Positions 1-64,000 of a DNA stretch of 64,000 nt are shown here, piece by piece (position 1 is the first letter of the stretch; each line of letters starts with the position of its first letter). The DNA is from Vitrella brassicaformis CCMP3155 (Eukaryota; Protista; Chromerida). Location of the stretch: positions 62,001-126,000 of the forward strand of contig CDMY01000243.1 of assembly GCA_001179505.1 (NCBI GenBank), in the 5' to 3' direction. Made by a program: the position numbers and the translations under genes. The notes under the pieces are model-generated. The model saw only the letters and a program-made list of their open reading frames with translations. It was not told the DNA's origin and did no database searches.

Positions 1-170
1 CTGCACGCCACCCACCCACTCACTCACCCACCCAATGGAGGCCAGCAAAACGAGACGAGACAGTCCCTCTGTCCCTCCCTCCCTCCTTCCGAGACACCCA
101 CTGCACTAACTGCATCCTTTCCTTCCCCATACTCACACATGCACATGTGTGTATCATCTCTCCGGTCATG

Positions 171-2100
171 TCATGTCTTGTCCGCCCCACCCCTCTCCCC
201 GCCCTCCCCCTGGCTCCCAACAGCAGCGTTGACCAACTGAAGGGCCGTTCCAGCCACTGCTAAGCGCATGGGAAGCAAGGGGACCGGCTGCTGTCTCGGC
301 TGCTGTCTCGGCTGCTGCTCCTTCTCGGCCTTAATCTCGGTCAGCTGAGGCGATCTGCTGCGGTCGTCCGCCGATGGGGAAGGGTCGTCTCTGTCAGCAG
401 CCTCGTCGCCGCTGTCCACATCTGGCAGGGACGAGGCGAGATGCAGCACATCGCCCAGATCCGGCGGGTGGTCGAGATGCAGCCCTGTGGCCCTGAAGGC
501 TTGGTCGGCCCGGAGCCTGTCGACGCCCACCCGATAGCTCTCCAGGGCCCCTTTCAGCCGGGCGGTGGCCTCTTTGTACTGCCGCAGGTGCCGTCTCTTG
601 ACCCTGAGCTCCTCCTCCAGAGGGCCGATCCGGTGCAGCGCCTCCCTCTTACGTCGCTGTGACTCCCGTGCACTGGCCCTGTTGCGCCTGATCCTCACGC
701 ATGACCGGCAGTTGCACGAGGGGTCGTTGCCTTTGAGGGTGCAGCCGGTCTTGCTCGTGGTCGGATCCTCGGAAATGGGTTGCAGCGCGTCAGAGAGAAC
801 CCTCGGATGCCTCTCTCGCATCGCCGTGGCCGTGTGGTTGACAATCGTGCTCGACCGTTTCCTGGGGCCAGGCGGCCGTGTCGGCTGGTCGGGCAGGCCT
901 TCGTCCGCCAGCTCGCCCTTGGGTGCCACATCGGTGTCCATGGGCGTGGTGCCGGTGTCTGCCGACTTGTCTGCCTCCTGCATCCAGTGCCAGTCGGCGG
1001 GAGGGGGCTGGGGGAAGGGTGGGTGGGCGTATGGCAGGGGCACTGGGGCTGGGACATGGGAGTAGGAAAGGGGCGGCGCCGTCGCCAGGGGGGGCGGAAT
1101 GGCCGTGGCCGGGAAAGGGTCGCCTCTCTGCTGCAGGTACTGCATTATCGGCTGACAGCAACAAAGCAGCAACGACACACACATCACACATCCTCTCTGT
1201 CTGTCTGCCTGAAAGCTGCTGTCCGTTTGCTGCATACCTACCTACCTGGTAAGCGTCTGGCGGCAGCAGCCGCAACATGTTGATGACCTCCTGCGAGCTA
1301 TACCCCTGCAGCTGCCTGTGGAGGTCCTCCATCGACGGCGGAGACTCAAACAAGCAGGGCGGCCCCACACCCGCCGGTGGCAGGGGGTCCTCCTGCGGCA
1401 CAAACATCGCAAATTCCTGCCGCACGGCATCCCGGATGAGCGGCAGCAGCCCGAAGGCGTCCTTGAGGGCCGGCACACTATCCATGAGCTCGTGGAAGGC
1501 CATGACGCCGGGGCAGTAGAAGGTCCCATCCTGGGAGAACAGACTCTTGATGTCAGGGGTGGGGTCAGGGGTGGGCTGCCGCCCCAGCGACTCCAGCCTG
1601 TGGAACAGGAGGTTTAGCCGGGGCACCAGATCCACGCCGCTGAGGCCCTCCGCGCCGCCGCCATAGAAGCGATAGAGCAGGTTGGTCCTCTCCAGGGGCG
1701 GGGGCGGTGTTGAGGTGAGCTGCAGGAGCACGCACAGGTTGCGCAGGAAGCATCTGGGGGTGAGGTGGCCGGTGGCCGAGCCGTGGATGAGCGCTTGCAG
1801 GAAAAGATCTGCCGTGAGCTGGGAGAAGAGGGGGTGGGAAGATGGGGCAGACGGAGATGGGCCTGCAGTGTCGGTATCGTCGGCCTCAGACGGGTCCAGC
1901 CTGCACACACACACACACACACACACGTGTGCACACATGCCAGACAAGAGATGGAGAGAGTTCCCGTGAAGGCTCCCTCGTCACCTTTGGTTGAGTGCCA
2001 GCCATTCCTCGCGCGTCATGGCGGCATCGCTGCTCTCGAAAATCTTCAACTCGTCCAGCGTGACATTCTGATGGACAAGCTTCATCAGAAAGGCCTCCAT
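171..2100 (-). CDS. bZIP-domain protein (3 exons: ~2100-1986, 1900-1246, 1151-171)
   Basis: Spliced frame MEAFLMKLVHQ..LNQR|LDPSEADD..PDAYQ|PIMQYLQ.. with phase-compatible GT-AG junctions and an in-frame stop upstream of ATG 2100. The last exon has the basic region RIRRNRASARESQRRKRE followed by I/L/L/T/L/V heptads. Confidence 0.7.
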
Positions 2101-2472
2101 CCCAGCTGCTGCTCAGATCATCAGCTCAGACCGCAGAAGGAGAGCCAGAAGCGCCTCCCCGATGCTGTAGCTCCTCTGGTGCACCTAGCTGCAGAGAGGC
2201 CCATAGTGAACGAAGGCGTCGTCGAATCGTAACTTCGATGTGTGAACGGCGGATCTCGAACTGTCGCCATGACGACAGCGCCATACTGCTGAAAACAGAG
2301 GGGAAATCTCGGTGGCCTAGTGGCAGCGCATGAGATGACTTAGGACAGGTCTCTCGTCAAACCTTTCACCGACGCGATGCGGCAAAGAGGACGTGCCAAC
2401 ACAGGACGCATCCAGGGATCTGTAGACGCCGCTTGATGCAAACGCCGCTCTGATCTTTAAGCCCGACTCCCG

Positions 2473-2732
2473 ATGGCTACCACCGAGGGAGGCACTGCTC
2501 CGCGAGCGGGCTCCACCGCCATGAGAGCCTTCTCCACGCAGGAGGCCGATGCAGCAATCGGGACCCTGTTCGCACAAGTCGGCGGCATCTCAGACCTGCA
2601 CACGCACAAGCGGTTCGGCAGTCGGCTGGCCCCTCTGGTGAGTGAGCGGGATGAACACAGAACGCACAGAGTGGCTGATGCATGCAGCGTCCACACAGCA
2701 CCACCATACATACCCTCTGTGTGAGTGTCCGT

Positions 2733-2765
<33 letters not shown>

Positions 2766-5700
2766 ATTCAGCGAAGAGCCATCAAGACGGGCGGCGCGGT
2801 GCTGGTAGATCTGGTGGCGAGCGCGTCACATTCGCCGACGGTGTTCATCGTGACGGGTCAGCAGCCGATGTCGTCGATGAGTGTGGCAATGACCAGGGTG
2901 ACGGTGGGTGTGGTCATGGGCCCGCTGGCGGGCGTGGCGGGCGACGAGATGCGCGAGGAGCAAATCGTGACATGCAGCTTCACCGTGGACGTGGAGGGAT
3001 ACGACGTCGGCAAGTGAGCACAAGTGCCTCAGTGGGAATGAATCAGTGAGGGCAGGCTGGCTGGCTGGTCTGCTCAGGTCTGGGTATTTCGTTCGTGTGG
3101 CTGCAAACATGGACGGCACCCGGCTTGCACTGTATGCGGCCAAGTGTTGCGCCGTCTTCAATGTGCCCATCACCAGACACGTAAGCAGGCCAACGCCGCG
3201 AAACAGAGCCACACCGCCCGACGTGCGTGAGTATGAACCAGGGCTGCCTCTGTTTGGCTGTTGTCAGATGGGCAGGCCAAGGCTCGAGGGTTCGCTGGTC
3301 CACTGTCAGCTCATCGCCGATGACGCCGAAGACGGTAAGCCGCAACCACACCCATTCAACACAATATATCATGCTCCCTCCCCTCCTGGCTGGTTGACGT
3401 CTGTCAGATGCCGCCCATCCCCCGCTCATCATGAAGGCCGAGTGGCACCCCTTCTCTCCGGGCCACCTGGTGGTGCTGCGGGTGTCCAACTACCCGCCCG
3501 AGTCCAGCACTCCGCCCGACGCCACTTTTGCCACCTATAATGTGACCGAGTCTGCTGTCGATGCAGAGCTGCAGCTGGAGCTGCCGGCCACGTGCGAGGC
3601 GCCATCGGGGGAGGAGCAGGGGGCGGGACGACCCAGGATGTGCTCATTAGGGGTGAGGGGAAAGGAACTCTGCACATGAATGAAGGGACCCGGTCGCCGG
3701 ATCCTGCTGGTGCTGTGTGTGCAGGTGCTGGGCGTGCATGTTCCGTATGACCCCTCTGCTGACCTGCCAGTGGACTTCACCTTCATGCGCGACGAAGGGC
3801 CCCTGTGGCACCAGCTCGCCGCCATGATCGTCACACAGAAAGGTCGCCTCTTTGCGATCACACCCCTTCTCCCGCGCCAGTGCCGGCTGCCCATGGGCGT
3901 GTTCGACGACATGCTGAGCATGGTGGGCAGCCCCGACCTGATGCCGCCGGCCGGGGACGGGGAGGGGCAGGGGGAGGACATGGTTGGGGCCGAGGAGAGG
4001 AGCATGGTGCACAGGTGGCTCGACGAGGTGCTCAGGGACGTCAAGCGGTCCAACAACGGCGAGGAAGACCACGTGATCCTCGAGTAAGTTTGTGAAGACA
4101 GACAGACAGATGTGTATGTGTAATGGACGGACGGATGGATGGATGGATGTATGGATGCAGGTACTCTTTCGGAGCGTACAAGCCTCGCGTGCAGGAGATC
4201 AGTGTCAGTGCGGCCAAGGGGGCGGCGTACGTGCCGCCAGCAGAGGTGCGGCCGCCGCAGTACTCGGCAGTGGCCGTGATCACAGATTTCCCCGCCCTGA
4301 GCATCGCTCTGGGCCGCGCAGGGGGCAATGTGGATCTCGTCCAAGTCACGGGGGCCATCCCACCGCTGCTCACCCACACAGAGGTGAGCTTGGGTGGGGT
4401 GGGGTGGGTGGGGTGGGCAGGAGCACCCATATCGATGACGGACTGATTATGTGGACTCGTTTGTGTGTGCAGAAGCTGGACTCGGATGCGGTGGTGAGTG
4501 GTGGGTTGGAGGGTCGCATCTTCGAGACTGTGAGTCTGGGCTCGGCCGTCTTCGCCTCGGCCCCCGTGACATTCGTCAACCACGTGCTGCCCGGCAGCGC
4601 ACCAGGAGTCATCGCCAGAACCGCACAAGTGAGACAGACGGGACGGGGGGAAAGGGAACAAAAGTGACTGATATCTCCCCCACCACCCTCTCTCTCTGTG
4701 TCTGTTGCTGCATTCATGTCATGCAGATGGTGTGTCACGTGAGCTTCTACTGGCTCAAGTGGCTGCAGGACACCTACAGCGAGATCGCCGACGACCCCTC
4801 CCAGGCTCCCCCGACCCTCCCCTCTTTCCATCGCCCCCCGCCCGACCTCATCGACACCCGTCGTGTGGCCGTCCACCACCTCGCGCGTGTCACCACCTCC
4901 CACCCCCACAGCACCATTTTCGGGCTCATCTTCGACCGAACGCCCCCCGCACTGAGCACCGGGCGCATTCGCCGGTTCGAGGACATGACGCGTCTTGGTG
5001 TGTTGTGCGAGGTGTGGGTTGAGGGCGAGGCGGGCATCATGCCCAACATGCGCAAGGTGTCGGGGACGAGCGAGCTGATTCGCGACATGGTCATCGGCAG
5101 TGGCAGTGGCAGTGGCAGGGGTGTGCGTGAGGTCGGGGAGAGGTACTCGGCGGACAGGCCGAGGGAGAGGGAGAGAGGCGATGGTGACGAAGAGGAGGAC
5201 GAGCAGGGTGCGCTGCTGCGGCACTACCTGAGGGCGAGGGGGCTGTTGCGGAGGGGCCCAGTATTCGGCAGCCCGCCAGACACCGACGACATGCACGAGG
5301 TGGGTCACTCACTCACCAACACAAGCAAGACACACACACACGTATGTATGCAAACACCCGAACACCCACACACGCACCTGTTTGTTCCTCTCTCAACGTC
5401 AGTTGGGTCGCTGGCTGGTGGAGTCTCTGCGCCACGGTGCCGGCTCCTTCGTCGACAGCCACCTGGAGCACAGGCAGGCCATCAAAGTTCTTGCAGAAGC
5501 CATCCCCGACCGCTTCCAGGAGAACATCAACCGCAACGACCGCGCCAAGGCACAGAACGACACCGCCCATGCGCAGCTACAGGCCCTCTGCAATAAGTTC
5601 CGAGACATACAGACCGCTCACGTGAGCGACGGGGTGGGCATGCCGCCGCCGGGATTGCAATATGTGTGTGGGTGTTGGTGGGTGTGGTGTGGTAAGGCTG

Positions 5701-6130
5701 AGCTGCAGTCGAAGTTCGAGTCGCTGCGGGCGAGGGTGCAGTCGCGGATTGACAGCCGAGTGCTGGACGCCCTGTCGCTTCAGATGGGGGCGGGCGTCAT
5801 GGCCCAGCTGGCGGAGGCAAAGCAGCTACTGGCGCGGCACAAGAGATCCGTCAGCACATACACTACACCTGGTCAGTCAGCACGTGGTGGAGGCACCGCA
5901 CCTCGCTGTATGGGTGTGTTGTCACGGTCGTGGCGCCTGTCTGTCTGTCTGTCTGGATGGATGGATGGATTGATGTCTTTGATGGAGCAGACGACAGTAT
6001 GAATGCGGTGCGGGTGCTGGAGGAGTCGCTGGATAACGTGAGCCAGAGGGCCAACAAGCTGCTCAAGGCCATCGATGACGTCTCCAGGAAGGCATACACA
6101 CGACCAGACAGAGAGACTCAGCCGGCGTAG
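2473..6130 (+). CDS. Nucleoporin Nup88/Nup82-like protein (multi-exon)
   Basis: Spliced product has KAEWHPFSPGHLVVL (the WHP..HLVVL propeller motif), VDFTF..W..AMIVTQKGRLFAITPLLP (resembles the Nup82/88 DFxF..W..GxxYxLxPxxP segment) and a C-terminal coiled coil (HRQAIKVLAE..AQLQALCNKFRDIQ..LQSKFESLRARVQ). Confidence 0.6.
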
Positions 6131-6627
6131 AGACAGAATCTGATGCGCTGCAGGCTGGTAGTGCCATGTATGTGCAGAGACAGACAGACAGAGGGAGGGC
6201 AGGGCTCACACTGTCCAAGTGTCCATAGCCAGATGGTATGTCACCTGTCACCTCTATGCCAAGCGGGAGGGCGATTCCACGGAAATTTGTGACTGTAAGG
6301 ATGGGTGTCTGATTGATTGATTGGTTGATTGCTGCACCACATGACAGTCCCAATGAGCATACAGACAGGTGAGGTGGCATGCAGGTATGCGTTTGTCTTT
6401 GGTTAACTGCGGTGAATGCAATGCGCCGTCTCCTCACGTCCACACATGCATCCCGAACGCACACAGTTGAGCGCTCATGCAAGTCCCCTGAGGTAGTGAG
6501 AGACGGAGGGAGGGAGGGAGGGAGGGAGGGAGAAAAGGGTGGTGTGTCTTCGACCCATCATGCAGTCCATGGTCGGTCCACGTACACACACGCTATCTAT
6601 CGGCTGGCTGGAGAGTCACTCGATCGA

Positions 6628-13369
<6,742 letters not shown>

Positions 13370-13560
13370 GACGGCACATCAAACACCAGCGTCCAGATCA
13401 CCAAACCACCTGTCCTCCTTCCTTCTGCGCTTCTTCGGCTTCGATCGCAACTGCGAGCTCGAAACCTGTTCAGCCCCCCCTCCCAGCAGGGAAGGTAAGA
13501 AGAGAGCCAACACCAGCGAGCGCACTTAATCAATCAATCACTGCTTGTTTGTTTCTTTGA

Positions 13561-14980
13561 ATGCATTCCAGATCTCTCTCCAGCGTCGTCATCGCCGGGG
13601 ACGATGAAGTGCGTACAGAGGAGGGTGGAAGCGGCGTCCGGGTGAGTGAAGGATGGCAGACTCGCCCCTCACCTGGAGGGCGGAAGGTGAGTGAGATGGC
13701 GGTGACGGCATCCATCTGCCTCACCGCTGATTGCAATGAACTCACTGAATTCGTTGTCTGTTCGTTCGATCTGGCGGCAGAGTGCGTGTACACGGCGTGC
13801 TACTGCGAGGAGAACGTCTGGTGGCTCTGCAAGCGCCTCGAGGACTGGAAGAACCGGCCGCCCGCACCGCAAGAACGACAACAAGAAGATGATGATGATG
13901 AGGATGAGGATGATGATGTCGACATCGCAGGTAGCAGTGGTGTGCGCCGCCCGCCGATGCTGCCCCTGCCCCTGGATGACCTGTCCGTGTCGGTCTCGTC
14001 GCCTCCACCCGGCCAGCAGCACTTTGTGGGTGAGTGGACGGGCTACGCCGTGTTCGTGACGAACCCCAAGCAGCAGACGGTCATGTGGCGGCAGAAGAGG
14101 GGCCGCGGGGCCGATGGGCTCATCGTATGGTCAGTGTGTGTGTCTGCATGGCATGGGCAGGGGAGGGAGGGGAGGGAGGGGCGGGTGGCACACATTTGTT
14201 TGTCGCTGATGTATGTTTCTCTCTCCCTGCCTGCCTGTGTCTCGGTTGGTTCATTTCATTCAGGGACTACCACGTGCTGTTTGTGGCGACCCACCACCCG
14301 GCTGAGTCGCCGGCAGATGACGAGACCAGGTCGCATCGGCGGGGCGGCAAGCGGAGGAGGGGTGCGGGCAGCCACACCGGGCCCAATGTTTACGTGTTTG
14401 ATTTCGACACCACCCTGGGCTTCCCCGTGCCATTTGACGCCTACTCCGTCGAGGCCATACGGCAGGTGCGGTGCGCCGACACTAACTAAAGGACAGTGCG
14501 TGGCGTGCTCCTTACATATGTGCTGACTGTTGCGGGCGGTGTGTGTGTGTGTGTGTGTGTGTGTGCAGGTGCCTCCCAATCTGCACCGGACTTTCCGTGT
14601 GGTCGAGGCCTCGCTCTTCCTGGCGCAGTTCGCGTCGGACCGGTCGCACATGCGCCGTCCCGACGGCTCGTGGCAGGCGCCTCCCCCATCCTACCCCGTA
14701 ATACGGCCCCCTGACGGGCAGACAGACATGAACCTCCACACCTACAGGGACATGGACACCAACAAGGTGGGAGGGGACAGACGGGGAGGGGGATGTGGTT
14801 GCAAATCTCTTCTGTCCGGCCATCTCTCTCTCTCTCCCTCTCTCTCTCTCTCTGTGTGTGTGTCAGGATGGTTTGTATGGGCGTGTGTATGGCGAGAGCG
14901 AGTTCGTGAGTCTGTTTGGGTCTGAGAGTGGTGTGGGAGTGCTGATGAACGGCATTGGGGTGGCTCAGCCGGCAATGTAG
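13561..14980 (+). CDS. NTAQ1: Protein N-terminal glutamine amidohydrolase (Nt(Q)-amidase, WDYHV1 family); the start could be ATG 13561 or the later MAVTAS ATG
   Basis: YTACYCEENVWWLC; spliced IVW|DYHV; VFDFDTTLGFP; FRVVEASLFLAQFASDRSHM; PPPSYPVI; MNL. Catalytic Cys-His-Asp residues are present. Confidence 0.93.
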
Positions 14981-15383
14981 TGAGTGCAGTGTGGATGCCT
15001 GTAGAAGCGTGATACATTCCATTTATGTATCTGTGAGTGGGGGCCGGGGCGCTGGATGGGATGCTGCCCTGCCTGCCTGCCTGCTTCGGTCCATGCCGGC
15101 GCGTGCGGCGGCTCCACAAATGAATCAAACAAGGCAGGCTTGAAACTCTTGGCGGCTGTCTGTCTCTTTGTCCAAGTCCGATCGGATCGCACCGCACCGC
15201 ACCCAGCCACCCACTCACTCACGCACTAACAGTCTCAATTACTTGCGCACACGAAGAGCACTCCCGTGTTTGCGTCGACCAGTCAGTCAGACGTTCCCAA
15301 TGCATGCATACATGTGTGGCGTAGTCTAATGCGTCAAGGGGCAGTGTGTGTGCCTTGTTAGTGCCAGTGCGGGTTGTCAATCA

Positions 15384-18300
15384 TCAGCCCGTCCTCTGGA
15401 GGGTCAAACTCTTGGCCACTTGAGCCTGGAACAGCGGGATCTGCACACACACACGCACACACACACTCATGTGGGGCGTGATGTGGTTGTTGTGTATTCT
15501 CTGTCGGCTGACTGACCAGCGGCCCCGCCTCCGTCCTGGTGACGACTTTGACGCCGTTGCCGCTCTTCTGCAGAGATATCTCGGCCAACACCACCAGGCG
15601 ATTAGTCGTTGTGCAGCTGAAGTACAGCGAATCCTGCACCAACAAGCGAGGAGGGAGAGGGAGGTATTGTGGTGTGGTGCTTTGGTGTGTCTGGTGAATA
15701 TAGCTATCCTTTGCGTCTTACAAAGGTGTCAGCGGCTCTCTGTGCGACCAGCTTGATGTTGACGGCTGCCAGGGTCTGGATGCACTGAGCGCTCGGGAGC
15801 GGCTGGGGCGCCATGGCCATCACCGACACCTGGCAGGCACCAACCAAACCAGGCCAGATCGATCAGTGCACTGCACTGCACTGATGCGCTGTGTATGGCC
15901 GCCCTGCCCTAGACGGCAGGGCACCCACCCACCTGTTTGGCCTCTCCGATTCTGGCCCAGAGGTCTTTGAAGGTGTCCTTGTCGGTGCTGTCGTCCTCGA
16001 CCAGCAAGACGCCAAAGTCGACAGGCACGTTGAAGTAAAACACATCCAAGGACGTCTTGACGGCAACCTGTTTGTGTACGTGGACGGACACACCATCCAT
16101 CCAGCCATCCACTGCGCATCTACCCATCCGTCCGTCCCGTGTTTCCATTGCTGCAGTCAGTTAGTTACCTGTAGGATGAGTGGCACGGCGGGCGGGTTGT
16201 TGGACAGCAGCTGGTTGGGCGTGACCGGCAGGCTGGCAGCTGTCATGTCAAGACACATATATTTGATCAGCAATGAATGCATGACGCGACGATGAATCAA
16301 TCCGTGTGGCGTCTCGTCTTGTTTGTTGCGACTGCTCACTTGCTGTCTGCCCAGGGGCCAGGTCTTGCACCTGCAGCGGACCACCAGGGGCCAAACCGAA
16401 CCTGAGAGATTCACACACACAAGGCTGGCTCATGATTGACAGCTGACGGACGGGAATGGGAGCGGGAGTGGGGGAGGTGTTTGTTCGCTCGCGCCTACGG
16501 GTTTTTATTGAACTGAATGGCCCATCCGGAGAGGGGCATCTGCGACATGTTGCCGAACGTCATCTGCAGCACTATCGAACCTGAGAGACAGCACACACAC
16601 AGTGGGCTGGCTTCATTCACTTGACTGGTGCGGACTGCGCAGTGTGTCGTGTGTCCCCACCTCTGAATCGTGTGAGTGCAGCGGCGACTTTCAGTCCCCT
16701 CTGGCCCTTCTGGCCGGGCTGGTCCGCATTCAGCACCATCTGCTGAGGCACAGTGGGCGCCTGCATCCAATACGCACACACACATATACAAAGCGACCGG
16801 CTCCGCGCAGTTTATAAGTGTGTCTACTTACCGCAGCGGTAGGAGTGGTGGTGGTTGTGGTGTCGTCTAGTCCGAGCAGGTCTGTGGGCTCGCCGCCGCT
16901 CGACTCGTCGTCGCGGTCACGGTCCCTGTCGACACACAGATAGAGATGGAAAGCCATGTGCCGGTTCGTCAGTTCGTGTGTCTGTCTGTGGACGTGTGTG
17001 CATCAGTGCATTCAGTGCGTGGCGTGCCTGTCTCGGTCTCGCTCGTCCTCTTCATCGGACTCATACGCAGGGCTGCAGCAGGCAGGCACACGATCCGAGT
17101 GAATATGGACAAAACATGACCCCACCATGCCTGGGGGTGTGTGTGTGTGTGTGGAGGAGCGTAAGTACAGTACCCTTCCTTCATTTCCTGTCGCAGGCGG
17201 GCCACTTTGTCTTCCTCCTCCTCTTCCTCCTCCTCGTCCTCATACTCACCTGCACACACACACACACACACACATCCATCCACTCATCATCAATCTCCTA
17301 TGCGTGTGTGGTGTGTCGTAGCTACCCTTTTGGACGGTTCTGAGTCGCGTGACGAAGGCCTCGGGGAGTTTGTGGTAGACCGACGACAGCATGGCGATGT
17401 TGTCGATCAGCCGGTCCAGCACGCTCGAGTCCAGCGAATAGGAATCGTCGCTTATCGTCGGCTTGTCGGCCAGCACCACTTGCTGCACGCACGCACCCAT
17501 CACCCATGGCACACACACACCACAGATGGAGGCAGAGAGGCAAGTGCTGCACCTCTCCTCGTCTGTGTGTGTGTGTGTGTGAGAGAGAGAGGTTCCAGAG
17601 AGGTTACACACTTTGGTTGCCTCGGGGTTAGACGAGAGGAGCCGCCAGTAGATGTAGCCCCTGTCACGCAAATCGGGGTTCTCGCTCTCCTCTGTGGACA
17701 TCTTCAACACCTGCAGGAACCAGCCATCCGTCATGCGCTCATGTGTATGTGTGTCTTGAGAGCGAGTAGTCTCGGGAGCGGAGCACCCACCTTTGTGACC
17801 ATGTCCTGCGTGCTGCTGGGGGTCTTCAGGAACAGCTTCACTGTAGCCGTCAAAATCTGCACCGCGCACCGCACACACGCATGTTATGTGTCCATCCATC
17901 CGTCCCTTCGTCTGCATGTCTTGTCGGTTGGTCCATCTGTGTACCTGAAGCTGCACCGATGGCGTCTCGTCGTGGAAGGACTCGAGGAACGAGTCCAGCA
18001 GCTCGTCGGCATTGTCAATCCTCTCAGCGTACTCCCCTGACGCCCAGAGGATAGAGGGGACACACGGCGCCACATTCAGCCTCCCCTCCCTCCCTCCCTC
18101 CCTGTAGGTGCGTTCCGTCACCCACCGATAATCCAGATCATGGACGCCTTTGCCTCCGGTTCGTCGAGCGAGTCGAGGTTCTCGCACAGCGCTGAAATGA
18201 TGGACTCGTATCGGTTGGGATATTTGCGGAAGATGTCCTTGATGACGACTATGGCCTCTTGCACCACGTAGTTGACGCGCGTCTCGATCAGGTCCAGCAG

Positions 18301-20778
18301 CACGTTGATGCAACTGAGAGAGAGAGCGCGAGGAAGCGGCACACACAGAAGCCATGTGTTGGTTGTGGGTGGATGTGTCACATCATGATCAGGGTGAGGG
18401 TGATGGTGGAGGGCTCGTCTCGCTCACCGCTCGGCGGCTCTGTCGAGTTTGATGGCGCATCTGCCGATGGCCCGCACGGACTTGCGGACAAAGTCGACAT
18501 CCACCTCAGTCGCATACCTGCACTCAGGCAGTGTGTGTGTGTGTGTGTGTGTAGGCGTCTGTTGCTTGACGACCCACTCAACTCACTCTTTGAGTTCCAT
18601 GAGTATCTGGTCGATGTTCCTCTCGCTGGCGAGCCGCACCATGATGTCGAGCTTCTCCATTTTAACGTACACCGGGTCGTTGTACTTGCAGAAAAACATC
18701 TGCACACACACCGGGAAGGAACACAGAGAGTACCCCTTTGGGCACCGCCATGCTGACCTTGACTTCGGTGGCGAGTATTGTAGGTCGTCTCTGCACAATG
18801 AGGTTGATGTTGCGGAGAGCCACGTACTGAATCTCAGGCTCGGCCGACAGCAACGTCACTGAACAACACAACACACAGACATTCGCAGACACAGGTAGGC
18901 GGTGGTGGGGCGGGCAGTGCTGAGCTGAGCTGACCCAGTGGCGGGCTGAGCTTTCGCTGCAGGCTGCGAATCGTCTCGGTGTTGGTGATCCTATTGACCA
19001 CACGCACACACACACACACACATACACACACAGACGTGTGGTTTGCATGGTTGTTATGCGACCCGGCCGCCCGCCCGCCCACCCNNNNNNNNNNNNNNNN
19101 NNNNNNNNNNNNNNNNNNNNNNNNNNNNNNNNNNNNNNNNNNNNNNNNNNNNNNNNNNNNNNNNNNNNNNNNNNNNNNNNNNNNNNNNNNNNNNNNNNNN
19201 NNNNNNNNNNNNNNNNNNNNNNNNNNNNNNNNNNNNNNNNNNNNNNNNNNNNNNNNNNNNNNNNNNNNNNNNNNNNNNNNNNNNNNNNNNNNNNNNNNNN
19301 NNNNNNNNNNNNNNNNNNNNNNNNNNNNNNNNNNNNNNNNNNNNNNNNNNNNNNNNNNNNNNNNNNNNNNNNNNNNNNNNNNNNGCATGGTTGTTATGCG
19401 ACCCGGCCGCCCGCCCGCCCACCCACCTGTCGAGGAACCGCATGACGACTTTGATGGCCGACATGACCACCGCCGCATTGGCGTGAGACAGACGAGCCGT
19501 CACACGCTCCTGATCAATCAATGCACACACGAGGACACGTTGCCATCCCATCCACTTTGTGTGTGTGTGTGTGTGTGTGTGTGAATCTCGCTCACGAGGA
19601 TGGACTCGGCGTCTCGTGCGCTCGTGGGCGTGTGGGTGGCGATCGCATCCAATATGAACACCTGACCCCACCTACACGTAAATGAAGCACACACGTGAAT
19701 GAATGACACACGGCTGATCGGTCGGTCGGTTGTGTGCTTTTGTTTGTGTACTGACTCAGTGCATTCGTTGAGGGCCGCCAGCAGCTTGGATATCGTGTTC
19801 TCGTTCATCGCTGACACACACGACACAGCAAACACACACGCGTGAATTTTGCCACTCTCCCTCCCTCCCTCCCTGTCTGTCTGTCTGTCTGTCTGTCAAT
19901 GTGTGTATTTGTCGTACGCAGGACGTTCTTGCCAGCCGATTCGGATATCTCGCTCAGTGCCGCGACGGAGTTGGCCACAACCATGGGATTGCCGTCACTC
20001 AACATGTCTATCACGGACACACAGACACACACAGCACGGCACAGCCGCCCTCCTCTCCACTCGCCGCGTCCGCAGTGTACGTTTCTCTCTTGCCGCACCT
20101 TTGAGGATGTCGATGAAGCCCTGGTCCTCCACCAGCTCGGGACTGATGTCTGGTACACACAACCACACAGGAAACACACAGATGAGATGAGATGAGATGA
20201 GAAGACCAGCCAGCCAGCATTTGTGTCTTTCATCCTGCGCTTCGCGGGCGGACCATATAGTTTGGCGATGCAGATGGCCGCCGTCTTGCGAACGTAGGGA
20301 TCTTGATCCTGACACAAACAACACAAACATATCACGCACTCATCCACCTCTGTCTGTCTGTCTGTCCCAACACGGACTCCCTCACCTTGCAGCATCGTCT
20401 GAGCGGCTCCACGAGGTACTCTGTGATTTGTTCGAGCCGGATGCACCCCATGGTGCGGACGGCGAGCGCCCTGATGAGGGGGTTGGCGTCGAGTGAGTCC
20501 TTGCGGAAGGTGTTGACTGCGAGGATGGCCAGCTCGGGCTGGGCCTTGGCGTAGTTGATGACGTAGAGGTAAACGAGCTTCTTGAGCTCGATGTTGCTGG
20601 TCTGCATGCAGTTGACGACGTCGGGGAAGAGGGCCGACACGTCCTTGCCGACGGTCATGGCGGCTATCACCTTCTTGACGGCCTCCTTCTTCTTGTCCTT
20701 GTTGGCGCTGTGCAGCTCCTCCTTGAGCTCGTGGATCTCCCCACGCTTCGTCGTCTGGAAGAAACGGCCGTCACTCAT
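15384..20778 (-). CDS. AP2B1: AP-1/AP-2 complex beta subunit (beta-adaptin), many exons
   Basis: [106 protein letters not shown], plus appendage [15 protein letters not shown] and FKDLW. I cannot separate beta1 from beta2 by eye. Confidence 0.97.
19085..19384. other. Assembly gap (300 N) inside a beta-adaptin intron
   Basis: Run of N; the same 40-nt sequence sits on both sides. Confidence 0.99.
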
Positions 20779-21206
20779 CCTGGGATCTGCTGATTATCAC
20801 ACAACCAGCCGCTGCTCCGCTGAGTCAGGGCAGCTAGGGCGCCAGTCACAGATTTGGCCGATGGGGGCTGCAGGTGAAAGATCAGACTCAAAAGCCGCAG
20901 ATCCAGCCTGGCAATGCACAGACGGCGCTGCGGTGCTGTTCGGTTTTGCTTCCCCTGAGTCCTGACTCGTAGGTTTCACGCAAACTTAAGCTCGCAATCG
21001 ATGTGGTTGCCGCTGCCTGATGAGAGAGATGCATCTTCAATGCAGAAGGGTTTCATGAAAGATCCACCAAGTAAGCGCATGATTCATCGCTTGTGGCTGC
21101 TTGCGGATGTGCTTGTCCGTTGATGATCAGGTCTGTCTGTCTGTGTCTGCCTGTCACACAGCTGTCTAGAGGGAGAGCCTGTGTGAGATAGAGAAGCGAA
21201 GCGTCG

Positions 21207-23068
21207 ATGGAGCGTGTGCGTCATGAGAATGAGCTGCTTCGCATGCAGCTTTCGGGCCAGCCCTTTCCGCCCTGCCTCTCCATTGCTGACGTCCCTGGCG
21301 CCGGCATCGGTGTGTTCGCCAACCAAGATATCAAGGAGGGGCAGATTCTCGTCGAGGAAGCCGCCTGTCAAGGCTGGGCAGCGCCCTTTCTGTGGGCGGA
21401 AAACGTCGCGCGTTTCTACTGCTCTTACTGCTTCTCTCCGCTGCCTCTCGAGGTCAAGGACCGAAGCGGCGACGATCGACCACCGGCCACGGCTTCTGAG
21501 AAGCCCGTCGAGCTGGAGTTGACGGCAATCGACGCATCAGAAGGGGCGCTTGTCTTTTCCTCATCGTCGTCCAGTGGCGCAGTGAATGACGGCGAATGCG
21601 CACCGTGTGTGGAGCTGGAGCTTACTGTGCTGTTCGTGAGCTGCTTGCGAGCGAGTGAAGGGTGCTCGGAGAGGTACTGCCACGAAGATTGCAGAGCCGC
21701 AGCCGATGCAGAGGTGAGAAGGGGCGTGGGTGTCTGCCTGTCTGTCTATTGCTCATCCTTTATGCATGCATGCCTGTGTGTGTCTGCGTGCAGTTTCATT
21801 CCCGGCTTTGTCGCGCAACAGACTGTGGAGCTCAGTACGCCGGGCTGGCGCTGTCAAGCGACAACGAATATTACCTGCTGGCGGCAAAGATGTTCGCCCA
21901 GTACGCCGTGGGCATCAATGGCGGCGAAACCTTCCCATGGGCACCCCTACGCTCACAGCCTTGGTACGTCCCCCACGATGGTGCAGTCATGTCGACACTC
22001 TTGTCTGTGTACACACATAGGTGGAGGACAATGCAGCGGCCCACCTACAGCAGCAGCAGCAGCAGCAGCGACTCTGACGACAGCAGCGACAGAGGGCAGG
22101 CTGAGGGACGGGATGAGCCGTCATTGATTGATGAGGCGGGCCGTGCCGAGCTGGATGCGTTCTACCGCAATGCTGTCAAGGACCAGACACGCACCGCTGC
22201 ACACCGGCTACAACAAATGTTGCCAGGTGCGCCGCTGTGTGAATGCCATCGGCGGATTCACCTCCACGCACGTATTGCTGATGTTGTGTACGTGTGTGTT
22301 TGGGCGCAGAGATAGCTGATGTCTTGACGGTTGAGGCGCTGGCCGAGTGTATCGGTGCCATCCGTGTCAACGCCCTCTCATTCACTGTCCGGCACCATGC
22401 CGTCACCGTGGATGTGGAGTCCGGGCGGGCCTGGGCAGACCAGGAACACGACACGACGAGCTTGCAAGGTCAGCCCACGCACCAGACCAGCCACACGGAA
22501 GATAATGCACCGTGGGCCTTTGTGCGAATTGTGTCTGTTATGTGGCCATATACATGCAGTCCAAGACCACTTTGCCGAGTCGCTGAAGGTCCACGTGCGT
22601 GTCCCATCCTCCCCGTCCGATGCTCCTTCCACCGCCCGATGCTCCTTTCAGCTGCCGGCCCTGTCTGGATTTGCGATCTTCCCATTCCAATCATGTTTCA
22701 ACCACAAATGCCCCGATGCGACCGCACAGCCGTCCGCACCAAACTGCTACTGTGTGGAGCCATCCATCGCCGTGACATCGGCGCGCGGCGAGACGGCAGG
22801 GGGGCCGAGAATGGCCATACGTTGCTGCGTGGTGGCTGCGAGGGATGTGGCCAAGGGAGAGGAACTCTCTATCGATTACCTCGTCGGTAAGTCAGAGAGA
22901 ATGGCTGAACTTGTGTGTCTTGATGTGTTGAATATGGAACGTACAGGCAAGGAAAGCGGGACGGCGGCTGCAGCGGTGGAGCGGCGTGGCATCTTGCTCG
23001 GACAGTACGGCATCTGTTGCCGGTGTTCGTTGTGCTTCCATCCCTCAGAGAGTAGTAGCCGCTCTTGA
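21207..23068 (+). CDS. SMYD-type SET/MYND-like lysine methyltransferase
   Basis: SET-N (VPGAGIGVFANQDIKEGQILVEE), interrupted zinc finger (CSYC..RYCHEDC..FHSRLC), IFPFQSCFNHKC, VVAARDVAKGEELSIDY, post-SET CRCSLC. Confidence 0.85.
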
Positions 23069-23339
23069 CATGCCAGTGCATCTGTGAGAGGGGGCAGCTG
23101 TGGATAGATGCGTTTGTCTATCTCGCATTACTGATATTCACATGACTGATGGACAGTGCATGAGCCGTTGGCCAACGGACGAAACGTCGTCTCGACTTTT
23201 TCCCCCACGCCCCTCCTTTGTTTGTGCACTCGGTGACGAGGCCACCAAAAGGGCCCATCGTCACTGACTGCAGGTGAGTTGCGGACATCGCTTTCGTTCC
23301 TGACCATCCTTCTTGCTGTCTGATGCGCCCCACAGGATC

Positions 23340-23998
23340 ATGGACACGGGAGGCCAAACCGGCGTGCCCATGGTGGGCTCCAGATACTACAATGCCAAAT
23401 GCTTGGTAGGCAACTGGTTCGAAGCCCGGCTGGAGAAGCCGTTTGTGGAATTCGAGGAGGCCACCCGCCCCCAGACGACCCCATCCTCCATCGTCAGCGG
23501 CGGCCCGAAAGGCACATACAGCACTGCAGGAGGGTATGTTCTGTGGCCTGACCCACAGTGTGAGGAATGTAGCTGGATGCATGGATGTGTTGTCGCAGCG
23601 AATACGGAATCTGGGCTCGACCGTACCGAACTACCAGGTACCGCGCTGACCTCTGTGGCTCGATTGTCAACTACGGGTGGGAGACAACGCAACGAACATA
23701 CTCACTGCATTGGCCTGGTGTGCATATAAGTTGTCGCTTCCTGTCTGTCGTTCTTGCATCAATGGTAGTGAGTATGACAGACAGATGTGGCTGACGCGCT
23801 ATCGCGAAGACTACATCGCGCCAAAGAACATGGTGGGGAGGAAAGATGGAGAAGGAAATTCTCAGTGGGTCAGGAGGTTGGTTTGTGTGTGTATAGGTCC
23901 CGCCACGCAGGCTGAGGCAGACGTACCTCACAGCCGATGCGCAGAAGCTGAGTGACTACATAGACACCTGGACACGAGGCAAGGTCGGCAGCAAGTGA
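23340..23998 (+). CDS. Small GNW-motif protein resembling ciliary microtubule inner proteins (CFAP68/CFAP107/CFAP95 class); 4 exons
   Basis: YNAKCLVGNWFEARL, YRTTRQMWLTRYREDY, YIDTWT. Junction phases are consistent (GG|C, AG|A, ATG|GTC). Confidence 0.55.
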
Positions 23999-24167
23999 GA
24001 TTTGTCTGTAGAGTGATATGTAGCCATGTTAATGCAGTCCATCGACAGCAGCTGTCTCGACCATATCTTGAACGAGCACTGAACACTGCATGGACTCATC
24101 TGCGTCACAAAGCGTCACAAGTAACAGTGTATAAGGGCCTGGATGCACATGGATACGCAGACACACA

Positions 24168-26070
24168 TCATGCATTGAGGACGGCCCTGCCCACGAGCTT
24201 GACCGCCACGCCATAGCCGCTAGAATCACAGGTGAAGTCAATCGTCACCGGCTCACCCTCAAAGTGACCCGGAAAGTCACGCACTGCACGAACAAACCAG
24301 AAACAAGACCAATGAGCATCCCACACGTGTGTCTCTGCTACACATACGGTCGGTCCTCCTTACTCGCTTCGGTGTGATACGGGAAGTGGAGTGCGTCGCA
24401 CAGCTCCCTTGCCAGTGTGGGCTCATGCGTCTTCAGGTTGAGAAGGACGGCCAGCCGTGTCGGGCCCTCAGGCCCGAAGGCCAGCTGGAGGGCCACTTTC
24501 CGGAACATGAGAAGGCTCAGCACGTCCAAGGCCTCCTCTGGGGGCGGTGAAACCTCCAGGAGCTTAAAATGCACCAGCGCGTCCGCAACAGACTGCGTAC
24601 AAGACGGCAGAAGCGCAGAGGCAGATGCAGATGAGACACACACAGACAGCTCTCCTCGCATGTGTCTCAGGTACCTTTGCAATCATGGGTTCCTCTTCCT
24701 TCCGCCCCGCAAACAGCCAAAGGAACATGCCCTTGGACGATCTCTTTCGTGCTCGCACCCCTGTGGTCTCCCCGTGATCATGATGTATGGTGTTTTGCGG
24801 TCTGCTGGCTGGAGACGACCCCATTGCGGCGGCCAGCCTTACGCGTACCTCCGACAGGCGCACAGAGGAGTCGCCACCCTCCTGGGCAGGGCTGACAGGA
24901 GGTAATGCGGGGTCACTTGGTGGCGCCAGGGGGCTGGAGGGACTATCTGGGAGGGAGAAGGCAAGGCGAGACTCTGGCTCCGTTGGAAACAACGAGTGGC
25001 CGTAGTTGGCTGCTGTGCCACCTACGGAACAAAGATCGCAAGGAAAGATATTGGGTGATACGTCAGCTGTTTCCGCCCTGGCTGCTGCTCGTCTGACCTT
25101 TGGCCATGATGGCATCGACCCATTCACCGTGGGGGATGATGACGCCTGCGACATTCCACGGCACGGGGGCCTCCAGAGTGTATCCCGCATCAATGGCCGC
25201 TATGTCGAGACCTATGTTCTTCAGCCGACACCAAAGGCTCAAACGCTTGGCCTGCAACGCAGAAAGGACCGCATCTCGCCGTACAATGGAGAGACACACG
25301 GCCCTGGGGTGCCTCCCTCGTACCTTGATTTCCTTCTGCGTATCGACCAGCTTTTCGATGGCCCTTGTCGGCAGCTTGGTCTGCGTCACGAAGGCCACCG
25401 CCAGCCCCACCATGAGCGTCTCTTCGCCGCTGAGGGTCACTTCGACTGTCCTCCCATTGCAGTAGCTCGTCACTATGCCCCTGAGGCTTCCCGTGTCCTT
25501 CTGCACGGCAGGCTCGAACACCAGTCTCTGCCAGGATGCCCAAAACTCGAGCTGATCCCTGGACGCTTCCAGCTTCTTGAGCCACTCATGCACCCGAACC
25601 GCACTTATGTTGCCGATCTTCTCTTGCGAGCCGATCGTCTTGCCACGGCCCAGAGAGCTCCTCAGTCGCCTGCCGGCTGAGCCAAGGGACTCGTCAAAAC
25701 GCCTCTTGCGACGCCGGGTCTGGCTCCTCTTCAAGCTCGAGCCTTTGCTTTGGAGCGTGGTGTTCAGCCCCTCGTCCCTGCCTGACGACATGAACCCAGA
25801 CCGCACAGAGGCTGACGACGGCGGACCGCCCCTGCCGAAAAAGGGTAGCCGCAACACTCCAACTCGCGATGGTGAAGTGACGCTTTCCACTGGGTTTGGC
25901 CTCGTGTCGTTGTTTTGGTCCTGGTCTTGGTCTTGGTTAACAGCTGGCGGCTCCTCGCGGTCTGGGAAGCCTTTGGTTTTGATTTTGTTGGCGATGCCCT
26001 TCGCTACCTTGGCTGTTTTGGCCCTTGAGGGTGGATCTTGAGTCGCTTGGGACGCCTGGCAACAGCCCAT
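24168..26070 (-). CDS. Uncharacterised protein with N-terminal MGCC dual-acylation motif (about 6 exons)
   Basis: Starts MGCCQASQ; long first exon to 25324; phase-compatible exons end in ..VKLVGRAVLNA*. I recognise no domain. The upstream part of ORF 25063-26676 is the antisense shadow of the next gene. Confidence 0.6.
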
Positions 26071-26286
26071 CGTGTTGCAAGTGGAAGACAGCCGCAAAAA
26101 GCAGGCCGATCGTCGAGAGGACGCGGCTTTGTGGATGGGATCGGATGAATGGATGGACAGGTAGGTCCAGCAGATGGACGTTCGCTGTGACACAGACAGG
26201 CGCGGGAAATCCCTCGGACAGGATCGCCTGAGCGTTACGCGCCCTGTACGGAGTGTGCTTCGTACGGCGCCCCGCCCACACAAGAG

Positions 26287-28327
26287 ATGGACTCTCACTT
26301 GGCTCATCCGCTCTACGACTCTTGTGCGCGGCGTCTCGTCGCCTGGTGGAATGTGCTCCTCGTCTTCTTCCTCGTCCTTCGACTCGCCTCCGCTCAACCA
26401 TCTCTCGAGAACGGCCTTCTTAGTTCGCATTCCCGCGACGACCTCGTGGAAAAGCTCACTGAGCTCATTCACGAGCTCATCACCGAGTTCAGAGAGGGTG
26501 ACGAGCTCCCGGGACCACCGCCACCAGGTGCAGTTCGCCTTGCTTCCTTCAATGCGGCCCTCGTCGGCGAGAATCCCAAAGGGCAAGAAGGAAGCCTCTT
26601 CGACATGCTTGTCGAAGGGAGCGAAGAGATCTCTCTGGCAGTACGCCGTCACATGCACAAGCAAAGACATCGACACGCGTGGTTTGTGTCGATGGTGTTG
26701 CAGGCTGAGACCATTCAGCGTGTGCGGCCCGACATTCTCGCTCTGAAGGAGTTTGATTATGACCCATCAGGTAGCTGAGCTGTGGGGGACGTGTATGTTC
26801 TTGCATGTCGAGTTGCTCGGTCGCTCCTTCTCTCGCTTCTCTTCTCGCAGGAGAGACCCTGGACTTGTTCAAGGAAAAGTATCTGGAGGTTCCCCAAGCT
26901 GACGATGTGGAGGGCATCAGCTACACTTACTCCATGCAAATCGTCAGCAACACCGGGGTTCTCTCGCGGGCGGACCTCAACAACGACGGCAACATCAGCC
27001 TGCCTGACGATGGCTACGGCTTCGGTTTCTAGTAAGACTGCCTGGAATGCCTTGCGGATTGATTGACAGCTTCTCGGCATTGTCTGTGTCTGTGTAGTCC
27101 GGGCCAATTTGCCTTCGCCATTCTGTCAGTCTTCCCCTTCGACGAGAAGGCCATGCGAAGCTGGAGGCTGTTTAAGTGGAAGGTACGCCGTAAGTAAGGA
27201 GAGGCGAGGGAAAAATGCTCAATGATGTGATGTGAGACCGACCTGCACGTCCTTTGTTTCCTTCCTTCGCTCCTCTGCTTTGCCAGGACATGCCAGGGAA
27301 CCGCATCCGTAACACGAACCCACCCGACTATTACTCGCCCGAGGCTGTGGCAGAGCTGCGCTTGTCTTCCAAAAACCACATTGACTTGCCTGTGGCTGTC
27401 ACGGTACGTACACATACACACATACGTGAAATTGAGAGGCAGAAAGAGGCGATGAAGCGTGTGTACTGTGTGTGTTATTTTTTCCCTGCCTTGAGCAGAC
27501 CGACGACGACGAGTATACATTTCACATGCTCGTGTCCCACCCCACGCCGCCTGCCTTCGATCAGCCGTTTCTCTATAACGTCCAGCGAAATGCGGACGAA
27601 ATCCGCCTGTGGATCGACTACCTTGATGTCAACGCTGTAAGCCACGGGCCATACACTTATTTTGCTTACAGAGACGCGAAGAGACAGCGTGTACACACAT
27701 TGCGTGCTTCATGTCTGCAGACCTACCTCGTTGACGACAGAGGAAGGCGTACAAAGGGCCTGGCAGACCTTAAGGCGAACTTTGCTGTCTTCGGAGACCA
27801 AGTAAAGAGCAGAATAGGCATCCTATCCTGATCGATGAGGGACGCTACAAGTGCACTGCACTCATAATTGCGTCTTCCTTTGGTTGGATGTTCAGAACAA
27901 CGACCCAAACGGAGGTGACGGTATCAACGAAGTCATCGAACGGCTGATCGAGCATCCTCGCATTGCTCGATTCCCCACGCCTGCGAGCCTCGGAGGCTTG
28001 GAGAACAACGACACATCACGAGAGTCTATCCCGCCGGCCTTCCACACGGCAGACTTTGCCCTGCGCGTCGATTATGTCTTGCCATCCAAGACGTTCAACG
28101 TTCTCAAGTCAGGTGAGCTATGGTTGGGTGTGGGGGGTGGAGGGTGGGGAGGGAGACAGAGGGGCGGCCGCGTGGTATAAAGACTCCATGTCCACGTACC
28201 TGTTCTTCATTGTACTGTTTGCTGCTTAGAGGTTATATGGCCGAGTACGGAGAGCCGCTTCAACTATCTTGTGAACGCCTCCGATCACCGCATGGTCTAT
28301 GCTGATGTCCGGAGGAAGAAAAAGTAG
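26287..28327 (+). CDS. Secreted endonuclease/exonuclease/phosphatase (EEP) family protein of the bacterial type
   Basis: Hydrophobic leader (WNVLLVFFLVLRLASA|QP); VRLASFNAAL; AETIQRVRPDILALKEFDYD; SNTGV..DLNNDG..DDGYGFG; RLSSKNHIDLPV; MLVSHPTPPAFD; RNADEIRLWIDYL; FGDQNNDP; LRVDYVLPSK; ASDHRMVYADV. Confidence 0.88.
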
Positions 28328-29174
28328 ATAAATGCCTCCATGTCATGTGAATGACTGCGCTCGTTTCGCTAGTAGGAGACAGCTCAGCTAGAAGGAAGCT
28401 GACTGTCAGCAGCGCCTCTTCAGGCTTTTTCTAGTAGGGTGAGCAGAGAGGCGTGTGCGCGTGTTGGTTCGGAGAAGGTTTTGTGTGCCCTTCTCCACTC
28501 GGCCTTTTTGGCATGACCGCCTTTGCGTTCTGCTGGCAAAACGGGGTTCTGAGAGTGATGTGTGCGTACGTGTGGTGAGACACGAGATGGGGAGAGCATG
28601 GCAGGCAGGCAAAAGGAGAAGCCGCGTGTCAAATTCGCTGTCAAGTCAGTTAACTGTCACGTTTGCATTCAATTCACAAATGACGCAGTAACGGGTCCGG
28701 GATGATCTCACGTACGCACCATCCACGCACCGTCCACGTACCCTCCATCCGTCCATCCGCAGGTTCGCAAGTTGTGCATGGGTGTACCATGGAATATACA
28801 CGCAGCCACGGCGCCGAAAATAAAGCTAGCTAGATAGAGTGCTTTCACGGCCTTAACTGCCGGTAGTAATTAACCCCTCGCCCAACCACGCCAGCCAGCC
28901 AGCCAGACAGATGGGCAGGCAGGCAGGCAGGCAGGCAAGCAAGAAATGTACACAGGCACGATACACACGAGAAAAAACACTCCAGTGCGTCGGCGAGCAC
29001 TTTGACGAGATAGCCCGCGTCCGTCCGTCCCGTCCCGTCCGCCCCGTCCGCCCATCCATTCAATGTGTCTGTCCTTGATGCAAACACACGTGTAGGCGTG
29101 CATATGTGTATGCATGCCACGTACGTGTCCTTCACGCATCTACTAGATGCTAGGGTGTGTTGTCGGTCGGTCTA

Positions 29175-30760
29175 TCACCAGTTGCTGTAGGACGTCTGCC
29201 CACCAGCCACCTGTTGGGTGTAGCCGTACCCGCTGGCGTCCCCCGCTCCCCTATAGCTGTTCCTCCGGCCGCGCCTGAAGTAGGCTGAAGCTGGCTGGTA
29301 GCGCTGCGCCTGGCTGTAGTAGCTGCCGCCGTACCCATACCCGCCCCCATAGGAACCGCCATACGAACCGCCATAGCCTGCACTCATCCATCCATCCATC
29401 GATACACACACATCCATGCATATACACCGTCCCTCTCGCCCAGCTGGCTGGCTGGCTGGCTGGCTGGGTGGGTGGCTGGGTGGGATGACACACATTACTC
29501 ACTGCTTGCACGGCGGCCCGCAGCGCGACGGTTGCTGCGGTTGACGTAGGTCTGCTTGCCCGCACCGTAGTACCCGCCCTGCTGCTGCTGCTGCTGCCCA
29601 TACTGCTGCTGCTGCTGGCCACCGCCGTAGTACTGCTTCGCGACGGACGACCCAGAGGGCAGCGGCACACGGCTGCCAAACGCCTGTGGGAGCGGGTTGG
29701 GAGCACGGCCGAGATTGGCCTTGATCTGGAAACCCTTGCCGCGCCCGCCCGCCTGGCCCTTGCGCGCCACCACCGCACGGTTGCCGCGGGCGGCCGCCTT
29801 GGGCCTGGCGGCCTGCTGCTGCTTCTTGCCAGCCGACACGCCCTGGCGACGGAGGGAGGTGTTGAAACGACCAACCTGCGTACACACACATACACACGAC
29901 CACGCACAACAGACATAAGGAATCGGTTCATAAATGCAGGCCCCATCCTGTCCTTTCTCGACTTGCCTGACGCTTCTGGATGCCCCCCTGTCGACTAACA
30001 CGCACGCCAGCGGTCCTCTTGACGCGCGACTTGGCCTGTGCCTTGGCCGCCCCTCCCGCCGCCGCCTTGGCCGCCGCTCCCTTGCCGCCCCCCGCCTTCT
30101 TGGCCTTGACCATACGCTGCAGCCGAGTGGTCTTCTTGCCTGCGCCCGCCTTGGCCGACTGCTGCTGCTGCTGCTGCTGCTGTTGTTTGCGGCTGCCTGC
30201 ATGGACACCACCAGAGAGGGAAAGGAGAGCCGGTTGAGCAGGCGTGCCAGTCAGAGATGATGTGGCATGGCATGGCATTATGGATCATCATTAGGGCGGG
30301 TGAAGGGAGAGGGAGGGGGGAAGTGGATGAACGGATGGTGGCTGACCGAGTCTCGCTCGGACGCCTCAATCATCGCTCGCTCCGCTACCACACCTCCGTG
30401 CCTCCCTCCCTCCCTCTCCTTTCTCACTCGTCCATCCGTATCTCCTCGCTTCACCCACGTCGCAGTGATGTCGTATGCGTACCGCCGCTGCGTGTCTTCT
30501 TGGGGTTCTCGCGACGCACACCACTTCCGGAACCACCCTTGGCACTCGACTTGCGGGCAGCCGATTTGCCCTTGGCCTTGGCCTTGGTCTTGGTCTTGGC
30601 CTTAGCTTTGCCGCCCTTCCGCTCGCTCTTGATGAGGTCGTCGAGGGAAAGCTCGAGCTTTTTCTCCACCTGGGCAGAGAGAACACAACACACAGCACAA
30701 GACACGTCAGAACTGACAAGGCGGCCAGCGGCATGTGTCGTCTCTCACGTTCATCTTCAT
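29175..30760 (-). CDS. Low-complexity K/R/G/Q/Y-rich protein with an N-terminal UAP56-binding motif (ALYREF/UIF/CHTOP-like); no RRM seen
   Basis: Spliced MKMN|VEKKLELSLDDLIK matches the KLDMSLDDII motif; the rest is basic, poly-Q and GY-rich; about 5 exons with compatible phases. Confidence 0.65.
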
Positions 30761-31329
30761 CTTGGGCTACGTAGCTGGCGCTTCTAGCAACAGGCTCGGC
30801 AACAGAAAGGCTCCTTCAAGCTGGAAGGCCCTCGCACCACAACAGAGGAGAGCGGAGTGCTGTTTCTGTCTCGCACTCTCCGACGGCTACCCAAGCGTCG
30901 AACGCTGTACTAATCTCAGCGCCCTCAGGCCCTGATGCGATGTCCAGAGCCTAGAAACGCCGGTTGTTAGGATTTCCGTGAAACGGTTTGTGGTGGGGGC
31001 TTTGAGACGTCAAGACGCAACCACACGCCAAGCATGACGCGGACACGCCGCAGTGTATACCATCGAACAAATGGACATTGGAAGGAGTTCAGCAATTGAT
31101 TGGGTTGACGTCCATTGGTTGACGTTCGACTGATGTCCGGCGATTCGGTCCTTTCAAGGCCATCAAACGCGGCCAACACGCACGAAGGCAGCATTTGAGC
31201 ACAGCGAAGGCCGCCTGTGTGATCTCCTTGCTGCGCTACCGCTCCGTGTGCCCCACCGTGACCCTGCTGACCTCCCCCCTGTACTCAGCTTTCCTGCCAG
31301 ATCAGCTGATCAAGATCCGAGAAATCGTT

Positions 31330-34300
31330 ATGAAGAGGCTTGCTGAGGCGCTGCTTCTGCTCTGGGTGTGCCTGCTGCACTGCCGGCCAGCTTGCGGCCA
31401 ATCGCCGACTTACATCTTTCGACGGCGGAGGGATCCCTCCAACCTCCCCGCCGCCTTGTCGTTCAGGCAAGCTTCATCCCCCCCTCTCCAGGCCGCCAAC
31501 AACGTGACAGTGGGCATTCTGATCAACCTCAGCGGCAACCAGGACAAGTGCGGCCTGCAGCGGTTTCTCGCCGTCCTCGCGGCCATCCTGCACGGCCACC
31601 ACCGCCACGCCACCTACTGCCCGTCCATCAAGCAGCTGTCTTCTTCAGCCTCTCTGGTGCCCCACGTCAATTGGGAGGCGAGGGACACAGAGGGCCGCCC
31701 ATCTGTGTCTGGGATAGAGTCGTACAGGTGGATGGAGGACCGCAGCAAGTGGCAGGGGAGGCTCGTGGGAGTGCTGGGGCCCACCACCAGCGGGTCTAGC
31801 CGGGTGGTGGGGCAGGTGCTGGAGATTGAGGGGATACCGCACCTGCCCTGGGTGGCATCCGACACCGATGTCGCTGACAAGAAAATATACCCGTTCACAT
31901 TCCGAACGGTCAGCTTGCAGCCACAGCCACACACAGAAACACACAATCATCCATTGCTCATATTCTTGTGTGTATGGCACGTCAGGTAGCGTCGAATGCC
32001 CTGATCGCCCAGGCCGCTGCATCTTTGATCGGCTCCTTTGGCTGGTCTGAGTTCATTGCTGTGAGCACACCGGCCGACTCGACGTCCCAGGACATCTTCA
32101 GCGACCTTAACTTCCAAGTGACTGGTGTGGTCGGGCCAAGCCTGCCATCGGGCGACGACGGCAGCAAAGTGAAGGTGCGACACATCGAGCTAGAGCTTGA
32201 GGGACAGATTGCGCCTGGGGGGGAGAACAATGACGCAGCAACGCTTTCCGCCATCCGGAGGACCGTGGGGAAGATTCGTGCTTCCCCTGAGCGAGTCGTC
32301 GTCCTGTGTGTGATGTCATCGATCGCCATCAAGGTCAGCGACGCAGCGAAGGGCGTGTGTGTTGCCCCATACCCATGTTTGCATGTGTTGCCTTCTGTGC
32401 CTGTGGCAGATTATCCGTGAGGCGGATGAGCAGGGCATCGGCGGCCAGGGGTGGGTGTGGATCGTCACAGACGACATCACTGTGCCGACCAACAAAACAG
32501 CCAATGCCACCATCACCTCCCCTCCACCCACCACCAGCCCCCCGCCCCTCATGCACCTCTCTTCTACCGCCGCTCCACAGCCCAAGATCGACGCCTCAGA
32601 GACCACCCAGCTGCTCGAAGGTATCTTCGCTGTTCGAGCCTACAAGGGAGGGGAGGAGTATCGTTACTTTGTCGACAAGTGGCCCTTCATCGTCCGCGAC
32701 GTGGTGGCCCAGTTCTTCCCCAACTTGTCTCTTCCGCTCCCCGGCCCGACGCCCGCCCCTGTGTTGGACCTCACTGTCGATGTGGCTGACGTGGTTGCCG
32801 AGGTGGAGTCTCTGGTGGCCGACGCCCTCAAGAACTCCCCAGACCGGCTCCTTCAGGCGGATCAGTGTGCCACAATCAGCGCCTCCTACGACGCCGTGAT
32901 CACCTTTCTGTTGGCGATGGAGAAGGCCTTGGCCAACGGCGGAGATTCGCAAGACCTGACGGGCCCCCTCATCGCCACTCAGCTGCGCAGACTCGCTCCA
33001 TTCCCCTGTCTGTCGGGCACAGTGGCCTTCGACGAGAGCCAAGACCGCCAGGCCATGATCGAGATCGTCAACTTCGATGGCAAGGATGCCGTGGGCCACC
33101 CTGTGGCCGTATGGGAGCAGCAAACCGGCCTCGAGTGGCGCGATCGAGACGCCGACTCGGCCTCCAGTGCATCTGTCCCGAGCGTGGTCTGGCGCGGGGG
33201 CATCGTAGGCCGCAATCACGCCCACAGGCCGCTTGGATACCCCCTGTGCCGGCTCGGCGAGAGCTTCAACCTTCCATCGCTGGAGTGCGTCAAGTGTCCA
33301 GTGGGGCGGTATGCGCCGAAGCTGGAGGGCGGGAAGGTGGTGGATGAGGACGGGACTGAATGGGTGCGGGCGCCTCTGAAATGCGAGCTCTGTGACGATG
33401 GGCTGTATTCGGACCAGGAGGGGACGGCACAGTGCACATCGTGCGCCACAGGACACTTCAGAAACAAGTCAGCGGATACGTGTACGGCGGCACAGCGGAC
33501 GAGTGCACCATGTGTGTGGTTGTCTTTGTCGCAGTTCCTACGAGGAGGCGGAGGGGATTCCAGAGGAGGAGTGGGGTGTACGGTGCCATCCCTGTCAGAA
33601 GGGCACGATGGCAAGGAACCAAGGCACCGCAGCATGTGAAAAGTGCCGGTACGTACGCCACGAGACTGCACGGAATTACTGTCGATTATGCACCTTGCTC
33701 ACTGCCTGTCCTGTTCTCGTTCCCTCTTCTCAGCGCCGACACGTACCAGGATTTGCGGGGCGCGGCAAGATGCAAGAGATGCCCAGAGTTCTCATCCACA
33801 CGCACCATCGAGGGTCAGCTTGCAATCCCCTTACTCAGTTTTCCTGCATGCGTGTCTGCGTGTGAATCTGCCACGAACAGGTGTGACAAACATCACAGAG
33901 TGTGGCTGCCACCGCGAGTACTACTTTCACCCCGAGCAGACGCCCGAGACCAGCATGTGTGCCGACTGCCCAGTGGGCGGCGTGTGCATAGGGGACTTCA
34001 ACAACACGAGCGACGAGGGTCTGGCGGTGCCGCTCGGCACACACAACATGCCGTTCGCTCACAAGGGGTAAGCAAGTGCACTCGAGGCTTTGTGGGTGGG
34101 TGGGTTGATCTGCATCCATGCAAGCTTGCTTGGTCGGGTGGGTGCTGTGTGTATGTATGCAGGCACTATTTGGTCAAGGAACCTGGCGAGAAAGTCGGTG
34201 AGATCATTCCCTGCTTCTCGCCCTTCTTCTGCCTGCAGAACAACACATGCCTCAGAGGGTGGGCGCGTGGGTGCCACACCACAGAACTCACACACACGAC

Positions 34301-37300
34301 GGAGGCTTGTTCTCACAGAGCCTGTCTGTCTGTGCTGCTCTTGTCTCTGCAGCCATGAAGGGCTTCTGTGTGATCTGTGCAAACAGGGCTGGACCGCGGG
34401 CGATTACGAGTCGTTGCGTCAGTGCCGCAGGTGCGCCGGCCCGGCCCAGAATGTCCTTGGGCTGTTCTTCATTGCCGTCATCTTCTTGGTGTTCGGATTC
34501 TTCCTCGCGACGCTGTCGCTTGAGTCTGGCGTCAGACCCAAGTGAGACACACATACACACATACACACACACATATGTATGCACAGACACATGAACACGA
34601 ATGGCTTTTCTCTGCATCTCGATTTGCCAGGGCGATGCATTCAGTAATGCTGCGTATCTTCCTGAACTACCTGAGCTGTATCTCGGTGCTGTCCCGCTTC
34701 CGCATGGTCATCAAAAACAACCTGGCCTTCCCCTCTGTGGAGGAGGAGAAGGCATTCGAGGCCCCAAGGGACCAAGGCGGCTTTCGCATAGACCGAGGCA
34801 TCAACTGGCTGGGCGACCTCTTCGAGATGTTCTCGTGGTCAGGTGGCATTCCGACGCAATCGTTCTCGATCGAGTGCTTGTTGCGGGGATGGGTGGAGGG
34901 AGAGCCACACTCGATGAGCATGACACACCCTCAGGTACAAAGACAGAGAGAGGGCAGAGTGTTGTGTGAGTGCATGGTCTGTATCTTGTGTGTCTTGTGT
35001 TTCAGACTGTGATATTCAACTTTCTGGTGTGGTTTGCGATGCCCGTGTTGCTGCCGCTGACCATGACAATGGTGGGCGGGCTGGTGCTGTGGAGGTGGGA
35101 GAGGCGCAATCAGGCATTCATCGAGGAGTACTCGTCCTGGCTCATACAGACAGTACGCCTCACACATCAACGGAAACAATGCAATACATGTATGTATGTG
35201 TTGCTGATATGATGTCTATGCTTCCATGTCAGGACCGCTACGAGCCCGTGCACTTTTACCGTTTCGGCGGCATCTGGCGGACGCCCGGTCCCCAATACGA
35301 GATGATGATGGGCATCAAGCTAACCAGGTGGCGCCGCTTCCGCATGTTCCTGCAGGACTGCATCCCTCTGTGCATCATCGCGGGCTTCCTCATCCACCCC
35401 GACGTGTCCAAAAACCTCCTGCAGCTTCTCCAGTGCCGCAAGATACACGAGACCTACAGGTCAGAGACGAGGCAGGCGGATGAAGGGGTGGGTGGACACA
35501 TGTGCGATTCTTGCTTTGCTCGTCAGGCTGTTCGCCTCTCTCGAAATGGTGTGCTTGGAGGGCTGGCACAGGGGATGGGCCATCATGGCAGCACTCGGCA
35601 TATGCATCTGGGGTATACACACACACACACACACACTTGACGACAGGCACACACAAATGTATGTCACTCTCTTGTCTTGTCGTGCCGTGCGTGCAGGTCT
35701 TGGTATTCCCATTTTTGCGTTGGTGTTGCTGTGGCGCAACAAGAAGAACCTGCAGGACAGCAAAGTGAAGCAGAAGTACGGCTTCCTGTACAATGGGTAC
35801 GAGCCGCAGTTCTACTTCTGGGAGGCAGTCATCCTCGTCCGCAAGCTGGGGGTGCAGCTGGTCATGTTCCTCTCGCTCGGCAACCCGCAGCTGGAGCTCA
35901 CCGGCTACATCTGCATCGCCGCTCTCGCAATCATCGCACACATCTCATGCAAACCTTTCGGTCAGTCAGTCAATCAATCATTTACTCACTCACAAAACAC
36001 ACAGACATTCACAGAGTGAGAGAGAGAGAGAGAGAGAGAGACAAGCAAGACACTAGCAAGCGTGTTGTCCGTTCGTGTGTGTTGTGTGTGTTGATCAATC
36101 AGACAACCGCGACAGGGAGGTGCTTGATCGGATGGAGATGGAGGGCTTGGGTGTGTGGATGTTCAGCCTGATCGCCATGCGGCTCATCATCGACAACGTC
36201 ATCATGTGGTTCACCGTCTCGCTCATCCTGCTCATTTGCCTCCTCAACGCCATATTTGTGGTGCGCACCGCACGCAGAGTCTTCAGGCAGATCAGGCGAT
36301 CCGTTGTCGAGCAGTCATACGTCCACGAGGTGGGGAAGCGAACAGGACCGAACTCCTATACACAAATAGACACGAGACCGTTGCCCGTGTTTATTCGCGT
36401 GTGTGTGCTTCTTCATTCAGGAGGAGCGTCGTTTGCTGGGTCTCACCCAGAACATCGGGTGTTGCGGCCGCTTCATCCAGGCCATCGTCACCAGCATGCG
36501 CGAGGCAGACAAGCGATGGCGCGACAGACAAGCCACGCTCATCTACGACCCGAAGGGCAACGCACTCGTCCTCACTAAGCCCACCGACCTCTCTCTCTCC
36601 ACAGGCAGCAGCCCCAGGAAGCGCAGGCGAAGCAACAAACACAAGGCCTCTGCCTCGCAGCCGCCCACTCCGCGAGAGGCTTTAAAGCGGCTCTCGACGA
36701 CCGACAGGCTGGCTGGGGCGACTGATGGCCAAGACGTGGCGAGGGCGCAAGGGCGCAAGTTGGCTGTGATGAGTGAGCCGACCACCCCGATGAGGTCCAC
36801 GGGGGATGAGTGGGGCTCGCCGAGGAACAACCACATCGATGAGATTGGGTTCGCGTCGGACACCTCCCCGACGGGTGCCGCTCGCAAGTGGGGCGGCAAG
36901 AGCCGGAGGAGCTTGCGGCGAGGAAGCACGCTCAGACAGAGAGACCGACAGTGAGCGGGCGGGTGGATGAAGCAACGAATCGAGGGATCTGCAAATTTCT
37001 CCTTATGTGGGACGCGTGGTGCAGGTATCTGGTGCAAACGCTTTCTGAGGCGCTGAGCTATCCGTTGGTCAGCCTAAAAGTCGACCGTCTGCCACTGGAG
37101 TGGATGGAATTCTGCATACGACAGGTGGGCATGCATCCATTCATTCATTCATTCATCGACACCCGAGTCTCTCGACTTGTGATGGCATCCCTCTGCAGGC
37201 GATTCACGACGTCAACTCTCAGAAGCTCCTCCGCGAGAAGATCAAGCGTCGCGAAGTGGGCCGCAACATCTCTCGCAGACCCGGTGACAGCACCCTTTTG

Positions 37301-39798
37301 GCGGCCACGCGAGCATACGACCCCTCACACCCGGGCCTCTCTGCCCCCGATGCCCCCCTGCCACCCGCTCCGCCCCGCTCGGACCTGGTCACCAAGCAGG
37401 TCCTGGACCGGTTCTTCGGGGGGGCACACGAGAGGCAAGGAGTCGACGGAATGGGCGGGCAGTTGTCGCGGGGCTGCCCGATCACACACAGTGACTCGGA
37501 CCTGTCCAAGAGCCACGAGTCGTCTGGGTCGCCGCTGCTCAACGTGCCGATGTGGCGTGCCAGGCAGACCTCTGAGGTGAGTGAGATGTACAAGACTGCA
37601 TGAAACACACACATATCCATGGTGTATGTGTGTGTCTCAGCCTCCCGCCCCTTCGATGAGCGGCGCCAACGAGTCCAACGAGTCTGACCGGGAGGAGAGG
37701 CCGCCCCGATCGGCCCGCCAATTTCAGTATACGCCCGACCACCACGCCGCCCCCCCATCACTGACCACCCCCACACACTCAGAGCGCGGCGCACCCACCG
37801 ACCCATACGCAGGGGTGACGCCCGCCACCGCCGAGCTCCTCGGGCTACGGCAAGCGGATGGGTCGGGCGTACCCGAGGGCAGACAGGAGGAGTCGGGGAT
37901 GCTGGTCGTGTCTGGGGGGCCGCCGCTGCTCGACATACGGCGGGAGTCTTCGGCGACGCCGTCGGTCAGCATACGGGGGAACGGCCGGTGGGTGAGGAAG
38001 CGGTCCTCGTCGTTTTGCGCCGAAGAGCTGTTCAATGCGTCATTCTTTTCGTAAGCATGTACGGGGGGCTAACCAGCCGCCGGCCATCGATGCAGAGTGT
38101 GTGTGTGTGTGTGTGTGGGTTGCAGGAAGGGTGTGTTGATGACTGACCTGCAGGCGAATATGATGACACTGCAGTCTTTGAGCAAGGTGGACATGAGGGA
38201 CCGCATGACGGCTTTCTTGGTGGCCAAGAAGCAAGAGGAAGTCAATCGCAATCGGGTCAGTGTGGACCGGTCAGCAACCGCTTTGGTGCATCCATGCTTC
38301 TAGTTCTTGTGTGTCCTCTGCCTCTCCTCCACGCATGCAGGAACGCGTCTTAAACAATTTGGAAGACTTCATTGCAGCACAGGGCCTCCAGCCGTCCGCC
38401 TTACAAGTAAGTTGCGCCGCGAGCCAGGCATGCTCATGCCTCTAATGTGCCTCCCTGTCTTCCGCAGGTGTTCGTGCAGGCGCTTGACCTCTACCGCCAT
38501 GCCTTCCGGCTTACGGCCGGCCGCCGCGTTCTCAACGCGAGCGGCTCGACGCTCTCCCACCTGTCCAGCCCGTCCATCGCCTCGCCCCCGCCGCCCATTC
38601 CCGTGCCCATCCCAGTCACCGACCACCACGCCACGGCCCCCTCACACGTCCCCGGCGACCGCAGCTTCATGTCGCTGCAGTCCGCCGACGACGTGGCTGC
38701 TGCCACCCTGGGCATGATGCCCAGCGGGGGCCTTCGGGAGAGTGCCGGCCAGAGCGGCTCCCTGAACCTCACTGAGGCTGCTGAGCCGTGTCAGGAGGAC
38801 AAGCACGAAGAGTCCACCCAGCACAGAGAGGTGGCGACGGACAGGGATGGTGGTGGTGGTGCTGGTGGTGAGGATGGGGGTGGTTCTGGGTCCCTGCTGC
38901 TTGTGCAGCAACAAAAGACGGCATTCTTCGGCCGTCGGCCGTCGTATCTGGCCATCCCGTCGCGTCAGGGGACGGTGGAGGACACAGACAAGGTCAAGGA
39001 GCCCACACCGCAGCCCAGGCCGCCGCGGATGAAATCCATGACGACCTTCGCTGCCGAGGCGCACGACGACTCGGCGGCCCCCTGCAGTCCTAAGAGTGTC
39101 AACGGCGGGTCGGCCACCTCCCCGCCGCTCTCTGACCCCCTCTGCCCCTCCCCAACCCAGAACAAGGACGGTAGCAAGCCCCAACAAGAGCACACTAGCG
39201 ACAAGGGAGATGGCAAGACGGAGGAAGAAGAGGCAGAGGCCGACGAGGCTCCCAAGGCAGCACAGCAACAGCAGGCGGCAGCGACACTGCCGGTCTCACT
39301 CTCGCCCGAGCAACAGCCTTCGGCCGATGACGCAGCCACGACTGGCCTGCCGCCGTCCCCCCTGCCCCCTCCCCGCCTCATGTCGCCCCTCACTGACACG
39401 GAGAGGCCACCGACGTTCGCCCCTGGTGCAGGCATGATTGACCTGAAGGAGCTTTTGCGGAGCAGACAGGCTGCGAGTGGAGGGAGGCAACAACACGCAC
39501 CCCAGCAGCAGAGTTCCCTCCTGGCTGGTTCGCTGACTGCCAAAGGGCAGTCGGCGAGGCTGCGCGGCCGAAGCCTTGAGCGGCGCACTGCGGACAGGCG
39601 CAAGATGGGCAGCCTCGTGAGGGTAAGTAAGCGCACATCAAGACGGCGATCCTATGCAGTCATGGATGCCTCTACGTGTCTCAAATATTTGTGTGGCTGC
39701 CTGCCTGCCTGGCTGTCCTGTGTCATGCATGTCTTCAGGCGTCGGTGAGTCCCGTGGGGGCCAGGGATAGCCAGGGCATCATGTCAGGAGTGCTGTGA
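31330..39798 (+). CDS. Large receptor-like membrane protein: signal peptide, Venus-flytrap (ANF_receptor/PBP type 1) domain, GCC2/GCC3-type Cys-rich repeats, about 9 TM (CRMP-type), long cytoplasmic tail; about 22 exons, about 2,200 aa
   Basis: Leader MKRLAEALLLLWVCLLHCRPACG. VFT: VGVLGPTTSGSS, IPHL..VASDTDVADKKIYPFTFRTV, FGWSEF, GWVWIVTD, ASYDAV, LSGTVAFDESQDR. Cys repeats: CVKCPVGRY, CTSCATG, CKRCPEFSST, CADCPVGGVC, HEGLLCDLCKQG. TM: KYGFLYNGYEPQFYFWEAVILVRKL, HISCKPF. Confidence 0.85.
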
Positions 39799-40139
39799 GT
39801 ATAGTGAGTGCATGGGAGGGTATGTACATATGACTGACTGATGTTGGCCATGGCCCACTGCCTGCGTGCCGGCCGTGCCGGCCGGCCGGCCGCAGGCTGA
39901 CCAGAACAGATGTAGAATTGTACACGGAAATGGCAGTTTTGTAGTGCACAGATGCGTGGATATGCTTGTTGGTCTGGTGAGCTTCGTCACCATTCATTCT
40001 GCTAAATTAAGGACCGTGGTTCTCGCTTCTTAAGCGCGTTTCACTCGACCGTTGTTTCTCTATCGGACCGTTGTTCAAGCACATGGGGATGAAAGAGGAT
40101 GCGACAATGCAATCCCCCCGACGAGCGGGCAAAATGGAA

Positions 40140-40181
40140 AGGCCAAACAAATGAACAGACAGGCCAAACAAATGAACAGAC
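40140..40181. repeat. Perfect 21-bp tandem duplication (aggccaaacaaatgaacagac x2), intergenic
   Basis: Two adjacent identical copies at 40140-40160 and 40161-40181. Confidence 0.9.
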
Positions 40182-40809
40182 ACGTCAAACAAGTGCAGGC
40201 AAAGAAATGTAGATTGTACTGTTTAGCTAGACAGAAAAAAAAAATACAATACAACAATGTACAAGCATGCGCATGGCTCCACTTGTCAATCATGCACGTA
40301 AAGGCGGTCGTGCAAACACTTCTTTCCTGCGTCCACCCACATGCATATAGCTACATAAGCTCACCGGTCGTCCCAATTGGGTCCTTCCTGTCAAATAATC
40401 GCGTGCTCTCTCTATCCGTCGGCACTCGGTCAGCCGTGCCTGCCAAGAGCAGCCAAAAGCAGTATCCATATAGCGGTGACCCTACATTCTAAGAGGCTCC
40501 TAAACGCGCTGAGGGCCCTCACGACATCCAATATAGCACAGCACAATACTGCGTGCATACGGACATACAGTACTGTACTCAGTGGGTGCTCTGCTCCTGC
40601 TTCTGCAGGACGAAAAATACGAAAAATAAGAACAGCAAGCACTCACTCATTCATTCACTCACTCGCTCACTCCCATCTATATCGTCTAGCACGCGGCATG
40701 TATGCCCTCTGTTATATTGTTGTCCCTTTGGACGAACAATCCAACAGACATACACACACAGAGACAGAGACAGAGATAGATAGAGAGAACCAAAAACCCC
40801 GCGACGACT

Positions 40810-41895
40810 TCAAGGCAAGCAGTCGATCCAGAGGAAGCAGTCGCAGCCGCGGATGAGAAAGCCAAAGAAAGGGTCCCTTATCGCGGTGCAGATAGAATTG
40901 TCGATGACGCGGATTGTTAGCAGACAGTCGTCCATCGTTTGGCCATAGTCGACAGCGACTGTTCCGACACAATTGACCGCGGCGCCGGTTGCGTCGGTGC
41001 AGGCACCGGCGCCTGCCAGATTCTCACAGAAGAACTGTCAAGGACGCAAAAAGTGGATGATGGTCACATGAGTGACGGTTCGCTTTCTCACGTTCGCAGC
41101 TTCGAAACCGCAATCGTATCCGACTCCTAAAAGCGCCTGGCCGCACCAATACATTCATTCAAAGCATTCAGAGGGACATACAGCAAGTGTGTCTGTGAAT
41201 GCTCGACCCTGGCCACACTTGTCCACAGAAATCGCAGGGACTCCGGCTGTTGGGTTGTTAATCCGCGTTTCTGCACATGCATCCAACCGCTTTGGGTGAT
41301 CAATGAGCGCAACGAATGGCCACACAATCAGAGTCCCACTTACGCTCGGCCGCCGCGAGGCACTCCGCGTCTTCGTCGTCGCAGCCAAAAACCACTCGCT
41401 CAGCGCTTGCAACTGCGGTGCATACACAGGCCAGAGAATGACGTCACCGCGTCCACCTCCCCAGCTTACTGTATTTGGTGCCGTTCGTTTCGTTCGTCTG
41501 CACCAGCACAGGAGAGATAAAACGGACGGCTGCATACAATACATGCACAGAAAGAAGGGAGGGTAGGGAGAGGGAGGTCGTGGATTGCCGCCATTGAGCC
41601 TACTACTGTGCTCACTCACCTCCTCGCGCCAGCGGCTGGCAATACGGGTCCGTCTCGGCACATGACTCATCTTATTTATCCACTGCATCGATTGGCATGG
41701 CCATGGCAGCGCAGACACACACATGGTGCTTGTACGCTTACGGTCTGGCACTATTGCGTCCACGACATCATCGAGGAACTTCAAGTCCGCAGCATCACGG
41801 TCGAACTGCTCGTCAGCGGGTTTATCGGGTGAAACGTCTGCCGCGGCACTGATCAGCAGCGAAGCGCACAACAAGGCGACCTTGGGGAATGCCAT
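40810..41895 (-). CDS. Small secreted cysteine-rich protein, about 7 short exons; middle exons uncertain
   Basis: Signal peptide MAFPKVALLCASLLISAAA; repeated GT(A/G)AG donors and YAG acceptors; the last two exons read ALLGVGYDCGFEAAN|FFCENL..GCDCFLWIDCLP*. Confidence 0.55.
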
Positions 41896-42164
41896 CTCGA
41901 AGAATTGAAGGGAAGTTCGTACAGGGGCTCGAAGAATTGAGGGAAGTCAGGACAGATTGGGACTAACGACGCATGCATGCGGCCGTTGGCATACCCGACC
42001 GCACAGCTGATCGGCTGAGGCTGGAAGGCGCTGCCCTCTACCTTCCCTTCGCACGGCCTTCCACACTTGTCACTCTTCTCACCTAGAAGGCACGATACGA
42101 ACCTGATGGGCATTGCAGTCACTGGGCAATTGCATCCACTCCCGGACTCCGATCGAATGAGTGG

Positions 42165-44627
42165 ATGCAATTGCCCAGCTCATTGCAAAGCGACGATTGC
42201 ACCACGGTCTTCCTCTGCGGCGTCAAGGGGAAAAGAAGCATCGGTGAGACGGGAGACTGGCCCACAGCCCCCAGGGCGAGCTCAAATGCTCGGGCAAAGC
42301 CGCATTTTCTCTGTCTTCTTGTTCCACGTCAGCATCGTGGCACCAGCCGGAGTGCCTCCGGCACAGCGCCGACGTCGCCAACGGCAGAATGCGTTGGTAC
42401 CTGCCCGAGATGACCGGCCTAGTGCCCGCCGGGTGCTTCCGGCACAGCGCCGACGTCGTCAACGGCATGCTGGTCGTGTTTGGCGGCTTCGACGGCCGCG
42501 AGAGCATCAGCGAGGTGTGCGTGCTGGACCTGACCGAGATGCGCTGGTTCCGGCCCAGGGTGGACATGAACGGCATCTCGTGGCGCAGCCACTTCATGCA
42601 CACATCCAACGTCATAGGCGACCGCATCTTCGCCATCCGCACCCTCGTGCAGGGCGACACCAGCTGCGTACTGATCCTCGATACGGCCTGCTGGCGGTGG
42701 TACGAGGTCATTGACGACACGTGGCCGTCGCGGCTGCGGCTGTCGTACACGTCGTCGGTGGTGGATGAGCACATCTACGTGTATGGCGGCATGAGTGAGG
42801 ACTGCACGGTCTTCAGCGATGTGGACGTCTTCGATACGCACCTGTGCAAGTGGACCACCCGGCCTGTCAGAGGGCCCAGCCCGCCACCGCGGCACTCCCA
42901 CACGGTGAAGTGGGGGGGAGGGCAGGGGAGGGGACCGAATGAATGAGTAGAATCACACATGCATACAGACAAGCGACTTGCACGTCTGTTGGTTGTATGT
43001 ATTGTCCATCCGAACCGTCCAGGCGACGGTTGTGGATCATCGCATCTACATCATGGGAGGGACGTGCGACCCCGACACGGTGGTTCCCCGCAGCTACCCC
43101 GACGTGTGGTACCTGGACATCCCCACACTCACCTGGCACCAACTCACATGCACTGGTGCGGTCAGATGATGGCAGGATGGCAGGGAGGGAGGCAGGGTGG
43201 TGCAGATGGTCTGACTCCGTCTGTTAGGATCGCCGCCCTCGAACCTGGTGTTTCACAACGCTGTCTGTTTCGATGACAATCAGCTGGCAGTGCTGTGGGG
43301 CCGCACCGGACAGAAGCACAGTAAGCACCCTCCCTACCTTTCACACACACAGACCATATCAGTGGGCACACACGAACATGCCCCTCTCGCGGCCCCTGCC
43401 CCGTGTGTGTCAGTGCGTCTGCATCTGCTCAACGTCCGTTCTGGCGAGTGGATTGAGGTCAAGGTTGACGGCGACAAGCCGTTGCGCCGCATCGGGTGCA
43501 GCTGCACGGTCATCGGGCGGCAGCTGCTGCTGTACGGCGGCTTCACCGAGTTCAGGGGGCGGCAGGCCGTGTGCACGGACCTGCGTGTGCTGGACCTGAC
43601 AGATGATGGGCAAGGCATCCCGTGGATCAGGAACCCTGAGGTCCTGCAGACCGCTCTAGGTCAGTTGGGTAGGTGGCACGGGGGAAGCGACAAATGCATG
43701 TATGTGTCCGTCCATCCATCCATGCAGGTGAGGTTGAAGCAAAGGAGCCTCTCGCTCTCAACGGCAGCGTTCCACCCGTCCCCTCAGCCCCCGACACCCC
43801 CACTCTCCTGCCCCCCTGCCTCACCGACCCCCTCCCGCGTCTCGAGCGCATCTTCCGCGAACTGCAGGACGACGACCTGGGCGCTGCCCTCTTCAATCTC
43901 ACCTGCGGCACACACGGGGCGGCGTCAACACGGTACCGCGATTCCGGCATCAACACGCCAGAGCAGGAGAAGCAGCCGCGCGCACCCCATCTGACAGTGG
44001 CGGCATCTCTGTCGCTGCCGCGGTTGGCGAGTGAGAGTAATGAGGATGGCGAGAGCAGCCAGCCGTCGGCCCAGGGAACGGATTCCAGGCCGCGGGCAGA
44101 CAGTGGGTCGTGTCCCTCGTCGAGCTCGCTGGACGGCCCACAGTCGCTAGAGCCGCCTGTGGCTGCTCCTGCCCCATCCGCCCCATCACTCGTGCCACCA
44201 TCTGCATCATCTGCGATATCGCAGCCCCTGGACCAGTCGCAGCAGCAGCAGCAGCCACGTCGGTCAATGGGGAGTCCTGGCGGTGGTGGTGGTTTATTTG
44301 GTCCGCTGCCGGCAGGTGTGCCTGAGGACTGGTTGGAGGGATGGGACAACGACGATGAGGAGGAACACCTGACCTTCGAGCAGGCACTGCAGGAAGAGCT
44401 GAGGCTGCAGGTACGTAGGTGGGGATGGATGTGGGCAGCGAGGGAGGGAGGGAGGGAGGGACGACAGAGACGGGTAAGTATGTGTGTGTGGATGTTTTGT
44501 TGTGCAATGTGTGGTTGGTTGAATGGTGTCTGTCATGTGATAGGAGGAGGATCGTCGGCGTCAGGAGAAGAAGGCGGCCAAGCGGCAGAAGCAGAAGAAA
44601 CGCAAACAGCAAAAGGACCAGCAGTAG
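42165..44627 (+). CDS. Kelch-repeat protein with low-complexity linker and basic coiled-coil tail
   Basis: FRHSADVVNGMLVVFGGFDG..DLTEMRW; YTSSVVDEHIYVYGG; PRHSHT; HRIYIMGG; LLLYGGF; tail EQALQEELRLQ|EEDRRRQEKKAAKRQKQKKRKQ. Confidence 0.88.
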
Positions 44628-44945
44628 ACGGACAGACAGACGATGGATGGATGCTGGAGTTACTAGTTGGTCAGGGAGGAGCAGGAAGGGGGTGTTTTGT
44701 CTGTGTGTTGATAGGCTGCTTGTCTTGTGTGTGGGGCATGGATGGAGGCTGGGCTGCTTGCATGCAATGATGGGTGGAGGCACACACACATGCAGGGTGC
44801 GGTGTGTGGATCAAACAGCTGTGAACCAACTTTGTCTAGCTGAGTGAAAGAGCGCCATCTTTGGTCCACCTATCTATCTTGGAACGAACGCATGTGACGG
44901 CGCGATGTGCAATGAATTCAATCGCGATCGGTGCTGACATCTTGA

Positions 44946-46480
44946 ATGTTTTTGCGGCTTTTCCTCTTTTCTGTCGCTGCTGGTGTGTCCATCCGTGGTG
45001 GTCATCCCCCTGAGCAACGATTTTCAACCAGATCTCTTGCCTTCACGCTCTCCACACAATTCTCCACACACGGGGCTGGGAGATCACAGCGATACACTGT
45101 CAGCAGCAGCAGCAGCAGCAGAATGGCTCCTCAGCAGCTGCAGCTTGACGCCTCTGACATCGACGGCTTAGCAAAACACCTCGTCGACACTTATCTGCCT
45201 GACCTGCAGCAGGTGCGCTGCAGCTACGGAGAATGAGCAGCTCTGTTTGATGGTGCGCCTGCAATGGCTGGTTTCTCTTTGTGTGATTGTATGTCGTGTG
45301 GTGTTGTATGTATGCAATCCACTGCAATGCATCAATGCAGCAGCTTGGTGACCGTCGGGTCCTCGTTGCTCTTGCTGGGGTGGCAGGTCAGTCAGGTCGG
45401 AAACACACACACGACCAACCATGGGTGACATCCCATTTGCTGTGTGTGATGAATCAATCCGCATGCAGGCTCTGGCAAGTCGACGCTGGCCAAGAGGCTA
45501 GAGGAGCGCATCAACGGTCTGCCGTCCCTCCCCTCCCCCATTTGCAAGGCGGTCGGGATGGATGGGTACCATTACACCCGTCAGCAGCTGGACGCTTTTG
45601 AGGATCCTGTCATGGCGCACAAGAGGCGGGGCGCACACTTCACCTTTGACGCTGAGGCATTCGGGTGCGTTGCGGTCATCAGATGCAATCAATATCAATA
45701 TCAATCTGCCTGCAGGGGTCACATGTGCGTGCGGGCTGTGGGGTGTGTGTGTGTGTGTGTGTGTGCTTGTGTGTTTGACAGATCTCTGCTGCAGAGACTG
45801 CGTGAGAGGCCTCCACGACGCACTCTCGCACCCTCGTTTGACCATGCCGTCAAGGTAAGGTAGGCACGTGGGTGTTGTTGGCGACCTTCATTCATTCCCT
45901 GTGTGTGTGTTATTTGATTCGTTAAAACAGGATCCCGTTGAGGATGGTGTGGTGATCGAAGAGCACCATCGACTCGTCATTGTGGAGGTAGGCTGCGTGA
46001 GGGAGAGATGCAAAGAGGGCTGGCTGTGCACCTGTGGATGTGATGTCGTGTAGGGTCTGTATGTGCTGCTCAATCACCCGCCGTGGAGTCAGTCGGTGGT
46101 GCCCCAGTTCGACTGCCGAATCTTCATCAACTGCCCCATGTCAGCCAGCGCATCAAACAAAACAGATGGCTTCATCTGTGTGTGTGTGTGTCTTACGGCC
46201 ACTTGCAGGGATGTGGCTGAAGAGCGTGTGTGGCGAAGACACGTGGAGAGCGGTATCTGCCGCGATGAACAGGACGCGCGCAAGAGGTGCGTGTGTGTGT
46301 TGTGTAGGCCGGCAGTGAGACAGAAGCGAAGCATGCCTGACGGTGTGTGGTGTGGTGTGGTGTGGATGGGTGGGTGGGTGCAGGTGGCGAGAGTCAGATT
46401 ATGTGAACGCAGAGTTCATCCTGGCGCATTTAGACCCTTCACAAGTTGATGTCCTGCTTGAATCAACGTACAGTCAGTGA
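44946..46480 (+). CDS. Yfh7-like P-loop kinase (phosphoribulokinase/uridine kinase superfamily); alternative start at ATG 45123
   Basis: Spliced RVLVALAGVA|GSGKSTLA; MDGYHYTRQQLDAFEDP..AHKRRGAHFTFDAEAF; APSFDHAVK|DPVED; LVIVE; RRHVESGI; ESDYVNAEFI. Confidence 0.88.
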
Positions 46481-47226
46481 TGTGATTGAGTGGATGCGAG
46501 AGCGTAGCGAGTGCAGGTGAGTGAGTGAGTTGTGCCGTCCAGTCTGACCGGTCCAGTCGAGTTAGTGGGCTGATCGATATATGACTTGACCAGCACTAGT
46601 GTACATCCCAGGACACACATACGGTGGGCCGGGGGGGCGGGGGGGCGTCGTGCATTGGGGGGGCGGGGGGTGGGTGCAGTCACACCACAATCAACTCAAC
46701 TAGAAAACGGAGATCCCCACGCACACACACAGCAGCAGCTAGCAGGTAGGCAGGCAGACAGAGAGACAGACAGACAGACAGACAGTGTCCGCGCCGTCCG
46801 CCCCCTACTAGTTAGGGCCACTGTGCAAGTTTACTGTTTGTTGATTGAGACGCACACATAGCATAGCAAGCACAGCGACGGTAGGTGTTCAAACGCAACA
46901 CGCGAGCATCATCACTGCTCGACTCGACGGACAGACAGACAGACGGACGAACAAGCCAGGAATGAAGGAACGACGAGTAGGAGGCCAGAGCACCCAACCC
47001 ATTATCCATCGCCCACACACTCATCACCACACATACAGGTGGGTCCGGCCCCACACACATTGAGCAAAAACGCCACGCCCATCCCCTGACCTCCTGCCGG
47101 CGTGTCTGTCTGTCTGTCTGTCTGTCTGTCCGCCCCCGTAGCACCCACTAGCACCAGCACCGACGAGCAAAGGCAACAACTTGGACACAGGAGAGGACAT
47201 GGTGGCGCGGTGTGTTGTGCTGTGTG

Positions 47227-47870
47227 TCAGGCAATGAGAGGCGTCGAGTGAGACGTGTGCTTGAGGTTTGCCATCCCTATCAGCTCGCGGCTGACACACA
47301 GAGACACACAGCCACACGCAGGGATGGCGCGTGGGGCGTGGCGTGCCTTGTTGTTGGCTGGCTGGCTGCTTACTTACCGTGATGGCTCCGCTTCGACGGC
47401 CTTGTCCAAGAACTTTGCTACGGCCTTGAGCCGCTCATCTGCCGTCTTGATCTTGGCACGATCCCTGCAACGCACGACACACCACAGACAGAGGAGGTTT
47501 GCAATGTGTCAATGCATTGAGACCGTCAGACAGCAGGCAGGCAGGCAGGCAGTGTGTGTGAGCGGCCCGTACATTTCGTTGCCATTAGGGCCGTCGACGA
47601 GCATGGTCTCAGAAATGGACCACTCGCTCGCCGCCGTGACGGCAGCCAGGAACTCCTCGTAGTCTGATGAATGAATGACAGACAAAACACCGCCCCAGCC
47701 ACCCATACAGACAGAAGTAGGAGACACAGGGGCTGTTTGGCCTGGCCGGCTGACCGACCGATGGTTCCGTTTCCGTCGATGTCGGCCATTTTGACGATCT
47801 CCTCGACGGCCGCCCCGTCGTAGTTGTCACCCAACACACCCTTCAGGTTCTCAACGCTTATCACACTGTC

Positions 47871-47902
<32 letters not shown>

Positions 47903-49126
47903 CAGAGATATATAAAAGACGCGGGTGTTGGTCTCGTGTCTGCACGCACGCACGTACGTCCCTACCCGCTGTTGTCGATGTCGAATCGCTCGAACGCTCG
48001 GCGGATGAGGTCCTCGTGCAGACGGATGCGGGTCGACAACATGGCCGCCAGGAAATCTACACGCAGACACAGACAAAGACGCAAATATGGGGGAGGGGGG
48101 TGATGGGATTGTGGTCAGTGCGGATTGCGGACTGGCCCACCTGTGTAGTAGACTTGTTCGTCCTTGTTGTGGTCCAACACGCTGAAGATCTTCTCAATCT
48201 GACGAACAATCGCACAGACCAGCACAGACATGCAGGCGGACACGGTTCTGACAATGGCCCACCAACCTCGCGTCATGCCGTGCCTGTCGCCCTGGCTACC
48301 CACCTCGTCGTTGGATATCTCCATGTGGTCCTGCATGACGGCCGTGAGCTCCTCCAGCCGAATGGTGCCCTCGCGGCTCTTGTCAATCGCCTTGAACAAC
48401 TCACGCATCCCTGCACGACATAACGACATCACACACAGCAAACAAACAACCAAGCACCACTCCTTGTCTCCTTCCTATGCATGGTGTTGCGCTTGCTGTG
48501 TGTGGCGTGGCGTGCCTTGCCTTCGATCTCCTCTGATGTGAGGGAGTAGGCCATCATGGTCAGTGCCGCCCGCTTCAGGTGACTGGACTGCGCGTACGAC
48601 TTGAGGCTGACCAGACACACACACACACACATACACACACACACAGGTGTCGAAGACTCCCCGCCTCTCACATTGCCTACATACCCTTCGAGAGCATCGT
48701 GCTCGATCTTGACTTCAGGCGCCTTGACGCGCTCCGTGATCCACACGTGGTCCAGGGCCTCCTTGGCGGTCATCCGCTTGCTGAACGAGGCACAAACAGA
48801 CACACAGACAGACATACAGGCGTGCAGACAAGGGCCTCCTATGCTGTTGTGGGTGGCTTCGTTTACTTGGGGTCGACTTCGAGCAGTCTTCTGACGAAGT
48901 CTTTGGCGTTTCTGGACACCTTTGGCCACCGTGGCCCCGTCAGGCTGTACTTGCCCGCTGCGATCTTGTCCAAGATCTCATTCTCACTACCTGTGGACAC
49001 ACATGCAGCACGAGAGAGAGAGATGCCATTCACTCGGTGTGTAAACGGTCCCCTCCCTCCCTCCCTCCCTCACCGTAGAATGGTGGGTAGCCGACAAGGA
49101 GCATGTAAACTGAGAAACGGAGGACG

Positions 49127-49158
<32 letters not shown>

Positions 49159-50702
49159 GCAGGCAAACACAGAAAGCATGCCATCCCATTATGGCAGCGT
49201 GGCATTGTCTGTCTGTCGGCCGTGGGTGGCCGCAGCTAGCTCACCGATGACGCCCAGCGACCACATGTCACAAGCATTCGTGTAGGAGCCCGACAGCGTA
49301 TCTGATTCGATTCATCCACGCCCAGCCCACATACACCACGTAGGAACGGATTGACGGATGGGTTGACGTGACGGCCAGACACTCAGTCGCTGCCTGGCTG
49401 ACCGACCAGGGCTGACGTAGGCGAGTGATCCGCAGGTGGCGTGCATCTTTCTGTTGTGTCGCGGGTTCCATATCTTGCTGAAGCCGAAGTCAATCAGCTT
49501 CAGGTAGGCGTCGTCCGCCTCGCTCTCGTACAGCCAATTCTCCAACTTCAAATCCCTGCAATCCAATCAACCCGCACTCGGCAAATGCCATGATGGCTGG
49601 CGTGGGTAGGTGCGGTGTGGCCGTCGGTCGGCCTATTTGCCTGTGGACGATGGAGTGGCTGTGGAGGTAGTAGATGGCGTCCAGCATCTGTTTGGTGACT
49701 TCGGCTGCGTCTTGCTCCTTGTACATTTGCTTCTCGCAGAGCCTGTGGTAGAGCTCCTTGCCCGAGCAGTACTCCATCACCATGAACACGTGCTGCTCGT
49801 CCTCGTAGATCTCGATCAACCTGACAGACAGACAGATTGACACACACAACACACAACACACGACACCAGCCAGCCCGTCTGCCTGTCTGTCCACTGTGCC
49901 TGCCTGCCTGCCTGCCTGTCTGACTGCCTACCTGGCAATGTTTGGGTGGTCGAGCTGCAAATAAATCTCTGCCTCGTTGCGAAGAAGCTCTATCTGCACA
50001 CACACACACACACGCAGGCAGACAAGTATGGACACCGAGGCATCAGACAGACAAACAACAAGGCACGCTTACCCGTTCCCGCTTGGCACCCTTCTTGTTG
50101 AAAGGCCTGGACACAACACATCCATCCATCCATCCATCCAGTTAGTTCTTCTTGACGCCTCCAGGCTTGCTTGACGGCGTATTGTCTGCCGGTGAGTTTG
50201 TTTTTGGCGAGCTTGACGGGCCCCGAGAAGCCCGTACCCAGCACCTTCTGCTCGAAGTCATAGTCCTCGCGAATGTCCTTACGGCGAATGCGGCTCGCCT
50301 TCTGCAGCACAGCACAGCACAGCACAGCACACACGCATGAACGATGGTTAGATAGATAGGTAGATCAGTCAGTCAGTCAGTCGGACAAGCAAGACAGTCA
50401 CGGCACAATCACAACAGGCAAGGCAACGCGGTGAACAAGTGAGTGAAGTGAAAGGGAATCAAATCAATGAGTGGGCTCCCATCCGCTTATCTGTCTGCTT
50501 GTTGGTTGCGTGTGACTGACTGACTGACTGTCTGACTGTCTGTGTGTCTGTTTGACTGTCTGACCTGTAGTGTGGGTTCTCTCTTGATGAGTCCGGACAG
50601 CCTCATGTCCTCCTGCGGTGTTTTGCGCAACTTGTTCTGTGGCGTCTTGTTCTTGGCTGGCTGGCCCTGGGAGTCCTTGCCCGCAGTGCACCGGTTGCCC
50701 AT
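47227..50702 (-). CDS. CDPK: Calcium-dependent protein kinase (kinase, junction, 4 EF-hand positions) with an N-terminal MGNRC acylation motif
   Basis: VLGTGFSGPV, YAVK, NEAEIYLQLDHPNIAR, HR|DLKLENWL, DFGFSK, CGSLAYVSP|DTL, CDMWSLGVI; junction LKRAALTMMAYSL; EF loops DKSREGTIRLEE, DHNKDEQVYYTD, DIDNSGVISVEN, DIDGNGTIDYEE. Confidence 0.95.
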
Positions 50703-50886
50703 GTCAGCCTCAACTGCACGCCCACACAAAGGCGCCCATCAACCACTCGCAATGCCGCTCACACCACGCCCACGACGTGTCTTTCTGCTGTCGTTCTCAT
50801 CTTAGCTCGCACAAGCTCGCCAAAGGCTGAGGGAAAAGGCAAAAGAGAAAGGGCGGCTGGCTGCGTATAGGTGAGTGTTGGTCGGC

Positions 50887-51346
50887 ATGGCAGCACAAGG
50901 GGCGTCATTGCAGAACTACAACAATGAGTTGGTCAAGTGCATTGAGGACCTGCGCGAGAAGCGGGAGCAGGTCAACGCACAAATCATGAAGGAGGAGGAG
51001 GAGAAGCAGAAGATACAAAAGGAAGTGGCCCTGCTCACAGACAGGCTCAACAAAATCAACGGTATGTACAAGTTGATAAAACACGCAAGAGCCCAGACGG
51101 GGGGCGGATGGTGTGTGTGCCATGTGCATCTCATTTCCTTTGCTGCGTGCAGAGGGTTTGGTGAGGAAGACGCAGGCGCGGAATGAGTATGACAAGACCA
51201 TCCAGGAGACCGAAGCAGCTTACATGAAGGTAAGGTGCCCACAGACGGACCACCTGGCAGCCAAACACCAAATCATCCCCAATGTGCCTTTGCACGTGTG
51301 TGTACGTGTGGCTTCTCTCTGTGTGCGCGTGTTCCCTCCCTCTGTC

Positions 51347-51378
<32 letters not shown>

Positions 51379-51468
51379 CAGATCTTGGAGTCGTCGCAGA
51401 CGCTGCTGCACGTGTTGAAGCGTGAGACGGTCAACCTGACCAAGAAGAAACACACCACCGAGGGATAG
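50887..51468 (+). CDS. SSNA1: SSNA1/DIP13/NA14 centriolar-ciliary coiled-coil protein (3 exons)
   Basis: [27 protein letters not shown]..|[26 protein letters not shown]|[15 protein letters not shown] is near-canonical. Confidence 0.97.
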
Positions 51469-51986
51469 ATAGATCACAGACAGACGGACATATAGACAGG
51501 TGGAGGAATGGAGGAATTGAATGGATGGATGCGGCACGGACGGAGGAACAGACGGAAGGAGGGACGATAGCGTGTGTGTATAGACCTGAGGGATCAATGG
51601 ACACGGGAGGGAGGCTGCATGTACAGACAGACAGACGGACAGGCAACAGAGAGCGTGATATGTGTGTGGGTGGCTGGGCGGCTGCTGGGGGTGGGTGTGA
51701 GAGATACAACCAACGGTCCGTGGGTGCGTGTGTCAGTGCTGCGTGTATCTGTGTATGTGTGTATGTGTGAACGTTTGTGGGTCCGTCCATCCATCCATCA
51801 ATACATGTGAATTAACCAATCATTGGTCCTTGACGTGACGTACACTAACAAACCCCAAACAGGCAGGACAGAAAGCCACATCGATCAGCAAACCTATGTA
51901 TGTATCCATCACCCCACCCACACCAACCGACACGCCCACCACCCCACGCCCATACATCCCCCCCCTCCCCCCCCGGGAACCCAACC

Positions 51987-53594
51987 TCACTGGGCGTCTT
52001 CACTCTTGGACTCTTGTCTCGACTCACTGGCCCCAGACACCGACCACCCCTCCACCTCATCCGACCTCCGCAGCTCACGCAGCACCGCCGCCCGCCGCGC
52101 AGCCCCAGTCTTCAGCTCGTATAGCTCGTCTCGCTTGTAGTGCTGTATGGCGAGTTTCCGTCTGTTGAGGATGGTGCTGATGGGTTGGAGGTCGGGAGGG
52201 GGCGTGGCGTTGGGGATGAGCTCGATGGACTCGGTCGCCCCCGTCATGTGCACAATGGCGTACATCAGGCTGCATGGCATTGCACAAGAGGGAGGGAGGG
52301 TGGGTGGGTGGGCGGGCGGGTCGGGTGTGGTCCTTTGTTTGTTCGCCTGTTCTGTTCTGAGTCACTCACTCACTCTTTGGATTGGAGTTTGGTGTGGACG
52401 TGTCTGTATGGCTGGCCGTTGAGGAGAACCCACAGCTCTCCCGCTGTCGTCATCAGCACACCGATGGTCGTCCCCACCTGCAAATACCCGTCCATCCATC
52501 CATCCATCCATTCATCCTTGGCCCTCCGCAATGCGGAGGGCTTACTGTGAACAGGCTGGCGTCCCACTCGACCGTGTCCCACTTCTTGTGGAAGACGTGG
52601 CCGTCATACCCTGACATACACCAACACCACAGACAGACAGACGGACGGACCACCGATGTCAAGGAGACATGTACCGGACTGACTGCACGGGTTGGCTGAC
52701 CCATGACAGCGCACTGAGGGATGTCCTCGACGTGCAGCAGCTTTGAGTGCGGGATCTTTAGGGGCGGCACCGACGTCATGCCCACACCAAGGCTGCCCGC
52801 ACCACGGTCCTTCGCGCCCTCTACCCGCATACAGAGACAGACAGACAGAGAACGAGACACGAACCAAATGCAAAACAAACGTGTGGGTCTTTCTTCCCCC
52901 GCCCACCTGCCAGTATTTTGAGTTGGAAGTAGTGTCCCTGCGGCGTGACGGTCGCCGGCCCGTCGCCGAACAGAAGGATCCCCACATCACTAACGTGCTA
53001 CACAGACAAGAAGCGCATCCATCCACACCAAAGACAGACACCGGCTGGTCTGATGGCGGCTGCGGTGGATGGGATGGCTGACGTCCATACCATGGCCTTA
53101 AGTGTAGCAATTCTGTGGTGGTTCCTAAATCGGCAGCCGGTGTCTCTGGGCACGTCGGGCAGCGCCCAGAGGCTCTTCATCGTGGCCTTTGGGATGTTGG
53201 GGGGGCCGTCTGGCGGGAAGTAGGTGGCCATGAAGGCTGATATCTGGTGGAGGTACTCGATGTCCGCGGAGAAGCGGCGGTTGGACGCCAACAGGTCTGC
53301 CACACACACACACAGATGGACAATGGCCGGGTAAGTGGACGGACTGATGGATGGATGGATGGGTGTGTGGCGGCCTTGAGGCACCCACCTTTGATGAGGG
53401 TGCGGAGTTGGCTGTTGTTCTCCTCCAGCTCTGCAAAATGGAGACAGACAGGCCGAAGGGTCCTTTGTGCCCGCCCTGGACCCACCTACCCACCTACCCA
53501 CCTACCCACCTACCCACCCACCGTTGATCCATCTCTGCCCCTCTTCTGGCATTTCCCGCTGGGCGATCTTGACGCACAGGTTCTTCTTGTGCAT
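51987..53594 (-). CDS. Protein with a Neuralized (NHR)/SPRY-like beta-sandwich domain; probably the 3' part of a longer gene (see findings)
   Basis: GHYFQLKI..GSLGVGMT..GYDG..VGTTIGVLMTTAGELWVLLNG..MYAIVHMTGATESIELIP, preceded by short coiled-coil exons (ELEENNSQLRTLIK). The 3' end is uncertain. Confidence 0.55.
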
Positions 53595-53650
53595 CTCTGT
53601 TCTTTGCCAGACAGACAGACAGACAGACAGCACACCCATCCATCCCCACA

Positions 53651-54236
53651 CTAGCTGGTGAAGAGCACAAGAGCGCCTCGCCTCTTTCTAGTGTGAGCTC
53701 GCCGACCGATGTGTGCCGCCTGTAGTGACTCGAGTCGTCGGCGCTTCACTATCTGCAGCCGATGGCCCTCAATGAATCCTGCAGGCGCAAGTGAGAGGGA
53801 GGGAGCAGCATGGCGTCATGCATTAATGACCCAGACAGCTGCCTTGCTGAGCTGACTCACTCCCTTTCTCGGCCTCGAGCAGCCCGACCTTCTGCGCCGT
53901 GTCTGACCAGCAAGAGACAGACAGGGAGAGGAGAAATCACACGGGTGGGGTGCTTGCCTTGCGGTGTGTGTGGTCTCATGATTAGACTGACTGACCTTCA
54001 GACTTGCGCTTTGCCCATTGCACCAGATGCATCGCGTCTGGAGGCGGAGGGCGGATGGATGGATGGATGGATGGAAGGATACGGACACACCCATACATAG
54101 GAACAGAGGAGACACGACATTGGCCCTGCCTGCGTGTCTGCTCTCGTGTCTCTCATGGCTGGATCTTAGCTGACCTGACCTGACCTCTTTCAAGGATGGC
54201 CGTCTCACGGATCTCTTCCTTAAGTTCTGAATGATA

Positions 54237-54287
<51 letters not shown>

Positions 54288-55453
54288 GCATAAGAACACC
54301 GATCGGCGTCTCGACCAGCCCTCCTCCGCCTGTCTCACTTGCCTTCGTCTTCCCGCTGCAACTGTTCCACCAGCTGCTCGCGCGCCGCCGCCCACCTCAG
54401 CACATAGTAGGGCCCCTCCACACTCATCAGGTACCGCACCGCATCCACCATGGGCACCTCCGACCCTTCCTCAAAGAAGGTGCCCCACTCGCGGAAGTGG
54501 ATGTCGATGCGGCTTGGCGAATGGTGGTCTGGAGACACGTCTTCCCAGGCCTGGTGCTGCTCGTCTGGAGCGTCCATTTCGCCTGTGGTGGTCTTTGTCT
54601 TCTTGGTGATGTGTTGGCGTATGCGGTCGTCGAGTGGGACGAGCTCGACGCTGTTGTTCTGGGTGAGACGCCGCAGCAGCAGACGCATCAGGTCCTCTTG
54701 CAGAAGGGCATCCCTGCAACGCCACCGCCAGCAACGGCAACGCCCACATTTGCCCGTGTCTCCAGTGTGGTCTGGGCATCTGCAAGTGACTGACCTTTCC
54801 GCCTCCCCTCCAGTGAATGTGAGCTGGTTGAGGTCAATCCTCTCCGGAGGGCACACGTCCGCCACCGCCACGTGGTCGTCGTGCATGGCGTCACCTTGAG
54901 CATTGCCACCATCCGTCTCACTCTGAAGAACGATCAACGCATTGATTGCCGCATCAACACAAATGTACTTATGCACCTGTTCGTCGTCCTCAGTGTCTCC
55001 CGGGACAACAGGGAACATCCTCGACGCAATGTCAAAGGGGCCGCTCTCCTTCTTGACGGGCCTGCTCGCGTCTACCAGACGATAAAGCGGCGGGAGGCTG
55101 TCGGCGTCATACCCAGGTGGTCCCGTGAAGATGAGCTTCCACTCGGGCTCAGCGGCTGCCTCAGAGTCTGTCGGCAACGGCCGGTCCGCCGCCCTCCGAG
55201 AGGCACGTTTGAGTGCCCTCGCCAGCAGGATGTTGGGGTGCCGGTGGTCTTTGGCTAGATCTTCCCACAGCCTCTTCTCCTCCACCATGAGCTCACCGAT
55301 GACGGCCTTCCTGCTGCCGAGCACCTGCAGGGCGCCTTTGAACGACTTGGCGGAGTCGATTTCCAGAGACAGTGAGCGCTGCCTCTTGACTTTCCGCGGT
55401 AGGGCTTCGTCCTTCCTGCCTGCCTCCTCCTCTCGTTTGAACGTGTTGCCCAT
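53651..55453 (-). CDS. Uncharacterised protein starting MGNTF (possible myristoylation), followed by short coiled-coil exons; may continue into the NHR-like gene
   Basis: 372-codon ORF with one internal intron-like segment, then phase-1 exons ELKEEIRETAILER|DAMHLVQWAKRKSE|DTAQKVGLLEAEKG|RFIEGHRLQ. Confidence 0.6.
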
Positions 55454-55574
55454 CTCGGGGGAGGCCTGAACGGTGCGCGGCTCCCAACAGAGCCTAAGGA
55501 AACTCTACCCCGGATGGATCAGCCGCTCGAGATGGAATTCGCCCTGGGGGCCGCCCCCCCTCTCAGTAGGGAAG

Positions 55575-57917
55575 ATGGCGTCCCAGAAGCGCATTTTGTT
55601 TGAGAGGGAGTCGACATTGTGGCAAGATCTGGACGACTCCTTGACGCAAGTGCCGCTCGTGAGCGAGAAGTCCTTTCATCCGCTCCAGCCACGGCTGGCA
55701 ACTCTCAAGGAGGATGCATCCCTGCCTGACGACGAAGCGCATCACGTCCATGCGCAGCCCCAGCCAGAGCCAGGCCCTGCTGTCTCTCTGTCAGCCACAG
55801 CCGCAGCCATCGAGCCCTCATACGCACCGCAGCACGATGACAGGACCGCCGCAGCTGGAGAGGGAGAATACGAGGAGGATGCTAGTGCCAGTGCGTCCTC
55901 CCTCGTGATCGTTGAGCGCCTCTCGTCTCGCCTGCGTGGCCTCGTGCCAGCCGATTCTGAACCGTCTGTCATCGCCCCCCGTGATCATGATGATTCAGTA
56001 GTGGAGGGGGGTGAAGACGAGAGACCGTCCAGGAGAGAGAGAGTGTTGGCGTTATTCGGCGTGAGTGTTGGTGAGGGGTCGATTGCTGAGCTGCCCCTGC
56101 TGCAGGAGACGGTGAACAAGCAGGCCCAGGCCGTGCAGCAGGAGGGAGAGGGGAGGGGGCTGCTGTGTCGGTGTGGGAGCATGACCACTGAGTCGACGGC
56201 TGCCAGCACTGCCCCGGCCACATCCGCCCTGGCGCTGATCGATGAGGTGACGAGTCAAGTGAGACAGGCACGGCAAGACGCCATCGAGTGAGTCAGTGGA
56301 TGGGCTTGTCAGCCGCGCACCCCAGTCTAATTAACACCCATCCACTGCCTGCCCTGCATGTCTTAATGTCTCTCTCTCTGTCACGGATGCAGGGAGAGTC
56401 TGGCCAACGAAGACTTCCTGCGGCACATCCTCGAGCGACTCGAGAAGTTCCGTCCAGCAGCACACGACCAGCTGGACACGAGCCTCCCCGCCCCATTGGA
56501 CGCCACACCCACCCCGCCACTCACGCACGCCGCGAAAACGCCGCTTGACGAGAGGGAGAAGAGCTTTCACAGTCGCATGTCGCGACTCCTCGACAACACC
56601 GAGGTCGAGGACGCCCTCGAGGCCCTTGACGCCGAGGGGTCTCTGGCCGATGAGGAGGCCGGCGGGGGTGAGGGCGGTGAGGGTGCTCGTGATAGAGAGA
56701 CGTTGTCTGCAGGCGATGTGGTAGGCAGGCTGCAGAGGGGCGGCGATGAGGATATGCGTGAGGTGCTGCAGTGGGCCATTGATGTCGACGAGCGGCTCAG
56801 AGAGGCCAGGCTGAAACACCAGGGTGTGTATGTTGGTGCAGACATGGAAGGAGTGAGTGTATGTGTGTGTGTGTGTTGTGTGGCCACCCTCCCAGGTCTT
56901 GTCAATCACCTCAGTGAGATCAGGCGAAACCAGCAAGGTGCGAAGCTACGGGAGCTGCCCTTTTGGTCGGTCGGTGTACCTGGGTTGGTTGGATTGTGCG
57001 TGTCGCCCCTTCTGTCTGTCTGTCTGTCTGTCTAGACCAGGAGGCCATCTTCGAAGCCATGAAGACACACACTGATGGTGGGTGGTGGGTGGGTCAATGG
57101 GCGCCCTGGGCGACTGACTGACCTCAAGTCATGTCTCTGCTCGTGCGTGCGTGCGTGTGTGCGTGCACAGCGCTCGTCGACAGGAAAGACGGCTTGGAAG
57201 AGGAGATACAGGGTGGGGAAGAAACAAGAGGACCTCCTCCGTATGCTGGGACTGCCGCTGCTGCCGTGCCGTGGTCTGTCAGATTTGTTGTCGGCCACGA
57301 TGCTCTCGGAGGCGGAGATCACCAGCCGGTTCGACCAGCTGCTCAAGGACCACGAAGGTCAGTCCGTCGTTCACAGCGCGGGCAGAGATATCTATCGGCA
57401 GGAGAGAGACACACACAGCCGACCGACTGGCGGGGGGTTGGTGTATGTGTGTGTGTTGCAGCTGCTCGCGAGTCGCACAGGGGTCTGAGGAAGGAGCTGC
57501 GCGAAACATGCTCGGCATACAGGCAGCGCGTCAACGGTGAGGGAGGGAGGGAGCCCGGCCCATGTTGGGGGATGTGGTGTCTCATGTCTCTTACTGTCGT
57601 CTCTCGATAAGATTTGAGGAGGACCAACACAACGTTGCGAGATGAGCTCATCGGTGGGTCGGTGGGCTGATGAACGAATGAGTGGGTGGGGTGGGGTTGG
57701 CAGCCATGGGCACAGCTGTCTGTCTACCCATACCATACCTGAGTGAAGTGTGATGGCGCGTGTCTCTTCTCTCTCATGTGCAGGCTTGCTGCGGCGTGAT
57801 GTGAATCTGCAAGATGCCTTCAGGGCCTACAGCAAGCGGGCGGCCGCGCTCATCACGGCCAGAGAGCACCGCCCTGGCGGCACTGTGCCCCTCGTACAAC
57901 AGCTCGCTCTTGATTGA
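55575..57917 (+). CDS. Uncharacterised acidic/coiled-coil protein (multi-exon)
   Basis: Long open exons (MASQKRILFERES.., SFHSRMSRLLDNTEVEDALE.., LQWAIDVDERLREARLKH) and a last exon GLLRRDVNLQDAFRAY..QQLALD*. I recognise no family. Confidence 0.6.
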
Positions 57918-60900
57918 TGACATACATGGGTATTTTATGTGTTGTGAGACGGACAGACGGATGCATAACTTGGGGATGGGTGCATGGGTCCACCTGCACC
58001 TAGGAGTCTTGTCTTGTCCAGTCTTGTGTTTTGTGTCGGGGGACTGCATAGCATACTAGCACACCTACAAAAGGCACGCACGATACAATACGATCAACAC
58101 ATGCAGATGCACCCAGATGGGTCAAAACTGCACTGTCCACGCAGTCACACACACACACATGGATGGATGGATGGATGGACCTCAATTGGCAACACACACA
58201 CACACACACACACAGACACAGACACACACGTGTGGACTAAACGCAGCTCAGCTCGGCCGACGAACGGCCATAGCCATCGGTGCGTGTATCGGCATCACAT
58301 CAAGCCATCGCCTGTTTTGTCATGTGTACATCGGAGAGAAACACACACGAGCTCGAGAGAGAGAAAGGATGCACACAAGACAGACGAGATAATAGTTCTG
58401 CCTACTTTGTCATGTGTTCATTGCAGGCATCTGCAGGTACATCGGAGGGAGAGAAACACGTGAGAGAGCGAGAGGGTGCACCGCACCAGCCCACATTCAT
58501 AATCCTTCCTGAGATGTCTGACCCCTCCCCTCCCAAAGAGCGTGTTCACCAAAGAGCAAAACCACAAAGTAGTGAGACAGAGAGAGTCAGAGAGAGTCAG
58601 AGAAAGAGTCAGAGAGAGAGAGAGAGAGATCCCACCGCCCGTTACGCGCTCACGGAACACGAGCAGCACCGTGCGCAGCTTTCGCCACGTGGGGTACTAC
58701 TTACTGGCAGCCACACACGTACAAAACGGAATCAAAATGGCAAAAGGTGGGTGGATGGGTCAAAACTTCAATGCGTGTGTTGTGTTGTGTTGGCTGCCAA
58801 CCGACCCATCCGTGCAGGTATGCAGCTGACATCACAACACAACACCAGCAGCTAAGCTCCGGCAGCGGCGTTAAAACCAGCCCGGCAGCAACAACAGCCC
58901 GCCCGCCCGCCCGCCGGTCACTTGAAAGTATCTCTCCCCTCTCCCATCCACACACACACGGACTACGTGACAGGCAATCACATCAATCGTGTTATTGTGG
59001 CTGGCTGGCTGGTCGCTTTGCAGGGCCCTCGAGTGCACGAGATGCAGCACACACACACACACACACACGCCCGCACACACACACACACACACACACAGCA
59101 GCAGCATGGGACTTGGCTCGCCTGCCTGCCTGCAAGGGAAAAGAAGCGGGGCGGACCTCCCTCTTGCGTCGTACAAAAGAACAAACGTGCACCACACACA
59201 AAACACATACACACAGAGAGACAGAAGTGAATTGGCAGCCGGCCCAGCCCCCGACAAAAAGCGTCGTGCAGGCAGGCAGGCAGGCAGGCAGGCAAGGAGG
59301 GAGGGAGGGAGGGAGGGAGGAAGGACGAGCCCCCACCCTACCCCCTCAGGCGCACACACGCACACACACGGCAACTAGACCCGCAACGACCAGCACAAGA
59401 CACGCGTCACGTCACGCACATGCACACATCACACAAAAAAGAGAAAGAGCCCCTTCGGATGCAGCCAGCACGTAGGAAAACCATGGACGGACAAGACAAG
59501 GTAAGATGTGTAATAAGAAGGAAGGAGCGATGGCCAGCGACACCACCACACCAACACAAGCTGGCTGGCAGGCAGGGAGAGGGCATGTTTGTTTCTCTTG
59601 AAAAAACCCACCCAGGCTCCACTTGACGTGTAGCGAAGCGAGTCAACAAATACACCCAATACACCCACCCATCCCACCGCGCGTATACAATGCAGAGAGA
59701 GAGAGAGTGTGTGTGTGGATGCATTTCCATCAGGAATGCCACGCAGGCCTGCACGGGGCCACCGGTCCCACACACTCAATCAACACACTCTGTTTAACAG
59801 ACAGCGACCAACATCAACACACCGTTGCACTGCCCGACGGACGGCGACAAAAGAGAATAGACCGACGCCCGCCCGTCTGCACCCCTCTCTCTCCCTGTGC
59901 ACTCTCGGCACCGTGTGTACGTCACTGCACTGCGTCTGTCTGTCTGTCCACTGTGCGTCTCTCTCCGTGTCATATGGCCATCACTGCACGCGATACACCA
60001 GCACACTTCACAGGTAGGTAGGTGCTTTGGTGTAGCCCGCCACTGCTGCTGTGAGACGGAATATATAAGGCATTCGTCCAGTCCACACCAGCAGTCGCGA
60101 GTAATGGCCAAGAAAGATAGACACATACGGATACCCTCCGCCCCTTTGCTTTTGTCTTTCGCCCTTCCGCTCGCCGTGCGTGGTGCAATGGAATGGAATG
60201 CAACTAAAGCCGTGGGGGTGAGGGTGAGTGATGGATGTCACGACACATGCACACACCTACGCGCACACACCTACGCGCACACCCCTCCGCAAAAAGAACA
60301 CCCCGTCACGCCATTCTCCGTCTGCCCGTCCGTCCGGCACCCACCCCACCCCACCATACCATACCCACAAAAAGGATACAAGACATGGATGGACAGGTAG
60401 AGGCACACACACGTGACAAAAGCCATGCAGGCAGGCAGGCAGGCAGGCAAAACAGCAAAACTGCGTGTGTGCATGACGCATCTGTCCAAAATTGGTTGCC
60501 ATGACGTGGAATGGCGTGGCATGGGCGTGGCATGGCGTGACTGGCGAACGGACGAACAAACGAACGAACGAACGACAAACGACCCGTCTGCCAGATCCAT
60601 CAAAACGAGACGGTTGGTTCCATGAGAACGAGACCCACACAACCCTCCCTCTCCCACCCCCTGTCGCATAGATATGGATGTACTGACGCGTGGTTTGGCT
60701 GACGCCATCCATCCACAGGTTGGTTGGTTGGCACATACTGGCCAGCCGACCGGCACCTACCGCACCCCCCAGCCACCACCCCTCTTCCCCTCCCCTCCCT
60801 ACTTGCCTACCTACACACCTGTACAATCAAATGTATTATGAGTATACACACGGCGACCGACCGATAAACAGACAGACAGACAGACAGACACACGTACAAA

Positions 60901-61816
60901 CAACCAAGTAAGTGGGTGGATTAGATACGCACACACATACCATAGCGTAATAGGGTAGGTAGGTACGAAATGGCTCCCCTCTTTCTCTCTGTCACTCTCT
61001 CGGCATGCAATGCAGACAGAGTCCGTTGTGTTGTCGTAGGCAGCGCAGCGCAGCGCAGCGCCCGCCCGAAAAAGCCCCATGCGTCCGCCCGCTGTCCCCC
61101 CACCCAACCATTGTGTGGAGACAGGCAGACAGCTGACGTCCGTGCATGGCGCGTGGGCGCGTGTGTGGGGGATACGTGCTACGTGCATCCCACTACCTCC
61201 CTCTCTCCCTCCCTCTCTCGTGCGGTTGGTGTTATTTACAGTAAAGAAGAGTCGGGCAGGCAGGCAGGCGTATATACCTAAGTGCGGGTCGGTCGACACA
61301 CCCCTCTCTCCCCCTCTCTCCCTCTCTCTCCATCCTACGCATTGCGGTATCATCCATCCACACCCACCGCACACACCTTCGTTCGTTGGGATACTTTACA
61401 CGACGCGGCACGGCGCCCCGCCCACCACTCACCTACGATTCGACCACTATGGAAAGAAGGATAGGATGTGTGGCCCTTCAGGTAGACTCGACACGCGTGT
61501 ACCTGTCTGTCTGTCTGTCCATGTGGGTGTGGTGTGTGTGACCAAGAAAAGACCGACAGCAGGCAGCCATTTGAAATAAATCCCTCACTATCCATCGCCA
61601 CAGCAGATGACCATCACCTCACCGCGACAGCAGCAACGACAACACGCCACACAAGACAAGACACCAACACAACACCGACCAGCGTATAGACAACGACACA
61701 CACCACAAAACACGGCACGGCACGGCACCACACGGCACGACACACAGCTATTCACATACCCACACCCACACCCACACCCACTCCCACAGCGACACACAAG
61801 CATCTCGTGTCGTGTG

Positions 61817-63899
61817 TCAGGCCCTGCCCGTCATCCCCCTCCCCACGCCCAGGTGGGGAGGGGGGAGTGACCTCGCAGGCCCCCGCGCGTCCATGGTGTC
61901 GTTCTGATCCTGCTCGCGGCCCCCGCTGCTGCGCTCACCATCCTCCTCAAAGCCTCTCGGCCGCGAGGCCAGGGCGAAAGGGGCGGTGGACGGCATGTGC
62001 GCCATGTGGAAAGGGGTGTGGGGATGAGTATGATGGCTGTGGGTGTGTGGGTGTGCTGCTGTGGGGCGGCCGAAGTTGACCTCCATGCCGTGATTGGTCA
62101 GGGGCACGTAGGGGATGTCCATAGTGTCCTCGATATCGGCCTGATGCACACACACAGGCACATGCATGCAGGAATCGCTGGATGGATGGTGGGACCGGTG
62201 CGGTGTGGTGTGGTGTGGGGAGGGTGCGGTGCTTGCCTGTATGGTCTCGCAGAAGCCCTTGAGTGGCAGCTGGAAGGACGCCTTGTCGAACGGATCCTCG
62301 ATGAAATGACCAATCTCTGTAAGACACACACACACACACACGGGAGGGCTGGATGGATGGATGGATGGACGGCAGACCTTCGATGGCCTTGAAGCCCCAG
62401 CACATGAAGGTAACGACCGGTATGGTCATCCACTGGAGCGACTGCACCAGCACTACCGGCAGCGTCAGGCAATACAGCGTCAGGAAACGACTCGTGTGCC
62501 GACTGAAGGCAAAGGCACACAAACACACAAACACACAATGGTTGCTTGGAGCTGTCTTATTGTCTGTCAGTGTCCTTCATCCCTCCCTCCCTCCCTCACG
62601 AGTATGAGAGCGGCACGGGGGTCTTCATGATGCGCTCGCACCCCCCCAGTGCCTCGGAGAGGTGCCCGATGATGTTTTCCAGCCATATGAGCTGACGCTG
62701 AAATGAATACCACATAATGCATTGGACACAGACAGGGGTCTGCCTGCCTGCGGGCTTTTCTCCAACTCGTGTGTAGGCGAGCTCAGGCCTTACTTACCTC
62801 AGTGGGCTTCGTGTCTCGCGACACTTCCATCGCCTCATGGCATGTGCCACTCATCAGCTGACACATACACACAGACACACACACACACACGGAGGGCAAT
62901 CCACCCCTCCTCTCTCCCTCTCTCCCTCCCGCCCTTCCTCTCACCTTGCAGATGAGCAGAGGGGGGTTCCTGACTTGCCTGAGCGCCTCAGCGTCGTTAG
63001 GGGTGATCCACCTGCTGACCTCGGCCATGTCGACCTCCCCGCCCTGCAGGTGCTGCTTCATGAGGAAGGGGAACGACCTGATCAGGTTGGCCAGCCGGTA
63101 CTGGAAGGGAATCGGCAGGTAGAATAGCGACGCCGTCGCCAGCTCCCGACACGTGCTGATAACCTTGCCCCACAGCTGCAGAGAGAGACAGACGGGCAGA
63201 CAGGCAGAGACTCTATCCACCCACCATTGGTGCGTGGCGGTGGGGCTGGGTGAGGTGATCACCTTGCGGCCCTCCCAGTATCTGTCGTACGCCGCGTTGG
63301 TCCTGAAACAAACAAACAGACACACACACAGACGGGTGGTGTGTCTGGTGTCTGTGTTGTCTGTGTGGTCTGTTCGAAGGGGGGGGGGGGGGGGGGNNNN
63401 NNNNNNNNNNNNNNNNNNNNNNNNNNNNNNNNNNNNNNNNNNNNNNNNNNNNNNNNNNNNNNNNNNNNNNNNNNNNNNNNNNNNNNNNNNNNNNNNNNNN
63501 NNNNNNNNNNNNNNNNNNNNNNNNNNNNNNNNNNNNNNNNNNNNNNNNNNNNNNNNNNNNNNNNNNNNNNNNNNNNNNNNNNNNNNNNNNNNNNNNNNNN
63601 NNNNNNNNNNNNNNNNNNNNNNNNNNNNNNNNNNNNNNNNNNNNNNNNNNNNNNNNNNNNNNNNNNNNNNNNNNNNNNNNNNNNNNNNNNNNNNNNGGGG
63701 GAATGGCGTGCCTGAATACGAGTAGGAGGCCCATGGCGCCGCTCATGAGTGAGTGTGGGAGGGATGACGAGAGGGCGAAGAGGGAGAGCTTGGGTGCGAC
63801 GGCGAAGAGGGTCGTGATAAACACGCTCCACGCCGTGGTGACCAGGAGGAAACCCCGGATGCGTTTGAGGATGCGCGACAGAGGCACAGTCGTCAGACA
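61817..63899 (-). CDS. Bestrophin-like anion channel of the plant/algal/bacterial (VCCN/BST/YneE) type; 5' exons lie beyond the window
   Basis: LLLVFR|TNAAYDRYWEGRK|LWG; GGCERIMKTPVPLSYSRHTSRFL; FKAIE|EIGHFIEDPF..QLPL..FCETI. Confidence 0.93.
63397..63696. other. Assembly gap (300 N) flanked by poly-G inside a bestrophin intron
   Basis: N run with G homopolymer on both sides. Confidence 0.99.
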
Positions 63900-64000
63900 C
63901 TGATCGAACAGATCACAGACAAACAGACAGACCGACAGACCGACAGACAGATCCATGGACACCACCCACACTCGTCGAGTGTGTGTGCGGTAGGTAGGTC

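What the first reader, a model, noticed from the sequence alone, without database searches (positions are those of the whole stretch)
31330..36330. Class-C-GPCR-like receptor built on an alveolate CRMP-type 9TM module
Seen in sequence: signal peptide, a complete Venus-flytrap domain, several Cys-rich GCC2/GCC3-like repeats, then about 9 hydrophobic helices with YGFLYxGY..FWE.V...RK and a terminal KPF motif. Established: VFT + Cys-rich + TM is the layout of mGluR/CaSR-type class C GPCRs. The Cys-repeat + multipass module with this motif is typical of cysteine repeat modular proteins (CRMPs), which control rhoptry discharge in Toxoplasma/Plasmodium and mucocyst release in Tetrahymena. Inference: a small-molecule-sensing CRMP relative that reached a class-C-like layout independently and may couple a nutrient or host cue to exocytosis without a canonical 7TM domain. 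This is my best candidate for an undescribed system.
Basis: partly seen in the sequence, partly recalled or inferred. Interest (0 to 1): 0.85.

Follow-up and report, generated by a model that had tools for sequence, protein, structure and literature searches.

The report
Flytrap sensor on CRMP membrane core
This is one real, expressed gene of a chromerid-like alga in which a small-molecule-binding "Venus flytrap" head sits on the nine-helix membrane body of the CRMP family, which malaria and Toxoplasma parasites use to trigger invasion, and not on a GPCR body; this pairing was not found in the papers searched.

Summary
A GT-AG gene starts at ATG 31330 (+). It encodes a signal peptide, a divergent ANF_receptor-type Venus flytrap, ephrin-receptor-like Cys repeats with DUF7631/DUF7630, and nine hydrophobic helices carrying KYGFLYNGY..FWE..RK and KPF.

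Spliced contigs of one public run confirm all 14 introns up to 36950. They also show that the gene does not end at 36330. The in-frame TGA at 36952 is spliced out, and the reading frame continues to about 39.8 kb, giving roughly 2,200 aa.

The membrane part is not 7tm_3. Four exons match the published TgCRMPA core in order (E 1e-7 to 1e-17), including a CRMP-type cytosolic motif absent from 189 other family members fetched. The same core belongs to the pan-eukaryotic Pfam TRP (PF06011, yeast Pkd2/Flc-like, nine-helix) superfamily: 31 of 55 relatives match it. No solved fold resembles it.

So "CRMP-type, class-C-like layout without a 7TM" is supported. "Alveolate-specific" holds only for the cytosolic motif, and the link to exocytosis is untested. 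The flytrap keeps only 3 of 7 checked amino-acid-binding positions.

This scan has already reported flytrap-on-CRMP/Pkd2-like genes at about seven other loci of this genome, reported as Vitrella brassicaformis. No paper found describes the combination. I rate it a new variant of a known kind.

The parts
31330..39798 (+). Whole gene: 21 modelled exons, about 2,200 aa. Exons 1-15 (31330-36950) and the start of exon 16 are supported by RNA. Exons 17-21 are ab initio.
   Evidence: Hand-built model; spliced X5 contigs; extension by coding-score dynamic programming, whose score plateaus at 39748-39800.
31330..31398 (+). Signal-peptide-like N-terminus, MKRLAEALLLLWVCLLHCRPACG.
   Evidence: Sequence and one hydrophobic segment at aa 4-22. 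By inspection only.
31633..33081 (+). Venus flytrap (ANF_receptor type), spread over exons 1-3 with low-complexity insertions in lobe 2.
   Evidence: Pfam PF01094 pieces in order over profile 12-352 of 353. The nearest solved sequences are mGluR5/mGluR1/T1R flytraps, weakly (E 0.012 and up). 23 of 30 named Atlas clusters are ANF_receptor.
33238..34452 (+). Cys-rich stalk: Ephrin_rec_like (GCC2/GCC3) repeats, then DUF7631-like and DUF7630-like modules (end of exon 3 to exon 8).
   Evidence: Pfam; 25 Cys in aa 560-860; aligns with the stalks of many family members.
34453..36263 (+). Nine-helix membrane core (exons 8-14), of CRMP conserved-core / PF06011 type.
   Evidence: Hydropathy; BLASTP against TgCRMPA pieces; Pfam TRP at 27.4 bits for exon 13, and 31 of 55 homologous cores at E<=1e-3; AF2 model of the relative P0018 core, pLDDT 83.8.
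35774..35845 (+). Family signature KYGFLYNGYEPQFYFWEAVILVRK, placed at the cytosolic face between helices 5 and 6 by my inferred topology.
   Evidence: Sequence. W and E are nearly invariant or invariant in alignment A1. TgCRMPA has KYGFLHNGFVKKYWYWEMVVFARK.
35951..35959 (+). KPF at the cytosolic end of helix 7. It is not the protein's end.
   Evidence: Sequence. TgCRMPA has QPFDKR at the same place.
36951..37024 (+). Intron 15. Its donor GT at 36951 removes the in-frame TGA at 36952-36954.
   Evidence: The loose end of the X5 and X6 contigs at 36952 continues with letters found at 37025.
37025..37124 (+). Exon 16: CRMP-type cytosolic motif YLVQTLSEALSYPLVSLKVDRLPLEWMEFCIR.
   Evidence: BLASTP against TgCRMPA YFIKVMSESLGFAVVHMKLDVIPGSFLEFALR, 34.3 bits, E 4e-10. 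The motif is absent from 189 fetched family members.
37199..39798 (+). Long, low-complexity cytoplasmic tail of about 690 aa (exons 17-21, ab initio).
   Evidence: Coding-score dynamic programming; no Pfam family.

Best explanation
**Shown.** This is a single expressed gene of about 21 exons. The genome is chromerid-like and is reported by earlier notes as Vitrella brassicaformis. The gene encodes a multipass surface protein of about 2,200 aa with these parts in order:
- a signal peptide;
- a divergent eukaryotic ANF_receptor-type Venus flytrap;
- a disulphide-rich stalk of ephrin-receptor-like (GCC2/GCC3), DUF7631 and DUF7630 modules;
- a nine-helix membrane core;
- a conserved cytosolic segment;
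- a long disordered tail.

The core and the cytosolic segment are homologous to the 'conserved core' of apicomplexan CRMPs. The core also belongs to the wider, pan-eukaryotic PF06011 superfamily, the nine-helix 'TRP-like' proteins typified by yeast Pkd2 and Flc. It is not a class C GPCR.

**Inferred.**
- The N-terminus faces outward and the C-terminus faces the cytosol.
- A small ligand, probably not a canonical alpha-amino acid, closes the flytrap.
- The rigid stalk, tied by extracellular Cys to the loops of the core, passes this change to the nine-helix body. The body probably works as a dimer.
- The most conserved surfaces of the body (KYGFLY..FWE..RK and KPFD.R) face the cytosol.

**Output.** This is the least certain step. 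Either the core controls cation/Ca2+ entry, as reported for reconstituted fission-yeast Pkd2, or it acts as a scaffold that licenses regulated exocytosis, as CRMPs do in Toxoplasma and Tetrahymena. The two could be the same pathway.
For: **One transcript.** Spliced X5 contigs confirm the introns. Exon 3 is one open exon that carries both lobe 2 of the flytrap and the first Cys repeats.

**Domains.** Pfam on the exon pieces.

**CRMP kinship.** Four segments match TgCRMPA in order, at 31.2, 34.7, 57.8 and 34.3 bits. The TgCRMPA sequences were read from Singer 2023, PMC9815656 supplement. The cytosolic motif is shared with Toxoplasma, Plasmodium, Babesia and Theileria CRMPs and is absent from 189 other members fetched.

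**PF06011 link.** Exon 13 scores 27.4 bits. 31 of 55 cores match at E<=1e-3, the best at 5e-15, and none matches 7tm_3. S. pombe Pkd2 has nine helices and a disordered tail (10.1101/2022.08.11.503631) and is Ca2+-permeable when reconstituted (PMC9727806, abstract).

**Fold.** The AF2 model of the related Vitrella core has pLDDT 83.8 and pTM 0.80. It has no class C GPCR or TRP-channel match. It matches Atlas clusters with LRR, PMP, ephrin-like, START, TIR or EF-hand additions at TM 0.54-0.72 by the query.

**Role of CRMPs.** CRMP function in rhoptry and mucocyst discharge: PMC9670195 and PMC9815656.
Against: - Sequence gives no evidence on the ligand, localisation, partners or output.
- The flytrap keeps only S154, S177 and R192 of the amino-acid-binding signature. 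D is replaced by N, Q by I, and YG by TS. It might bind something else, or nothing.
- Our own exon's PF06011 score is just under Pfam's cut-off (27.4 against 28.5).
- The structure was modelled on a paralogue-level relative (P0018, about 30% identical in the core), not on this protein.
- The tail beyond 37124 is ab initio.
- One juxtamembrane segment that looked similar to TgCRMPA by eye gave no BLASTP alignment.
Confidence: 0.72

Rival explanations
1. It is a true but divergent class C GPCR: flytrap, Cys-rich domain and a 7tm_3 heptahelical domain that signals through G proteins.
For: The nearest solved flytraps are mGluR and T1R. NCD3G gives weak matches in the Cys repeats, 15.5 and 14.5 bits. 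PANTHER calls TgCRMPa 'GPCR-like' (PMC9670195).
Against: There is no 7tm_3 match in any exon or in 55 homologous cores. NCD3G is far below its cut-off of 38.9. There are nine helices, not seven. Foldseek and VIA-align find no class C transmembrane domain; the best Foldseek E is 0.16 and the best Z is 8.6, on generic helix bundles.
Confidence: 0.03
2. It is a ligand-gated cation channel. The nine-helix PF06011-type body is itself the pore, as proposed for yeast Pkd2, and the flytrap gates it directly. Exocytosis is at most a downstream effect.
For: PF06011 matches across the family. Reconstituted Pkd2 is Ca2+-permeable (PMC9727806). Fungal PF06011 proteins affect Ca2+ homeostasis (PMC8618638 and PMC9600462, listed).
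Against: The model shows no similarity to any solved channel pore. The pore of Pkd2/Flc proteins has never been defined. CRMPs have so far been described as sensors or scaffolds, not channels.
Confidence: 0.25
3. The flytrap is a degenerate, non-binding module. The protein would then be one more adhesive or structural member of a large, shuffled family of surface proteins, with no small-molecule sensing.
For: Only 3 of 7 checked signature positions are kept. There are long low-complexity insertions in lobe 2. The same core carries many unrelated ectodomains: beta-helix/PMP, EGF, Sushi, LRR and SRCR.
Against: All of the ANF_receptor profile is covered in order. Flytraps that bind ions, sugars or peptides also lack the amino-acid signature. 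According to this scan's notes, several paralogues in the genome keep a flytrap on this core, which suggests selection for the combination.
Confidence: 0.15
4. It is an annotation artefact: two neighbouring genes (a secreted flytrap protein and a membrane protein), or a pseudogene, read as one.
For: X5 contigs break inside exon 3 (33123 to 33273). The VFT-coding stretch (31538-33123) shows variant contigs in the runs.
Against: Exon 3 (32410-33467) is an uninterrupted open frame joining flytrap lobe 2 to the Cys repeats. X5 depth is continuous across it. All 15 junctions are GT-AG and in frame, and there is no stop in about 2,200 codons. Vitrella relatives P0018 and P0151 are annotated with the same order of domains.
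Confidence: 0.03

Closest known systems
Apicomplexan cysteine repeat modular proteins (TgCRMPA/B, PfCRMP1-4) and Tetrahymena CRMP1/2
   Same: Both have ephrin-receptor-like Cys repeats directly before a nine-helix core. The motifs appear in the same order: NYL..ISVLS, S[IV][ED]CLLR..IP.., LL.LL.C, GIP, KYGFL.NG[YF]....[YF]WE.....RK and [KQ]PFD.R. Both have the cytosolic Y..SE.L..K[LV]D..P...EF segment and a long cytosolic tail.
   Different: The head is a Venus flytrap rather than Kringle, MAR, EGF, lectin or PbH1 modules. The domain list and sequence set of Singer 2023 hold no ANF/flytrap member. The organism appears to be a free-living alga, so host sensing does not apply. Function, partners (MIC15/TSP1-like) and heterodimer formation are unknown.
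Pfam TRP family PF06011 (S. pombe Pkd2, Trp663, Trp1322; S. cerevisiae Flc1-3; Aspergillus TrpR)
   Same: Both have a nine-helix membrane domain followed by a largely disordered cytosolic tail and preceded by an extracellular domain. Pfam matches profile positions of about 230-417 in this family.
   Different: The fungal proteins carry an Ig-like lipid-binding head, not a flytrap and Cys stalk. Similarity is distant, and our exon falls just under the cut-off. No channel activity is known for the CRMP branch.
Class C GPCRs (mGluR, CaSR, T1R, GABA-B)
   Same: The order of parts matches: signal peptide, ANF_receptor flytrap, Cys-rich linker, multipass membrane domain, cytosolic tail. The nearest solved flytrap sequences are mGluR and T1R.
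   Different: There is no 7tm_3 and no true NCD3G. The membrane part has nine helices of an unrelated family. This is a convergent layout, not family membership.
Vitrella brassicaformis uncharacterised proteins P0018 (2264 aa) and P0151 (2035 aa)
   Same: Both combine ANF_receptor, Ephrin_rec_like, DUF7630 and the PF06011-type core with a long tail. They are reported to come from the same genome.
   Different: They have an LRR block between the flytrap and the stalk. Identity is only about 21-30% in the stalk and core and 24% in part of the flytrap. They lack the CRMP cytosolic motif.
Other flytrap-output fusions: natriuretic-peptide receptor guanylyl cyclases, ionotropic glutamate receptors, Venus kinase receptors, GPI-anchored EhVFT
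   Same: A periplasmic-binding-protein-type flytrap is grafted onto an unrelated signalling body (PMC2680970, PMC3703292 and PMC12965686).
   Different: Here the output body is the CRMP/PF06011 nine-helix core. I found no paper describing that pairing.

Membership tests
Class C GPCR | Extracellular Venus flytrap of ANF_receptor type | tested here: met
   PF01094 pieces in order over profile 12-352 of 353; weak mGluR/T1R sequence matches.
Class C GPCR | NCD3G nine-cysteine linker | tested here: not met
   NCD3G scores only 15.5 and 14.5 bits against a cut-off of 38.9. The same stretches score better as Ephrin_rec_like.
Class C GPCR | 7tm_3 heptahelical domain | tested here: not met
   No 7tm_3 match in any exon piece or in 55 homologous cores. 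Nine helices. No class C transmembrane domain among the fold matches.
CRMP (conserved core as defined by Singer et al. 2023) | Cys-rich EGF-like/ephrin-receptor-like modules directly upstream of the membrane domain | tested here: met
   Ephrin_rec_like in exons 3 and 4, DUF7631/DUF7630 before helix 1. CRMP domain tables list Ephrin_rec_like.
CRMP (conserved core as defined by Singer et al. 2023) | Nine-helix core homologous in sequence along its length | tested here: met
   BLASTP of exons 9, 11 and 13 against TgCRMPA pieces: 31.2, 34.7 and 57.8 bits, E 1e-7, 2e-9 and 1e-17, in order. Nine helices.
CRMP (conserved core as defined by Singer et al. 2023) | Cytosolic segment that closes the core (…K[LV]D[VI][IM]P….EF…) | tested here: met
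   Exon 16 against TgCRMPA: 34.3 bits, E 4e-10. The motif is seen in Plasmodium, Babesia and Theileria CRMPs and in none of 189 other family members.
CRMP (conserved core as defined by Singer et al. 2023) | Placement inside the CRMPA/CRMPB clades in a tree of cores | not tested
   No CRMP protein could be fetched as a stored sequence. Only short pieces read from the paper were compared.
CRMP (conserved core as defined by Singer et al. 2023) | Role in regulated exocytosis; A/B heterodimer with MIC15/TSP1-like partners | not testable with these tools
   Needs genetics or biochemistry in the organism.
Pfam TRP (PF06011; Pkd2/Flc-like) | Match to the PF06011 profile at or above the gathering score | tested here: inconclusive
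   Exon 13 alone scores 27.4 bits against a cut-off of 28.5 (E 1.9e-6). The full spliced protein could not be submitted. Relatives: P0002 at 28.8 bits; 31 of 55 cores at E<=1e-3, the best at 5.2e-15.
Pfam TRP (PF06011; Pkd2/Flc-like) | Nine transmembrane helices followed by a disordered cytosolic tail | tested here: met
   Pkd2 description in 10.1101/2022.08.11.503631.
Pfam TRP (PF06011; Pkd2/Flc-like) | Ca2+-permeable channel activity | not testable with these tools
   Reported for reconstituted S. pombe Pkd2 only (PMC9727806).
Canonical six-helix TRP/polycystin channels | S1-S6 fold with a pore loop | tested here: not met
   No TRP or PKD channel among the Foldseek or VIA-align matches to the core model.

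The most novel reading that the evidence does not exclude
This would be a CRMP with a definable ligand. A genuine member of the CRMP lineage, sharing its specific cytosolic motif, would have its nine-helix Pkd2/Flc-like body switched by a small molecule bound in a Venus flytrap, producing Ca2+ entry and/or triggered secretion in a free-living relative of Apicomplexa. That would mean the parasites' invasion trigger descends from a family of modular chemosensory receptors or receptor-channels. It would also give a tractable way to find out what the CRMP core actually does when activated.
Probability: 0.25. Interest if true: 0.8.

Novelty: new variant of a known kind. Interest (0 to 1): 0.55.

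Why it matters
CRMPs are essential for rhoptry discharge and host-cell invasion in Toxoplasma, and they act in mucocyst release in Tetrahymena. What activates them, and what their nine-helix core does once activated, is not known (PMC9670195, PMC9815656).

A natural CRMP-type protein whose head is a Venus flytrap, a module whose ligands can be screened in vitro, offers two things:
- an evolutionary argument that the family began as modular environmental sensors;
- an experimental handle, because adding a ligand and reading Ca2+, conductance or secretion would test the core's output. Chimeras between this head and a parasite core could be made.

The finding also ties the CRMP core to the yeast Pkd2/Flc (PF06011) nine-helix family, which points to a concrete hypothesis about ion flux. 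It adds a further output body to the known list of flytrap fusions (GPCR, ion channel, guanylyl cyclase, kinase).

Its weight is reduced because the same design recurs at several loci of this genome already noted by the scan, and because all function is inferred.

Tried and rejected
1. **First model of exon 3's end (33479, donor GTGTAC).** Rejected. RNA shows the donor at 33468.
2. **Stop at TGA 36952.** Rejected. It is spliced out.
3. **Unconstrained dynamic-programming extension to 49.8 kb**. It over-ran into junk and into the next gene. I replaced it with a constrained run whose score plateaus at 39.75-39.8 kb.
4. **Looking for the gene's own annotated protein.** Not found. The representative search with exon 13 gave at best 53% identity. 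The word-based search with P0018 gave 18 hits, none of them apicomplexan.
5. **Fetching CRMP proteins as stored ids.** This failed. The cluster look-ups returned none. I used short pieces read from the paper's supplement instead.
6. **PDB by sequence, using the core profile.** Only the Cys part hits the Chlamydomonas mastigoneme protein Mst1; nothing matches the helices.
7. **Foldseek and VIA-align against the PDB.** No convincing fold relative.
8. **By-eye similarity of the juxtamembrane stretch RQATLIYDPKGNALVL to TgCRMPA REPIVVFDTENEVIQL.** No BLASTP alignment.
9. **Pfam on the tail.** Nothing.
10. **Other copies in the window.** None.

Full report
**Gene structure**

The region is eukaryotic, with about 58-61% G+C and short GT-AG introns. 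I built a spliced model by hand from ATG 31330 and checked it against public runs.

Run X5 holds spliced contigs. Twelve joints coincide with my introns. The remaining two, 34542-34630 and 35613-35696, lie in microsatellite stretches that the tool skipped. I confirmed them by arithmetic on the contig's own coordinates: 966 and 957 transcript letters between anchor points, exactly the sum of my exons.

Two corrections came out of the reads:
- Exon 3 ends at 33467, with a GTCAGC donor.
- The TGA at 36952 is not used. The contigs leave the genome at 36950-36952 and continue with letters that lie at 37025.

A coding-score dynamic programme started at that junction rises until 39748-39800 and then falls. 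The region 40-42 kb has lower G+C. The modelled protein therefore has about 2,200 residues in 21 exons. Exons 17-21 are ab initio.

Exon 3 is one uninterrupted open exon that carries both the second lobe of the flytrap and the first Cys repeats. The flytrap and the membrane part therefore cannot be separate genes.

**Domains**

Pfam on exon pieces gives:
- ANF_receptor over exons 1-3, covering profile 12-352 of 353 in order;
- Ephrin_rec_like (GCC2/GCC3) in exons 3 and 4;
- weak DUF7631 and DUF7630 matches just before the first helix;
- for exon 13, the fungal-type 'TRP' family PF06011 (27.4 bits, E 1.9e-6, cut-off 28.5);
- no 7tm_3, and NCD3G far below its threshold.

Hydropathy gives eight clear helices and one amphipathic helix, making nine. 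With the N-terminus outside, the Cys-bearing loops fall outside. The basic stretches, the KYGFLY..FWE..RK motif and KPFD.R fall inside. This topology is inferred.

The flytrap resembles solved structures only weakly. mGluR5, mGluR1 and T1R come first, at E 0.012 and above. Language-model neighbours are eukaryotic ANF_receptor clusters.

The eight-residue amino-acid-binding signature is quoted in PMC12965686. Of the seven positions I checked, only S154, S177 and R192 are kept. D is N, Q is I, and YG is TS.

**Is the membrane part CRMP-type?**

The supplement of Singer et al. 2023 (PMC9815656) holds CRMP core sequences. BLASTP of window exons against short TgCRMPA pieces gave these results, in order along both proteins:

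| Window exon | Bits | E-value |
|---|---|---|
| 9 | 31.2 | 1e-7 |
| 11 | 34.7 | 2e-9 |
| 13 | 57.8 | 1e-17 |
| 16 | 34.3 | 4e-10 |

The exon 13 score is as good as those of the best hits in a library of 1.8 billion representatives, which scored 50-67 bits.

Exon 16, the exon reached only by splicing over the TGA, encodes YLVQTLSEALSYPLVSLKVDRLPLEWMEFCIR. This matches the segment that closes Singer's 'conserved core' (YFIKVMSESLGFAVVHMKLDVIPGSFLEFALR in TgCRMPA). Similar segments occur in Plasmodium, Babesia and Theileria CRMPs.

That match supports the gene model independently. It is also specific: neither a regular expression nor phmmer finds the motif in any of the 189 family members I had fetched, including the two Vitrella flytrap-LRR proteins.

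One further juxtamembrane similarity that I saw by eye was not supported by BLASTP.

**How wide is the family?**

Exon 13 finds 1,877 representatives at E<=1e-3. Named sources include:
- Mantamonas, Thecamonas, Cyanophora and Rhodelphis;
- Gonium, Volvox, Chlamydomonas and Raphidocelis;
- haptophytes;
- Vitrella.

Singer et al. also mention Dictyostelium homologues whose nine helices are predicted to fold alike.

The ectodomains on this core are highly varied: beta-helix/PMP repeats, EGF, Sushi, SRCR, LRR and IPT/TIG.

Of 55 aligned cores (A1), 31 match PF06011 at E<=1e-3, the best at 5e-15, and none matches 7tm_3. The founding members of PF06011 are the fungal Pkd2, Flc and TrpR proteins. S. 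pombe Pkd2 is predicted to have nine helices, an extracellular head and a disordered tail, and it is Ca2+-permeable when reconstituted (PMC9727806).

The CRMP core is therefore a branch of a pan-eukaryotic nine-helix superfamily, not an alveolate invention. In my sample, only the cytosolic motif marks out the CRMP lineage.

**Fold**

The spliced protein cannot be handed to the folding tool by reference. I therefore folded the core of the Vitrella relative P0018 with alignment A1. The model has mean pLDDT 83.8 and pTM 0.80, with a small beta-rich Cys module followed by long helices.
- Foldseek against the PDB gives nothing better than E 0.16 and TM 0.18.
- VIA-align against 48,161 chains gives Z up to 8.6 on generic helical bundles, aligning about 115 residues. 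This is below what the tool's notes treat as meaningful for helical proteins.
- No class C transmembrane domain and no TRP or polycystin channel appears in either list.
- The ESM Atlas holds the same fold (TM 0.54-0.72 by the query) in clusters labelled Cnidaria, Chlorophyta, Ciliophora, Haptophyta and Porifera. These clusters carry LRR, ephrin-like or PMP heads and START, TIR or EF-hand additions.

**Same design elsewhere**

- Vitrella P0018 and P0151 have ANF_receptor, LRR, Ephrin_rec_like, DUF7630 and this core.
- P0152, a metagenomic protein, has Peripla_BP_6, DUF7630 and the core.
- They are only 21-30% identical to our stalk and core, and their flytraps are barely alignable to ours.
- Among the 150 best core hits, only P0018 carries a flytrap.

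This scan's notes list flytrap-on-nine-helix genes at about seven other loci of the same genome. Two of those have been followed up (s1-080127 and s1-226936) and reached the CRMP and Flc/Pkd2 readings. They also name the organism as Vitrella brassicaformis. I did not verify the organism independently. The 2015 run dates, the composition and the paralogy are compatible with it.

**Literature**

No paper in the library holds both 'cysteine repeat modular' and 'flytrap'. The domain list and sequence set of Singer et al. hold no ANF/flytrap member, although three Chromera CRMP-like proteins are included. Flytraps joined to GPCR, channel, cyclase, kinase or GPI-anchor outputs are known.

**Conclusion**

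The identity reading (class-C-like layout on a CRMP-type core, no 7TM) is supported and sharpened:
- the core is of PF06011/Pkd2-Flc type;
- this particular gene also carries the CRMP-specific cytosolic motif.

The mechanism is inferred: ligand-induced flytrap closure, passed through a disulphide-rich stalk to a probably dimeric nine-helix body that controls Ca2+ entry and/or licenses exocytosis. I rate this a new variant of a known kind. It is of moderate-to-good interest because it could make the unknown output of the CRMP core testable.

Noticed in passing
window 31500-33123: DNA runs (X1, X4) and the cDNA-holding run X5 contain contigs about 96-97% identical to the flytrap-coding stretch. 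These contigs depart from the window at 31500 and 33071, where loose ends were reported. This points to a close paralogue or second allele of the flytrap part elsewhere in the genome. It is not in this window.
   Followed up: partly
window 36951-37024: The in-frame TGA at 36952-36954 lies immediately inside the donor of intron 15. Retaining this intron would give a 1,479-aa form that lacks the CRMP cytosolic motif and the tail. This is a possible regulated short isoform.
   Followed up: no
window 39800-46000: The X5 contig runs 6.7 kb of transcript past 36952, much more than the roughly 2.2 kb of modelled tail. It may read through a low-GC spacer (40-42 kb, G+C 0.525) into the next + strand gene. 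That gene has Kelch repeats (42389-43991, Pfam) and a P-loop uridine-kinase/PRK-like exon (about 45470-45660; AGSGKST...GMDGYHY, by eye). Whether this is one transcription unit is unresolved.
   Followed up: partly
window 31909-37024 (introns): Five of 15 introns start GTCAGC and seven start GTCAG. Introns are 67-142 nt long. Many have an AC-rich first half and a GT-rich second half (for example 31909-31985: 76% A+C, then 59% G+T). Three hold CA or GA microsatellites (34541-34584, 35606-35642, 36005-36053).
   Followed up: partly
alignment A1 / model me31bd29dc643 (P0018:905-1440): Across 55 cores from many eukaryotic supergroups, only P331 (of GIP) and E369 (of WE) are invariant. By my inferred topology the most conserved stretches lie at the cytosolic face. 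Atlas relatives carry cytosolic START, TIR or EF-hand additions, which hints at diverse outputs bolted onto one chassis.
   Followed up: no
window 29400-31200, both strands: Upstream of the gene there are only low-complexity open frames (Q-, K/A- and R-rich) with no Pfam match for the one I tested (29498-30211, - strand). This is probably a promoter or UTR region, or a low-complexity gene.
   Followed up: partly
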